DNA of 64,000 bases from Gammaproteobacteria bacterium (GTDB lineage: Bacteria > Pseudomonadota > Gammaproteobacteria > SZUA-152). How positions within the stretch are numbered: the stretch's first letter is position 1; each line of letters opens with the position of its first letter. The stretch lies in NCBI GenBank assembly GCA_013152545.1, contig JAADGF010000068.1, positions 27,400-91,399 on the forward strand, written 5' to 3'. Of the stretch, positions 1 to 64,000 are shown piece after piece. The position numbers were made by a program, and so were the translations under genes. The notes below the pieces were generated by a model. That model did not search any database. It saw nothing but the letters and a program-made list of their open reading frames with translations, and was not told the DNA's origin.

Positions 1-620
1 ACACTAAGGATGCATTAAGCCAACTGGGCCTATCGCCTTGCAGCAGCATTGAAGAAGCCACCAGCACTATAAAAACCAGCCATTTTGCCTATCTCGATAT
101 TGAGTACTTGTGCCCAACATTACACCGCATTATTGAATTACGGCCATTATTAGGGTTACGCTCCCCAGTACATACCATTGCACGTATGATCAACCCTTTT
201 AATGCCCCCTATTTAATACAAGGCATATTTCACCCCGGCTATCAACCCACTCATCAACAAACAGCACTGCGCCTGAAACAACCGCACATGGCGGTGGTAA
301 AAGGTGATGGAGGTGAAATAGAACGTAACCCTGACCTGGACTGCCTGGTACAGAGTGTACATGATGGCGTCATGTCTGACGAAACCTGGCCCGCCATGTT
401 TAAACAACGCCATGTCAAAGATGCAGAAATGAAGACTGAGCGCCTAGGCCAATTATGGCGTGGTAAAATTGACGACGAATACGCAAATGCAGCCATTATC
501 GGCACTCTGGCCATTGCATTAAAATTAATGGGCAAAGCAAACTCCATTGACGCCGCTGAAAAACTGGCGACCGACATGTGGTATGCGCGCGCCAAAGACA
601 AATACGGCAAAGCGGCGTAA
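1..620 (+). CDS. YbiB/TrpD2-like glycosyl transferase family 3 protein (5'-truncated by window edge)
   Basis: Frame is open from position 3 to TAA at 618-620. Motifs LRPLLGLRSPVHTIARMINP, GIFHPGY and KGDGGEIERNP match the anthranilate-phosphoribosyltransferase-like YbiB family. Confidence 0.75.
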   Translation, partial: TKDALSQLGLSPCSSIEEATSTIKTSHFAYLDIEYLCPTLHRIIELRPLLGLRSPVHTIARMINPFNAPYLIQGIFHPGYQPTHQQTALRLKQPHMAVVKGDGGEIERNPDLDCLVQSVHDGVMSDETWPAMFKQRHVKDAEMKTERLGQLWRGKIDDEYANAAIIGTLAIALKLMGKANSIDAAEKLATDMWYARAKDKYGKAA

Positions 621-761
621 CACCCGCCTGCTGACGCCATGTCGCGCATACGCCAGGAAACGTATCAACACTATCCTTTTACGCCTAAAATTAATACGAC
701 TTAATGGATACCACTTGAAGGAACATCACATCACGATCTTGATATTAGAGTATCAAATATT

Positions 762-2228
762 ATGTCTCACGTTCTTATTTCAGCTGCACATAAATCTTCA
801 GGCAAAACCACCATTAGCATTGGCCTGTGTGCGGCGCTAACAACATCCGGGCTCAATATCCAGCCCTTCAAAAAAGGCCCTGACTACATTGACCCCATGT
901 GGCTGGCAAAGGCCGCTGGCCATGCCTGTCATAATCTCGATTTCAACACCATGGAACGTGAAGAGATCCACAGCACCTTTTATCACTATAGCCAAGGTGC
1001 TGACATTAGCATTATCGAAGGTAATAAAGGACTTTACGACGGCCTCGACCTACATGGCACTAACAGCAATGCAGCACTTGCCAGTTTACTGTGTGCACCG
1101 GTCATTCTCGTGATTGATGCCCGGGGTATGACGCGTGGCATTGCACCGTTAATCCTTGGATATCAGGCATTTTCGCCAACAATCAACATTGCTGGCGTTA
1201 TATTAAATCAACTGGGTGGCAGCCGCCACGAATCAAAGCTGCGCAGCGTAATTGGTCACTATACAGATGTTCCAGTGATCGGCGCAGTCCACCATAATAC
1301 CGAGCTGAAAATACTGGAACGCCATCTGGGCTTGATACCAAGTAATGAAATGGATGAAACATTACAACGCATTACTATTGCAGGGCAATACATTAAACAA
1401 CAAGTTGAAATGGACAAGGTAATTGAAATCGCCCATCAAGCCAAAACCCACGAACGGAATATGGTGCTGACATCAGCCCTTCTTCAAAAAAATCATTACT
1501 CGAGTGATGGCTCTAACCGCCAATACAACGACAAAACTAACAATGGTTTCAAACGTAGCCGCTGCCGTATCGGCATCGCACGCGACGCCGCATTTGGTTT
1601 TTATTATCCTGGAGACCTTGAAGCCTTTCAGCAGGCTGGCGCAACATTGGTTTATTTTGATACGCTAAACGACAATCGCTTACCCAACGTAGATGGTCTG
1701 TTTCTTGGCGGTGGTTTCCCAGAAACAAAAATGCAGGCGTTGACAAAAAATCGTAAATTACGCCACGCTATTTCGTCGGCCATCGAAGCTGGTTTGCCTG
1801 TTTATGCCGAATGCGGCGGACTTATGTACCTCACACGCAGCATTCAGTGGAATGGCGAAACATGTGAAATGGTGGGAGTAATACCTGCAGATACTATTTT
1901 ACATAAAAAACCAGTTGGCCGGGGATACGTACGTTTACAGGAAACCAGCGACCACCCGTGGCCCAGCGACCCAGCAGCCGAATTTGCAGCCCATGAGTTT
2001 CACTATTCGAGCCTTGAAAATGTGGCAGAAAATTTAAATTTTGCTTATAGGGTACTCCGCGGCGAAGGCATTAACGGTACACAGGACGGTATTGTCTATA
2101 AAAACCTGCTTGGCTGCTATGCACACTTAAGAGACGTGCACCATAACCATTGGGTGCAGCGTTTCGTGGATTTTGTACTAAGCTGTAAAGACTCACAAAA
2201 AATTAGCATTGCCAATATTAATTGTTAA
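762..2228 (+). CDS. dsrN: Cobyrinate a,c-diamide synthase family protein, likely siroheme amidase DsrN
   Basis: P-loop SSGKTT, FKKGPDYIDP, IIEGNKGLYDG, ERHLGL, and glutamine amidotransferase motifs YAECGGLMYL and HEFHYS. Adjacent to a DsrR-like gene. Confidence 0.85.
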   Translation: MSHVLISAAHKSSGKTTISIGLCAALTTSGLNIQPFKKGPDYIDPMWLAKAAGHACHNLDFNTMEREEIHSTFYHYSQGADISIIEGNKGLYDGLDLHGTNSNAALASLLCAPVILVIDARGMTRGIAPLILGYQAFSPTINIAGVILNQLGGSRHESKLRSVIGHYTDVPVIGAVHHNTELKILERHLGLIPSNEMDETLQRITIAGQYIKQQVEMDKVIEIAHQAKTHERNMVLTSALLQKNHYSSDGSNRQYNDKTNNGFKRSRCRIGIARDAAFGFYYPGDLEAFQQAGATLVYFDTLNDNRLPNVDGLFLGGGFPETKMQALTKNRKLRHAISSAIEAGLPVYAECGGLMYLTRSIQWNGETCEMVGVIPADTILHKKPVGRGYVRLQETSDHPWPSDPAAEFAAHEFHYSSLENVAENLNFAYRVLRGEGINGTQDGIVYKNLLGCYAHLRDVHHNHWVQRFVDFVLSCKDSQKISIANINC

Positions 2229-2240
2229 TTCAGTGTTTAA

Positions 2241-2288
2241 TTGACACTAACATTTCTCAGTGGCTACATTTAAATGTGACGACACATT
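2241..2288 (+). promoter_or_regulatory. Putative sigma70 promoter and palindromic operator upstream of dsrR
   Basis: TTGACA (2241-2246), 18 bp spacer, TACATT (2265-2270). Palindrome AATGTG-acga-CACATT at 2273-2288. Confidence 0.45.
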
Positions 2289-2344
2289 AAGGCAATACAT
2301 TTATAGTTTAACGGTATGAGCTCAATTATCTAAAAGGCAAAATC

Positions 2345-2659
2345 ATGATCACCCTTTCCCCTGAAGCGGTAAAACAAATCAATTACTCTGCCAAGCAATC
2401 CAACAGTGAAAACATGTGTTTACGCATCGCTGCAAAAGTCAGCCCAGATGAGTCAATCGATTACGGCATGGGTTTCGATGATGCAAAAGACGATGACATA
2501 CACGTAACCTCCCATGGCGTGGAGATCGTGATAGCCCCCAGCAATGCAGAGTTACTCAATGGCATGCAGGTGGACTATGTTGAATTGGAACCCGATCACT
2601 TTCATTTTATTTTTAAAAACCCCAATGACCCCAAGTACAAACCACCAAAAGAACAGTAA
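2345..2659 (+). CDS. dsrR: IscA/HesB-like protein lacking the C-terminal CxC, DsrR type
   Basis: ITLSPEA...LRIAAK...YGMGFD...FIFKNPND fold motifs, with no CGC Fe-S ligands. Follows dsrN as in dsrNR. Confidence 0.75.
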   Translation: MITLSPEAVKQINYSAKQSNSENMCLRIAAKVSPDESIDYGMGFDDAKDDDIHVTSHGVEIVIAPSNAELLNGMQVDYVELEPDHFHFIFKNPNDPKYKPPKEQ

Positions 2660-2871
2660 TCCAACTGCCACCCCAACCCGGTACAGCGACGAAAAAGTTA
2701 TCGGCTTAGCAATAGTAAGTACATAAAAAATAAGAATAAATCGCCCTGCTTAGCATCCTCAACCTCTGTTCCACGCTTGCCAGTTCATTTCATCCTTAAC
2801 AATTTCCAGCATTTAAAAAACCAAAAAAAATAGAGGCTCCTGAAACCAAAAATAACCATCAATAATCATAC

Positions 2872-2925
2872 TATACCCATAGCGTTTGAGATTTAGGCAT
2901 ATTACTCTAGAATTAACCCAAATCT
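2872..2925. mobile_element. ERIC-like MITE family A, internally deleted copy
   Basis: TATACCCATAGCGTTTGAGATTTAGGCATA terminus followed by a partial opposite terminus, AATTAACCCAAATCT. Confidence 0.6.
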
Positions 2926-3028
2926 GTTAAAATATAACCGTCTTTCATCATACCCATCAAAAAAATGCAACCAATTGTTTTATATTTTTGCTTGATGATA
3001 CATACATTTTGGTGATATATACTGCATT

Positions 3029-4639
3029 ATGCGCTTACTTCCACTAATCTCGGATTGGCACCGAAAACGTACAGGCTTGATCAGCGGCGATTTATTATTT
3101 CCATTGATCGGAATTGCTGCGGTATTCATGGCATTAGTCAGCGGTAGCCTTTTATTAATGGCACATCCTGGGCAATCATTCGTTATCATCGGCCTCGAAT
3201 TTCTGTTATTGGCCTTTGGTTTTTGTATGATTTACATCAGTCAGCGGCGCATTAAGCAAAATCTACTGGAACCGCTCTCGCAACTTCGTCACTGGGCACA
3301 TCGAATGCAGGGCGGTAACTTGTCAGCCCGCATTCCTGTACCTCAACAAGGCGAATTTGCCAAGCTCGCCAAGGATATAAATGATCTGGGAGAATCACTA
3401 CGGTCACTAAGCCGAGAAATGGACGATAACGTCAAGCGGCAAACCGAACGCCTGGAACAAAAAACCCGTACACTGGAAATTTTGTATGATGTCGCAGCCA
3501 ACAGCAACAACACCCACGACATCGAAGAATTATTAATTCGATGCCTCCATACACTGAATAATATTTTGCCTGTCAAAGCCGCCACAGCCAGGATATTAAC
3601 CAAGGATAATCAGTTTCGTCTGGTCAGTTCCATCGGACTAACAGACATCATCAATGAGCACGAACGCATTGTCCCGGTTGAACGTTGTCTCTGCGCTCAG
3701 AATTTCCAGCAAAGCGTGATTCGTTGCCAGATTAATCGCCCACTTTGTGGCAATTTACTCTCGAAATCACTACAACTGGCGCCAGAAACCCACATCATTG
3801 TACTACCGTTACACTATCAGCACCGCACGCTGGGTATTTATCATTTGTTTCTCCCCAATAAAACCATCGAAAACGAAACAAACAACCTGTTAACCAATAT
3901 CGCGCAACATTTAAGTCTGGCCATTGAAAAAAATCGACTGGATGATGAGTCAAAGCGTATAACCATTATGCAAGAACGTACTATGCTGGCTCACGAACTA
4001 CACGACTCACTGGCGCAAACCTTAGCAAGTCTTCGCTTCCAGATAAGTCTCTTGGAAAAATCCATAGCCAACAATGTGACTGACGCTGCACAAAAAGAAG
4101 CTGCTCAATTGAAAGCCGGCCTGGATGAGGCCAATAATGAGTTACGAGAACTGCTAGCACACTTCAGAGTTCATATGGATGCACGCGGCCTAATTCCCGC
4201 GACTGAAGCACTCATCAAACGCTTTAAAAATGAAAGTGGTATTAGTGTCTTCTTCCAAAATCAATGCCAAGATCTGAACCTGCCCCCAATACAGGAAGTA
4301 CAAGTATTGCACATCATTCAAGAATCACTGACGAATGCCCGCAAGCACAGCAACGCACAACAGGTGAGAATATTAATTCGCCAAAACAACAATACTTGTT
4401 ACCATGTACTGGTGGAAGATGACGGCGTTGGTATTAGCCATAAAACCATCGACGGTCAACCCGGCGAACACGTTGGATTAAGCATAATGAAAGAACGCGC
4501 TAGACGAATAAATGGTATATTAAGTATCGAATCCGACCCCGGAGAGGGGACTCGGATCGAACTGGACTTTTGCATTGACGACGATAAAACACCCCTTGAT
4601 AACAGTAGTAAACCATTGGCTTTGGCGACGAAAATATAA
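3029..4639 (+). CDS. NarX/NarQ-like sensor histidine kinase (2 TM, HAMP, Cys-rich GAF, HisKA_3, HATPase)
   Basis: H-box LAHELHDSLAQ, N-box QESLTNARKH, G-boxes EDDGVG and GEHVGLSIMKER, HAMP segment EPLSQL...EFAKLA. Confidence 0.9.
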   Translation: MRLLPLISDWHRKRTGLISGDLLFPLIGIAAVFMALVSGSLLLMAHPGQSFVIIGLEFLLLAFGFCMIYISQRRIKQNLLEPLSQLRHWAHRMQGGNLSARIPVPQQGEFAKLAKDINDLGESLRSLSREMDDNVKRQTERLEQKTRTLEILYDVAANSNNTHDIEELLIRCLHTLNNILPVKAATARILTKDNQFRLVSSIGLTDIINEHERIVPVERCLCAQNFQQSVIRCQINRPLCGNLLSKSLQLAPETHIIVLPLHYQHRTLGIYHLFLPNKTIENETNNLLTNIAQHLSLAIEKNRLDDESKRITIMQERTMLAHELHDSLAQTLASLRFQISLLEKSIANNVTDAAQKEAAQLKAGLDEANNELRELLAHFRVHMDARGLIPATEALIKRFKNESGISVFFQNQCQDLNLPPIQEVQVLHIIQESLTNARKHSNAQQVRILIRQNNNTCYHVLVEDDGVGISHKTIDGQPGEHVGLSIMKERARRINGILSIESDPGEGTRIELDFCIDDDKTPLDNSSKPLALATKI

Positions 4640-4670
4640 ACTAAATATATAAAAGGTGTAGTTGACACAC

Positions 4671-5330
4671 ATGATAAATGTACTTTTAATCGATGACCAC
4701 ACCCTTTTCCGCCTGGGACTTCAAGGTCTGCTGGAACGCAGCAACATCAATGTCATTGCTACTGCGAGCACCGGCCAGGAAGGCTTGCAACGAGCAAATG
4801 AACACGCACCGCAAGTTATTTTACTGGACATGCGTATGCCAGACATGGATGGCCTAACGGTTTTAAGACAATTACGCGAACAGGGTATCACTGTTCCTAT
4901 TACGATGCTAACCACCAGTACGGATGAAAATGACTTAGTGGAATCATTAAGGGGGGGTGCCCAAGGTTATTTATTAAAAGACATGGACCCCGAAGAACTG
5001 GTCGCCGCGTTACACAAAATCGTAAAAGGCGAAACAGTTGTAGCCCCCCAACTCGCAGGAACACTGGCCCGGGCACTGCAAGAAAAACCCGCACCACAAC
5101 CCCCGTCGACACCACTATCAGTATTGACACCTCGAGAAACAGAAATCATTCAGCACTTAGCCGAAGGCCAAAGCAATAAGGCAATTGCACGTGACCTGGG
5201 CATTTCCGACGGCACAGTAAAACTTCACGTTAAAGCCGTATTACGTAAATTAAACTTACGCTCACGCGTGGAAGCGGCGGTAATTGCCGTTGAACAAGGC
5301 ATGGGAAAAAACAACATCAACAGAAATTAA
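4671..5330 (+). CDS. NarL/FixJ-family response regulator (REC + LuxR HTH)
   Basis: LIDDH, LLDMRMP, GYLLKD, and HTH LTPRETEI...SNKAIA...TVKLHV. ATG at 4671 preferred over TTG at 4662. Confidence 0.92.
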   Translation: MINVLLIDDHTLFRLGLQGLLERSNINVIATASTGQEGLQRANEHAPQVILLDMRMPDMDGLTVLRQLREQGITVPITMLTTSTDENDLVESLRGGAQGYLLKDMDPEELVAALHKIVKGETVVAPQLAGTLARALQEKPAPQPPSTPLSVLTPRETEIIQHLAEGQSNKAIARDLGISDGTVKLHVKAVLRKLNLRSRVEAAVIAVEQGMGKNNINRN

Positions 5331-5437
5331 CAATTAACCCGTTTTCTGTGTTGGCATTTTGGTAGTGAGTATTGCGTTTACCGATCTCACGCTTGCCGTT
5401 ATCAATATGCCTTTCATAAAGCCCCCTGTCATCAGTA

Positions 5438-5526
5438 TATACCCAAAGCGTTTGAGATTTAGGTGTTAAGTGTGTGTCATATTCATTTCATAGCACCAAA
5501 GGTAGGCGCTTTTAGGCGAGGCAAAA
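5438..5526 (+). mobile_element. ERIC-like MITE family A, right-truncated
   Basis: Begins TATACCCAAAGCGTTTGAGATTTAGGTG and is collinear with the copies at 46578 and 51866. Confidence 0.75.
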
Positions 5527-5550
5527 GTTTCTCTCCAGCCCTTACCCGAT
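5527..5550 (+). mobile_element. 3' tip (domain VI half) of a group IIC-attC intron
   Basis: ...CTCCAGCCCTTACCCGAT is followed directly by TAGGC. This fits insertion at GT|TAGGC, the bottom strand of an attC R'' box (GCCTAAC) overlapping the stop codon of 5951..5550. Confidence 0.6.
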
Positions 5551-5951
5551 TAGGCATTTTCTTGGCTTCCAAAGTAAATTAATCCACTCATTAGAAAGCA
5601 GAATATCCACTGACCAAGGACTAGTACTTGCTTGTTGTTAGTTCTTGAAAAAGCAACTGTGCCAAGCCATACAACGCCACATAAGAAAAAATAAATACTT
5701 AGTAACAATGAAATTTCTGTTTTTGCCTTTATCATTTCAGTGGTCGCTAACAATAGAAGCAAAACCCCTGCGAGAAATAAATCGACACTCACCCAATGCC
5801 AACCACTTCTTACTTGCACCCATGTTTCCTTATTTTTGTTTGGAGAATTTTCGACTGGTTTTAGAGCTTTGTATTCCTTATCACCTACAAATGCGTGGGC
5901 GAAAAAAGCAACTAATGACAAAACTCCTGCGATGAGAATAGAAATATTCAT
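5550..5951 (-). CDS. Small 4-TM hypothetical membrane protein, integron-cassette-like
   Basis: 133 aa hydrophobic ORF with AAGGA RBS, AT-rich. The stop codon lies inside GCCTAA, which is attC R''-like. Confidence 0.75.
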   Translation of the reverse strand: MNISILIAGVLSLVAFFAHAFVGDKEYKALKPVENSPNKNKETWVQVRSGWHWVSVDLFLAGVLLLLLATTEMIKAKTEISLLLSIYFFLCGVVWLGTVAFSRTNNKQVLVLGQWIFCFLMSGLIYFGSQENA

Positions 5952-6002
5952 ATTTTTCCTTTTGTTAATTTCATTGCATAATAATTAAATAACCATTTTC
6001 GT

Positions 6003-6395
6003 TCATCCTAGCCACACCAAGATAGCAACACAGAGCAACCCCGCCCAACCAGGGTGCTTTCCTTTGGTAGCAATTAGCACCATCAGAGAAGCGATAAACA
6101 TTGAAAACAGTATTGCATTTTCTACAAATACTTCAACGGTGGTTTGGGGAGAAGGAAGGGAAAGCCACAACAAAATCGAACCAAAACCCCACCCGAAAAC
6201 AGTTACAATATGCCAGCTCGCCCACAGAATTCTCACATGTCGTTCTTTGAGAATAGTACCCCCATCTATCGGGATAAAAGTGTCCTTACGCATATGGCGA
6301 AAAATAAGTGTTTCACCTAAGGCAGAGTGAATAATTCCCACGACGATTGCCAGACAACCAGCTATAGCAAAATATGTATTCATAAATTCCCTCAT
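6003..6395 (-). CDS. Small 4-TM hypothetical membrane protein, integron-cassette-like
   Basis: 130 aa hydrophobic ORF (IHSALGE...WHIVT...HPGW) starting about 40 bp after an attC-like site. The start may be at 6383. Confidence 0.75.
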   Translation of the reverse strand: MREFMNTYFAIAGCLAIVVGIIHSALGETLIFRHMRKDTFIPIDGGTILKERHVRILWASWHIVTVFGWGFGSILLWLSLPSPQTTVEVFVENAILFSMFIASLMVLIATKGKHPGWAGLLCVAILVWLG

Positions 6396-6432
6396 GGATA
6401 TTCGATGCTAAATATATTTCTACCTCATGCCA

Positions 6433-6498
6433 ACATAACCGCGTGAGGTGCGAGCGTCCGGGGAACCTCCCCCGATTTCGCACACATAGCAGTTATAC
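6433..6498. other. attC-like recombination site (66 bp imperfect palindrome)
   Basis: Minus strand reads GTATAAC-tgcta-TGTGTGCG...CGCACCT-cacgcg-GTTATGT, with an inner CGGGG/CCCCG stem. The AAC/GTT cores are complementary. Confidence 0.55.
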
Positions 6499-6509
6499 CA
6501 CATGACCAA

Positions 6510-6578
6510 TCAGATCACCCCTACTTCAAACTCATCTGGCGTCATATACCTCAGTGATGAATGCAACCTTCTTTGAAT
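6510..6578 (-). pseudogene. IS3-family transposase OrfB C-terminal remnant
   Basis: Translates IQRRLHSSLRYMTPDEFEVGVI*, matching the RxHSSLGYxTPxEFE tail of IS3-family DDE transposases. Confidence 0.7.
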
Positions 6579-6579
6579 A

Positions 6580-6787
6580 TATACCCATAACGACTGAGGT
6601 TTAGGTATACCTGCACGCCCTATTGATTTCATCACGTTTGTTAAACTGCCTTGCAATAGAGCGACTATTACGCGTCGTTTTGCCTTTCTTAAAAAACCTA
6701 CTTTCGCCTAAAAACGCCTGCTTTTGGTGGTGCTATGCAATGAATATGACTCACATTTACACCTAAATTTCAAACGCTATGGGTATA
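6580..6787 (-). mobile_element. ERIC-like MITE family A, full-length (208 bp)
   Basis: TIRs TATACCCATAACG... and ...CGCTATGGGTATA with TA ends. Central palindrome AATAGAGCGACTATT. Confidence 0.85.
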
Positions 6788-6848
6788 AAAAAGCTGACAT
6801 ATTCACTAACGCACCGATATGTAGTTCAAAGCGACAGCAAGTACGACT

Positions 6849-6928
6849 GAGGAACCGGATGCGGGAAAACTGCACGTCCGGGACTGCGCGGGGGCGGGGT
6901 TCCTGGAGACAGGGGCTCCTACCGCAAC
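6849..6928 (+). mobile_element. Group II intron 3' end (domains V-VI), truncated
   Basis: GAGGAACCGGATGCGGGAAAACTGCACGTCCGGGACTG is a domain V hairpin. It is followed by a domain VI-like stem GCGG...GGTTCCTG-gaga-CAGGGGCTCCTACCGC with a bulged A, ending in AAC. Confidence 0.7.
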
Positions 6929-6964
6929 AGCTATATATTAAGTCCTCAGTTTTTATCAAAAAAC

Positions 6965-7001
6965 TTGCAAATCTCTAGAGGTAATACTACAGCAGTATTA
7001 C
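6965..7001 (+). promoter_or_regulatory. vapBC promoter with palindromic autorepression operator
   Basis: TTGCAA (6965-6970), 17 bp spacer, TACAGC. Palindrome GTAATACT-acagc-AGTATTAC (6981-7001) overlaps the -10. Confidence 0.6.
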
Positions 7002-7022
7002 TATTTGTGTGGAGGTGTAAAA

Positions 7023-7244
7023 ATGCGAGTTACAATAAAAGGCCAAGTTACGATTCCCAAAGATATAAGAGAGGCTCTAGGAATATCTCCCGAAGCAGAA
7101 ATTGATTTTATTGAAGATGATGGCCGGTTTTATATAGTAAAAACTGATGAATCTAAAATAACAGGAAAATTTCGTAAATTCAGAGGAATAGCTTCAAGCA
7201 AAATGTCTACTGATGAAATTATGAGCCTTACAAGGAAATCATAA
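7023..7244 (+). CDS. vapB: AbrB/MazE-family antitoxin
   Basis: MRVTIKGQVTIPKDIREALG swapped-hairpin motif, GGAGG RBS, and TAATG overlap with the toxin gene. Confidence 0.85.
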   Translation: MRVTIKGQVTIPKDIREALGISPEAEIDFIEDDGRFYIVKTDESKITGKFRKFRGIASSKMSTDEIMSLTRKS

Positions 7245-7657
7245 TGAACGGTATATTGGTTGATTCCTGCGTATTACTAGATTTATTCACCGATGATGAG
7301 AAGTGGGCTGACTGGTCAGAACATACTCTTGAAAAATTTAGCCAAATTAACTCACTGTATATCAATTCAATCGTATATACAGAGGTGTCTATAGGGTTCA
7401 ATAAGATTGAAGAAGTTGAAAATGCTATTGAGGCATTGGGTATTAAGGTATTAGAAATGCCAAGGGAAGCTTTGTTTTTAACTGGTAAAGCTTACATCAA
7501 ATACAGAAAAAATAAAGGCACCAAAATATCACCGTTACCTAATTTTTTTATTGGTGCTCATGCATCGGTAGCACAGTTTGGGTTAATGACTAGAGATCTA
7601 GCGAAATGCAAAACCTATTTTCCACAAGTGCAGTTAATTCACCCACATGAAAATTAA
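7244..7657 (+). CDS. vapC: PIN-domain toxin
   Basis: ILVDSCVLLD, YTEVS, PLPNFFIGAHA and MTRD PIN motifs. Translationally coupled to the antitoxin. Confidence 0.85.
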   Translation: MNGILVDSCVLLDLFTDDEKWADWSEHTLEKFSQINSLYINSIVYTEVSIGFNKIEEVENAIEALGIKVLEMPREALFLTGKAYIKYRKNKGTKISPLPNFFIGAHASVAQFGLMTRDLAKCKTYFPQVQLIHPHEN

Positions 7658-7869
7658 GCAGCTACCATCCCCCCCCCTGCCACAGGGGGAGTGAAACCGA
7701 ATCTCATCAACCGCTCAACTTTTGGCAGTCCGGCTTGTGCCAAAACACGATCGACGATGGAATAATGAAGATTAAGTCGGTTCACGATAGTGCCTACTTT
7801 CCAGTGCGCCACAAAATGATAACGTAGGGCCCTTCATCGTTTCTCCTGCTGTTGCTTTCGACCGATAAC

Positions 7870-8051
7870 GATATGTGCTATGTTTTTTTAGGAAACCTAC
7901 TCGAAACAAGTCGCCACAGTGACGACCACAAAAATGACAGGCGTTGCATGGTCTCGCAACTTCGCTCCAGAATTGTAAAAAAAACCCGTAGTCACTTTGT
8001 CAGGTGAAGTTGAATTCAATGAAGTGTACCCGATTGCGGGCCACTAAAGGT
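7870..8051 (+). pseudogene. IS1595-family transposase remnant (frameshifted)
   Basis: Fragments MVSQLRSRIVKK / KPVVTLSGEVEFNEVYPIAGH-(fs)-KG resemble the LSGEVExDEVY..GHKG region of IS1595-type transposases. Confidence 0.55.
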
Positions 8052-8125
8052 CTCCCTGCTGCGGTCAGGGGAACCTGGTCAACCTTTTTGGCTCATACTG
8101 CCTCGAAAGCCGTGAGCAGTCGCCG

Positions 8126-8236
8126 GGCATCTAAATTTGAACTCTTTTGAATATTTCTTTCGTATCGTCATTTCTATCTCCCTCCGTTAAGATGATTATC
8201 CTTAACTGGGGTGTACAAATCTATTGGACCACGTCA
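8126..8236 (-). mobile_element. IS3-family left end (IRL plus start of orfA, frameshifted)
   Basis: Minus strand TGACGTGGTCCAATAGATTTGTACACC is a TG-start IR. It is followed by a GGAGG RBS and MTIRKKYSKEFK(fs)LDA from ATG 8171. Confidence 0.75.
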
Positions 8237-8283
8237 CCTAACACCAGCAGATATAAACTTTACAAAACATTTTACAACTTCAA

Positions 8284-8306
8284 TAAAAAGCCCCTACATC
8301 AGGGGC
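8284..8306 (-). terminator. Intrinsic terminator of ssb
   Basis: GCCCCT-loop-AGGGGC stem followed by a T-run on the minus strand. Confidence 0.6.
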
Positions 8307-8347
8307 GCTTAAGGAATATATTTTACACTTATACTCTCAGGTGACTC

Positions 8348-8818
8348 CTAAAACGGAATATCGTCGTCAAAATCCGCAAAACCACCACCGGATGAAGATG
8401 ATGGGGCTGACTCTGCCGATGCCATAGCGGGTTGTGGTTTTGCACCACCAGCCCCTGTATTCATTGGGGCAGTACCGCCACCTCGGCTATCCAGCATTTG
8501 CATTTCGTTGGCAACAATTTCAGTGGTATAACGGTCTTGACCGTCCTGCCCTTGCCATTTACGGGTTTGCAAGCGGCCTTCTACATAGACCTTGGAACCT
8601 TTCTTCAGATACTCTCCAGCAATTTCCGCCAAACGCTTAAAAAACACCACCCGATGCCATTCGGTTTTTTCCACGTTTTCACCAGTGGATTTGTCTTTCC
8701 AGGTTTCGGACGTCGCAACGGTGATGTTACAAATAGGATCACCACTTGGCATGTATTTAACTTCGGGGTCTTTACCCAAATTACCGATCAAAATGACCTT
8801 ATTCACACCGCGAGCCAT
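8348..8818 (-). CDS. ssb: Single-stranded DNA-binding protein
   Basis: [20 protein letters not shown]-terminus and C-terminal DDDIPF. Confidence 0.98.
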
Positions 8819-9074
8819 ATAGGTCTCCTTATTTTATCTTTCATATCAATATGTTATCAGTTATTTACATGGACATATGCTTATCGCCGATTTATTTCTC
8901 GCCCTGGCGCCTGATTTTATACCATTCAAGCCTGCCAACCTAGAGATTTTCACCTCAGTTAATATCGTGCTCAGCATCCTGCTTAGCCTCCTTTCCGTCT
9001 TTACTGCTATGCACTGATTTCGATCTAAACTGCAAGTGCACGATTAATAATCGAGCAGAGATAAATATTCTCAT

Positions 9075-10472
9075 TTAACTTACAGAATAGTATTGTAAGG
9101 CATCTCGATCCAATGCGTTTAAATCCACTTTTAAATAAGCAATTTGGTCTTCAATAACAATCACCGCTTCCGCAACGCCAGTAATGCCCGTTAGCTCTGT
9201 CACTAGACGCCTGGCGCGCTGCTCATCGACTTCACCCACTTTTATCATGTGACTGCTAAGATAACGCGGACTTTGCATGGTGGAGGCGAAGAAGAACCAA
9301 ACCACCGCCAATATCGCACACATACCAAAAACGGCCTCCATGCCAAAAGCACCGTGCAACCACCCGCCGAGGACTCCCCCGAAAAACGCGCCAATAAATT
9401 GCGAGCTGGAATACACGCCCATAGCAGTACCCTTACGGTCAGGGGACGCCATTTTAGCAATCAGTGATGGCAACGTGGCTTCCAAAATATTAAAGGCCAC
9501 AAAAAATAAAAACAGTGAAAAGACGATCCCTGCCAACGTATCGTGCATTAGCATGAAAACCACTTCGGCAACTGCCAGTGTCATAATAGCGGCCGTAAAC
9601 ACTTCTTTTAGGTGCCGCTTTTTTTCGGCTAATATTACAAAAGGCACCATCAGCGCCATCGATACCACCATAACAGGCAAATAAACATACCAATGACTTT
9701 CTGCTACCAAGCCTACCTCGTCACGTAGCGCCAGCGGCAACACCACAAAAGTGGCGGTTAACATCATGTGCAATACGAGTACTCCAAAATCCAAGCGGAG
9801 TAGTTGTTTGTCTTTAATCACGGTTTTCAGCTGTTGCGGCGCAGTTTGTGTGTCACGATGAAAACTGCTTCGCACCGGGTTCGGCACTATAAACGTTAAA
9901 ACAGCCACGGCCCCCAATGCTAAAACGGCGGTTAACCAAAATATACCTTGCACGCCTATCCACTGACTGAGTATGGGGCCTGCCACCAGTGATACCATAA
10001 AAGCAACTCCGATACTCATGCCGATCACTGCCATAGCAGACAATCGATTTTCCTCACGGGTTAAATCGGCCGTTAATGCCATCACTGCCGCTGCTATCGC
10101 ACCAGCACCTTGCAGCGCACGCCCTAAAATCACGCCGCCCATGGTGTCGGATAACGCGGCCACTACACTGCCAACAGCAAAAATTAACAAACCGAAGGTA
10201 ATCACTTTTTTGCGGCCGATTCGGTCGGACAGCATACCAAAAGGAATTTGCAGTAGAGCCTGGGTCAAGCCGTAAATACCAATGGCTATTCCCACTAACA
10301 TGGGGGTCATCCCTTCTAAATCTTCAGCATAAAGCGCGAATACTGGCAAAATCATAAATAACCCCATCATGCGCAAGGCATATATACTGGCTAATGAAAA
10401 TACCGCTTTTCGTTCGGTTCGGGTCATCCCGTCTTGATTTATTTTCTTGTGTGGCGGGTTTTTATCTATCAC
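9075..10472 (-). CDS. yajR: MFS transporter, YajR-like
   Basis: 12-TM pattern, MFS motif GMLSDRIGRK, C-terminal YAM-like domain (AYLKVD), and ssb-MFS-uvrA synteny. Confidence 0.85.
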   Translation of the reverse strand: MIDKNPPHKKINQDGMTRTERKAVFSLASIYALRMMGLFMILPVFALYAEDLEGMTPMLVGIAIGIYGLTQALLQIPFGMLSDRIGRKKVITFGLLIFAVGSVVAALSDTMGGVILGRALQGAGAIAAAVMALTADLTREENRLSAMAVIGMSIGVAFMVSLVAGPILSQWIGVQGIFWLTAVLALGAVAVLTFIVPNPVRSSFHRDTQTAPQQLKTVIKDKQLLRLDFGVLVLHMMLTATFVVLPLALRDEVGLVAESHWYVYLPVMVVSMALMVPFVILAEKKRHLKEVFTAAIMTLAVAEVVFMLMHDTLAGIVFSLFLFFVAFNILEATLPSLIAKMASPDRKGTAMGVYSSSQFIGAFFGGVLGGWLHGAFGMEAVFGMCAILAVVWFFFASTMQSPRYLSSHMIKVGEVDEQRARRLVTELTGITGVAEAVIVIEDQIAYLKVDLNALDRDALQYYSVS

Positions 10473-10545
10473 TCCTATTAGTTCCTTTGCGTAGAGTATG
10501 GGAAACGACGTATATTAGCAGGTTAAGCTATCACCGGAAATCAAG

Positions 10546-13389
10546 ATGGACTATATTCAGTTACGTGGCGTTAGAACGCACAATCTAAAAAATATCGATT
10601 TAACGCTACCTCGCGGGAAACTTATTGTTTTTACAGGACTTTCTGGGTCCGGTAAATCATCATTGGCATTTGACACGATTTACGCAGAAGGCCAGCGGCG
10701 CTATGTGGAATCGCTATCCAGTTATGCCCGGCAGTTTTTGTCTATTATGGAGAAACCCGATGTGGATCACATTGAAGGTCTTTCTCCTGCCATCTCAATT
10801 GAACAAAAGTCAACGTCACATAATCCTCGATCCACGGTAGGAACAATTACAGAAATTTACGATTACCTGCGCCTGCTGTTTGCCCGCGCCGGGCTACCAA
10901 AATGCCCGGATCACAATATCCAATTAGAAGCGCAAACGGTTAGCCAAATGGTTGACCAGGTATTGGCATTGCCAGAGGGTAGCAAGCTCATGCTGCTCGC
11001 GCCTGTGATTCGCAACCGCAAGGGGGAACACCTTCATTTAATCAATGACTTACGTGCCCAAGGTTATATTCGTGCGCGCATCAACGGTGAAATACACGAA
11101 CTGGACACTGCACCAGCATTAGAGCTTCATAAAAAACACACCATTGAAGTCGTAGTGGATCGATTTAAAGTCCGTGTTGACATACAACAACGCCTAGCGG
11201 ATTCTTTTGAAACAGCCTTGGCACTAACAAGCGGCGTCGCGTCAATTGCATTTATGGACGAAACAACAAAAGCCGACATTGTTTTTTCATCGCAATTTGC
11301 TTGTGCCCAGTGCGGTTATTCTATCCCCGAACTTGAACCCAGGATGTTTTCATTTAACAACCCAAGCGGCGCCTGCGCTAGCTGCGATGGCTTGGGGATT
11401 AAACAGTTTTTTGACCCATCACGTGTGGTATTACATCCGCAACTGAGTTTGCCCGCTGGCGCTATACGTGGCTGGGATCATCGTAATGCGTATTATTTTC
11501 AAATGATACAATCATTGGCGAAGCACTATCAATTCGATATTGATCGTAACTTTAACAAGCTACCTAAAGGTATTCAGGAAATTATTCTTTATGGCAGCAA
11601 AGATGAGAAAATTACGTTCCAGTACCACAGTGACCGAACGGGCGCTAGAAAAAAGAAGCAACCCTTTGAAGGAATTATCCCCAATATGGAGCGACGTTAC
11701 CGTGAAACAGATTCTAGCGTAGTGCGGGAGGAACTGGCCAAATATTTAAGCAATCAACCCTGCCCTAACTGCGCTGGTACACGTTTAGCCAAACCCTCCC
11801 GCAATGTCTTTATTGCCGATTATGCATTGCCGGACATTACCGCATTATCGGTGGAGAAAGCCCATGTTTTTTTTAATCACCTTGATTTACCCGGTCGCCG
11901 TGGAAAAATCGCCGATAAAATCGTCAGTGAAATCAGTCAGCGACTCAATTTTTTAGTCAATGTGGGGTTAGATTATTTAACCCTGGAAAGAAGTGCTGAT
12001 ACATTATCAGGCGGTGAAGCACAACGTATTCGACTTGCCAGCCAAATTGGTGCCGGGCTTGTGGGTGTAATGTACATCCTGGACGAACCATCCATTGGCT
12101 TACACCAACGCGACAATCAACGCCTGCTAGACACTCTGACTTATTTGCGCGATATGGGCAACACGGTTATTGTGGTGGAACATGACGAAGATGCGATTTT
12201 AGCCGCCGATTATGTGGTGGATATCGGGCCAGGCGCTGGCATTCACGGCGGGGAAATTATTGCGCAGGGAACACCACAGCAAATACTATCGGAACACGCC
12301 TCTATCACAGGCCAATATCTGTCGGGTAAAAAATGCATCAACATCCCAACACAACGAACACCGATCGACCATTCCAGACTCATCAAAATTAACGGCGCAG
12401 CAGGGAATAATTTAAAAAATGTCAATGTAGCCATCCCTATCGGGTTAATGACCACTGTTACTGGCGTCTCAGGGTCGGGGAAATCCACCCTGATTAACGA
12501 CACCTTGTTCCGTTTTGCCGCCAAGCATATTAACGGTAACCCAAATGATCCCGCCGAATATAAAAGCATTAACGGTTTAAATGAATTTGACAAAGTGGTT
12601 GATATCGACCAAAGCCCCATTGGCCGTACACCACGCTCCAACCCGGCAACCTATGCGGGATTATTTACACCCATTCGGGATTTATTTGCAGGCACTCAGG
12701 AAGCCAGATCCCGCGGTTACAATCCTGGACGGTTTAGTTTCAATGTTAAAGGCGGCCGTTGTGAAGCATGTAAAGGGGATGGCGTGATCAAAGTGGAAAT
12801 GCATTTTCTACCGGATATTTATGTGCCCTGTGATGTTTGCAAAGGAAAACGCTATAACCGAGAGACATTGGAAATAAAATATAAGGGACAAAATATTTAC
12901 CAGGTACTGGAAATGACCGTGGAGGATGCCCATGAGTTTTTTAGTGCGGTTCCGGTACTGGCTCGAAAACTACGAACATTGATCGACGTTGGTTTGAGTT
13001 ACGTTCGCCTGGGACAAAGCGCAACAACACTATCCGGTGGTGAAGCACAACGCGTTAAACTTTCAAGGGAACTGTCAAAACGCGATACTGGCAACACACT
13101 GTATATTCTTGACGAACCCACCACAGGATTGCATTTCCACGACATTGAGCTATTGCTTGAAGTATTACATCGATTACGCGACCATGGCAACACCATCGTT
13201 GTTATTGAACATAATCTGGATGTCATCAAAACCGCTGACTGGATTGTTGATCTTGGCCCTGAAGGAGGCGACAAAGGAGGCACTATTGTCGTTGCGGGCA
13301 CCCCTGAGGATGTGGCTGCGCATAAAAAATCATACACGGGCCAGTTTCTGAAGGAAATACTCAACAAACAAATGCCCATCATAGCCTAG
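10546..13389 (+). CDS. uvrA: Excinuclease ABC subunit A
   Basis: Two Walker A motifs ([18 protein letters not shown]), LSGGEAQR twice, and zinc fingers. Confidence 0.99.
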
Positions 13390-13459
13390 GGGTGTCCGAG
13401 AATAGAAAGCCTACTGCGAAAACGCCATATTGGCCCATTTTTACGATCATTTTCGTTAA
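13386..13459 (+). mobile_element. CTAG-targeting MITE family B, truncated
   Basis: CTAG (overlapping the uvrA TAG) then GGGTGTCCGAGAATAGAAAGCCTACTGCGAAAACGCCA, near-identical to the 40558 copy. Confidence 0.75.
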
Positions 13460-13461
13460 CT

Positions 13462-13584
13462 CAAGAGTCCCGAGTTTTCTGCAACTATTTGATTTTATTC
13501 ATATTGAACATTTTTCTGCATATCCATGAATGCTTGATAAATCAATCAGTCACAAATACGCCATCGAGAAGTTCCGGGCTCTTG
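13462..13584. mobile_element. MITE-like element with CAAGAG TIRs
   Basis: CAAGAGTCCCGAGTTTTCT ... AGAAGTTCCGGGCTCTTG imperfect inverted repeats around an AT-rich core. Confidence 0.45.
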
Positions 13585-13669
13585 CGGGGAATTTCAACAT
13601 CACCATGGAATGAAGACAGCGTACAATAAAACCGAAATCTCAAACGCCACGAGTATAGATACTATTCAT

Positions 13670-15505
13670 CTAGATCACTTTCTTCCGTTCCGCTATCCAA
13701 TCGTAAAGTTCATCAATCGGCATTGGTCTACCGTAATAATAGCCTTGAACCTGATCACAGTTCATTTCCTTGAGCAACGTAACGGTCTGACTGTCTTCTA
13801 CACCTTCAGCAATGACCCGCAAACCAAATTTATGCCCCATTTCGATGGTTGTTCCTACAATCAATTTATCATCTTCATCGTTTGCCATATCTTTGATGAA
13901 GGCACGATCAATTTTCATTTCATTGACAGGTAATCGTTTCAGGTAAGCCAGTGAGGAGTAACCGGTACCATAGTCATCAATGGAAATTTGAACCCCCATA
14001 TTATTAAGCCGATGAAGTACATTTAATCCCAGTGACGGGTCGCGCATCATCGCACTCTCGGTAATCTCCATAATCATCCGATCCGGAGCAATGTCATTTT
14101 TTTCTAATAACATTTTGGTATACCCCACTAAGCAATCGTCGCGCAGACAGGTTGCGGAAATATTCACCGCAATGGGGATATCTATAGCGGAACCGGAAAA
14201 TTCCACTGACTGCCGCATGGCTGTATTCATAACCCATACTGTTAGCGGTTTTATAACACTATTTTGCTCAGCTAAAGGTATAAAGTCATTGGGTGGAATA
14301 AAACCATGCACGGGATGCATCCACCTGAGCAAAGCCTCCACACCAGAAACACAACCTGTTTTGATGTTTATTTTAGGTTGATATACAAGAAACAGTTCAT
14401 TGGTATTAATAGCTTTTCGCAAATCAGAAATCAATGCTAACCGCAACGGATCATAGTGATCGATATCGGCAGAGTACACCACAACAGGTCGACCACTTTG
14501 TCTGGCTTTGTACAATGCTACATCTGCCTGGCGAAACAAACTATCAACTTCTGTGCTATGACGCGGCGCCAACGCAATACCGATTTGAGCCGTTATTTCC
14601 AGCACCAACCCCGGCAGTTCATAAGGAAGCGCCAGGGCAGATAAAATTCTGTGCGCCAACAACACCGCTTTCTCTTCCGAACTCAAGCCGCGCAGCACTA
14701 TAAGGAATTTACTGCCATAAAAACGCGCCACAAAATGGCCGGATTGCCCTTCAATAGGACTATCCAGCGAAATTTTATGAACGGTATCACGAAGACGCTG
14801 CAAAGTCATTCCTAATATCGTGTCTGCACTTTCAGAACCGAGTGTTTTGCAAATATCACCAAAATTTTCGAACGAAAACAACAATACAGCCAATGATTGT
14901 TTAGTGTATTTAAGCGCCTGAAGGGAATCGGTTATTTTATGATAAAGTTGTGTGGAATTTTCATTGCCAGTTAATCCTGCATTGTCACCGCAGGATATCT
15001 GTTGATGTAACTCGCCGGAGGTATTAACACAGCTGTCTTTTTCTTTTTCAGCCACGACTGAAATTTCCGCCGCTTCTATCGCCCTATGACTGCATATGCT
15101 TTTTGTCAAAAAATAATGCTCTAATAATATCTGAACCCTACAAATAATTTTTATTTCATGAGTCGGCACCACCAAATAATCTTTTGCGCCAAGCTTTAAC
15201 ACCTGCTCCATTTTTTCGGTCTCACGTTGACGCGATAAAGCTAAAATAGGCACACCACCAAGATTCAATCGTTCTGTAAGGTTTTTTAACACATTCAAAG
15301 CGTTTACACTTTTCAGATCCACATTGAATAAAATCAAATCAGGCGCGGTATCCCGTAAACACTGATCAATATTCTGATTAGGCATTATGCTGAATATTTC
15401 TTTAAAACCTCGCCCATTTAGAATTTTTTTCAAACCATACAAATTTACGGCATCATCGTCAAACAATAAAATACGTGCGGTTTGTAATTGTTTCTGTTCA
15501 ATCAC
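13670..15505 (-). CDS. Pseudo-REC + degenerate GGDEF + EAL c-di-GMP phosphodiesterase
   Basis: EALLRW, DDYGTGYSS and IAEGVE are intact. GGDEF is replaced by YGSKF, and the REC phospho-Asp by N (DLILFNV). Confidence 0.88.
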   Translation of the reverse strand: MIEQKQLQTARILLFDDDAVNLYGLKKILNGRGFKEIFSIMPNQNIDQCLRDTAPDLILFNVDLKSVNALNVLKNLTERLNLGGVPILALSRQRETEKMEQVLKLGAKDYLVVPTHEIKIICRVQILLEHYFLTKSICSHRAIEAAEISVVAEKEKDSCVNTSGELHQQISCGDNAGLTGNENSTQLYHKITDSLQALKYTKQSLAVLLFSFENFGDICKTLGSESADTILGMTLQRLRDTVHKISLDSPIEGQSGHFVARFYGSKFLIVLRGLSSEEKAVLLAHRILSALALPYELPGLVLEITAQIGIALAPRHSTEVDSLFRQADVALYKARQSGRPVVVYSADIDHYDPLRLALISDLRKAINTNELFLVYQPKINIKTGCVSGVEALLRWMHPVHGFIPPNDFIPLAEQNSVIKPLTVWVMNTAMRQSVEFSGSAIDIPIAVNISATCLRDDCLVGYTKMLLEKNDIAPDRMIMEITESAMMRDPSLGLNVLHRLNNMGVQISIDDYGTGYSSLAYLKRLPVNEMKIDRAFIKDMANDEDDKLIVGTTIEMGHKFGLRVIAEGVEDSQTVTLLKEMNCDQVQGYYYGRPMPIDELYDWIAERKKVI

Positions 15506-15914
15506 CGTATATTCCAGTTACTCAATTTCCCGCAAAAAACCCATTAACATAAGCGTATCAGAGTATGTATCGAATCCAGCGGCATTTTTCTTTAAGTTTT
15601 TCGTTAGACGACGATTTCAATAAAACACGACACCCAAGTAAACTTTTGAAATATAGAACAAACATGAAGCAATAATAATGATAAAAAGCCATTAGCATTA
15701 AGCGTTCGCGAATATATTTGGCCACTTCAAAATCAAGACTTTACGATTTTGACCGTAACACTATACCAGGAAACTCGGATTATCCTGCGTTTTGGCCTAA
15801 TCCCTGCCATATGAGCAGAACCAATAACGTCGGAAAATACCCGGCTACACAAAACATTAATGACTAGGCAATAGTAAATTCATCAAAATCACAAATGAAT
15901 TACCATAAAAATTA

Positions 15915-18716
15915 TTGATGATACAAAGCACACCGGAAGGTAACCAAACTCTGTTCGACCTAATGCCTGTGGAAATTTTATTGCAGTTAACCGCACTCGC
16001 TATTTTTACAACACATTATTGGGATATCCTACCAAGGCACGTTGTATTCGAGTTTATTGCTATTGTTATTAGCGTTAATTTAGTGCGGTTTTGTTTGGTA
16101 TTTACTTTGCGCTATTTCGGCAACACTAAAGCTGACGGACTGGGGAAACATGCGACGATTAGTTTCTTTGCCGGAAACATTTTAGCCGGATTAAGCTGGG
16201 GTGCCGGCTTTGTTTTGTTAAGTATGAATCAACCCCAGTTTTCGTTATCAGACTCCATCGTACCGGTATTAATGGCGGGAGTGGTAATGGCAAGTCTTGC
16301 CGGGTCAGCGCTATGGTCAGGGTTATTCATTTCATTCGCAATTCCTGCACTATTAACCCCCTTAGCATTTTTAGTTTATCAGGCATCATATGCTGAAACA
16401 ACGATCTGGGGACAGCTCATGCTGGTTTCTTTACTCATGTTTTGGGGGGCAACACGTTCTGAAAAATCCTTTCGCCGTTACCGCCAGTTGGGTAGACAGA
16501 ACATTAAACTTGTACAAGCGCTCGCCGTCGCCAAGGAAAACTCCGAAGTACACGCTTTAGCGCTTGAACGTACGCACTGTAATCTTAAAAAAGAAATGCT
16601 TGAACGCAAAGCGGTGGAGAAAAAAATAAGAGCCTCCGAAAAAGAAACCGCTCGCATTCTCTACGACATGCAAGACACCTACTTTCAAGTCGACTCCCGT
16701 GGTCTGATTAAACGCTTATCCCCTTCTATTCAAACACTAACAGGTCATTCAACAAAATCCCTGATTAACAGCCGGTTTATTGATTTATTCACCTTGCCCT
16801 GGGAGTACAAGGCACTACTAGAGAAACTCAACATGCAATCTGGATCAATACAAAGCTATGAAGCACGCTTAAAGAATACATTGGGTCATGATATTTGGGT
16901 CTCTTTCAATGTACATTACTCAAGTAACGGTTCAGATAAAACACAAGGGTTCGAAGGCACTGCCAGGGACATTACTGACAACAAAAATGCTGCTGAAAAT
17001 TTATTTCAAGAAAAAGAACGCTTACACGTCACGCTGGAATCCATCGGTGACGGTGTCATTACCACAAACATAAAAGGTAACGTCGTCTACCTTAATCCGG
17101 TCGCTGAAAAAATGACTGGCTGGGATGAGGCTGAAGCAAAAGGAAAGCCGCTCAATGACATATTAACACTGACAGACGAAAACAATCGCCGCCCGGTAAC
17201 GATACCACTCACCAAGTGGTTACAGCAAAAATGCTGCGCACAACTATCTAACCCCGCAACGTTAATCAACAAAACCTTGGACAAAGAGTTTACTATTGAA
17301 TTATCCGGTTCGCCATTGCGCGATTCAGAAAATACAACGATTGGTGCCGTATTTGTCTTTCATAACGTCACCAAGCTTCGCACCTTAACCAAACAACTCA
17401 CATACCAAGCAACACATGACTCGCTAACTGGCTTGATTAACCGTCGGGAATTTGAGTCTCGACTTGAACAAGCGATTAAAAGTGTTCGCAAAAGTGAAAA
17501 AAATCACGCCATACTGTATGTGGATCTGGATCGTTTTAAAACAGTCAATGACACTTGCGGTCACCATGTTGGTGACGAGTTACTAAAAAAACTCACCGTA
17601 AGAATACAGGGGTTATTGCGAGAATCAGACACGTTGGCACGGCTTGGCGGTGATGAGTTCGGAATATTGTTAATTGGTTGCCCACCAAAAAAAGCAGCTA
17701 GAATAGCGGAAACGATTCGAGCTAGCGTGGAAAGATATCGATTCACCTGGGAGGAGCATACATTTCGAGTGGGCACAAGTATAGGTCTAGCCCCCATTAC
17801 CACAAAAACACATGATGTAACTGAGCTACTCAGAGCAGCTGACTCGGCTTGCTATGAAGCTAAAGAAGCTGGCCGCAACCGAGTCCATTTATACCGACAA
17901 AGTAACAAGGCAATTGCTCGCCAACAAGAACAAGTGCAGTGGGTACAACGCATCCACCTAGCTCTTAAAAAACAATTATTTGAACTATACTTTCAACCTA
18001 TTGTAGCGGTAAACAACGTGCAAGGTGATTTTATTGGTGGTGAGCTGTTGGTACGCATGGTTGATGATAAAAAACCATCACCGCACAACAGCATCCCACC
18101 GAACGCATTTATACCGTCAGCTGAACGCTATCAACTTATGCCGCTCGTCGACCGTTGGGTAATATCAAAGTCTTTCAGCTTATTGGATAAACATAAACAC
18201 GTTTTAGACACCTGGAACATGTGCAGTATCAACCTTTCAGGTCAGTCGCTTGGGAACATCGGTGTGCTGGATCATATTATTGCATTACTGAAAAAAACGC
18301 AGATACCAGCAAATCGGCTTTGTTTTGAAATTACCGAAAGTGTGTTAATCTCCAACTTCGATCATGCACATGAATTTATGGCAACGTTGCAAAAACTAGG
18401 GTGCCAATTTGCGTTAGATGACTTCGGTACTGGCTTAAGCTCTTTTTCCTATTTAAAAAACCTGCCTACTGATTATGTGAAATTGGACAGCGAACTGGTA
18501 AGAAATATCGCAAAAGATAAAACCAGCTATGCAATGGTCAAAGCAATCAATCAGGTTGCTCATGCAATGAATATTAAAACCATTGCCAAACACGTCGAGA
18601 CCACGAATACACTACAGGCACTTCAAAAAATGTCGGTAGACTATGCCCAAGGTTTTGTCATTGCGCCCCCAAAAGCGTTCCCGGTAATTCCCCCCAGTAT
18701 CACAAAAGCATCATAA
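15915..18716 (+). CDS. Membrane PAS-PAS-GGDEF-EAL protein
   Basis: N-terminal TM helices, two PAS domains, RLGGDEF, ELLVR and DDFGTG. The final EAL motif reads IAKHVE. Confidence 0.9.
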   Translation: MMIQSTPEGNQTLFDLMPVEILLQLTALAIFTTHYWDILPRHVVFEFIAIVISVNLVRFCLVFTLRYFGNTKADGLGKHATISFFAGNILAGLSWGAGFVLLSMNQPQFSLSDSIVPVLMAGVVMASLAGSALWSGLFISFAIPALLTPLAFLVYQASYAETTIWGQLMLVSLLMFWGATRSEKSFRRYRQLGRQNIKLVQALAVAKENSEVHALALERTHCNLKKEMLERKAVEKKIRASEKETARILYDMQDTYFQVDSRGLIKRLSPSIQTLTGHSTKSLINSRFIDLFTLPWEYKALLEKLNMQSGSIQSYEARLKNTLGHDIWVSFNVHYSSNGSDKTQGFEGTARDITDNKNAAENLFQEKERLHVTLESIGDGVITTNIKGNVVYLNPVAEKMTGWDEAEAKGKPLNDILTLTDENNRRPVTIPLTKWLQQKCCAQLSNPATLINKTLDKEFTIELSGSPLRDSENTTIGAVFVFHNVTKLRTLTKQLTYQATHDSLTGLINRREFESRLEQAIKSVRKSEKNHAILYVDLDRFKTVNDTCGHHVGDELLKKLTVRIQGLLRESDTLARLGGDEFGILLIGCPPKKAARIAETIRASVERYRFTWEEHTFRVGTSIGLAPITTKTHDVTELLRAADSACYEAKEAGRNRVHLYRQSNKAIARQQEQVQWVQRIHLALKKQLFELYFQPIVAVNNVQGDFIGGELLVRMVDDKKPSPHNSIPPNAFIPSAERYQLMPLVDRWVISKSFSLLDKHKHVLDTWNMCSINLSGQSLGNIGVLDHIIALLKKTQIPANRLCFEITESVLISNFDHAHEFMATLQKLGCQFALDDFGTGLSSFSYLKNLPTDYVKLDSELVRNIAKDKTSYAMVKAINQVAHAMNIKTIAKHVETTNTLQALQKMSVDYAQGFVIAPPKAFPVIPPSITKAS

Positions 18717-18811
18717 CAACCCTAATGCTACCGAGTGCACCATCAAGACTTTGTTGACGATATGCTTGTACGAATTACTCCTGTTGCAATTACGTTTAAA
18801 AACGACGAGCA

Positions 18812-19246
18812 TTACCCAACTATTGCTGTCATGATAATAACCGCCGCAATAACAGCCAAGCTACCGAAAAGAAACTGCTTCTCCTTAAACAGCATGAATG
18901 CTGCCCCAAGAATACCAGGAATAACCGAAAAGACACCCAATGCAATTCCCCCAGCCATCAGACCATTGCCAGTAAAAAGTTGCGACAAATACCAATGCCC
19001 ATTGGGTTGAGCGCCAACAGCATCCGTCCAAATTTGTTCAACTGTTCTGCCTTCCCATATGGATGATAATAAATAAGAAGGATCGATGTAGTTATTGTCA
19101 GTAACAAAGGTCATAACAGAACCTGCAATAACAATAAAAGTTGCCGTAATCGTACCCCAATAGATAATATCACCATAAACTATCCCTGCGATAGGCACAA
19201 CGGGGCGATCATCCTCATGGTTAATCTTGTGATTTTGTTCTTTCAT
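18812..19246 (-). CDS. DUF1634-like membrane protein, partner of TauE
   Basis: 3-TM protein directly downstream of tauE. ATG 19246 has an AGGAG RBS. Confidence 0.65.
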   Translation of the reverse strand: MKEQNHKINHEDDRPVVPIAGIVYGDIIYWGTITATFIVIAGSVMTFVTDNNYIDPSYLLSSIWEGRTVEQIWTDAVGAQPNGHWYLSQLFTGNGLMAGGIALGVFSVIPGILGAAFMLFKEKQFLFGSLAVIAAVIIMTAIVG

Positions 19247-19256
19247 GTTATTACTC

Positions 19257-20264
19257 CTATAAGAGCGGAATATCAATACCAAGCAATCCCTCAACACCTC
19301 GCACAATTAGCTTTAAACTGGTCAGAATCAATAACGCGATTAACATATTGCGTACGAAGGAAGCCTTAACTTTCGCCAATATATGCGCACCAAGAATACC
19401 ACCGATGACCTGCCCAATCATCCAAGGTGCGGCAAACACCGCGATTAATGCCCCTTTCATAAAATAAGGCCAAATCGCTGCCGCATTGCCTATCGCCAAT
19501 AACACTCCACTGGATGCCGCTGACACTTTCAGTGGCACCGTCATCACCAAATTCAACACTGGCACAACCGCCCACCCTCCTCCGAGACCAAAAAAACCTC
19601 CAGTAAAGCCAACAATTAGGAATAAAATACTTCCAAGACCAGCCCGTGTAGCATGGTAATGAACTGTTTTTCCCAATGACTCTTCCCAATACCCTGACTT
19701 AAGCTTCAGTTTTTTACTGAGCTTATCGATTTTTTTAGGTTTGGGATACTCCGTGTTTGCACCACCCAAAATAAACATCAAGGCAATAAACACCAATATT
19801 CCGCCTAATAACAAACGCACAATCGCATCGCCTGTCTCACCCATATTTTCAGAAAGCTCAATGGCCACCTGAGACCCGGCCATGGCACCGATAATAATGG
19901 GAATAGCGCAATAAAACACGATACGTATATCCGCAAGACCTTTACGCATGAAGGGGCCCGAGGAAACCAAACCACTGAACATGGCGACAACTAATCCGGT
20001 GGATCGCACCAATAAGGTATCAATCGATGTAAAGCCCAGCATTACCGGGGTAAAAATAACCCCACCGCCAACCCCGCCCAATACGGCAACAATGGCGATA
20101 ATGGTGCTGAGCACAAACGAACCAATAACAATTGCCCAAGCCACCATTGGCGTTAACGTTTCAGTGCCAGACATTTGCGAAAATGCAGCCATGATGGTGT
20201 AGGCTAAAATTGTAACAAGAATTAGCAGCGTCAGTTCCGGAACCCGCTTGAGGAGCGCTGTCAT
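19257..20264 (-). CDS. TauE/SafE-family sulfite/sulfur-compound exporter
   Basis: Duplicated GVGGGVIFTP / GLGGGWAVVP motifs and about 9 TM helices. Confidence 0.85.
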   Translation of the reverse strand: MTALLKRVPELTLLILVTILAYTIMAAFSQMSGTETLTPMVAWAIVIGSFVLSTIIAIVAVLGGVGGGVIFTPVMLGFTSIDTLLVRSTGLVVAMFSGLVSSGPFMRKGLADIRIVFYCAIPIIIGAMAGSQVAIELSENMGETGDAIVRLLLGGILVFIALMFILGGANTEYPKPKKIDKLSKKLKLKSGYWEESLGKTVHYHATRAGLGSILFLIVGFTGGFFGLGGGWAVVPVLNLVMTVPLKVSAASSGVLLAIGNAAAIWPYFMKGALIAVFAAPWMIGQVIGGILGAHILAKVKASFVRNMLIALLILTSLKLIVRGVEGLLGIDIPLL

Positions 20265-20300
20265 ATTATTTATTCCCCTCCATTATAATTAAGTTATTTT

Positions 20301-20450
20301 GTAACGACTCAGCTTACCTTTTATTTGTGCTATTACTACATTGAAAGTTGCGTTAAAATCACTCATTACATCAATAAACGCTACGCTTTTCTTTGTTTTC
20401 GAACCAATCAAAAGTACCTGAACATCTAAAAAATAAGACTGAGTAGTTAC
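20301..20450. mobile_element. MITE family C (150 bp)
   Basis: TIRs GTAACGACTCAG ... CTGAGTAGTTAC. The same termini occur at 30090, 49300 and 55321. Confidence 0.65.
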
Positions 20451-20575
20451 GTTATTTTTTAAAATATTAAACCACCCAGTATCCGATACAAATAAATCAG
20501 TGGAGTTCACTTTGTTCATTGCTATCACTGAGTTAATACCCTTATTCATACGCCAACGCTGAAACAGTTAACGGC

Positions 20576-20608
20576 CTAGGGAGGAGCCTGTCCGAGAATA
20601 GAAAGCCT
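20576..20608 (+). mobile_element. MITE family B left end only
   Basis: CTAG...GGAGCCTGTCCGAGAATAGAAAGCCT. Confidence 0.65.
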
Positions 20609-20670
20609 GCACTTTAGGACTTGCATGTAAATCAATCACTACATGAGATTGGCCGTTGATGATTCAAAGA

Positions 20671-21597
20671 CTAACCACCAATGCACACAGCAGGTTTAAC
20701 CGTTTTTGCATCCAAGTGGGGAGCAAACAACTGTATAAATTGGTAGACATAGGAGCGTAAAAAACTATTTTTACGCAACCCCAGCCAGGTAGTGCTGGGG
20801 TTGAACAAATGGCTCAGATCCACCATTCGGAGTGAGCGATCTTTTTTCGGGTCAAACGCCATCCTCGCCACCAAGCCAATCCCCAACCCTAATTCAACGT
20901 AGGTTTTAATAATATCAGAATCCAGTGCTGTAAAAACTATGTTAGGGCTTATGCCTGCACTCTCAAACGTCTCGCTGACTAACGTTCTACCCGCAAAAGC
21001 AAAATCGTAAGTAATCAGTGGATATTCCGCCAACTGCGATAATGTTATTTTTTTCTTCCGCAATAATGGATGTTTGGGCAACATCAAAGCACAACGATTC
21101 CATTTGTAACAAGGTAAAGCAACAAGTTCTTTGGTATGCGATACGGCCTCTGTGGCAATAACAATATCGGCCTCCCCCTCAACAACCATGTCAACGATTT
21201 CTTCGGGGTAACCTTGCTTTAAAGATAATTTAACGTCTGGAAATTTTTTCAAAAACGTTTTAATCACCTCAGGCAAAGCATACCGCGCTTGTGTATGCGT
21301 CGTGGCGATTCTTAGGATACCTGATTGCTTATTTTTATATTCATTGCCGATTTGCTTGATACTATTCACTTCTCTCAGAATATTACCGGCACAAGATAAA
21401 ATCTCCTTACCAGCTGGTGTTATTTGCGTCAACCGTTTTCCCTCACGCAAAAAAATAGGCACACCCACCTCATCCTCCAAAAGACGAATCTGTTTACTCA
21501 CGCCCGGTTGTGACGTATAAAGCGCATCCGCCGCATCAGATACATTTAAATCGCGGTTAGCAACTTCGTAAATATAACGCAATTGGTGTAGCTTCAT
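20671..21597 (-). CDS. cysB: LysR-family regulator CysB/Cbl
   Basis: MKLHQLRY...LYTSQPGVSKQIRLLE, IATTHTQARYALP and DIIKTYVELGLG. Confidence 0.93.
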   Translation of the reverse strand: MKLHQLRYIYEVANRDLNVSDAADALYTSQPGVSKQIRLLEDEVGVPIFLREGKRLTQITPAGKEILSCAGNILREVNSIKQIGNEYKNKQSGILRIATTHTQARYALPEVIKTFLKKFPDVKLSLKQGYPEEIVDMVVEGEADIVIATEAVSHTKELVALPCYKWNRCALMLPKHPLLRKKKITLSQLAEYPLITYDFAFAGRTLVSETFESAGISPNIVFTALDSDIIKTYVELGLGIGLVARMAFDPKKDRSLRMVDLSHLFNPSTTWLGLRKNSFLRSYVYQFIQLFAPHLDAKTVKPAVCIGG

Positions 21598-21928
21598 GTC
21601 GCCTCCATATGGCGATTAGTTCTAATTTCAATTTTTTTTATTCTGTTTGATTCTAAGCTAATAATAGCAAACCGTGCAATAAAATACGCACCAATAAACC
21701 TTATAATTCAAAATTAACTCAAAAATTACGCACAATTGCTCCGAACCTACCGAGCACCACACAAACAACAGCGAGAACTTGGTGCCACGACAAACAAGCA
21801 AAGGCCATCACACCTTATTCTCGCGTCATATTAATGCGCAAGATGATATAAAAATATTCAATATAACAATACGTTACTATTTTTTTACTGCCACAGTTCA
21901 AACCTTTAGTTTTGCGTCCGATAAGTAT

Positions 21929-22165
21929 CTAGGAGGCTGTCCGAGAATAGACTAACCGACTACCGACAAATTTGATGGACCCGTTTTATGAGCATGTTCG
22001 TTTTAGCGCTCACTGATTCGTTCTAAATGATCATAAAAACGAGCCTATCAGCCTTGATCGCATAACGATCACTAAAGGCGTGTTTTCAATTATTCTGGCA
22101 GCTATTCTAGTCTTGCTGGATAAAAAAAGAGCGTCAGCAGGCATGCAAGAATAATTGAGAACACC
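21929..22165. mobile_element. Tandem MITEs: family B-type end plus an internally deleted B' element
   Basis: CTAGGAGGCTGTCCGAGAATAG at 21929. GGCGTGTTTTCAATTATTCT...AGAATAATTGAGAACACC at about 22077-22165 matches the 23400 element. Confidence 0.65.
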
Positions 22166-22197
22166 TTGAGTAATAAACTATTTTTTGGGAAAAAAAT

Positions 22198-23403
22198 TTG
22201 ACGCAGATAATGGAAACCACACACGGTCCAATTACCCCAGATCCGCTATCAGACACGCCTGTAAAAACGAAGCCACGTGTATTGATCATTGATGACTCCC
22301 GCTTAGTACGCATTTCAATTAAAAAAGTACTAATGGAAGAATTCGATATTATTGAGGCAGTTGATGGCGAAGAAGGTTGGGAAAAACTCCTAGAGGACAC
22401 GCAAGTGCAAGTGGTCATTACCGACCAGGGCATGCCGAAACTAGACGGTTTTGGCCTCATTGAGCGTATCCGTAACACGGATGCTGCCCGTATTAATGAA
22501 ATCCCCATTATGATGGTTACCGGAGCAGAGAAAGAACATACACACCTTCGTGAAAAGGCATTAAGACTTGGTGCAACAGATTTCATCACAAAACCCTTCG
22601 ATAAAACCCAATTATTAGCCCGTGCCCGTAGCCATGCAAAACTGGATCAAACAAAACGCAACCTTGATGAAACCGAAGAAGCACTCAATAAACAATCCGC
22701 CATTGATCCGCTCACTAAAGTGCACAACGAGCGCTATTTCAAACAACGCGGTGAACAAGCAATCTCATTCGCTAATAGACATCGCCAGGAACTTTCGTTA
22801 TTTAATATTGAAATTGATAAATTCGAAGAAATCAGATCTACCTACGGTCAAGAGACTGCCAACCAAATCCTCATCTGGATCGCAGATATTATAAAAGATA
22901 CCCTAAGAAAAGAAGACACCCTGGCACGCGTTGGGCAATCATGCTTTGCAATTCTTACCCCTGCGGCAGGGCGTATGGATGCTGCCGTGTTATGTGAACG
23001 TATCCGCAAGCGCATCGTCGAAACAGAATATAATAAAACTGTCATTTCCCTAAAACTAACAGTCAGCATCGGTCTCTCCACGTTACGCCGTGATCGCACT
23101 AATAACATAAACGAATTTTATGGGTTTGCTAACAACCGTTTGAACAGCGCTATACAAACTGGCGGTAACCGTGTAGTCGCATGCGACCAAAAAACAGCAC
23201 CGCAACCACCCAGCACCAAAAAGAAATTACTAAGCCTGGATTCTGTGATGAAGGTCTTTCGGAGTGGTAAACTAAACCTGTTAACGCCACACCTGAATGA
23301 CATTGCCAATAACTTAATGCCATTACTTGATTTGTGCAACAAAAAACTGAAGTGGGGATTGGACACCGAGATCCAACGTATTAAAAATAAAATAAATGAC
23401 TAG
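22198..23403 (+). CDS. REC + degenerate GGDEF response regulator (PleD-like)
   Basis: LIIDDS, ITDQGMP and FITKP are intact. The GGDEF site reads GQSCF, while the I-site RKED is retained. Confidence 0.88.
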   Translation: MTQIMETTHGPITPDPLSDTPVKTKPRVLIIDDSRLVRISIKKVLMEEFDIIEAVDGEEGWEKLLEDTQVQVVITDQGMPKLDGFGLIERIRNTDAARINEIPIMMVTGAEKEHTHLREKALRLGATDFITKPFDKTQLLARARSHAKLDQTKRNLDETEEALNKQSAIDPLTKVHNERYFKQRGEQAISFANRHRQELSLFNIEIDKFEEIRSTYGQETANQILIWIADIIKDTLRKEDTLARVGQSCFAILTPAAGRMDAAVLCERIRKRIVETEYNKTVISLKLTVSIGLSTLRRDRTNNINEFYGFANNRLNSAIQTGGNRVVACDQKTAPQPPSTKKKLLSLDSVMKVFRSGKLNLLTPHLNDIANNLMPLLDLCNKKLKWGLDTEIQRIKNKIND

Positions 23404-23600
23404 GGGGTGTTCTCAATCATTCTGGCGCTTTTTTAGGTGCAACCCGAAGGGCCGAGCTCATTTTTTCACCCAGCGGCGTTGTCGCTTGTTTATGTGGAAT
23501 AACCACACGACACTCGCTCCGCCTTGCTGGATAAAAAAATGAGCTCGGCAGGCGTGCAAAAATGATTGAGAACACCCCCTAGGAGCCTGTCCGAGATAAG
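23400..23600. mobile_element. Full-length MITE B' (23400-23582) followed by a family B left end sharing the CTAG
   Basis: Perfect 22 bp inverted repeat CTAGGGGGTGTTCTCAATCATT / AATGATTGAGAACACCCCCTAG, then GAGCCTGTCCGAGATAAG. Confidence 0.85.
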
Positions 23601-23661
23601 TGTAGTAAATTGATATTCCTTAGACTTACTGAACGACGACTTACACACTAGCGGCTTGTCA

Positions 23662-26244
23662 TTAACCCGCCACTTTGTTTGCAGCGTCGCCCTGATCCAG
23701 CATCGTGGCGCTTGGTTCGGCTATATAATAGCCCTGCACATAGTCTACCCCCACTTGTTTGAGTTGCTTGAGAATTTCTGCATTCTCCACAAACTCAGCC
23801 ACTGTCCGCTTCCCAACCGTATGTGCGATCTGTACGATTGAACTAATGATGGCTTTGTCTACTGTGTCATGCATCATACCCTGAATGAAAATACCATCGA
23901 TTTTAATTTCATCGACAGGTAAAAATTTAAGGTGTGAAAATGAACAAAATCCGCTGCCAAAATCATCCAATGCAAACTGATACCCTAAGTCCCTCAGTTT
24001 GGAAATAAACGCATTGGCCGCTTCCAGGTTGGCGATTGCCGATGTTTCGGTAATTTCGAACAGCAGCGATCCGGGGCTCACTGCATACTGTTGTGATATG
24101 TTATGAATGTATGCAGCTAGGTTCTCATCCTCCAGGGTTTGTCCCGACAAATTAATGGACAAACACATATGCGCGCCATTATTGTCTTGTACTGCCAAGG
24201 ACTGGATAGCGCGTTTGATAACCCATCGATCAATCGCCGCCATCATATTGAACCGTTCTGCGGTGGGTAAAAACGCATCCGGCCTAATTAACTGGCCACG
24301 GGAATCCTGTAATCGTAATAACACCTCATAGTGATATATACCATCAATGGTTGGTCGGTTAGATACCTGTTCCCATATTTTCCCGTCCTCCTGGGGAAGC
24401 GCATTGATATCCAAATCTGCCAACGCAACAATCGGCTGAAAATTAAGTACAAACTGATTCTGCTCCAGCGCGTCATGCAACCTAGCGGACCAACCTAGCT
24501 CTATGTCCATCGCCGCTTTTTCATCGCTTTCAGGGCTAAAGATATGGGTCTGGTTTCTCCCTTTTCCTTTTGCAATAAAACAGGCAATATCGGCGTTCGC
24601 CAACACTTCACCTGACGACTTTATGCCGTCATCAATGAAGGCCACTCCGATGCTGACATTAATTTTATACGTCTTTCCAGAATAATTGAATCGATAAGTA
24701 TCCAGTACTTCACGAAATTTATCAGCCGCAGTAAAGGCTGATGCTGAATCAATGTTGCGCATAATAATGGCAAACTCATCACCACCAATGCGAGCCAAAC
24801 TATCCGCTGCCCGCAGCTTACCAAGCAGTTGCTTACCGACAGCAATCAATAACTTATCGCCAGCATTATGCCCCGCTGTATCATTAAGATATTTAAAGCG
24901 GTCAAGATCCAAATAAAGCAAACAACTGGATTCCTTGCTACGCTTAAGTCGTTTAACTTCTTTTAATAACTGCGTTTCGAAATAGCTTCGGTTGGGCAAC
25001 TTTGTTAGTGGGTCATGGGTGGCTTGCCATTTTAATTCTTCCAGTAATAACCGACGTTCAGTGACATCGCGGAAAGCAACAACCGAACCGTGCAGATTTT
25101 TATCCAGATACAAGGGATATACCGTGCATTCAACCGGTATAAAATTTCTGTCTGCATGAATAAACATGGTTGCCCAGGCACGAAACTGTTTACCATTCTG
25201 GTAAGCTTTCTGTAACTGACAACTTGCAATAGGATTCGATGTGCCATCTTCCAAAGTATGATGAAACAGCTGATGTGCCGACTGACCAATCATTTTATCG
25301 GAATCCGAATAACCAAGAATTTCTTTAGCCGCCGGGTTTATAAAAGTAATCAAGCCCTGGCGATCCACACCATAGACCCCATCACCCACGGATGTCAAAA
25401 TACCCTCAAGACGTTTATGGTCATTTTGCACGTTACGCATGGCGTTAATAGAACGGCTCATGGCATCAATGCGCGAAAGAAACAACTCTTTGGCCTCATT
25501 TTTAAACATGCACTCCACCGCACCTGCACCAAGAGAACCTATTATCGCTTTATCTGAATACGTACCAGTAATAATCGCGGTGGTAATATGGTTAGTATCA
25601 GGGTTATCCCGAATCATACGGCATAAGGTATCCCCTGTTCCATCTGGCATATAATAGTCAATAATGCCGATATCGTAATAATTGGCAACCGCCTTTTCCA
25701 TGCCTTCTTCGACACACGAAGCGGTATCCGTAATATATCCAGCCTGGGTTAACAAACGTCGATAAGTAACGCGAACAGTAGGGGAGTCATCAACAAACAA
25801 AACCCGCATAGGGGTGGTTTCACCGTGCGCAATACTTTCCCAGTTGGATGCTGGTTGTTTATCGACGGTTAAAGAACTAATAGCATCAATGATTTCAGAA
25901 TAATTTTCCCACAAAACCAACGCTGTTTTACTGCGTTTTGTAACCCATGCCAGTTTGGCGGTATCGGCTTCATGCGACAGAACAATTACACTTAGGTTTT
26001 GGTATTGCGGCTCCTCAAGCGTAGCAAACAATTCGTCTGCAATATCATCGGTTTTAGCCGGCCACCCCAACAGTACAATATTGCACTCAAAATCATGCTC
26101 AATACGCGAAATTTTCGCAAAACCATTGGAAAAACTAGACACCTCAGTCACATCGTAACCACTGTTTTCCATCAGTTTTTTGGCGGCATGACGTAAAGTT
26201 GCCGACAACTCAATGAGCAAAACTTTTTTCAATATGCCCTCCAA
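23662..26244 (-). CDS. Pseudo-REC-REC-PAS-GGDEF-EAL hybrid
   Basis: FVDDS/IDYYMP receiver, PAS domain, RIGGDEF, EVLLR, DDFGSG and VAEFVE. Confidence 0.92.
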   Translation of the reverse strand: MEGILKKVLLIELSATLRHAAKKLMENSGYDVTEVSSFSNGFAKISRIEHDFECNIVLLGWPAKTDDIADELFATLEEPQYQNLSVIVLSHEADTAKLAWVTKRSKTALVLWENYSEIIDAISSLTVDKQPASNWESIAHGETTPMRVLFVDDSPTVRVTYRRLLTQAGYITDTASCVEEGMEKAVANYYDIGIIDYYMPDGTGDTLCRMIRDNPDTNHITTAIITGTYSDKAIIGSLGAGAVECMFKNEAKELFLSRIDAMSRSINAMRNVQNDHKRLEGILTSVGDGVYGVDRQGLITFINPAAKEILGYSDSDKMIGQSAHQLFHHTLEDGTSNPIASCQLQKAYQNGKQFRAWATMFIHADRNFIPVECTVYPLYLDKNLHGSVVAFRDVTERRLLLEELKWQATHDPLTKLPNRSYFETQLLKEVKRLKRSKESSCLLYLDLDRFKYLNDTAGHNAGDKLLIAVGKQLLGKLRAADSLARIGGDEFAIIMRNIDSASAFTAADKFREVLDTYRFNYSGKTYKINVSIGVAFIDDGIKSSGEVLANADIACFIAKGKGRNQTHIFSPESDEKAAMDIELGWSARLHDALEQNQFVLNFQPIVALADLDINALPQEDGKIWEQVSNRPTIDGIYHYEVLLRLQDSRGQLIRPDAFLPTAERFNMMAAIDRWVIKRAIQSLAVQDNNGAHMCLSINLSGQTLEDENLAAYIHNISQQYAVSPGSLLFEITETSAIANLEAANAFISKLRDLGYQFALDDFGSGFCSFSHLKFLPVDEIKIDGIFIQGMMHDTVDKAIISSIVQIAHTVGKRTVAEFVENAEILKQLKQVGVDYVQGYYIAEPSATMLDQGDAANKVAG

Positions 26245-26930
26245 AGTTAATTATTCATATTTTTCAATAAACTAAGCAATTGCCGCCAAGTTGATTACCG
26301 AATTATGACATCTAACCAGGATTTGTAGCTATTGTCTATTTCTCTAAGTATCGGCCAACAAACAGGGAAATTAAGCAGGCGACTGGAAATAGCATTGCTA
26401 ACTGATTATCAAAATTAAAATGATCAGTTCAGCAGTATGCTGTCTCACCTACCGCGACATAAACGATAGAAAACAATACTCAAGTTTATTGAGAACAATT
26501 AAGCATCGAAATAGGGTAAAGGCTTGCTCAACACCAAGGTTTTAACCGGGAAAACTCTAGTTAAAACAAAAAAATGTGCAATACATTGATCTTAATCGTA
26601 AATTAAAAAAACAACATAGTTATTGTGTGCACGTTCCTGATAAGCTGGTTATTGAATTTGTGAGGCACAGCAGCGTATTGTCGAGTTAATCATCTGATGC
26701 TACAACATGATCATTAATTAATCCGTTAGAAAAAATACGTGTGAAATCATTTGATAATACAGCGTCCAAATTTAACCGATGTTAGCCCGTCCTCCCTATG
26801 AATAGGAAAATTTGAATAGAAAATGAGAGTCAGCTTGGGGCAAAAACTAAGATATAAAACAGGGGTGTTATTACCTACCCATGCCTTATTGCGAATCCAT
26901 TCCTAAACATTATCCTATTCATGCCGAATA

Positions 26931-27033
26931 TATACCCATAGCGTTTGAAATTTAGGCATAATTGTACGCCCTGTTCATTCCGTCGCTGCATCATATATTC
27001 CTCATAATAGCCGACTATTTACTCGTCATTTCG
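26931..27033 (-). mobile_element. ERIC-like MITE family A, truncated
   Basis: TATACCCATAGCGTTTGAAATTTAGGCATAATTGTACGCCC..., matching the reverse complement of the right arm of the 46578-46740 copy. Confidence 0.75.
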
Positions 27034-27067
27034 GATGGAGTCAGCAGCGTTACCATGAACGTGAACA

Positions 27068-28315
27068 ATGATGAAGATAATGGTCGACCCAAAAAGTTTG
27101 AAAAAAGGCATGTACGTAGCCGAATTGGATCGACCGTGGTTGGATTCCCCCTTTTTATTTCAGGGTTTTCGAATCACTAACGCCGAAGAGCTTGCGCAAC
27201 TTGACGCAGTTTGTGAATATGTTTTTGTAGACGCTAAAAAAAGCGTTGTCCCAGTATCCAGTCAATTATCAATCGTCCCCACTAAATCAAAAAAACAAAC
27301 CAGCAGAGCCGCTAATTATATTAAACGAGCAGCACCCTATCAAACATCGTTTGAACAAGAGTATCCTCGCGCCAGAGAAATTTATAATATTACCTGCGAA
27401 AATGCCTCCAATTTTTACAATGATGCCAAGCTGGGTAAAAGTCTGCGAGTGGCAAGAATTAAACACACGGTAAGCTCATTAGTGGATAGCGTTATCCGTC
27501 ACCCCGATGCGTTAATGTTATTATCCTCATTGCAAGACAAAAGCGATCAAGCCGTTAGCCATGCGATCAATGTCTGCGCTTTATCTGTCACGTTTGGACG
27601 CTTCCTTGGTTTTAAGAAGCAGCAATTAATAGAATTGGGAGCGGGTGCTTTACTGCACGACATTGGTGAAACTAAAGTACCAGATAAGATATTACAGGAT
27701 TTCGCCAACTGTTCAACAGAAGAAATACAGCAGTACCAGGATCATACCACCTATGGCGCTGCAATTCTGTATAACAGCAAAGGATTACCCGACAGCGTAA
27801 TTTCTGTCGCAAGAGACCACCATGAACGTGCCAACGGCTCTGGCTACCCTCAACATTTACAATCCAGACAACTACACCCATACACTACAATTGTATCCAT
27901 TGTCGATGTCTATGATAGCATTACCAGCGACATGTACGGCAGGCCGCCTATGCCATGCACGGATGCACTTAAAAATATTTATGCCTGGAGAGAGGATTTT
28001 TTTGACAATTTACTAGTGGAAAAATTTATTCAATGCCTTGGCATATACCCTTTAGGCAGTGTGATTGAGCTCAAGTCAGGCCATATCGGTATCGTCATTT
28101 CCATCAACCCTCAAACTCGTTTATTACCCAAAGTTTTGCTGGTACGCGATCAGCACAAACAACCGATAGAACAACCTAAAATAATTAACTTGTCGTTATT
28201 TGTTAATAATAAAAACAAACACCATTATGAAATAGCACACGTTATCAAGGCGGAAGAGTACTCGATCAATGTCCGCCACTATTTATTACAAGAATTGCCG
28301 CTTCAGTCGATTTGA
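27068..28315 (+). CDS. HD-GYP phosphodiesterase with N-terminal DUF3391-like domain
   Basis: GMYVAELDRPWLDSPFLFQGF N-terminus, LLHDIG, HHERANGSGYP and GIYPLGS. Confidence 0.9.
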   Translation: MMKIMVDPKSLKKGMYVAELDRPWLDSPFLFQGFRITNAEELAQLDAVCEYVFVDAKKSVVPVSSQLSIVPTKSKKQTSRAANYIKRAAPYQTSFEQEYPRAREIYNITCENASNFYNDAKLGKSLRVARIKHTVSSLVDSVIRHPDALMLLSSLQDKSDQAVSHAINVCALSVTFGRFLGFKKQQLIELGAGALLHDIGETKVPDKILQDFANCSTEEIQQYQDHTTYGAAILYNSKGLPDSVISVARDHHERANGSGYPQHLQSRQLHPYTTIVSIVDVYDSITSDMYGRPPMPCTDALKNIYAWREDFFDNLLVEKFIQCLGIYPLGSVIELKSGHIGIVISINPQTRLLPKVLLVRDQHKQPIEQPKIINLSLFVNNKNKHHYEIAHVIKAEEYSINVRHYLLQELPLQSI

Positions 28316-28366
28316 TATTGATGAGAAATAGTTTATAACGTTCATTTTTTTTATTAAAAGAATTGA

Positions 28367-29872
28367 TTAAAATAGCTCACCAGCTTGCTGCTTTCCCTGA
28401 AAACCAACAACGTTACGGTGGCGTTCAGTTGTCCGCGGAGCTGCACCATATACTTGCAATGCAACAGATTTTCCTCGAATATTTTGTTTTCCAAAATTAA
28501 CAAAACGGCTCTTCATGTTATGACTAAGAAACTCATAAACATCCCCGGAAATGATGATTTTGTGATTAAGGCGTTTACTTAAACCATCCAACCGACTTGC
28601 CGTATTCACTGCATCACCAATAAAAGTATACTCAAACCGGTCTACTGAACCAATAGTACCCGCCGCTGCACGCCCTTTATGTACACCAATACCAATATCA
28701 AATGTTGTGCCGTCCCGCATTCTGGCTGAATTCGAATGCTGTAGAATATCCCACGCGGCATCAACCGCCTGCTCAACGTAACCTGTTTCACGCCCAACAC
28801 CGAACACCGCCAAAATGGCATCTCCCATAAATTTATTCACTATGCCATTATGCTCCGCCACTACGTCCGCTATTTTAGTAAAATAAGCATTCAAGAAAAA
28901 AATCACCTCTTCGGGGGGGGTGTTTTCAGCATAAGTGGTAAATTTCCGTAAATCACAAAATAGTATTGCGATCTCATGTTCTTCACCCTGTTTAAGTGCA
29001 GCAGCGTTACCGTTAAGCAGCTTATTCATAATATCAGGGCTGACGATACGCTCCAGAGTCTTTTGAATTTTGTCTTTATCCCGCAGTTCTTCGATCATTT
29101 TATTGGTTTGTTGTGCAATAATACCAAATTCATCACGCGTTAATACCGGTATATTATCATTGAAATCTCCACGTTGAACTTTGCGTAATATATCCATTTG
29201 TCGACCAAACAAGTTTTGCACATTCAGGGAGTATGAAAAAATAACGCGTGTTGTCAGGCTCACAACAATCCCTAATATAAACAAAGTATCCACAAGAAAG
29301 TTTTGGCGTACATCCACGGTCTTATTTACCAGTGTGTCGGCACTAATACTCATGTAACTGTAAGCCGACAAAGCCACTGCGATCGCAACAAACAACACCG
29401 TTAAACTCAGGAAGATATTCAAGCGATGGGCGATCGATACTGTTTTTTCTTGCAATTCAGTTTTAGCTTCCTGTTGGCTAAAACACTTCCTTACTCGGTG
29501 TAGGGCACTATCAATACTGGCAAAATAGCCAATTATCATTGTCCAGATAAAAATTTTCATTGATAACAATAACGTGGATTCTTGGAATACTATTTGTAAC
29601 ACCACAATTGCTATCGCAGCCACACCAAACAACACAAGGTCCAACAACAATTGTCGTTTCGACTGATCAATAGCGCGTTGATTGATCACCACCAATGCTT
29701 CCAGCTTTTCACGGATTATGCGTAATAGAACAAAAGGTAATGCAACTAACAACACAAGAAAAAAACCGGAATCCATCAAGTGGGTATCAAAACTTCGAAA
29801 TGCAAATACACACAACACAATCACGCTGAGTAGATAATAGGCGGATATTTGAAATTTACTGGTTATATTCAT
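28367..29872 (-). CDS. Membrane class III adenylate/guanylate cyclase with HAMP domain
   Basis: 6 TM helices, HAMP (RDEFG), LFCDLRKFT, KFMGDAIL and IGDAVNTASRL. The Lys in KFMGD suggests ATP specificity. Confidence 0.9.
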   Translation of the reverse strand: MNITSKFQISAYYLLSVIVLCVFAFRSFDTHLMDSGFFLVLLVALPFVLLRIIREKLEALVVINQRAIDQSKRQLLLDLVLFGVAAIAIVVLQIVFQESTLLLSMKIFIWTMIIGYFASIDSALHRVRKCFSQQEAKTELQEKTVSIAHRLNIFLSLTVLFVAIAVALSAYSYMSISADTLVNKTVDVRQNFLVDTLFILGIVVSLTTRVIFSYSLNVQNLFGRQMDILRKVQRGDFNDNIPVLTRDEFGIIAQQTNKMIEELRDKDKIQKTLERIVSPDIMNKLLNGNAAALKQGEEHEIAILFCDLRKFTTYAENTPPEEVIFFLNAYFTKIADVVAEHNGIVNKFMGDAILAVFGVGRETGYVEQAVDAAWDILQHSNSARMRDGTTFDIGIGVHKGRAAAGTIGSVDRFEYTFIGDAVNTASRLDGLSKRLNHKIIISGDVYEFLSHNMKSRFVNFGKQNIRGKSVALQVYGAAPRTTERHRNVVGFQGKQQAGELF

Positions 29873-30089
29873 ACTACGATTCGGTTAATGCTATTATTTT
29901 CCCCATAAAGTATTTCGCCCACAAACACTTTATTTTTAATACTAACACCTAAATATTATTGTGATGCAGTACCGCAAATACCCCAGAACGTTGTCATTCT
30001 GTGACTTGATTCACTCTGTTTCGAGAATAATCGTGGGACTGGCAACTATTTTCAACCTAAAGTCATCAATTGAACAGCATATACAGCGC

Positions 30090-30105
30090 TAAGCTGAGTC
30101 GTTAC
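30090..30105. repeat. Isolated family C terminus
   Basis: TAAGCTGAGTCGTTAC is the exact reverse complement of the 20301 terminus. Confidence 0.5.
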
Positions 30106-30137
30106 GTGAGCATTACGAACTTAAAGTGTTTGTGAAC

Positions 30138-31490
30138 TTAAGGTTGCTGAACTTGAGGAGGCTTGGAGGTATTTTTTTGAATGTAGGGCAATGCATTGAG
30201 TTTTGCTTGCAAACCAGACAATTGCTTCTCCAATGCAATGCGTTGCGCCGTTAACGCTTTATTTTTCACGGTTAACGTCTCAACCTGTTTCTTTAACAGG
30301 TCTTCATTTTTCTGCCTAGACTGCTGTTCCTCGATGGTTGCTGCTATTGGTTGTTGCGGGTTTTTTTTCTGGGGTGGTTGCTGCTGCTGAATCAAAGTAG
30401 CTTCATTGATGATATCACTGGAACCTTGAGCGACACCTGATGCTGGCGCTTCATTTTCAGCATTACTCTCCACTGCGATTTGGGCACTGCTCAATTCGGC
30501 TATTTTCAAGGCAAAGTCTTCTTTTTGCTTGATAACTTTTGCAGCTGTTGTCGCTAATAAAATCATTTGAGCATTTTGGGATTTATTGCGTATATCGCCT
30601 AATTTTAACGCCTTAGAAATTTTAGTGAATCCTTTTTCCTTTTTCAGCACATAATTTTCATGCTGATTTTTTTCTATTTGCAATATATCGCCAACGGCTC
30701 GCGTAATATGTAATAAACGAAAAGCAGCAAACTCAAAAGTATCTGCGGCTAATTTAACACCCTCAGTGTGCCGTAAATTTTTTTCGATATAAGCAAGAGC
30801 ATCATCTCGCGCCTGAATTGTTTCACTGTAAGTTTTAGGCGCATTGTCTTTTGCACCATATTGCTCTGCCTCGGCAAATACAGCTTCACCCCGGCTTAAA
30901 TATTTGGATTTAACAATACGAAGGTGAAACTTTCTCAAATCAACCAGCATGTTATTTTTATCTTTTACAAAATCCGCCTTTTTTTCGCTGTCGTCAAACA
31001 AGCTTTCCTTATGTTGCTCAATACGCTCAATTAACATCGTCATATTGGAAACGCGGCCGCGATATTCCATGGGGAACAAACGTTTTGCATTAAGCTCCTC
31101 CAGAATAATGCGCATTTCAATAAGTTCAGGCATCTCTCGTTCAACAATTATTTTAGTCTGAAAACCATTATTAAGCGCATTTTCTACTTTATAAAGACTT
31201 TGCAGTACATCTGTCTTTTTTTCGGGGTCGCGCATATTTACCCGCGCCCGCTTCATTGCAGACCGAGCAGTACGATAATTATTCGGTGAAAAAAGGGGTA
31301 GCACTTCGTCCCGGGCTTTATTGAACAGCTTTTGCGTATCACTAAAAATTTTGTCTATCGGTATGTCTTTATATTTGGCGACAACCACCTTATCAGGTAC
31401 CTTTTGAGGAATGAGTGAGGTTAATGGACTACACCCGGACAAAACCAACATTATCACTACACCCAAGACGGCTGCCCATTTTTTAAACAT
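30138..31490 (-). CDS. Hypothetical helical/coiled-coil lipoprotein
   Basis: MFKK + hydrophobic stretch + lipobox LSGC, helical repeats and a Q/P-rich tail. Start 31490 or 31514. Confidence 0.75.
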   Translation of the reverse strand: MFKKWAAVLGVVIMLVLSGCSPLTSLIPQKVPDKVVVAKYKDIPIDKIFSDTQKLFNKARDEVLPLFSPNNYRTARSAMKRARVNMRDPEKKTDVLQSLYKVENALNNGFQTKIIVEREMPELIEMRIILEELNAKRLFPMEYRGRVSNMTMLIERIEQHKESLFDDSEKKADFVKDKNNMLVDLRKFHLRIVKSKYLSRGEAVFAEAEQYGAKDNAPKTYSETIQARDDALAYIEKNLRHTEGVKLAADTFEFAAFRLLHITRAVGDILQIEKNQHENYVLKKEKGFTKISKALKLGDIRNKSQNAQMILLATTAAKVIKQKEDFALKIAELSSAQIAVESNAENEAPASGVAQGSSDIINEATLIQQQQPPQKKNPQQPIAATIEEQQSRQKNEDLLKKQVETLTVKNKALTAQRIALEKQLSGLQAKLNALPYIQKNTSKPPQVQQP

Positions 31491-31676
31491 TGCTATTCTG
31501 CCCGAAAATACCATAACCGCCTCTAGCCTCTAAGATTCAATCTATCAATGGAATTGTTTACCTAAATTGCCCAAGCATACCAGTACCCTATCAGTATTTC
31601 ACACTAAATTGCAGTGACTAAAACAACAAAAAATCGTTGTAATCGCTCACTGTTATACCATTTCGGACCTATACTT

Positions 31677-31925
31677 AGGGGCTGTTGGCACCGAATACTT
31701 CACTGGCATAGCGCGCCAATCAGGCTGTCCTGGCTGTAGCTAACCACGAAGACCTTCTTCTTCTGTCCGCCTCGTACGCAATGCCGGGCACATAAATCAC
31801 AGGGATGACTTTTTTCTTGATGGGTGTATTCCTCAAGATACACTCACTGGCAGGGGCTGTGAGCGCCAGTATTTGAGAAAAAACTGTATTTTCTTAGTGC
31901 GATGCAGCGCGCCTGACGAGCCCCT
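31677..31925. mobile_element. MITE-like element (AGGGGCT termini)
   Basis: AGGGGCTGTTGG ... CTGACGAGCCCCT termini and an internal hairpin GGGTGTAT...ATACACTC. Confidence 0.35.
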
Positions 31926-31997
31926 TCATTCGTTTAGTGTTTTCAATCCAAGTTATAACGGGTAGAGGCGAGGACTCAAATCCGATACACTCCAGCG

Positions 31998-34631
31998 ATG
32001 CAAAACACCACATCATCACCTATTGAAAATCACACCCCCATGATGCAGCAATACCTGCGTATCAAGGCTGACCATCGCCGGTTGTTGCTTTTTTATCGAA
32101 TGGGGGATTTTTATGAACTCTTTTTCGACGATGCAAAAAAAGTCGCGAAACTGTTGGATATTACCCTGACCGCACGGGGTAAATCCAATGGCAACCCCAT
32201 CCCAATGGCGGGTGTACCCCATCATGCGGCTGAAAATTATTTAGCAAAATTGGTTAAAATGGGTGAATCAGTCGCGATTTGCGAACAAATTGGAGATCCA
32301 GCAAAATCCAAGGGGCCTGTTGAGCGTAAAGTAGTACGCATCGTCACGCCCGGCACAATCACTGATGAAGCATTCCTGGAGGAGCGAACCGACAACCTGA
32401 TTGTCGCCATTCATGCTCAAAATAACCACTACGGCATTGCCGCATTGGATGTTGCGAGTGGTCGTTTTACCGTTTTAAACGTTGATGACGAAGAAAGCCT
32501 GCTGGCTGAAATTGAGCGACTGCATCCTGCTGAGCTACTGGCAAGCGAAGACGCACAACTACCGACCGGAGTGACCACTCGCAATGGCGTGCAATTGCAA
32601 CCGCCATGGTTATTTGACAACCAGAGCGCCGTGCGCTTATTGACCTCACAGTTCAATACTCATGACTTATCTGGATTTGGCTGTGATCACATGGCACTGG
32701 CGCTTTGTGCTGCTGGCTGCATATTGCAATATGTTAAAGATACCCAACGTACCGCACTTCCACATATCCGCGCGCTTATCCCAGAAAATCGTGATGAAAG
32801 CATTATCATTGACGCCGCCAGCCGCAGAAACCTGGAACTGGAAACTAACCTTTCAGGCGGTGCTGACAATACCTTTTGCGCCGTCATCGACCGCACCGCA
32901 ACCCCCATGGCGAGCCGCATGCTACGCCGCTGGGTTAATCGGCCCATTCGTAATCGCACAATACTAAAACAACGCTATCAATGCATCCGCACGTTGGTTG
33001 ACAATCGTCATTTTGAAGAATTAGCAAATGCCTTACGAGGCCTAGGAGATCTGGAACGGATACTGACACGAATTGCGATTCGCTCAGCCAGGCCCCGAGA
33101 TTTTGCTCTACTAAGAGACACACTGGAGCGCATGCCCTTAGTACGCCGGGTTATTGCATCAATTTTAACCTCAGCAACCTCACCGTTGTTACTCGCACTC
33201 GATCAGCAAATTGATGAGTACCCTGATTTGCATCAACTCCTGATGAAGGCCATTATCGACACACCGCCTGCTTTAATACGTGACGGCGGGGTTATTGCTC
33301 CAGGTTATGATGAAGAACTGGATGAGTTGCGCACACTAAAAGAAAATGCCGGGCAGTATCTGGTGGACTTGGAAATACGTGAACGACAGGCTACGGGTAT
33401 CGCAAACCTGCGGGTAAGCTACAATCGGGTGCACGGATATTATATCGAAGTCAGTCGCGGCCAATCCGACAATGTACCTGAACATTATATTCGTCGACAA
33501 ACCCTAAAGGGTGCCGAACGTTACATCACCCCAGAACTAAAATCCTTCGAAGACAAGGTATTAAGCTCATCAGAACGGGCGCTTGCCCGGGAAAAAACGC
33601 TCTACGAGCAACTTTTTGATATCCTGGCCGAACACATTGGCCCGCTACAGGCCACCACGGCGGCGCTGGCCGAAATAGACGTGCTCAACAATTTAGCTGA
33701 ACGTGCAGATACTCTGGATTTTTGTGAACCCTTCCTGAGCGATGAGCCAGGCATCAATATTGAAGCCGGTCGGCATCCTGTCGTGGAACAAGTATTGGAT
33801 GAGCCTTTTATTCCTAACGATGTAATGATGCAAAATGACAGGCGGCTGTTAATCATTACCGGGCCCAACATGGGCGGTAAATCTACCTTTATGCGCCAAA
33901 CGGCATTGATCACTCTGCTGGCCCACGTTGGTAGTTTTGTACCCGCAAAACGTGCTCAACTTGGCCCTATTGATCGCATATTTACCCGTATTGGTGCAGC
34001 GGATGATCTCGCTGGTGGCCGTTCGACGTTTATGGTAGAAATGACTGAAACCGCTAATATTTTGCATAATGCCACGGCGCAGAGCCTGGTACTGATGGAT
34101 GAAATTGGGCGCGGCACCAGCACCTTTGATGGTTTGTCGCTGGCCTGGGCAAGTGCAGAGTACCTGACTCAGAAAGTAGCTGCCTTTACGCTGTTTGCCA
34201 CCCATTATTTCGAGCTAACCACATTACCGGAAACCTTATCCAGTGTTGCAAATGTGCACCTTGACGCCATAGAGCACGGCGATAAAATAGTATTTATGCA
34301 TGCAGTGAAGGAAGGTCCTGCTAACCAAAGTTATGGCTTACAAGTCGCTGCCCTGGCAGGCGTACCAAAACAGGTCATTACACAGGCAAAATCCAAACTG
34401 TATCAGCTGGAAGAAAGCAATGTATCCGCTAATCAATTTAAAGCATTGCAGCCAACACCAAGTGGTGATGAACCCTGTCAGCAATTTTCTCTGTTCGAGA
34501 ATGCGATACCCCATCCTGCGCTAGAAACCCTAAAAGACATGGACATTGACGCGCTGAGTCCACGTCAGGCACTGGATACGCTCTATTTATTAAAAAAATT
34601 AGCGGAGGATGGGGGGAATGCGGCTAATTAG
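31998..34631 (+). CDS. mutS: DNA mismatch repair protein MutS
   Basis: [25 protein letters not shown] and DEIGRGTST. Confidence 0.99.
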
Positions 34632-34643
34632 CATTCTAAAAGC

Positions 34644-34787
34644 AGGGGCTATTGATGGCGTTGATGGAGACATTCCGCCGTACCCTGACCCTGATGTAAA
34701 TTGCTATCAAGCAGGTTAATCGAAACCGATGATTCGTCGCGTAAAAATTATGAAACCAAACAAGTGGGGCGCCATCAGCTAATACCC
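34644..34787. mobile_element. MITE-like element (AGGGGCT terminus)
   Basis: AGGGGCTATTGATGGCG ... CGCCATCAGCTAATACCC imperfect inverted repeats. Confidence 0.35.
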
Positions 34788-35014
34788 GCAAAACCATTGA
34801 AAAGTAAGTAGAGCATATTTTTACCACCTCTGGGCCATTACGGACCAGTGTAATAGCTCGCCATTACGTCTCATCGCGCCTTGCCAGTCTCGATAATTTA
34901 TCGTAAAAAAACGCATGCTACATATCGTCCAATTGATGATTTTAGGTTAAATCATTTTTTATCAAATTAACCCGACAACAGTAATTAAAAGTAGCGAAAT
35001 TTTTGGAGAATATA

Positions 35015-35338
35015 ATGACATATGTCGTTGTTGAAAACTGCATAAAATGCAAATACACCGATTGTGTGGAAGTCTGTCCGGTCGATTGCTTTCATGAAGG
35101 ACCCAATTATCTGGTCATTGACCCGGAAGAATGCATTGATTGCTCATTATGCGAGCCCGAATGTCCAGCAGAAGCTATTTTTGACGAAGATGATGTGCCA
35201 GAGGATCAAAAACAATTTATCGCGTTAAACGCTGAGTTGGCGGCAATATGGCCTGTTATTAATGAAACCAAAACACCACCGGCAGATGCCAAGGAATGGG
35301 ATGGTGTTAAAAATAAATTGAAGAACCTGAAACGATAA
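35015..35338 (+). CDS. fdxA: 7Fe ferredoxin FdxA
   Basis: [26 protein letters not shown]...[12 protein letters not shown], with mutS-fdxA synteny. Confidence 0.95.
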
Positions 35339-35467
35339 CAGCTGCCAGCACGCATTTTTTATGTGTAACAGAAAGCGTTAATGCAGAAAAATGTAGCAAG
35401 GAGTTAAGCGCAAGCCTGAAACCGCATCACTATCAAATGAGCAATCAACAAGAATATAGAGTGACTT

Positions 35468-35592
35468 AAAAATAGGTGAAGGCGACTGCTTCTAGCCGCC
35501 TTCTGTACCTCCATGCCGGACTTTTCCCTGTCCGCGTCTAATCCCTATGACGAGTTTACTTCCTTCTCTGCTTCCCTGATGCCTTCCCTGTT
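35468..35592 (-). ncRNA. Candidate CsrA/RsmA-sequestering sRNA (RsmZ/RsmY/CsrB-like)
   Basis: Six A(N)GGA motifs in about 85 nt, two in hairpin loops (CGGAC-AGGGAAAA-GTCCG and CGTC-ATAGGGATTA-GACG). Terminator GAAGGCG...CGCCTTC plus T-run. Position matches Pseudomonas mutS-fdxA-rsmZ. Confidence 0.75.
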
Positions 35593-35790
35593 AAATTAAG
35601 CTAGCAGAGGTTTCAGGTGTTAATTTATCAAATTCAATTATTTTAGCAACCCCCCGAAAGTACACTAACAAAAACACCCTTATTCCCCAAGAAAATGATC
35701 AATTACTCTTTAATTCAGCAAGTTAAAGTTTATTAATACCATATAGCACACCGCAACACTACATTAACGCCTCATTTAATCTGACATTCA

Positions 35791-35808
35791 TATAGGATTT
35801 AACCTACA
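35791..35808. promoter_or_regulatory. GacA/UvrY-box-like upstream activating sequence
   Basis: TGTAGG-ttaaat-CCTATA on the minus strand versus consensus TGTAAG-N6-CTTACA, about 200 bp upstream of the sRNA. Confidence 0.55.
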
Positions 35809-36390
35809 AAATGACAAAACACAGGCGCATTGTTTTATCCAACCGTAGTAAAATTACTCGATGCAAGCTATGTTGTCTCTGTCGTCTTATAATAATTTAC
35901 AACTGAAACACGCCCCTTATAATCATGAAGTTATATAGCGGCACCTGAGCTTGCTGATAATCCTATAAACTTGCAATGTTAAATCTAAATTCACGCTATA
36001 ATCGCACCGAAGTGGCATCTCGTCCTGTTGTTATCCTCACTGTATCGATCAGTTATTCGGAATTAAAAAGCAACCTTAATCATATATACTGCATTGACAT
36101 TGGGCATAAAGACAATGCCAGGCACTCAATAATCATGAATATAATTCAAGAATAATATTATAAGCTTCAGCAAGCCCTATCTGCAAAAGCCCTAAGAGTA
36201 AAACTGTGTTTCATAAATAAAATCTATTATGGTCATAACTAATCTACGATTGAATATCCCTAACAAGCGTAGAATACTATGGCAATAGCGGGGCAGAAAA
36301 TTTAACGTAGCTCGTAACCAGGCTACTGAGCGAGCACACTTATTTTCAGCATATTTGGGCACATACACAAAATATACACAAACAAGAAAC

Positions 36391-36420
36391 TATACCCAAA
36401 GCATTTGAGATTTCGGTATA
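36391..36420. repeat. Minimal family A element/terminus
   Basis: TATACCCAAAGCATTTGAGATTTCGGTATA. Confidence 0.6.
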
Positions 36421-36779
36421 GACTACGTTGCCATCATAAATAAACTTATACACTATAACGATGACCTGACACAATGAAGACCAAAACTTAACGCAACCAC
36501 TAACTTGCTTTAATGGTTGCCAGTATAAAACAACAACGCTTAGAACCTGTAAAGCAATAAGTTGGACAGATTGCGCCGGATGTCGTTTCGTCTTCAAGGC
36601 GCGGAAATGGGCTCCCCAAGGGGACTTCTTCCAGGGCGCATACTCGTTGTATACAAGCTTTTGCACAACGCCGAAGACACAAGGATAGACAAGCTAAATG
36701 TTCACGTTATTACTTTACAGCCCCATTAGTTACGCTATTAATAGACAACCGAAAAATTGAGTTACCGTAAAAATGCACC

Positions 36780-38558
36780 ATGAAAATTAGCCTATTCAGA
36801 ATCATCACTTTCACCAGATTGTCAGGCTACGCCTGCATTACGGCTATACTACTGGCTCCCGGCATAGCACGCTCAGTAGACGATCTCCCCACATCAATCG
36901 ACTATACAATGTATAAGCTTGCCACAGAAATGAATGATTCTGCGGCACAATACTTTATTGGCCGGAAATATTATATCGGCACCGAAATAAAGAAAGACAA
37001 AGCTGAAGCTGCTAAATGGTTTGCCAGAGCCGTTAAAAAGAACCACACAAAGGCATTATATATGTTAGGTAAAATGTATATGAACGGCGACGGCATTCCT
37101 AAAAATGTCGGCAAAGCAGGTGAACTGCTTACCAAAGCGGCCGACAAAGGCCATGCAGACGCTCAATTTGAAATTGCAAATTATTATTTTTATGGCTATG
37201 GCAATAACAAAGATGTCAAACTCGCCGTAACGTATTATAAAAAAGCCGCAGAGGATCGACATATCGGCGCACAATTTCAACTGGGTAAAATACTGTACGC
37301 TGGTATTGGCGTTGATATTGACAAACAAGAAGGTAAAAAATGGTTAGAAACCGCCAGCGACAACGGAAGTAGCGAGGCCCTGGCCTTCCTAAACACGGAC
37401 TCGCTGCTTACTAAACCGGCCAAGACTAAAACGCCAAAACGCCAAAACAAAGAAAAAAACAATAAAAAATCAAAACCTAAAAACACCAACGCTATCATTT
37501 CTAAAATAAACCAAGAAATCAAACAAGCTGAAAACGGCAATGTGGACACACAATACACCATTGGTATTCGTTATCTTAATGGTGAAGACGTTAACAAAAA
37601 CCCCAGCACGGCTGTTATGTGGATACGAAAAGCCGCAGAACAAGATCATGCTGGTGCTCAACACCAGTTAGGCATTATGTATCGGGATGGCATTGGCGTC
37701 CCCAAAAGCGAAGGAGAGGCCGTAAAGTGGCTACGATTAGCATCCAGTTGGGGGATCAGTAAAGCTCAACGTGATTTGGATGCCCTATTACGTAAACAAC
37801 TACTAACAAGCGAAGGCGATTTTTCAGCTAACCCTGAACTATCAAAACCCGAAGCTCAATATGCGCTTGGGTTAATGTACATTGATGGTAAAGATGTCGA
37901 CAAAGATGTAAACACAGCAGCCCAATGGTTTTTAAAAGCCGCCCGACAAGACCACCTCGAAGCACAATACCGCCTAGGCGAAATGTACAAAAATGGAGTG
38001 GGCGTCAAGAGCAACTCACAAGAGGCCAAACTTTGGTTAAGCAAAGCAGCAAATGGCGGCCTGGACAAAGCTAGCGATGTTTTGCAGAGCATCCTTAAAG
38101 CAGAGCAAAAACGCATATTGGATAGCGAGGTCAAAAAGCTGCAATCATCGTCTATATACCCTCTTTTGGATCAAGCGAAACAAGGCGATATTGATGCAAA
38201 ATATAAAGTTGGCTTAATGTTTTTAGAAGGTGATAACGTACCAAAAGATATATACGAAGGCATTCGCTGGTTACAAAGTGCCGCCAACAACAATCACATG
38301 CGGTCACAAATGACATTGGGAAATATTTATTTTAGTGGCGCATACAACGTTGAAATAGACTATTTAGTTGCTGCCAAATGGTTTCGCCAAGCCGCAAAAA
38401 ACGGGGATGCTGAAGCACAGTACCAACTTGGCAACTTGCACGACAAAGGTCTGGGCGTTAAGAAAAATAAGGCTAAAGCCAAAATATGGTTTAAACTCGC
38501 GGCAAAACAAGGACACATTCGAGCGCGTACTCAATTAGGTAGCTGCCGCGAATGCTAA
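36780..38558 (+). CDS. Exported Sel1-repeat protein (about 11 repeats)
   Basis: Repeated AQYxLGxMYxxGxGVxKDxxxAxxWxxKAA units, an N-terminal signal-like segment and a Lys-rich linker. Confidence 0.92.
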   Translation: MKISLFRIITFTRLSGYACITAILLAPGIARSVDDLPTSIDYTMYKLATEMNDSAAQYFIGRKYYIGTEIKKDKAEAAKWFARAVKKNHTKALYMLGKMYMNGDGIPKNVGKAGELLTKAADKGHADAQFEIANYYFYGYGNNKDVKLAVTYYKKAAEDRHIGAQFQLGKILYAGIGVDIDKQEGKKWLETASDNGSSEALAFLNTDSLLTKPAKTKTPKRQNKEKNNKKSKPKNTNAIISKINQEIKQAENGNVDTQYTIGIRYLNGEDVNKNPSTAVMWIRKAAEQDHAGAQHQLGIMYRDGIGVPKSEGEAVKWLRLASSWGISKAQRDLDALLRKQLLTSEGDFSANPELSKPEAQYALGLMYIDGKDVDKDVNTAAQWFLKAARQDHLEAQYRLGEMYKNGVGVKSNSQEAKLWLSKAANGGLDKASDVLQSILKAEQKRILDSEVKKLQSSSIYPLLDQAKQGDIDAKYKVGLMFLEGDNVPKDIYEGIRWLQSAANNNHMRSQMTLGNIYFSGAYNVEIDYLVAAKWFRQAAKNGDAEAQYQLGNLHDKGLGVKKNKAKAKIWFKLAAKQGHIRARTQLGSCREC

Positions 38559-38569
38559 CCCAACCAACA

Positions 38570-38716
38570 TATATCCATATTCCATCGCGTTGTTAAAACG
38601 CCTTGCAATAGATCGACTATTACGCGTCGTTTTGCCTAGCCATGAAATTGAAATGACACACATTCGCACCTAAATCCTAAATCTCAAACGCTATGGGTAT
38701 ACCCGTGGCGACTTAG
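38570..38716 (-). mobile_element. ERIC-like MITE family A plus the start of a second copy sharing TATA
   Basis: ...CTAAATCTCAAACGCTATGGGTATA (ends 38701) overlaps TATACCCGTGGCGACTTA. The interior matches 6580-6787. Confidence 0.8.
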
Positions 38717-38755
38717 AAAACAACCGCAAAAAAGAGACATTAGCATGGTACCCAT

Positions 38756-39022
38756 TCACTTGGCATCATTCATCAATTCATCTAACTCCCCACCCATATG
38801 CAGCTCAGTAAGCTCGCTAAAACCACCGATCCATTTACCATCGATGGTAATTTGAGGCACTGTCCTTGCCCCGCTGGTAATTTCCGACATCTCACGAAGA
38901 GCATCTTTGCTTTGATCAATTCGATAGTCCTGATAGGCAATATCCCACTTTTGCAGTAATGCCTTTGTTTTATCACAAATAGGGCAGTTACCCGTACTAT
39001 AAATGTTAATTCGACTCATCAT
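38756..39022 (-). CDS. grxC: Glutaredoxin 3-like
   Basis: CPIC active site, RTVPQI and WIGGF. Confidence 0.85.
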   Translation of the reverse strand: MMSRINIYSTGNCPICDKTKALLQKWDIAYQDYRIDQSKDALREMSEITSGARTVPQITIDGKWIGGFSELTELHMGGELDELMNDAK

Positions 39023-39260
39023 TTATTTTTTGTCATTGGCTTTATAATCGCGTTAAAGCAACAGAAATACATCAGTCGCATAACATCCAAGTAAAACGAA
39101 GCTTAGCCAAAAAACGCGCAGTTACCAATAAAGATTTTCAATCAACCCTTAACAAATTGATATACTTACTTTTACTATTTTATCAAACATTATTTCCATC
39201 AATACTTTACCCAAAAACTAACACTTGAGCAAACATTAACTTTTACTGATAATTGGTTTA

Positions 39261-40010
39261 TTAAGAATTTTTTCCACTAAGAATTTTTATCAATCGATCC
39301 GCTGGCACGTAACCAGGAATAATTTGGCCATTTTCCATAAATAATGTTGGTGTGCCGGTCACACCAACATCTCTAGCCGTATTGGAATGTTTTTGCACCG
39401 ATTTTTCACAAGCCTTGCTATCGTTAACTTGCGCCACTTTTTGCAGTTGTTCCAATTTTGCACCACCCTTAGCAAAATCCATGGCCTTACCACGATCTTC
39501 AGCACACCAAACTGAAACAGCTTTAAAATAAGAAGTGGTTTGAGGCCCTGAACGTGGGAATGCTGCGTAACGTATCTCAATACCGAGGTCATTATAATCA
39601 CTGATTTCCGCATGAAGTTTTCGACAATAACCGCAATCGATATCAGTAAATGCGGTCACTACGTATTTGGTTTCTTTTGGTTTAAACGTGATAAGTGACT
39701 CTGGGTCAAGACTTTTAATCGTCCGTATACGACCGTCTTGACGTTTACCTTCAGTGAGGTTCACACGACGATTAATATCGTACACATCACCTTCAATCAT
39801 AAATCGACCATCACCGGTAACATAAACCACTTGAGCGCCAAAGACGGCTTCATAAATACCAGGGATAACGGACTCAGCAACACTATCCGGCTTAGCTCCC
39901 GGCATTAATGACTGCAAAGCCGACTGAACTTTGGCAAGCCCCACTTCATCGGCATAGGTAAGCTGAAGACTAAAACACAGCAGCATCACGATCATTACGC
40001 ATTTTTTCAT
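39261..40010 (-). CDS. dsbC: Disulfide isomerase DsbC
   Basis: Signal peptide, FTDIDCGYCRKLH, and GVTGTPT...PGYVP. Confidence 0.95.
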   Translation of the reverse strand: MKKCVMIVMLLCFSLQLTYADEVGLAKVQSALQSLMPGAKPDSVAESVIPGIYEAVFGAQVVYVTGDGRFMIEGDVYDINRRVNLTEGKRQDGRIRTIKSLDPESLITFKPKETKYVVTAFTDIDCGYCRKLHAEISDYNDLGIEIRYAAFPRSGPQTTSYFKAVSVWCAEDRGKAMDFAKGGAKLEQLQKVAQVNDSKACEKSVQKHSNTARDVGVTGTPTLFMENGQIIPGYVPADRLIKILSGKNS

Positions 40011-40037
40011 TTAAAACCTCACTATAATTTGGCCTGT

Positions 40038-40520
40038 TTAATCCCTGAAATTCGTATACTGCAATGGTAACCCTAATTTAGCCTCTTTCAATACGGTGAT
40101 CACCTGTTGGAGATCATCTCGCTTTTTACCTGTTATCCTTACCTGTTCACCCTGTATTGCAGCTTGCACTTTAACCTTGCTATCTTTTACTATTTTAACG
40201 ATTTTTCTTGCTAATTCTTTATCAATTCCGTGCTGCACCACTACTTGCTGACTCACATGTTTGCCACTTGTTACGGGCGGTTTCACATCCAGGCAACCGA
40301 TATCAATGCTTCGTTTGACCATTTTATTCTGCAAAATATCCAACATTTGCTGTAATTGAAATTCACTTTCACTCATTGAACTGACTTCTAATTCCTTTAA
40401 TTCAAACCTTGAATCGGTACCTTTGAAATCAAAACGATTCCCCACTTCTCGATTGGCTTGATCCACAGCATTCGCCAACTCATGGATATCCACCTCTGAA
40501 ACCACATCAAAAGAAGGCAT
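40038..40520 (-). CDS. yajQ: YajQ-family nucleotide/c-di-GMP-binding protein
   Basis: MPSFDVVSEVD...RFDFKG...GKKRDDLQ...NFRD. Confidence 0.95.
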   Translation of the reverse strand: MPSFDVVSEVDIHELANAVDQANREVGNRFDFKGTDSRFELKELEVSSMSESEFQLQQMLDILQNKMVKRSIDIGCLDVKPPVTSGKHVSQQVVVQHGIDKELARKIVKIVKDSKVKVQAAIQGEQVRITGKKRDDLQQVITVLKEAKLGLPLQYTNFRD

Positions 40521-40557
40521 TGCACTATTTCTCCCTAAATTGATTCTAAAGCCACGA

Positions 40558-40744
40558 GGAACCTGTCCGAGAATAAAAAGCCTACTGCGAAAACGCCATT
40601 TTGGCCCATTTTTATGATCACTACGTTAAATAGGCTCAATATTCGTCTCGAATGCCAAAAAAAGTAGGTGCCCGATACAATCGAAAAAATGGACTCAAAA
40701 TGTGGCCTTCTCTCGCGACGGCTGCTATTACTCGGACAGGCTCC
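40558..40744 (+). mobile_element. MITE family B, full-length (187 bp)
   Basis: TIRs GGAACCTGTCCGAGAATA / TATTACTCGGACAGGCTCC. Confidence 0.85.
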
Positions 40745-40889
40745 CTCGCTCACTGACGATTAACGACCACCGATCATGATCAACGCCCCAGAGTTTATCA
40801 TGATTACAGCTCAATCATATCGACATTAACGATACAAGCATTACCATGCCCAACTATTTGACGGGATTAATTCCACACATTTACCCACG

Positions 40890-41822
40890 TTAACCACGAG
40901 GATGGTGCTCGGCATGTAAGCTACGCAATCTTTCCGTCGCGACATGGGTGTAAATTTGCGTAGTAGATAAATCACTGTGTCCAAGCAACATTTGCACCAC
41001 TCGCAAATCAGCACCGTGGTTAATCAAATGTGTCGCGAAGCAGTGACGCAAGGTATGCGGCGTCAAGTGTTTTCGTATACCAACCTTCAAAGCATAACGC
41101 TTAATTAAATACCAAAAGGCCTGCCGCGTCATCCCTGAACGGCGCCGGGTTATAAATACAACGTCACAGGTGGTGGGCGGCGCAATTTCGCCTCGCACCG
41201 TCGATAAATAACGTTCCAACCATAAAACTGCATCTTCCCCCAACGGTACTAGGCGCTCTTTATCCCCTTTACCCATAACCCGCACAACACCCTGGCGCAA
41301 ATTAAGTTGTCCCATGCTTAGATTTACAAGTTCGGAGACCCGTAAACCAGTTGCATACAACAGTTCCAGCATGGTTCGGTCACGCACACCAATGTTATTC
41401 GACAGGTCCGGTGCTTCCAGAAGCGCTTCAACTTCCGTTTCAGACAAATATTTTGGCAAGGAACGCCCTAGCTTAGGCGCAACAATGCGATCACTTGGGT
41501 CTTCAACAATGAGTTGCTGACGAATAGCATGTTGAAAAAAACGTTTCACGCTGGACAGAAAACGCGCAGCTGATCGTGATTTTGTGCCCTGGTGAACACG
41601 ATAACTGAGGTAATCTAGGAGTTGACTACGTGACGCTAATAATAATTCAGTTTGGGCGTTGACATTAAGCCACTGCGCCAACCCCAGCAGGTCAGCACGA
41701 TAGGCTGCTAAGGTGTTCTGACTTAACCCCCGCTCCATCCAAATTGTGTCAAGAAAAGTGTCGAGTTGCTGCTGGTTTGCAGCCACTCTATTATCATGTT
41801 GACAATTAGATGGCCGACTCAT
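40890..41822 (-). CDS. xerD: Tyrosine recombinase XerD
   Basis: ERGLSQNTLAAY, LYATGLRVSEL, GKGDKER, PHTLRHCFATH, LLGHSDLSTTQIY and C-terminal HHPRG. Confidence 0.95.
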   Translation of the reverse strand: MSRPSNCQHDNRVAANQQQLDTFLDTIWMERGLSQNTLAAYRADLLGLAQWLNVNAQTELLLASRSQLLDYLSYRVHQGTKSRSAARFLSSVKRFFQHAIRQQLIVEDPSDRIVAPKLGRSLPKYLSETEVEALLEAPDLSNNIGVRDRTMLELLYATGLRVSELVNLSMGQLNLRQGVVRVMGKGDKERLVPLGEDAVLWLERYLSTVRGEIAPPTTCDVVFITRRRSGMTRQAFWYLIKRYALKVGIRKHLTPHTLRHCFATHLINHGADLRVVQMLLGHSDLSTTQIYTHVATERLRSLHAEHHPRG

Positions 41823-42303
41823 GCGACAACAACCATTTTTTCAACACCATATTCACACCCGTTGTCTGGCCCGCATACCCCCCCAAACCTTGCTTCGCTA
41901 CCACGCGGTGACAAGGCACAATAATCGGTATGGGATTATGGCGACAAGCGCCGCCTACCGCTCTTGGCGCGCTGCTAATAATATCGGCCACATCGCCATA
42001 GCTAGATGTCATGCCACAGGGACACGCGATTAAAGCATGCCAAACACGTTTTTGAAAATCAGTACCTTGGAGATCCAGGTTAATCGAGAATTGATGCGTG
42101 GCATCAGCAAAATACTGATTAAGTTGTAAAACAACGTTTTCGCCGAACACATCCTGAGGCGCTTGGAGTTGATGAAATGGAGTTAAAAAAACCAGTTCGC
42201 GCAATCGATTATTATGTAACCGGAGGCCTAATCTATTACGCTGAATAGGGATTGGGGAATCAATAACCGCATCAAAGTGTGAAGACTTTAATTTAGCACG
42301 CAT
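41806..42303 (-). CDS. ogt: Methylated-DNA-protein-cysteine methyltransferase
   Basis: GTDFQKRVW, RAVGGA and active-site PCHRV. Confidence 0.9.
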   Translation of the reverse strand: MRAKLKSSHFDAVIDSPIPIQRNRLGLRLHNNRLRELVFLTPFHQLQAPQDVFGENVVLQLNQYFADATHQFSINLDLQGTDFQKRVWHALIACPCGMTSSYGDVADIISSAPRAVGGACRHNPIPIIVPCHRVVAKQGLGGYAGQTTGVNMVLKKWLLSHESAI

Positions 42304-42390
42304 AAAATTTAGCACGCATAACAATTGAATCCCTTACTTTAACTGCCCCGGCGGCACTCGTAACGCCCTGAAAACACAACGGGTGTAACT

Positions 42391-42570
42391 ACCTGGCCGA
42401 AAACAGCGGCCGTCGCGAGGGAACACCATGTTGAGTCTGTTTTTTCGATTGCATCGGACACCTACTTTTTTTGGCATTCGAGACGAATATTGAGCCTATT
42501 TAACGTAGTGATCGTAAAAATGGGCCGATATAGCGTTTTCGCAGTAGGCTTGCTATTCTCGAACAGCCCT
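42391..42570 (-). mobile_element. MITE family B, inverted relative to 40558
   Basis: Reverse complement of the 40558-40744 copy, including a near-identical core (CACCTACTTTT...GGCATTCGAGACGAATATTGAGCCTATTTAACGTAGTGATC). Confidence 0.85.
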
Positions 42571-42670
42571 CGTCAAACACCCGTGTGTAATAATGCTCAG
42601 AATCGAATTAGGGCTTAAGCTAGCTGGGTGTACACAGTACACAGCAAACTTTTTCGGGTTGGCCCTGCGC

Positions 42671-43015
42671 TTACAACTTTTCCTTAATACGGGCAGCCTT
42701 ACCTTGGAGATCACGCAAATAATAAAGCTTTGCACGACGAACAGCACCACGACGCTTTACTTTGACATCTTGAATACTGGGGCTATGGGTCTGAAATACA
42801 CGCTCCACACCCTCACCATGGGAGATTTTTCTCACCGTGAACGAAGAATTCAAGCCACGATTGCGTTTTGCAATCACAACCCCCTCAAAAGCCTGCAAGC
42901 GCTCACGAGTGCCCTCTATTACTTTTACTTGCACAACGACAGTATCCCCGGGGTTAAACTGAGGGACCTTGTCCTTCATTTGCTCTGCTTCTAATTGTTG
43001 GATAATGTTACTCAT
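42671..43015 (-). CDS. rplS: 50S ribosomal protein L19
   Basis: MSNIIQQLE...RLQAFEG...RRAKLYYLR, with a GGAG RBS before ATG 43015. Confidence 0.98.
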
Positions 43016-43345
43016 AACCTGCTCCATATCTCGATGCGGCGAATTATACCGAACAATTGCGCCAATAACACCTCAAAATTGCTTGTTTATGGCAGTTTCT
43101 GATCGGGAAACGCGGTAGGCTTCCCAACTAAAGCCAATTCTTTGTGAACAAATGCGATGAAAAAACGCACTCAACCTATGGCGGCCTGCTCATCCATTCG
43201 ATACGGATAGGAAAAGCACCATTATTTTCAGACCAAAGCTTGAGCACCATACAAGTAAGTTGTTTAATTTTCTTTCCTTACTCCATTCCTTCGCTTCAAT
43301 TTATTTGCGCAATTAATGACAAAAAATGACAAAACAGGTAAATAC

Positions 43346-44104
43346 TCACTGCTGGGTATTCTGCTCACGGATAAATTCTTCAAGTAGTGTTTTTTGAACT
43401 TCATCAAGCTGTCGGCCTGCTAGTAGCGCTGGCCGACGCAGCCAAGTACGCCCCAATGCCTGCTTCATCCGCCAACGCTCAATTGCCTGATGATCCCCAC
43501 TGAGCAGCACGCCAGGCACTTTTTCACTCGCCACCATTTCTGGCCGCGTATAGTGAGGATAATCCAACAAACCGTTCTCAAACGAATCCTGTTCCGCAGA
43601 TTGCTCATGTCCTAACACACCCGGCAGCAAACGGCTAACACCGTCAACGATCACCATGGCGGCCAACTCACCACCGCTCAACACGTAATCACCCAGTGAA
43701 CATTCCTCATCCACCTCACACTGAATAACACGTTCATCGATACCCTCATAACGCCCGGACAACAGAATCAAGCCCTGTAATGCTGCATATTCTTTTAGCT
43801 TGCCCTGAAGCAAAGGCTGGCCTTGCGGGGACATGTACACGGTTTTAACTGTTTTACCAAGTGTTTTTTGGGCTGCGTCCCGCGCGGCGCGAATAGCGGC
43901 TTGCAGCGGCTGCATCATCATCACCATACCAGGCCCACCACCATAAGGCCTGTCATCCACGCTGCGGTGGTTATTGGTGGTAAATTCGCGGGGATTCCAA
44001 ACATGCAGATCGAGCAAACCAAGCTCAATGGCCCGGCGCGTCATGCCATAGGACCGAACCGCATCAAACATAGGAGGAAACAAGGAAATGACATCAAAAC
44101 GCAT
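43346..44104 (-). CDS. trmD: tRNA (guanine-N1)-methyltransferase
   Basis: [20 protein letters not shown] and GDYVLSGGE. Confidence 0.98.
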
Positions 44105-44194
44105 GATATTCTGGCATACCTTCAGCTTGACTCAACTCAGCCACGAGCACTACTGAAAATGGCATTAATTATATCGAATAAATTGATTTAAGCA

Positions 44195-44707
44195 CTAAAA
44201 ATCCGGATCCCAGTTCACTGTTATCTTACCTGCATGTAAACTCACATTCTCGACAAACTCACCAAGCACATAGGGAATAAGGTACTCTTTCTGCCCCTTC
44301 ACGATTAACACATCATTAGCACCTGTTGCCATTACATGATCAACAACGCCTAACAACTCGCCCTTTCGAGTAACAACATCTAGACCTTCAAGATCAAACC
44401 AATAAAACTCATCTTCACCAGTTCCCGGTAATTGATCCCGAGTCACCGCAATTTCCACACCTCTTAACACAGCAGTGGCATTGCGATCGTGGATCCCTTG
44501 AAATTGTGCGACAAGCTGATTGCCATGCACCCGCGTCGATAACACTTGCAATGGCGCCCATCTGCCGTGTTGTTTTAGAAGCCAGGGGCTATAATGAAGC
44601 AAGTTAGTGAAGGGGTCTGTGTAGGAATAAACTTTTACCCATCCTTTGACTCCGTAAGGACTGGTAACTTTCCCTACAATCACCAGGTTAGACACTGCTT
44701 CTGTCAT
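44195..44707 (-). CDS. rimM: Ribosome maturation factor RimM
   Basis: YGVKGWVKV, EFYWFDLEG, GANDVL and WDPDF. Confidence 0.96.
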   Translation of the reverse strand: MTEAVSNLVIVGKVTSPYGVKGWVKVYSYTDPFTNLLHYSPWLLKQHGRWAPLQVLSTRVHGNQLVAQFQGIHDRNATAVLRGVEIAVTRDQLPGTGEDEFYWFDLEGLDVVTRKGELLGVVDHVMATGANDVLIVKGQKEYLIPYVLGEFVENVSLHAGKITVNWDPDF

Positions 44708-44778
44708 GCAACGACGAATCCTGCCTAGAATACCAACTTACTAAGGATAGGCACGCGATGCATATTAAAGAAAGCGGA

Positions 44779-45018
44779 CTATTTTTGCTTTTTAATGATA
44801 CTAGCAACGCGCTCAGATAATTTTGCACCCCTTTCGACCCAATAATCAACTCGCCCTTTATCAAGGCGCAGGGTTTCTTCCCCGCCACGAGCCATTGGAT
44901 TAAAAAAGCCAACACGTTCGATAAAGCGACCGTCGCGTTTATTGCGATTATCAGCTACGACAATATTGTAAAAAGGACGTTTTTTCGCGCCACCGCGTGA
45001 TAAGCGAATGGTAACCAT
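44779..45018 (-). CDS. rpsP: 30S ribosomal protein S16
   Basis: [17 protein letters not shown]...[10 protein letters not shown]. Confidence 0.98.
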
Positions 45019-45192
45019 TGATAATGGATCTCCGTAAAATTCTGCGTGTCAATATGGCTCCAGCCGGTTGTTGGCAGGAACACACGCCAAAGTGAGCGCG
45101 CATTGTATGTAAATTTATCGAAGAATGGAACATTTATATGATGCTCCAACAGTAAATGTCGCATTAAATGTGACTCAACCATTAAAATTAGC

Positions 45193-46551
45193 TTAAAACG
45201 GCATTCCCGGTGGCATTTTACCCTTCATCGCACGCATCATTTTTTTCATTCCTCCTTTTGACATTTTTTTCATCATTTTCTGCATTTGAGTGAATTGCTT
45301 CAACAACCGGTTCACATCTTGTATCTGGGTGCCAGAACCTACCGCGATGCGTTTTTTGCGGGAACCGTTAATCACCTTCGGAAAACGCCGCTCATGGGCT
45401 GTCATAGAATCGATAATGACTTCTAGACGCTTGAATTGTTTATCATCTACCTGGTTTTTCATGGCGCTTGTCATTCCCGACATACCGGGCATTTTACCCA
45501 TTAACGCAGTAATCCCCCCCATGTTCTGCATTTGTTGTAATTGAGAACGAAAATCCTCTAAGTTGAAACCTTTACCCGTAGATACTTTTTTAGCCAATCG
45601 TTCCGCCGCTTGGCGATCAACTTTTTGCTCCACTTCCTCAATAAGGCTCAAAACATCGCCCATACCTAAAATCCGCGACGCCATACGGTCTGGATGAAAG
45701 GGCTCCAGGGCAGTGGTTTTTTCACCGACGCCTAGAAATTTAATGGGTTTGCCAGTAACCTGACGAATCGACAACGCGGCCCCCCCTCGGGCATCGCCAT
45801 CCGTTTTAGTGAGAATCACCCCGGTTAGTGGCAACGTATCATTAAAGGCTTTCGCTGTATTTGCCGCATCCTGGCCGGTCATGCTATCCACGACAAACAG
45901 CGTTTCCACCGGGTCAACTGCGGCATGCAAGCGTTTGATTTCAGACATCATTTCTTCGTCAACATGGAGCCGACCCGCGGTATCGATAATGAGTACGTCT
46001 TGGGCCTGTTTACGCGCCGCATCAAGTGCATTTTGCGCAATAAAAACGGGGTCCTGGGTGACATCACTCGGAAAAAACGTCGCCCCCACTTCAGATGCCA
46101 GGGTTTTTAACTGCTCAATAGCGGCCGGACGATAAATATCAGCACTGGCAACCATCACCGATTTTTTTTCTTTTTCTTTCAGCCAACGTGATAATTTCGC
46201 AACACTGGTGGTTTTTCCTGACCCCTGCAAACCCGCCATTAAAATCACTGCAGGTGGCCGCGCACTCAAATTCAGCGTCTCATTCGCTTGCCCCATTAAA
46301 GTCACGAGCTCAGCCTGAACAATTTTAATAAAAGCCTGGCCAGGACTCAGGCTTTTAGTAACATCCTCACCCAGGGCCTTTTGTTTAATTTGCGCCACAA
46401 AATCACGTACGGCGGGCAACGCAACGTCCGCCTCCAATAAGGCTTTACGCACTTCTCGTAAGGTATCTTTTACATTGTCTTCTGTGAGGCGGGCTTGGCC
46501 ACGAATTCGTTTAAAGGTCTGGGTTAGGCGATCAGTTAAGCTATCAAACAT
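45193..46551 (-). CDS. ffh: Signal recognition particle protein
   Basis: GLQGSGKTT, DTAGR, TKTDGDARGG and a Met-rich M domain. Confidence 0.99.
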   Translation of the reverse strand: MFDSLTDRLTQTFKRIRGQARLTEDNVKDTLREVRKALLEADVALPAVRDFVAQIKQKALGEDVTKSLSPGQAFIKIVQAELVTLMGQANETLNLSARPPAVILMAGLQGSGKTTSVAKLSRWLKEKEKKSVMVASADIYRPAAIEQLKTLASEVGATFFPSDVTQDPVFIAQNALDAARKQAQDVLIIDTAGRLHVDEEMMSEIKRLHAAVDPVETLFVVDSMTGQDAANTAKAFNDTLPLTGVILTKTDGDARGGAALSIRQVTGKPIKFLGVGEKTTALEPFHPDRMASRILGMGDVLSLIEEVEQKVDRQAAERLAKKVSTGKGFNLEDFRSQLQQMQNMGGITALMGKMPGMSGMTSAMKNQVDDKQFKRLEVIIDSMTAHERRFPKVINGSRKKRIAVGSGTQIQDVNRLLKQFTQMQKMMKKMSKGGMKKMMRAMKGKMPPGMPF

Positions 46552-46577
46552 TTAATTAGCTCCAAGGGGTTGCAAAT

Positions 46578-46740
46578 AATACCCGTAGCATTTGAGATTT
46601 AGGTGTTAAGTGTGCGTCCTTATTCATTTCATGGCAAGACGAAATGATGAGTAATAGCGGGCTACTGCGAAGAGTTTCAACGCCTCCATGGAATGAAGAG
46701 GGCGTGCAATTACACCTAAACCTTAATCGCCACGGGTATA
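46578..46740 (+). mobile_element. ERIC-like MITE family A, full-length (163 bp)
   Basis: AATACCCGTAGCATTTGAGATTTAGG ... CCTAAACCTTAATCGCCACGGGTATA. Its edge is about 27 bp from the ffh start codon. Confidence 0.85.
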
Positions 46741-46933
46741 TAAAGCGATTAATCAATAAAACGCCGTATCTGGCGGTTGGCCTTACCGACTTAATACAGG
46801 TCGGGGCATACTCAATCGTACGTTATTAAATTATTATTACATCAGCGTAATAACAGGCTGCTAAGCTGCAATACAATTGGAATAAAAACACTTGGAAAAC
46901 GGTGAAAAGAGTCACAACCGATGCCAGTCACCA

Positions 46934-47698
46934 TTATAACGTGAATTGCTCGCCGCCGAACAATCGATGTAGCTTGCGATTGCTAATAGCAACTCGGCAT
47001 TCGTTCACGATCACATCTTCCTGACCAGGTTTTGTGTGAGAAATAAAAATCTCGGGCTGATGCTTAAGCTTGGCGAGGTCTTCCGCAAGCAGATTTGGAG
47101 TGTAGTGACCAGCCTTCTTGCTTAACTCCTCCTCAGCATTGGAAAAGGCCGCTTCAACAATCAGCAAATCCAGCGCATCATAACGATTCAGCACATTCCA
47201 GAAATTGTCGTGATTTGTGGTATCGCCACTAAAGGCAAACGAACCAGTCCCGCATTGCACCCGATAACCCACCCCGGGCACAATATGGTTAACTGCAATC
47301 ATCTCCAAAGTACGGCCATGTAACTTAAATTGACTGCCAGGAACCATGGTTTGGTAGGCCATAACGGGGTTTTCCACTGAGGGTAATTTCGCAAAATCCG
47401 GCCAAATAACCCAATTAAATATATGGGATTTTAGTGCATCCAGCGTCTCCGCCTGACCATGAACCATGATGGGATCAGTGATACTTTCAAAAATACTGTC
47501 CACCAATAACGGTAAAAAGGCGAAATGATCCATATGGGAATGCGTCAGAAAAATATGACGAATTTTACCTAATTCTTCTAGCGTTAGATCGCCAACACCA
47601 CTACCGGCATCGATTAAAATATCATCATCCACCAATAGCGACGTGGTTCTCAATCCCACACCAACACCACCACTGCATCCAAGTACGCGTAATTTCAT
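46934..47698 (-). CDS. Class II (metallo-beta-lactamase fold) cyclic-nucleotide phosphodiesterase
   Basis: LGCSGG, IDAGSG, THSHMDH, HIFNWVIWPDF, SGDT and SHTKPG. Confidence 0.85.
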   Translation of the reverse strand: MKLRVLGCSGGVGVGLRTTSLLVDDDILIDAGSGVGDLTLEELGKIRHIFLTHSHMDHFAFLPLLVDSIFESITDPIMVHGQAETLDALKSHIFNWVIWPDFAKLPSVENPVMAYQTMVPGSQFKLHGRTLEMIAVNHIVPGVGYRVQCGTGSFAFSGDTTNHDNFWNVLNRYDALDLLIVEAAFSNAEEELSKKAGHYTPNLLAEDLAKLKHQPEIFISHTKPGQEDVIVNECRVAISNRKLHRLFGGEQFTL

Positions 47699-48417
47699 AT
47701 CCCACCGTGCGGAGGTACTGTCGCTTAAAATTTAGCCTTCACTCAAAGAGTTCCTATACGTTCAATTACTTATTGATTGAGTACAGACAACGGCCGCAGT
47801 TTATAATACTTTATAATGAAGTTGTAATTATTAGCGTAGAATAGTGACAAATGACATGCATGTTATAAACAAATAAAAAAGCCAAGCTGATCGGTATAAC
47901 CGCCTACTTTTCAACCAATTTCAGTATTATACTAATTAATAATAAACCAAAAAACCCGGCTCTTTATGGCGGTATTAGCATGAACCGCGCCCTCATGATA
48001 TAAAATTCACTTTAATTATCACCAAAATTTGTACATAATTTCATTGTAATTCACTCACTTAAATCCATCGACCGATTTGATTTACAACAATAGCGGTCAC
48101 TCGAAAAGCAGAGAACATTTGCATACATGACGAGTAATAGGAATAATCACTCAAGTGAACAATACATATTGTTGCAAACCATTCGCGCTACAAACAATGC
48201 TTTTTGCAACCAGGCGAGGCGTATTCAATTAATACGCTATAAAGCACCACATTCGAGATCGACGGCAGTATCGTTAGGATATAAACAGTTTAAATGTGAC
48301 GCCCAATACAATCTTAAATTTTAGCATTAACACCAAAATAACGAAAACACTCAACCACTACAACAACGTTAGGTTTTGTATGACACTCATTGCAAACAAC
48401 GCCATTCTCCAGCAAAA

Positions 48418-49239
48418 ATGCATATACTCGTGATTAACTCGACAACAATCTTAATTTATATTCTCACTGGTGCCCTATTAGCTTGGCGTTTATTCGGGCG
48501 AAAAAACACACAGCAGCATTCCATTCTATTTGCGAAACGAAGCATATTGTTATTGGGTTTCATCGCTGTTTTACTACATACTGTTGTACTCTACAATTCA
48601 CTGTTCACTCCTGAGGGGCTAAATCTTGGATTCTTTAATGCCGGGTCTTTAATAATGTGGTTGATTTCGATCACCTTAATTTTAGGTGCGCTTACCAGTC
48701 CAGTAGAAAACCTTGGCATATTTTTATTCCCATTGGCAGGACTCGTAATACTACTTGGCATTATTTTTCCTATAGAACATACCTTATTACCAGCTCAGGC
48801 CATGGAACTGAAAATCCATATACTAATGTCTATCATGGCATATGCTCTACTAAGCATCGCGGCAGTACACGCGATCGTATTATCCGTTCAAGACCGGCAC
48901 TTACGCAATCGCCGCCCAGGTGGATTTATCCGCGCCTTGCCACCACTGGAAACCATGGAAACTTTGCTGTTTCAGATGATAGGCTTGGGTTTTTTCCTGC
49001 ATAGCCTGTCACTTATCACTGGTGTGATTTATTTGGATGACATGTTTGCTCAACACATTGCCCATAAAACCATATTATCCATAGTAGCGTGGTTTGTGTT
49101 TGCCACTCTTCTATGGGGACGTTGGCGGTTCGGGTGGCGTGGCAACACCGCTATTCGCTGGACCTTGGGAGGATTTTCTGTGCTGTTACTGGCTTATATG
49201 GGCAGTAAATGGGTGCTTGAAATCATCCTTGGCCGTTAA
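48418..49239 (+). CDS. ypjD: Cytochrome c assembly family inner-membrane protein (YpjD/CcsA-like)
   Basis: 8 TM helices, HILMSIMAY, LPPLETME, HKTILS, GWRG and LAYMGSK. Lies near ffh, as in other gammaproteobacteria. Confidence 0.88.
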   Translation: MHILVINSTTILIYILTGALLAWRLFGRKNTQQHSILFAKRSILLLGFIAVLLHTVVLYNSLFTPEGLNLGFFNAGSLIMWLISITLILGALTSPVENLGIFLFPLAGLVILLGIIFPIEHTLLPAQAMELKIHILMSIMAYALLSIAAVHAIVLSVQDRHLRNRRPGGFIRALPPLETMETLLFQMIGLGFFLHSLSLITGVIYLDDMFAQHIAHKTILSIVAWFVFATLLWGRWRFGWRGNTAIRWTLGGFSVLLLAYMGSKWVLEIILGR

Positions 49240-49299
49240 CCACATTCACTCTTAAACGATTAGCTTTTGCAACCACTGAACTTAATTTTTAAATATACA

Positions 49300-49330
49300 G
49301 TAACCACTCAAATAGCCTTTGATTTGTGTA
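49300..49330. repeat. Family C-related terminus
   Basis: GTAACCACTCAAATAGCCTTTGATTTGT matches GTAACTGCTCAAATTGCCTTTGATTTGT at 55353. Confidence 0.5.
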
Positions 49331-49485
49331 ACGTTGATTGAATTAGCACAAAAAAAGACATACAGCATGGCGTTTACACTTCTAAATGAGCATTTTTGAT
49401 ACCATCAGCGGACAAATCAACAACAAACCGAGTCGTTACTAATTTTTTTAATCAACCTATCAAACCATATGAGGTCGACCCTTCG

Positions 49486-50781
49486 TTGAACGAAATTCCC
49501 ATAAGCGTACTTGCCGGTACGTTAGTATTTTTAATTTGCTTATCTGCTTTTTTTTCAGGCTCTGAAACAAGCCTTGTCAGCCTTAACAGATATCGTTTGC
49601 GCCACTTAAGCAAAACCAAACACCGTGGCGCACAACGGGCCAGCCGTTTACTGGAGCGTCCAGATCGACTAATCGGGCTAATATTATTAGGTAATAATTT
49701 TGTTAATATATTAGCATCTTCAATCGCATCCATTATGGCGCTACGCTTGTTCGATGAAGGCGCTATATTTTCAGCTGCGATTTTGCTCACGCTGGTCATT
49801 CTCATTTTCGCCGAGGTCGCACCAAAAACCTTGGCTGTATTGCACCCGGAACGCTTCGCATTCCCTGCAACGTTCATATTGGAGCCACTGTTAAAACTAC
49901 TCTACCCGATCGTATGGTCTGTTAACTTAGTTGCCAACACACTACTTAAGTTAATTGGTACCTCAACAAACGACACTCAAAACGAGCAATTAACCTCCGA
50001 AGAATTGCGCACCGTTGTTAGTGAAGCTGGCGCCATGATCCCTCGTCGCCATCAAAAAATGTTAACCAACATTCTAGACCTTGAAAAAGTAACCGTTAAT
50101 GACATCATGATCCCACGTAATGAAATTATTGGTCTGGACATGGATGATGACTGGGAACACATTACAAAACAGCTCACTCAAAGCCAACACACACGGTTCC
50201 CCGTTTATCGCTCGGATATAAACAATGTCATCGGATTATTACATGTGCGTAACACATTGGAAGTATTGTTTGATGCTGAAGCCACAAAGGAGGATTTAAC
50301 ACCGCACATTAAAAAGGCCTACTTTGTCCCCGAAGGCACATCATTGAACACACAATTACTACAGTTTCAACGCCAAAAACGCAGGATAGGCTTGGTTGTT
50401 GATGAATATGGCGACATACAAGGTCTAGTGACATTAGAGGATATCTTAGAGGAGATTGTTGGCGAATTCACATCCGACCCCGCCACCAGCAATCGGGATA
50501 TACACATACAGCCAGACGGAACCTATTTAATTGACGGCAGTGTAACCATTCGTGAACTTAATCGTAGCATGAACTGGAACCTACCCTCTGACGGCCCTAA
50601 AACATTTAACGGTTTAATTCTTGAACAAATGGAAAGTATTCCCGAATCGGGCACAAGTATATTGATTGCAGGCTACCCCATCGAAATTGTGCAAATCAAA
50701 GATAATACTGTTAAAGTTGCCCGCGTAAACCCTGAATTTATCATAAAAGACAAACCCAATACTGGCAACACACCAGAATGA
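49486..50781 (+). CDS. HlyC/CorC (CNNM-CBS-CorC) family transporter, YfjD-like
   Basis: SAFFSGSET, ILLGNNFVN, a CBS pair and DILEEIVGE. TTG start at 49486 after GAGG. Confidence 0.9.
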   Translation: MNEIPISVLAGTLVFLICLSAFFSGSETSLVSLNRYRLRHLSKTKHRGAQRASRLLERPDRLIGLILLGNNFVNILASSIASIMALRLFDEGAIFSAAILLTLVILIFAEVAPKTLAVLHPERFAFPATFILEPLLKLLYPIVWSVNLVANTLLKLIGTSTNDTQNEQLTSEELRTVVSEAGAMIPRRHQKMLTNILDLEKVTVNDIMIPRNEIIGLDMDDDWEHITKQLTQSQHTRFPVYRSDINNVIGLLHVRNTLEVLFDAEATKEDLTPHIKKAYFVPEGTSLNTQLLQFQRQKRRIGLVVDEYGDIQGLVTLEDILEEIVGEFTSDPATSNRDIHIQPDGTYLIDGSVTIRELNRSMNWNLPSDGPKTFNGLILEQMESIPESGTSILIAGYPIEIVQIKDNTVKVARVNPEFIIKDKPNTGNTPE

Positions 50782-51836
50782 ACACACGCCGATTTCCGGC
50801 CGAATGGGAAACCCAAAGCGGTATTATGCTCACCTGGCCTCACCAACACAGCAATTGGCGTGGTATGCTCGCCGACGTTGAAGCTGTATTTACGACAATA
50901 AGCCGGCATGTCTGCGCGGTGGAAAACCTGTTAATTGTTGCATTTGATCACGCACACGTTAAGCACATTCAAGCCACCCTTAACAAGGCAAAGGTAAATT
51001 GTCAAAAAATAATATTTATCAGCGTACCAAGTAACGATATATGGGCGAGAGATCATGGACCTATTTGCGTACTGGAAAACAATCAGCCCGTCTTATTAGA
51101 TTTTATCTTTAATGGCTGGGGCGAAAAACATGCTGCTGAACTGGATAATAAAATTAGTCTTCATTTATTTAAAAATGATGCATTCGCCCATCACCCATTA
51201 GTGTCTGTTAATTTCGTCCTAGAAGGTGGCAGCATCGAAAGCAATGGTGATGGCACGCTATTAACCACGACGTGTTTATTATCCCGAATGCGCAACCCAG
51301 CAATGCAAAAACAAGACATTGAAGCCACACTCAAGGAGTTGTTAGGTGCTACACATATTCTCTGGCTAACACATGGTGAACTAATAGGTGACGACACCGA
51401 TGGGCATATTGATACGCTAGCGCGTTTTTGCGATGCAAATACTATTCTATACACCCAATGCCAGGATGAGCAAGACCCGCATTATCAATCTTTAGCAAAA
51501 ATGCACCACGAACTAACACAAATGCGCACCGCTGAGGGACAGGCCTATCAGTTAAAACCAATCCCATTACCACCAGCAGTATTCAACAAACACAATCACC
51601 GCTTACCAGCCACCTACGCCAACTTTCTCATTATCAACAATGCGGTACTATTACCAATTTACAACCTGGTCACTGACAACAAGGCAATCGATATTGTGCA
51701 ACAATGCTTCCCCGACCGGAATATAATACCAATCAATTGCCTGCCGTTGATCGAGCAGTATGGCAGCCTGCATTGTGTCACCATGCAATTTCCAGCTGAA
51801 GTATTTAACCTAAATTCATCAGTTGAGCACTTATAA
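50778..51836 (+). CDS. aguA: Agmatine deiminase / peptidylarginine deiminase family
   Basis: PAEWE, WARDHGP, EGGSIESNG, DDTDGHID and GSLHCVT. ATGA overlap with the upstream gene. Confidence 0.9.
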   Translation: MNTRRFPAEWETQSGIMLTWPHQHSNWRGMLADVEAVFTTISRHVCAVENLLIVAFDHAHVKHIQATLNKAKVNCQKIIFISVPSNDIWARDHGPICVLENNQPVLLDFIFNGWGEKHAAELDNKISLHLFKNDAFAHHPLVSVNFVLEGGSIESNGDGTLLTTTCLLSRMRNPAMQKQDIEATLKELLGATHILWLTHGELIGDDTDGHIDTLARFCDANTILYTQCQDEQDPHYQSLAKMHHELTQMRTAEGQAYQLKPIPLPPAVFNKHNHRLPATYANFLIINNAVLLPIYNLVTDNKAIDIVQQCFPDRNIIPINCLPLIEQYGSLHCVTMQFPAEVFNLNSSVEHL

Positions 51837-51865
51837 GTTTCACTGAATTTTTGAAACAATTGAAA

Positions 51866-52050
51866 CACACCCATAGCGTTTGAGATTCAGGTGAAAATAT
51901 GCGTCATCTTTATTTTATAGCACCAAAAATAGGCGCTTTTAGGCGAGGCAAAACGATGCGTAATCGTCGCTCTATAGCAAGACGTTTTAACAACGCAATG
52001 GAATAAATAGGGTATGCAATTAGACCCAAATCTTAAACGCTACGGGTATA
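51866..52050 (+). mobile_element. ERIC-like MITE family A, full-length (185 bp), between aguA and aguB
   Basis: CACACCCATAGCGTTTGAGATTCAGG ... CCCAAATCTTAAACGCTACGGGTATA. Confidence 0.85.
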
Positions 52051-52068
52051 TAATACAAAGAGTTGAAT

Positions 52069-52956
52069 ATGACGAAAAATTTAACAGTGGGCTTGGTACA
52101 ACACACTTGTTGCAACGATCCACAACAAAATCTTACCACAAGCATACACGGCATAGAACAAGCCGCAAAAAATGGTGCCCAGCTTATTGTGTTACCCGAA
52201 CTCCATCGCAACCATTATTTTTGTCAAACAGAAGATGCTGGAAATTTTGACTTGGCAGAGGCCATTCCTGGCCCAACGACAACAACACTTTCAGTACTGG
52301 CAAAACAACTAAAGGTTGTCATCATCGCCAGCTTGTTTGAACGCCGTGCGGTCGGGATGTATCACAACACAGCAGTGGTTATCGACACCGATAACGGCAT
52401 TGCCGGAATTTATCGAAAAATGCATATCCCCGATGACCCTGGTTATTATGAAAAATATTATTTCACCCCTGGAGATCTTGGCTTTACCCCAGTGAGCACC
52501 TCTATCGGCAAAATTGGGGTATTGGTTTGCTGGGATCAGTGGTTTCCCGAAGCCGCCCGAATTATGGCCTTGAGCGGTGCTGATATGCTTGTGATTCCCA
52601 CGGCGATTGGCTGGGATCAACAGGATGTTGACGCAGAAAAACAACGTCAGTACGACGCCTGGATAACAATTCAGCGCGCGCACGCCATCGCCAATGGTCT
52701 CCCCATTGCAGTATGCAATCGAACTGGCCATGAACCGGACCCTAACGGACGCTCGGACGGAATAACCTTCTGGGGGTCTAGCTTCGTGGCAGGACCACAA
52801 GGAGAGCTACTCACCCAGTGTCCATCCGATAAAACACTCGTTCAAACGACCATCGCCAATATTGAACGTAGCGAACAAGTCCGGCGCAACTGGCCCTACT
52901 TTCGTGATAGACGCATTGACGCCTATCGAGATATCCTGTTGCGCTACCGCGACTAA
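52069..52956 (+). CDS. aguB: N-carbamoylputrescine amidase (carbon-nitrogen hydrolase)
   Basis: Catalytic E-K-C in LPELH, YRKMHIPDDPGYYEKYYF and VCWDQWFPE. Confidence 0.9.
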   Translation: MTKNLTVGLVQHTCCNDPQQNLTTSIHGIEQAAKNGAQLIVLPELHRNHYFCQTEDAGNFDLAEAIPGPTTTTLSVLAKQLKVVIIASLFERRAVGMYHNTAVVIDTDNGIAGIYRKMHIPDDPGYYEKYYFTPGDLGFTPVSTSIGKIGVLVCWDQWFPEAARIMALSGADMLVIPTAIGWDQQDVDAEKQRQYDAWITIQRAHAIANGLPIAVCNRTGHEPDPNGRSDGITFWGSSFVAGPQGELLTQCPSDKTLVQTTIANIERSEQVRRNWPYFRDRRIDAYRDILLRYRD

Positions 52957-52998
52957 GGCATCCAGATAAGCTTCAATGACATGTTTTATTTTTGTTTT

Positions 52999-53280
52999 TT
53001 AAACGGACGTATTCGCACTCGCTACCACTTCGTCCTGTATTCCACCCGACGTATTACTACTCTCAGAGTCTTGTGAGTCTTGTCCAACAACACGCGTGGT
53101 TTGCACGCCACGAGGGCTTTCTGAAGCTTCAAACTGAACTTCCTGCCCTTCTTTTAACGTTTTAAAACCGGTACCATCAATCGTCGAATAGTGAACAAAC
53201 ACATCTTCACCACCACTTACTGGAACGATAAAACCATACCCTTTTGCATTGTTGAACCATTTTACTGTTCCTGACTGCAT
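52999..53280 (-). CDS. cspD: Cold-shock domain protein CspD-like
   Basis: [22 protein letters not shown] and FKTLKEGQ. Confidence 0.88.
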
Positions 53281-53990
53281 AATAATCAACCCCTGTCCAT
53301 GTACCAATTTTACTAAATAACAACGTAGTCGATAAACAACTTACACCCTGCTAAAGCAAGAAACGCTATCATTTAAATGACGACTAGACATTAACCTACA
53401 GGTTCAGGCAAACAACCGCAAACAAACAACTCTAACAAGCATTTTAATCAATGCTGATCCTGACCGACAACAACAAAGCTTGATCAGAGCGACCTACCGC
53501 AAAATTGTTTCACAATTGTAACCGCTGTCCATCACACACAAGTTACACATCAGCTAGAAGTTTTAATAGCATAACCCCAGTCAATCTCGCTAGCAACCAC
53601 CCAAACTCTAGTCAATTGTTTGCATGTTTGCAAACGATTTTACAGGTTTATACGAATTTTTATTACGCTTGGCCTAATAAAGATAAATTAAGAAGTTTTA
53701 TCAAATAAAACCATGAGTGAACGTAATAATATGGCTTATAATAATACGCAATACTAGAAAGATGTAACACTTTATTTTAACGCCGAAACAAACTTAGATT
53801 AAGTCTAACATCACACCCAAACACAACTTAGAACTCGTCTAAAAAAATAATGCAATAACACTATTTTTTACCTGTTATTCGTTGAGAAAAGCTCAATTTA
53901 AAAGCAGCCATAAACAATGCTGCAAACAATAAACGTAACCCGCCAGCCTACAAAAAAATACTCACTAAAAATTTTCTCAGGAAAAAATTA

Positions 53991-55121
53991 ATGATCATTA
54001 TACTTCAACCTAACATCGATCAATCCAGTGACATTTACAACAACGTGTTGCAACATTTATCTAACCTATCGAAAATTGAATTTAGAGTACATAACGTTGA
54101 AGGTGCCCACCAGACGCTTACAGAAATTTACCTCATTGGAGAAACAACCTCGATACCGTTGGAAAGCATCTCTGCACTCCCCGGTGTTGAGCGGGTAATT
54201 CGCATCGCAGATGAATACCGCCTCCTTGGACGCCACTATGATCACGCAAGGTCAACTTCATTTGAATACAACGGCATTGAATTCAGCCAGGAAAACCTAC
54301 ATGTTTTTGCCGGACTTTGCGCGGTTGATAATCGTGTCAATGTAGAGCGGATGATGAAAGCTTTAAAAGCAAACGGCCAGTCATGTACCCGCATGGGCGC
54401 CTACAAGCCTCGCACCAGCCCTTACTCTTTTCAAGGCCACGGCGCAAAGTGTTTACCTTATGTATTTGAACTGGCGGGCAAGTACGATATAAAAGTTATC
54501 GCGATGGAAATCACCCATGAAACACATTTGCTTGAAATACAAATGGCGTTGCAACAAACCGGTTACCCCACAGGTATCATGCTGCAGATCGGAACGCGCA
54601 ACACTCAGAACTTTGAACTACTTAAAGCTGTAGGAAAACAACAAACGTTTCCCGTGTTACTAAAACGCGGTTTTGGAATCACCCTTGAAGAATCACTCAA
54701 TGCGGCAGAATATTTGGCCAGTGAAGGAAACACTAAAATATTATTTGGGTTGCGTGGAATGAAAACCAATGCTGGTGACCCACATCGTAATCTGGTGGAT
54801 TTTGCACACGTACCCGTTGTCAAAAGGCTAACACGTATGCCGGTTTGCATTGACCCGTCACATTCCGCCGGTACACGAGCAGCTTCTTCTGATAGTATCC
54901 TGGAAATATGTCACGTCACAGCCCAAGGTATTATTGCTGGTGCCAATATGATTTTAGTCGACTTTCACCCCGACCCTGCCAACGCACTTGTGGATGGTGC
55001 CCAGGCGCTGCTATTACACGAGTTGCCATATTTTCTGGAAGATATCCAAATTGCCCGACAAGCCTATAAACAACGCTTAGCATTGGCCAATCGTTTTAGG
55101 AAAGAGCACAACATAACTTAG
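53991..55121 (+). CDS. Type I-beta DAHP synthase with N-terminal regulatory domain (divergent)
   Basis: YKPRTSPYSFQG, QIGTRNTQNFELL, LLKRG, DPSHSAG and HPDPANALVDG. Confidence 0.85.
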   Translation: MIIILQPNIDQSSDIYNNVLQHLSNLSKIEFRVHNVEGAHQTLTEIYLIGETTSIPLESISALPGVERVIRIADEYRLLGRHYDHARSTSFEYNGIEFSQENLHVFAGLCAVDNRVNVERMMKALKANGQSCTRMGAYKPRTSPYSFQGHGAKCLPYVFELAGKYDIKVIAMEITHETHLLEIQMALQQTGYPTGIMLQIGTRNTQNFELLKAVGKQQTFPVLLKRGFGITLEESLNAAEYLASEGNTKILFGLRGMKTNAGDPHRNLVDFAHVPVVKRLTRMPVCIDPSHSAGTRAASSDSILEICHVTAQGIIAGANMILVDFHPDPANALVDGAQALLLHELPYFLEDIQIARQAYKQRLALANRFRKEHNIT

Positions 55122-55320
55122 CAACAGCACGTGATCATCTGACATTTAATAGCTTGTATTCACTCAACAGAAATAAGTTATTGGGGTTTAACGCTTGCTG
55201 CTGACATGAACCACCATAAACAACTCTTTTTATACGTTAATTATTTTTCTGCCCGTTTCGCTGAAAATGATTATTTTCTAGCCTACACTTAAGAGACATT
55301 AGGCAATATTTACATCAATT

Positions 55321-55472
55321 GTAACGACTCAGCCTGACGACTTAAATGTTCAGTAACTGCTCAAATTGCCTTTGATTTGTTTGGAAACAAGGAAAAAGTG
55401 CAGTATCTAACCGTGTAAACAAGTATTTTTGACGCCATTATCAAACGAATCAAAAATAAGCTGACCAGTTAC
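55321..55472. mobile_element. MITE family C (152 bp, with a second internal left end at 55353)
   Basis: GTAACGACTCAGC ... TAAGCTGACCAGTTAC. Confidence 0.65.
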
Positions 55473-55555
55473 GCATAATGCATTGTTAACCCAATATTAA
55501 TTAATGATTGAGTTTACCGACGCATTGATTGCTCTCAACCAGCGAGGATACTGCT

Positions 55556-55861
55556 ATGCATAAATTTATCGACAAAACGTTACAATCACCCAATGCACTG
55601 CAAAATATTGGTGCAATAGACCGAATGGCTCGAATTATTATTGGCATTACATTGATTGGTGTTTTTTTCATTTTCAATGTTTCACCGCTAACACTATGGC
55701 TGGCAATATTGCCATTAATTGGAATTTTACCGCTAATATCCGGTATTTTAGGTTGGTGTCCAGTATATGCGCTGTTCCACACCAAATCCTGCGGCATGGA
55801 CGAACACAATGCTTGCGGCACATTGCCTTATCAACTTCAACGTTTGTTTCATCGCCACTAA
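55556..55861 (+). CDS. DUF2892 (YgaP-like) small membrane protein
   Basis: NIGAIDRMARII...GWCPVYAL...SC, with a GAGGA RBS. Confidence 0.85.
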   Translation: MHKFIDKTLQSPNALQNIGAIDRMARIIIGITLIGVFFIFNVSPLTLWLAILPLIGILPLISGILGWCPVYALFHTKSCGMDEHNACGTLPYQLQRLFHRH

Positions 55862-55873
55862 CAACAGATCTTT

Positions 55874-55906
55874 AGCGCACCTGAATCCCCAATCAGGTGC
55901 GCTTTT
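55874..55906 (+). terminator. Intrinsic terminator
   Basis: 11 bp stem AGCGCACCTGA-loop-TCAGGTGCGCT followed by TTT. Confidence 0.75.
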
Positions 55907-56094
55907 ACTGCTTCCACCAAACCCGCATCGGTTATATACCCATCGGTGGCTGGCCACTCACACAATATCGATTAAACCTAAGAAATCCTTCGCCTAAGTT
56001 AATCAATCACGCGGCAATTGCTCCTGCACAGCTCTTATCACCTGCACATACACTATGTTAGCAGCAGAGTAACGATTCAACGGACGTGTTAAGC

Positions 56095-56328
56095 TTATCT
56101 TTTTGCGCTATAAACTAATTGGATTTCACGAATTAATTTCACTAAAAATAATAATGGAAAAACCCCATGCCACAACAAGTCAAATATATCGATAAATTCA
56201 ACAAGCTGCCCTTGCATTAGCATAATTACCTTTTCCACCAGATGGGGTTGAGGCTGAAAAGGCGCAAACCCCAACACCAAGGCAGGCACTAACAATAACC
56301 AAATGGGTATTTTATCGAATAATTTCAT
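56095..56328 (-). CDS. Small conserved-looking 2-TM hypothetical protein
   Basis: LGFAPFQPQPHLVEK...IDIFDLLWHG pattern. Confidence 0.7.
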   Translation of the reverse strand: MKLFDKIPIWLLLVPALVLGFAPFQPQPHLVEKVIMLMQGQLVEFIDIFDLLWHGVFPLLFLVKLIREIQLVYSAKR

Positions 56329-56590
56329 TCCCAACGTTCCTAAACCAATGAATTGAATAAGATTATACCTTTTCAGTTATCGATAACGCTAATATCCACC
56401 CGTTAACAATGGTAAAAAAACCCTCGGTAAATCACTGATTTTATAAAAACGCCTGCATTTTTCTAAATAAATCTCTGTTAACAAGGTATAATCCCGGTCC
56501 CCGCTGCCCTAATAAATAAAACACAGGCAGCCCATTATATTAAAAAATGAATTAACACTGATTATTTAACTACCTAGGATTTAATGCCTG

Positions 56591-59395
56591 ATGCTAAACG
56601 AATCTCACGATCAATCATTGAGATCGCTGGTAAAATTGCTCGGCACACTATTGGGCGATGTACTGCGAACACAGGAAGGTGAAAATGTTTTTGATGCCGT
56701 TGAAACGCTCCGACAAGGTTATGTCAGTTTGCGTAAACAAGATAATGCAGCAGAAAGGCATCGACTCGAAAAATTAATTGAGAGCTTAAGTCCGGAAAAA
56801 CTCACTCACGTCGTACGCGCCTTCAGCATTTACTTTGGTTTGGTTAATATTGCCGAAGAAACGCACCTGAGTTATCTGCGCCATGAATCGAGCAAAGATG
56901 AAGGACCCAATTGGATTGGCTCCTTTGACAGAACACTTCAGCAATTGAAAGATTCAGGTATCAGCACTCAGCAATTACAGGTATTGCTCAACCAACTGCA
57001 CTACCACCCTGTTATTACCGCACATCCAACAGAATCAAAACGCCGCACAATACGCGACTTGTTACGCCGCATTACCTCCGTGAATAAGCGCTTAAATGAA
57101 AACAATTTAACCAAACATGAATACGATGACTGCCTTCAGCAATTCACCAATTTAATACAGGTATTGTGGAAAACCGACGAAGTACGTACCGATCGCCCCA
57201 AGGTTAAAGATGAAATTGCCTACGGTTTAACATATTTTAGCGAGTGTTTATTCGAAGCCGTACCGGCCACTTATCGTCAACTGGAAAATGCTATTGCCCG
57301 CACCTACGACAAACACAATGACGAAAATATACTACCATTAGTAAAGGTACCCAGCTTTTTACATTTTGGTTCCTGGGTTGGAGGGGACCGTGATGGCAAC
57401 CCCAATGTTACACCTAACACCAGCGTAACGGCCCTGTACCTGCAATCGCGCGCAGTGCTTGCTGAATATCTCGAACGCATACAAAACCTCATTGCCACAC
57501 TGACCCATTCGATAAAATTTTGTACCCCTTCAGACGAATTACTGCAAAGCCTCGAGCAAGGAAAATCCTACGTCAACCTACAAAATTTCGCCCAAGAACC
57601 CTATCGTCGTAAACTCGCTATCATACGCTATCAACTAAAACAAAACCTCGCCTATGTAAAAAATAGACTACAAAACCAAATACCAGCAGCAGAAGAAGAA
57701 TCCGTCACATTACACAAATATAAAAATGAACAAGCGTTCCTGGCTGATCTCTACCAAATTCGAGATTCACTGATCGCCCACGGTGATTTCAAAATTGCAA
57801 ACGAAGGCCTGCAGGATTTAATCCGCTTGGTAGAAACCTTCGGCTTTTACTTGTTACAGTTGGATATCCGGCAGGAATCAACACGCCATACCCAGGCGGT
57901 AACTGAAATACTCAAACAATACTCAATCGATTATGACAATCTAAACGAAGTCGCACGCTTAAAAATTCTGTCCCAGATAATATCCGAACCCACACCTAAG
58001 CAATTTGACATTGAAGCATTTAGCGACCAAACCAAAGAAACCCTGGAAGTATTGCAAGTCATTTCGCAGATGCGCGATGAACTTGGCGAAAAAGCTATTG
58101 GCAGTTATGTTATCTCCATGACCCACCAGGCAAGCCATATATTGGAAGTTATGATGCTTGCACACCATTTGAATTTAGCCGGCAAACACAACGAAAAATG
58201 GTTTTGCAATATTGCCATATCACCCTTATTTGAAACCATCGAAGACCTGGAGCACATTGAGCCGGTGATGACCAGCTTGCTGGATAACGAGGTTTATGCT
58301 GCATTGCTAACAGCATCTGGCAACTTACAGGAAGTTATGCTGGGTTATTCAGACTCCTGCAAAGACGGAGGAATTCTGGCATCAGCATGGAACCTTTACA
58401 AGGCACAGAAAAAAGTAACAGATTTAATGGGTTCGCGGGGCATTGCCAGTCGTTTGTTTCATGGCCGCGGCGGCACCATTGGTCGGGGCGGTGGCCCGAC
58501 GCATGATTCTATTCTGGCGCAACCGGAAGGAACAGTACACGGTCAGATAAAGCTTACCGAACAAGGCGAAGTACTGTCATTTAAGTATGCCAATGTTGAT
58601 ACGGCTATCTATGAATTAGGCATGGGCATCACTGGCTTGTTAATTGCCAGCAACAACTTAGTGGTAACCACGCAACCTGAGCGCAAGGATTATCTGGCCA
58701 TTTTAGATGAACTTGCCAATAACGGTGAACAAGCCTACCGCAAATTAACCGACAGTACAGAAGGTTTTCTGGATTATTTCTACGAAGCCACACCCGTTCC
58801 TGAAATAGGATTGATGAATATCGGCTCTCGCCCATCACACCGCAAAAAAGCTGACCGCTCCAAGTCATCGGTGCGGGCAATCGCCTGGGTATTTGGCTGG
58901 GCACAGTCCCGACACACCCTACCGGCGTGGTATGGCATAGGCACCGCCCTGGAGACTTGGCGCAACAATGATCCGTTACGATTGGTCAAACTGCAAAAAA
59001 TGTATCTGGAATGGCCATTTTTTCAAGCAATGCTCAGCAATACACAAATGGCATTATTTAAAGCGGAATTAGATATTGCACGGGAATATTCAAAGTTATG
59101 TGAAGACAAATCAACAGGCGAAACGATTTACCAGCTTATTCGAGAGGAGTATGAACGAACGACCGTGCAAATCTTAAATATCGTCGGACGTCAAACCCTA
59201 TTAGAAGATAACCAAGCTTTAGCATTATCGCTGACGCGACGGGACCCTTATCTCGACCCACTTAACTATATTCAAATGACCCTGTTAAAGCGCTATCGCA
59301 GCGACTCAATTAGCGATGAGGAAAAAGATATGTGGTTAAATCCATTATTACGTTCCATCAATGGCATCGCAGCCGGAATGCGCAATACCGGCTAA
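56591..59395 (+). CDS. ppc: Phosphoenolpyruvate carboxylase
   Basis: TAHPT, GGDRDGNP, MLGYSDSCKDGG, FHGRGGTIGRGGG and C-terminal MRNTG. Confidence 0.98.
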   Translation: MLNESHDQSLRSLVKLLGTLLGDVLRTQEGENVFDAVETLRQGYVSLRKQDNAAERHRLEKLIESLSPEKLTHVVRAFSIYFGLVNIAEETHLSYLRHESSKDEGPNWIGSFDRTLQQLKDSGISTQQLQVLLNQLHYHPVITAHPTESKRRTIRDLLRRITSVNKRLNENNLTKHEYDDCLQQFTNLIQVLWKTDEVRTDRPKVKDEIAYGLTYFSECLFEAVPATYRQLENAIARTYDKHNDENILPLVKVPSFLHFGSWVGGDRDGNPNVTPNTSVTALYLQSRAVLAEYLERIQNLIATLTHSIKFCTPSDELLQSLEQGKSYVNLQNFAQEPYRRKLAIIRYQLKQNLAYVKNRLQNQIPAAEEESVTLHKYKNEQAFLADLYQIRDSLIAHGDFKIANEGLQDLIRLVETFGFYLLQLDIRQESTRHTQAVTEILKQYSIDYDNLNEVARLKILSQIISEPTPKQFDIEAFSDQTKETLEVLQVISQMRDELGEKAIGSYVISMTHQASHILEVMMLAHHLNLAGKHNEKWFCNIAISPLFETIEDLEHIEPVMTSLLDNEVYAALLTASGNLQEVMLGYSDSCKDGGILASAWNLYKAQKKVTDLMGSRGIASRLFHGRGGTIGRGGGPTHDSILAQPEGTVHGQIKLTEQGEVLSFKYANVDTAIYELGMGITGLLIASNNLVVTTQPERKDYLAILDELANNGEQAYRKLTDSTEGFLDYFYEATPVPEIGLMNIGSRPSHRKKADRSKSSVRAIAWVFGWAQSRHTLPAWYGIGTALETWRNNDPLRLVKLQKMYLEWPFFQAMLSNTQMALFKAELDIAREYSKLCEDKSTGETIYQLIREEYERTTVQILNIVGRQTLLEDNQALALSLTRRDPYLDPLNYIQMTLLKRYRSDSISDEEKDMWLNPLLRSINGIAAGMRNTG

Positions 59396-59446
59396 GCCTC
59401 TAAATATTATCATTGATCAAATTTATATTCACGAAAAAAACAGGGG

Positions 59447-60310
59447 TTAAACGGCCAGATTATCGATTAAACGCGCCTCCCCTAACCAAGCAGCTGCCAG
59501 TACGCGCATGTTTTTAGTGCTCGTGGTGGCAGGTGTTAGTCGCGTGGCATCACAAATTTGAATATAATCCGGCTTAAAATCGAGATCGCTTAAATATTGT
59601 AATGATTGCTGCTCAATACACCGCAATTCATTATCTGATAGTGCATTGCTCAACCTTAGCGCCTTTATTCTCCGTACAATACCCAATAACACCTTATATA
59701 AATTTATCGCGTTTTCGTGCTGATCCTGCGTGAGATACTGATTACGCGAACTCATTGCCAACCCGCCTGACTCTCTGATTGTCTCAACCCCCAGAACCTT
59801 AGTTGCAAAACTCAAATCCGCTACCATGCGCTTTATAATGACTAATTGCTGGTAGTCTTTTTCCCCAAACACGGCCACATCCGGCTGTATGATATTAAAT
59901 AACTTGGTAACAATTGTTGTTACACCGTCAAAATGCCCGGGCCTAAACCGACCACATAAAACATTTGATAGTTCAGGCACTGATACTTTCGTCGTCGACT
60001 GTACTGCATTTGCAAATAGCGATTCAACCTCTGGGACAAAAACTGCGTCAATGCCATGCGAGACCAGCTTTTCAATATCATGATCCAAAGTGCGGGGATA
60101 ATTTTCAAAATCCGTACCCGGCACAAACTGTAATGGGTTAACAAAAACACTGACAACAACACGATCAGCGTTTTTCTTTGCAACATCGACCAAATGCAAA
60201 TGCCCACGATGTAAATTCCCCATCGTGGGTACCAGCGCCAGGGTCTCCCCAGCAACGCGCCATTGCCTCACTTGCGCCCGTATTCGTTGTATCGATTGAT
60301 GCTGCAACAT
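59447..60310 (-). CDS. panC: Pantoate-beta-alanine ligase
   Basis: PTMGNLHRGH, FGEKDYQQ, MSSRN and RLIDN. Confidence 0.97.
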   Translation of the reverse strand: MLQHQSIQRIRAQVRQWRVAGETLALVPTMGNLHRGHLHLVDVAKKNADRVVVSVFVNPLQFVPGTDFENYPRTLDHDIEKLVSHGIDAVFVPEVESLFANAVQSTTKVSVPELSNVLCGRFRPGHFDGVTTIVTKLFNIIQPDVAVFGEKDYQQLVIIKRMVADLSFATKVLGVETIRESGGLAMSSRNQYLTQDQHENAINLYKVLLGIVRRIKALRLSNALSDNELRCIEQQSLQYLSDLDFKPDYIQICDATRLTPATTSTKNMRVLAAAWLGEARLIDNLAV

Positions 60311-60335
60311 ATCAACTTAACTCGGTAAAAAACGA

Positions 60336-61136
60336 TCAGGACGTAAAACTCTGTTGTTTACTCGGAAAATCACCCTCTTTAATGGCTTGAGCATATGCCG
60401 CAATTGCTGCTTGAATACCATTGCTACCCTGTAAAAAATTCTGTGTAAAACGTGGTTGCTTACCCGGTGTAATACCTAACATATCCTGCAACACGAGTAC
60501 CTGACCATTGCAATGTGGACCAGCACCTATACCAATCACAGGAACATCCAGAGCAAGGGTGATTTCTTCAGCTAACAACATCGGCACACATTCCAGTAAC
60601 ACCATATCCGCCCCCGCTTTTTCCAGCGCAAGCGCATCTTCTAATATAATTTTCGCCGAGTATTTATCTCGGCCCTGCACTTTATAACCACCTAATTTAT
60701 GCACTGATTGTGGTTGCAAACCTAAATGGGCACAAACTGGAATACCAAAGGATGTCAGTTGCTTGATGGTATTCACAAGCGCCCGCCCTCCTTCAAGCTT
60801 AACAATATGCGCGCGCCCCTCTTTCATTAGACGACCAGCACTTTCAACTGCCTGCACTTCAGTGTTATAACTCATGAATGGCATGTCGGCCATAACTAAC
60901 GCATTGACGGCACCTCGACTAACAGCTTTAGTGTGATAAATCATTTCATCCAGGGTCACGGGCAAAGTACTTTCATGCCCTTGGATTACCATACTTAAGG
61001 AATCTCCCACCAGTAGGACCTCCACACCAGCCTCATCAATGATCTGTGCAAATATTGCATCATAGGCCGTTAGGCAGGCAAACCGATCACCAGCCTGCTT
61101 CATCGCTTTGAGGGTGGCTATCGTAATTTTTGACAT
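60336..61136 (-). CDS. panB: 3-methyl-2-oxobutanoate hydroxymethyltransferase
   Basis: LTAYD, LVGDSL, VKLEGG, HLGLQPQ and IGIGAG. Confidence 0.97.
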   Translation of the reverse strand: MSKITIATLKAMKQAGDRFACLTAYDAIFAQIIDEAGVEVLLVGDSLSMVIQGHESTLPVTLDEMIYHTKAVSRGAVNALVMADMPFMSYNTEVQAVESAGRLMKEGRAHIVKLEGGRALVNTIKQLTSFGIPVCAHLGLQPQSVHKLGGYKVQGRDKYSAKIILEDALALEKAGADMVLLECVPMLLAEEITLALDVPVIGIGAGPHCNGQVLVLQDMLGITPGKQPRFTQNFLQGSNGIQAAIAAYAQAIKEGDFPSKQQSFTS

Positions 61137-61255
61137 AAACTATCTCCGCACGTTGCTACCCTGTTGTCAGTATGCTTTGGTTTGGGTACGCTCTGGCTTC
61201 ACAAAAAATGGAATAAAACAAAACGGCAGTATTGACGCACTTATTATTCAGCCCG

Positions 61256-61921
61256 CTACACCATACGCTTACCGTGAAAGGGGACTGGATTGAAGTAATG
61301 CCTACCACTGCGAATTTCATTGATACGTGCCAATAGTAATTCGAAATCCTGTTGATTATTAACCAGATCAATATCTGCGGCATTGACAATTAACAATGGT
61401 GATTCATTATAATAATAAAAATATCGCGTATAAGCATCGGAAAGCTGCTGTAAATAACGACTTTCCATAAAACGTTCAAATTTCCGGTCTCGTTTATTAA
61501 TCCGATCTAATAAGGTTTGCACAGGCGCTTGCAGGTAAATGACTAAATCCGGTTGCGGTGCATCCAGCGTTAACGAAGAATATACTTGTTCATATAATCG
61601 AAATTCATCATTATCAAGCGTCAGTTGCGCAAACAAACGATCTTTTTCCATTAAAAAATCAGCCACCCGAATCGGCGCAAACAAATCGGATTGACGTAAC
61701 GCCTGTATTTGTCGTGCTCGCTGAAACAAGAAAAATAACTGCGTTGGCAACGCCGATCGTTGCGGGTTTTGATAAAATTTTTCCAAAAATGGATTATCTT
61801 CCGCCTGCTCTAATAACAATTCGGCCTGCAACTGCTCCGCCAAACATTTTGTTAGACTGGTTTTACCCACGCCAATCGGGCCTTCCACAACAATATAGCG
61901 TGGAATCTCTTGACTGCTCAT
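61256..61921 (-). CDS. Deoxynucleoside kinase
   Basis: VEGPIGVGKT, NPFLEKFY and PDLVIYLQA. Confidence 0.92.
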   Translation of the reverse strand: MSSQEIPRYIVVEGPIGVGKTSLTKCLAEQLQAELLLEQAEDNPFLEKFYQNPQRSALPTQLFFLFQRARQIQALRQSDLFAPIRVADFLMEKDRLFAQLTLDNDEFRLYEQVYSSLTLDAPQPDLVIYLQAPVQTLLDRINKRDRKFERFMESRYLQQLSDAYTRYFYYYNESPLLIVNAADIDLVNNQQDFELLLARINEIRSGRHYFNPVPFHGKRMV

Positions 61922-61989
61922 GCACTATAAACCTGTTAAATAATTTTTTAGTTTTTAGAGTTCAATCACCCATTGCTCAGTAAAAAAGA

Positions 61990-62496
61990 CTACGCAACGA
62001 TGATGGTCTTTACATCAGTCAACAATTCCAGATCACCTTTATCACACACCGTTAATAGCTGCGACAATGGCCCATGCCCTGGAATGACTAAATGCGGCGC
62101 GATTTCATGTAAAGGATACAGGACGAAAGCGCGTTCATACAGCCCAGGATGCGGTATTACCAATGTTTTAGAATTGATTATTTTTTCACCATACAACAAT
62201 ACATCCAAATCAATCGTCCTGGAAGACCAACGTTCGGAGGAACGGACACGGCCCAGAGCGGTTTCAATACGCATCAATTCCGCTAACAAATCCAATGGTG
62301 ATAAAGAAGTAACAATTTCAGCAACTGCATTAATGTAACATGGCTGGATTTTTGACCCCATAGGAGCACTTTTATACAGATTAGACATCAATAACCGTTC
62401 AATACCAGGCACGGTTTCGATCTGTATACTTGCCGCTCGTAGCTGATCAACCGGGCGACCCAAGTTACTACCCAGACCAATATAAGCGGTAATCAT
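61990..62496 (-). CDS. folK: 2-amino-4-hydroxy-6-hydroxymethyldihydropteridine diphosphokinase
   Basis: AYIGLGSNL, RTIDLDVLLYG and PHPGLYERAFVLYPL. Start at ATG 62496. Confidence 0.95.
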   Translation of the reverse strand: MITAYIGLGSNLGRPVDQLRAASIQIETVPGIERLLMSNLYKSAPMGSKIQPCYINAVAEIVTSLSPLDLLAELMRIETALGRVRSSERWSSRTIDLDVLLYGEKIINSKTLVIPHPGLYERAFVLYPLHEIAPHLVIPGHGPLSQLLTVCDKGDLELLTDVKTIIVA

Positions 62497-62527
62497 TTTT
62501 CCGAACAACGTGAGAACAACACCTTGA

Positions 62528-63859
62528 TTACTGCGCGCGGCGTCTGCGGCGGCTAGGCGATTGGATTTTTCTAACCATCGCCGCTTGGCCCTGCTCACTG
62601 GCTTCCTGGAACTTAGTCCACCATTGGCCCAACGCCATTAAATCAGGTGATACTGTTTCTGCCAATAACAATAAAAAATCGTAAGCGGCCCGAAAACGCG
62701 GCACTGTCAGTAGACGATTAGCTCTGCTACCACTACGGCCCAATAATCTGGGTTGCAAAGCCCAAATTTCCCGAGTCTGAACACTAAAGCGTTTGGGTAA
62801 CGCCACGGTTTCTGCCTGCTGGGCAATAATTTGAGCACCTGCCTGCTGGTGCGCCTGCAAACTACGCATTCCCGATGCCTGGCTTAAACCAACCAGCCTT
62901 TGCACCGGTCCCCACAATAAAATGGCAAAAAGAAAGGCTGGCGTTACTGGTTTACCCTGTGCAATGCGCGCATCGGTATTCGACAGGCCCAGTTTAATGA
63001 AGCTGTCTAAGTCAGCAGCGCCACGGTCTTCGCCACTTAGCGCCGCCTCAGTGTGCGGGAATAATTTACCAAACAATCCATAAGTACGCAGTAATTCGTA
63101 GGTTTTCGCCGCCGAACCACCAAGAAACATTTTCAGCACCTCCTCAAACAAGCGTGCAGGTGGCACGGCGTTTATACGTTCGGCAAGTGAATAAATCGGT
63201 GCCTCGGTAGAAGACTCTATTTTAAAATCAAGTTTTGCCGCAAACCTGACAGCACGCAGCATCCGAACAGGATCCTCTCGATAACGTTCCGCAGCATCAC
63301 CAATAATACGAATAAGCCCCTTTTCTAAATCAGCTAAGCCACCGGTATAATCAAGCACTGAAAAATTTTGGATATTATAATACAGAGCATTAATGGTGAA
63401 ATCGCGACGCCAGGCATCTTCTTCAATAGTGCCATAGACGTTATCACGAATCAGCATACCATCCTCCACATGTCGGCCATTAACAACCTCGGTGACGGAA
63501 ACATCGTGATGACCACGAAACGTAGCTACCTCGATATATTCCCGACCGAAGTGAACATGAACTAACCGGAAACGGCGCCCAATCAAACGACTATTGCGAA
63601 ACAGCGTACTGGCATCTTCGGGTAATGCATTGGTGACAATATCGAAATCTTTAGGATGACGATCTAACAATAAGTCGCGCACACCGCCACCGACCAAAAA
63701 TGCATCATAGTCCGCTTTTTTGAGCCGGTATAAAACCTTTAATGCCGCTTCGCTAATATTGGTGCGCGAAATAGTATGGGCGTCACGCTCGACGATAATA
63801 GGTGACAATATATTATTATGAGGTTCTTGTGGTTCCAACAGAGTTTTACTTCTAGTCAT
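62528..63859 (-). CDS. pcnB: Poly(A) polymerase I
   Basis: LVGGGVRD, PKDFD, LIGRRF, RRDFTINA, EDPVRMLRA and RFRAAYDFL. Confidence 0.96.
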   Translation of the reverse strand: MTRSKTLLEPQEPHNNILSPIIVERDAHTISRTNISEAALKVLYRLKKADYDAFLVGGGVRDLLLDRHPKDFDIVTNALPEDASTLFRNSRLIGRRFRLVHVHFGREYIEVATFRGHHDVSVTEVVNGRHVEDGMLIRDNVYGTIEEDAWRRDFTINALYYNIQNFSVLDYTGGLADLEKGLIRIIGDAAERYREDPVRMLRAVRFAAKLDFKIESSTEAPIYSLAERINAVPPARLFEEVLKMFLGGSAAKTYELLRTYGLFGKLFPHTEAALSGEDRGAADLDSFIKLGLSNTDARIAQGKPVTPAFLFAILLWGPVQRLVGLSQASGMRSLQAHQQAGAQIIAQQAETVALPKRFSVQTREIWALQPRLLGRSGSRANRLLTVPRFRAAYDFLLLLAETVSPDLMALGQWWTKFQEASEQGQAAMVRKIQSPSRRRRRAQ

Positions 63860-64000
63860 TATCCTAATACATCAGTTGAATTTACGGCGAATGGCTAACA
63901 CACGGAACCTAACGTGTTTTTCAGGCCATATTGCTCACCCTATAGGCGATACGTTTTCATCCAAAATAACCTGAAAAACACTTTATCTTCCACACGTTAG

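Follow-up and report, generated by a model that had tools for sequence, protein, structure and literature searches.

A GGA in a hairpin loop is the known geometry for binding by the translational regulator CsrA (RsmA). In E. coli, multiple GGA motifs in CsrB and CsrC (RF00018 and RF00084) titrate CsrA under BarA-UvrY. In Pseudomonas, RsmZ (PrrB; RF00166) is a short (~120-150 nt), stand-alone RNA with an intrinsic terminator, in which GGA recurs both in hairpin loops and in single-stranded linkers, and it is encoded, in genomes with GacA, convergently with fdxA and downstream of mutS, which we take to adjoin fdxA in this genus. Table 1 of Kulkarni et al. (2006; PMC1488887) places rsmZ of P. aeruginosa between fdxA and rpoS, in the orientation '-> <- <-', and the same paper gives CsrB1 and CsrB2 of V. 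fischeri lengths of 416 nt and 420 nt and 21 sites apiece. Five criteria for CsrA-regulating sRNAs are set out there: intergenic location, motif density, a Rho-independent terminator, GGA in loops or unpaired, and an upstream UvrY/GacA site. As described in two sources (PMC1488887; Fakhry et al. 2017, PMC5568370), ANGGA density combined with a terminator is an established approach to genome-wide prediction.

The locus compared here with these systems lies in the window, the whole 64,000 nt stretch of DNA that was analysed, and had been proposed in a sequence-only reading to encode an unannotated Csr/Rsm-type sponge sRNA of about 125 nt at an rsmZ-syntenic position. The gene is real, conserved, and present in a single copy; it encodes no protein, and its RNA is built like a CsrA/RsmA sponge. 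It represents a new sequence family within a known type, unrecognised by current Rfam. The features of the region, numbered along the window, are as follows.

31998..34631, plus strand: mutS, upstream of fdxA (Pfam MutS domains I-V)
35003..35338, plus strand: fdxA, convergent with the sRNA gene (NCBIfam FdxA_Protbact, 166.3 bits, cut-off 135; Pfam DUF3470 and Fer4)
35468..35614, minus strand: predicted sRNA transcript, ~147 nt, its 5′ end deduced from the promoter and its 3′ end from the terminator T-run
35468..35503, minus strand: intrinsic terminator from a terminator scan, with a 10-bp GC-rich stem (35503-35478) and a T-run (35472-35468)
35507..35514, minus strand: GGA site 6 (AUGGAGGU), Shine-Dalgarno-like, between hairpin 2 and the terminator; GGA in 30/30 homologues
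35517..35534, minus strand: hairpin 2 (CGGAC/GUCCG), its loop being GGA site 5 (CAGGGAAAA); loop GGA in 27/30
35536..35551, minus strand: hairpin 1, its loop being GGA site 4 (UAGGGAU); loop GGA in 30/30
35560..35566, minus strand: GGA site 3 (GAAGGAA); kept in 28/30
35572..35578, minus strand: GGA site 2 (CAGGGAA); kept in 29/30
35584..35590, minus strand: GGA site 1 (CAGGGAA), predicted to be unpaired; GGA within ±4 alignment columns in 30/30
35622..35630, minus strand: predicted extended -10 (TGATAAATT)
35644..35649, minus strand: predicted -35 hexamer (TTGCTA)
35655..35670, minus strand: weak candidate activator site (TGTTAGTGTACTTTCG), the best GacA-box match, upstream of the -35

The ANGGA-rich string of the sequence-only reading corresponds to 35592..35508 on the minus strand, and all that was reported of it is found in the sequence, with six A(N)GGA motifs followed by a GC hairpin and a T-run. 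The GGA triplets are at 35587-85, 35575-73, 35563-61, 35544-42, 35527-25, and 35512-10; three are in a 5′ purine-rich stretch, two are in hairpin loops, and one, as GGAGG, is just before the terminator. The two motifs that had been assigned to stem loops are the fourth and fifth (sites 4 and 5). The region is intergenic, between fdxA and the next ORFs, with no ORF of more than 100 aa across the sRNA. ORFs of at least 20 aa that overlap it are only 21-36 aa and are without conservation, and the longest ATG ORFs across 30 homologues are 12-39 aa and vary in frame and sequence. Judged by its reading frames, the locus is non-coding. Two other kinds of element were considered and ruled out: a small-protein gene, because no ORF is kept among the homologues, and a cis-acting leader or riboswitch, because there is no same-strand gene downstream (fdxA is convergent) and the context shifts between genera.

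Homologues were identified across the order. In BLAST with a 201-nt region, one sister genus had DNA of 76-79 % identity, and a second shared a 46-nt core. A covariance model (R1), built from nine sequences, had a single full-length match in each of 31 genomes out of the 32 species-level genomes from seven genera, the source genome (G000) included; within this genome set the family is the whole order. In the source genome the sole match covers positions 1-147 with 129.6 bits. There was no R1 match in G001, which is 87 % complete, and one additional weak match (25.3 bits) in G003. Alignment A3 comprises 30 homologues from the 31 genomes with matches, G021 being left out of all 30-sequence counts. 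Allowing ±4 alignment columns, 30, 29, 28, 30, 27, and 30 of these homologues retain GGA at sites 1 to 6, respectively, and the sequence between the sites varies; conservation of the GGA loops in relatives, which the sequence-only reading had suggested checking, was thus observed for both. The source sRNA has a seventh GGA, in a stem (that of hairpin 2), and just five of the 30 homologues retain it.

The 5′ ends of the homologues differ in structure. In genera g4 and g7 there is a stable 5′ hairpin with a UUCG-type loop (e.g. TTGCCTTCGGGCAA, in the 5′ 25-30 nt of A3), and one homologue from g3 (L044) has a clean GGC-GAAA-GCC hairpin. The 5′ end in the source genome has no UUCG-type or GAAA hairpin; its predicted pairing partner is a GCAGAG that follows GGA site 2.

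A TTGNNN/TGnTAnnnT promoter, TTGNNN-N12-15-TGNTANNNT, is present in all 30 homologues no more than 60 nt upstream of the model start, and in 28 of them TGNTANNNT is within the 25 nt before it. The predicted -35 hexamer of the source genome aligns with TTGTCA, TTGTTA, or TTGTGA in the homologues. Based on the position of this conserved promoter, the transcript probably starts near 35614, not 35592, which gives an RNA of ~147 nt and revises the ~125 nt of the earlier proposal. The -10 proposed at that time, TGCTAGCTT, is present at 35606-35598, but it is inside the predicted transcript, and it was rejected because it has no conservation among the homologues.

The consensus halves of the GacA box are TGTAAG and CTTACA. 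No canonical GacA/UvrY box was found upstream of the sRNA in the source genome, where the candidate TGTTAGTGTACTTTCG agrees with these halves at 9/12 positions across a 4-nt spacer and is no better than matches in shuffles (p = 0.40). Partly similar strings are at the equivalent place in genera g3 and g7. Two loci of g6 score 11/12 and 10/12, with a 7-nt spacer, centred about -65, and eight of the 13 loci of g7 score 10/12, with a 5-nt spacer, adjoining the -35; the remaining five score 7-9/12.

In the consensus structure, two GGA sites are in hairpin loops and four are unpaired. In A3, which was fitted to the model so that the structure is somewhat favoured, 93.5 % of cells are paired, nine out of 24 pairs are changed on both sides, and 34 cells are changed on both sides; none of 500 shuffles matched these values, and sliding the partners by 1-3 columns as a control left 32-51 % of cells paired. 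The same helices were predicted by RNAalifold on an independent MAFFT alignment. The helix of hairpin 1 is 99.2 % paired, with double-sided changes in two of its four pairs, that of hairpin 2 is 98.0 % paired, with such changes in three of five, and the terminator helix is 96.0 % paired across the 30 homologues, with double changes in four of ten. In the source genome itself hairpin 1 is weak, with three clean pairs only. Helix 3, in which the GGAGG stretch pairs with the 3′ flank of the terminator, is poorly supported, and because it is 79.1 % paired with no double changes, GGA site 6 is probably free rather than paired. The minimum free energy fold of the source sequence alone leaves sites 3-5 unpaired and pulls sites 2 and 6, and one base of site 1, into pairs that are either absent from the consensus or unsupported by covariation. 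Over 147 nt this fold has -41.2 kcal/mol (z = -2.40), with two out of 200 shuffles folding equally well; for the slightly different stretch 35455-35600, z is -1.44.

The density of the motifs was compared with dinucleotide-preserving shuffles of the 147-nt RNA (n = 5000). ANGGA occurs six times against 1.65 ± 1.13 expected, at least six being present in five of the 5000 shuffles. Plain GGA occurs seven times against 4.82 ± 1.48, which is not unusual; since 651 of the 5000 shuffles reach seven, much of the raw GGA count is due to purine-rich composition. Across both strands of the 4.5-Mb genome, six ANGGA are found at 171 of 8,980,526 positions of a 150-nt window, which are five loci. Four of these are inside ORFs of 202-599 aa, and the sRNA locus is the sole one outside ORFs of more than 100 aa, making it the densest such cluster in the genome.

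A second Rsm-type sRNA was not found in the source genome: R1 has no second match there, and no RsmY-like or RsmX-like partner was identified. Seven other non-ORF loci with five ANGGA per 150 nt were inspected, three of which have 7 to 9 GGA, and none has the compact layout of motifs plus terminator. Outside the window, a single-copy intergenic element was seen on contig C59 (~10079-10339, minus strand; L149/L150), with a long closing stem, a very stable fold (-83.9 kcal/mol over 205 nt), and nine GGA in 150 nt, of which several are presented by hairpin loops. No Rfam family matches this element, and it lacks conservation in the family, where 31 genomes gave one weak match.

A stand-alone, conserved, terminator-ended gene could also encode a trans-acting sRNA that base-pairs with mRNAs, with or without Hfq, its GGA motifs being a seed or anti-Shine-Dalgarno-related, and this would suit a plain GGA count within the range of purine-rich composition, the lack of a canonical GacA box, and the fact that csrA was not found in the source assembly. 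However, the six GGA sites are kept individually while the intervening sequence varies, and two of them are in the loops of covarying stems, as in CsrA binding. GGA-rich sequence is, moreover, Shine-Dalgarno-like and not its complement, and would therefore not pair with ribosome-binding sites, and GacA and CsrA co-occur with the sRNA across the order. Base-pairing as the function of this RNA is accordingly regarded as improbable, and a Csr/Rsm-type sponge is preferred.

Comparison with the described Csr/Rsm RNAs supports a known type with an unfamiliar sequence. No Rfam family reached its gathering score in the window, and none of the Rfam Csr/Rsm models matched 35200-35900 at E ≤ 10. Among eight homologue loci, two have RsmZ matches, of 19.9 and 16.6 bits (gathering 44), and one homologue has a partial CsrB match of 16.7 bits (gathering 71). 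A further 20 homologue loci have no match to the Csr/Rsm clan at E ≤ 10, and 17 mutS loci have no Rfam match at gathering. The sRNA is therefore outside every Rfam Csr/Rsm family (RF00166, CsrB, CsrC, RsmY, and rsmX; clan CL00106), in line with the weak or absent match that the sequence-only reading took as the sign of a new family.

The likeness to RsmZ is in the short, stand-alone form, the intrinsic terminator, the GGA motifs in loops and linkers, the place after mutS and convergent with fdxA, and a genome that encodes GacA. The sRNA differs from RsmZ in that the RF00166 model fails to detect it (19.9 bits in the best homologue against 44), no rpoS was found upstream, there is no canonical 18-bp GacA box, and one copy was found per genome, with the fdxA position in nine out of 30 homologue loci. 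With RsmY and RsmZ of Legionella pneumophila and other predicted gammaproteobacterial Rsm sRNAs it shares the signature on which prediction was based in PMC1488887 and PMC5568370, namely an intergenic location, dense A(R/N)GGA, a terminator, and GGA in loops, but it is a different sequence family. Compared with CsrB and CsrC it is much shorter, with six sites in ~147 nt, although the mechanism proposed for it is alike, multiple GGA motifs titrating CsrA, probably under BarA-UvrY. Four of the five features listed by Kulkarni et al. (2006; PMC1488887), i-iv, are present in the sRNA; under that scheme, an sRNA with no clear conserved upstream site (v), as here, would be placed with the 'additional predictions', which have i-iv but not v.

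The partners expected of such an RNA were sought in the genomes. Of the regulatory genes that the sequence-only reading had suggested looking for, gacA is present in the source genome, where a UvrY/SirA/GacA equivalog was found on contig C68 at 5666-6295 (300.7 bits, cut-off 280), and the equivalog is in 31 of the 32 genomes of the order. For gacS, a full-length BarA-like hybrid kinase was found, but at 685.8 bits it is below the equivalog cut-off of 890. CsrA is present in 27 of the 31 sister genomes. In the source assembly, csrA was found neither by Pfam search nor by tblastn with the CsrA of four relatives, and a genome without csrA had been named beforehand as grounds for rejecting a sponge; formally the assembly is such a genome, however this is uninformative because recA, alaS, and lysC were likewise not found in it. 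The assembly is rated 97.9 % complete, yet neither recA nor alaS has a match, by searches that were positive in 14 out of 14 control genomes, and the lysC-type aspartokinase was not found.

In a relative (G005), pilC, cinA, recA, recX, alaS, lysC, and csrA are in one block. The window's own contig, C55, carries the pilC homologue of the source genome (76 % identical) 1.3 kb from its start, and it begins (L152:1-3600) with an IS66-like fragment, a monooxygenase-like gene, pilC, and pilB, in that order. The match of the fragment to an IS66 transposase is weak (21.1 bits, cut-off 23.1), and the contig is probably broken at a repeat. Because recA, alaS, and lysC are also missing and are linked to csrA in G005, it is probable, from gene order, that the block containing csrA is unassembled in the source genome.

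An RNA of this kind might instead sequester an RNA-binding protein other than CsrA, csrA having been truly lost in the species, as CsrA was not found in the source genome nor in four of the 31 sister genomes, and these four do carry the sRNA. Against this, those four genomes are 73-95 % complete, and the absence from the source assembly looks technical, given that recA, alaS, and lysC, which are beside csrA in G005, are missing with it. A non-CsrA partner is therefore very unlikely, and CsrA is retained as the presumed ligand.

The description of the source organism as sulfur-oxidizing fits, since SoxB (860 bits, cut-off 550) and DsrA (605 bits, cut-off 393) are encoded. In a literature search of limited coverage, no paper was found on rsmZ with sulfur oxidation, and no relevant paper on csrA with gacA or csrB in sulfur-oxidizing bacteria.

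As had been reported from the sequence, the sRNA gene of the source genome is convergent with fdxA after mutS, its 3′ end (35468) being on the opposite strand and 130 nt past the fdxA stop; the rsmZ-like position is, however, kept in nine out of 30 loci only. These, with fdxA within 1.5 kb of the sRNA, are the source locus and all eight g4 loci, so that the fdxA-convergent position is found in only two of the six genera that carry the sRNA. Upstream in the source genome is a minus-strand ORF of 106 aa (36346-36666), followed by a plus-strand gene with Sel1 repeats. In Pseudomonas the place of the 106-aa ORF, upstream of rsmZ, is taken by rpoS; neither this ORF nor a 458-aa ORF (30138-31514, minus strand) matches a Pfam family at E ≤ 0.001. 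Six of the other 21 loci were inspected (L039, L047, L050, L053, L058, and L063; genera g3, g6, and g7), and in every one the sRNA is flanked, on one side or both, by a gene for a PD-(D/E)XK nuclease (addB-like) or for a UvrD-like helicase (addA-like), and is on the strand opposite to the identified flanking gene or genes. In three of the six, the sRNA is between addB-like and addA-like genes. Surroundings of this sort are unusual for a regulatory RNA and unlike the fdxA position of the source genome and g4. That the element is not a gene of its own but a terminator, 3′-end region, or antisense element serving fdxA, with accidental purine richness, is suggested by its place 130 nt past the fdxA stop on the opposite strand, but it is extremely unlikely given the conserved promoter of the sRNA, the 21 of 30 homologue loci that have an intact sRNA and no fdxA within 1.5 kb, and the T-run, which follows the hairpin on the minus strand only.

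Whether the position next to fdxA reflects common descent with RsmZ was considered using loci from outside the order. In 17 of 80 MutS loci from named records, fdxA immediately follows mutS; the closest named relatives of the MutS are from 'Gammaproteobacteria bacterium' MAGs (72-74 % identity), followed by Thiothrix and Porticoccus (~62 %). Two Pseudomonadales MAG loci (L067 and L077) have GGA-rich RNAs convergent with fdxA. These are matched by RsmZ below threshold (25.1, 20.7, and 20.0 bits) and weakly by R1, and they are preceded by the -10 string of the order's sRNA, TTTGnTAAATTA. In L067, from a Ketobacteraceae MAG, there are two such GGA-rich, terminator-ended RNAs in tandem (6152-6269 and 6705-6842, minus strand), convergent with fdxA upstream. 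One of them is matched by Rfam RsmZ at 25.1 bits against a gathering score of 44, and because the match is no higher, RsmZ-like genes at the fdxA position escape Rfam in Pseudomonadales relatives too. When 149 genomes sampled from the class's other families were scanned with a broader model (R2), four had a match. Three of these four also match CsrB, CsrC, or rsmX weakly, and one of the four (L145) is convergent with fdxA from about 770 nt away.

The pattern at L067, L077, and L145 fits deep positional orthology with RsmZ but is no proof of it, and independent convergence on a short, GGA-rich form is a genuine alternative. The combined proposal that the sRNA is a true RsmZ orthologue, that it is the sole CsrA antagonist RNA of the order, and that it is driven from a non-canonical activator site is tentative and, taken as a whole, rather unlikely to hold in full.

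The Csr/Rsm-type sponge that was proposed from the sequence stands, with six conserved GGA sites, covarying loops, a conserved promoter and terminator, a single copy, and GacA in the genome. A CsrA-antagonist function is, from these comparisons, highly probable, and there is similarly strong confidence in the full explanation, including the anatomy and the mechanism. In this explanation, a stand-alone minus-strand gene, from about 35614 to 35468, would be transcribed from an extended -10 promoter of the sigma-70 type as far as the intrinsic terminator, giving a non-coding RNA of ~147 nt. The six GGA motifs displayed by this RNA would be bound by dimers of CsrA (RsmA), and when abundant the sRNA would titrate CsrA off mRNA leaders, relieving its control. 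By analogy, transcription of the sRNA is probably driven by the BarA/GacS-GacA (UvrY) two-component system. From the genomic evidence we infer that the RNA is transcribed, where exactly it starts, that it binds CsrA, and that it depends on GacA.

Such an sRNA would be expected by specialists in a gammaproteobacterium with GacA and CsrA, and the value of the finding is in the annotation, in a seed alignment for the family, and in the hint of an ancient fdxA-linked RsmZ locus. The alignment of 30 sequences with covariation is good enough to serve as the seed of a new RNA family, through which the gene could enter annotation pipelines. There is also a caution for the use of assemblies, since one that is rated 97.9 % complete is without recA, alaS, lysC, and csrA, and calls of gene absence from assemblies of this kind are therefore unfit to refute a regulatory circuit.

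For a whole order of sulfur-oxidising Gammaproteobacteria, the sRNA supplies an RNA component that was missing from the Gac/Csr post-transcriptional switch and gives a handle on the targets of CsrA in chemolithoautotrophs, for example in carbon storage, motility, and sulfur metabolism. If orthology with RsmZ is true, the mutS-fdxA-rsmZ arrangement and the TTTGnTAAATTA promoter predate the split of the order from the Pseudomonadales. If the combined proposal of a sole, orthologous antagonist with a non-canonical activator site is also true, the Gac/Csr circuit in these chemolithotrophs would be simpler, and wired differently, than in the model organisms.
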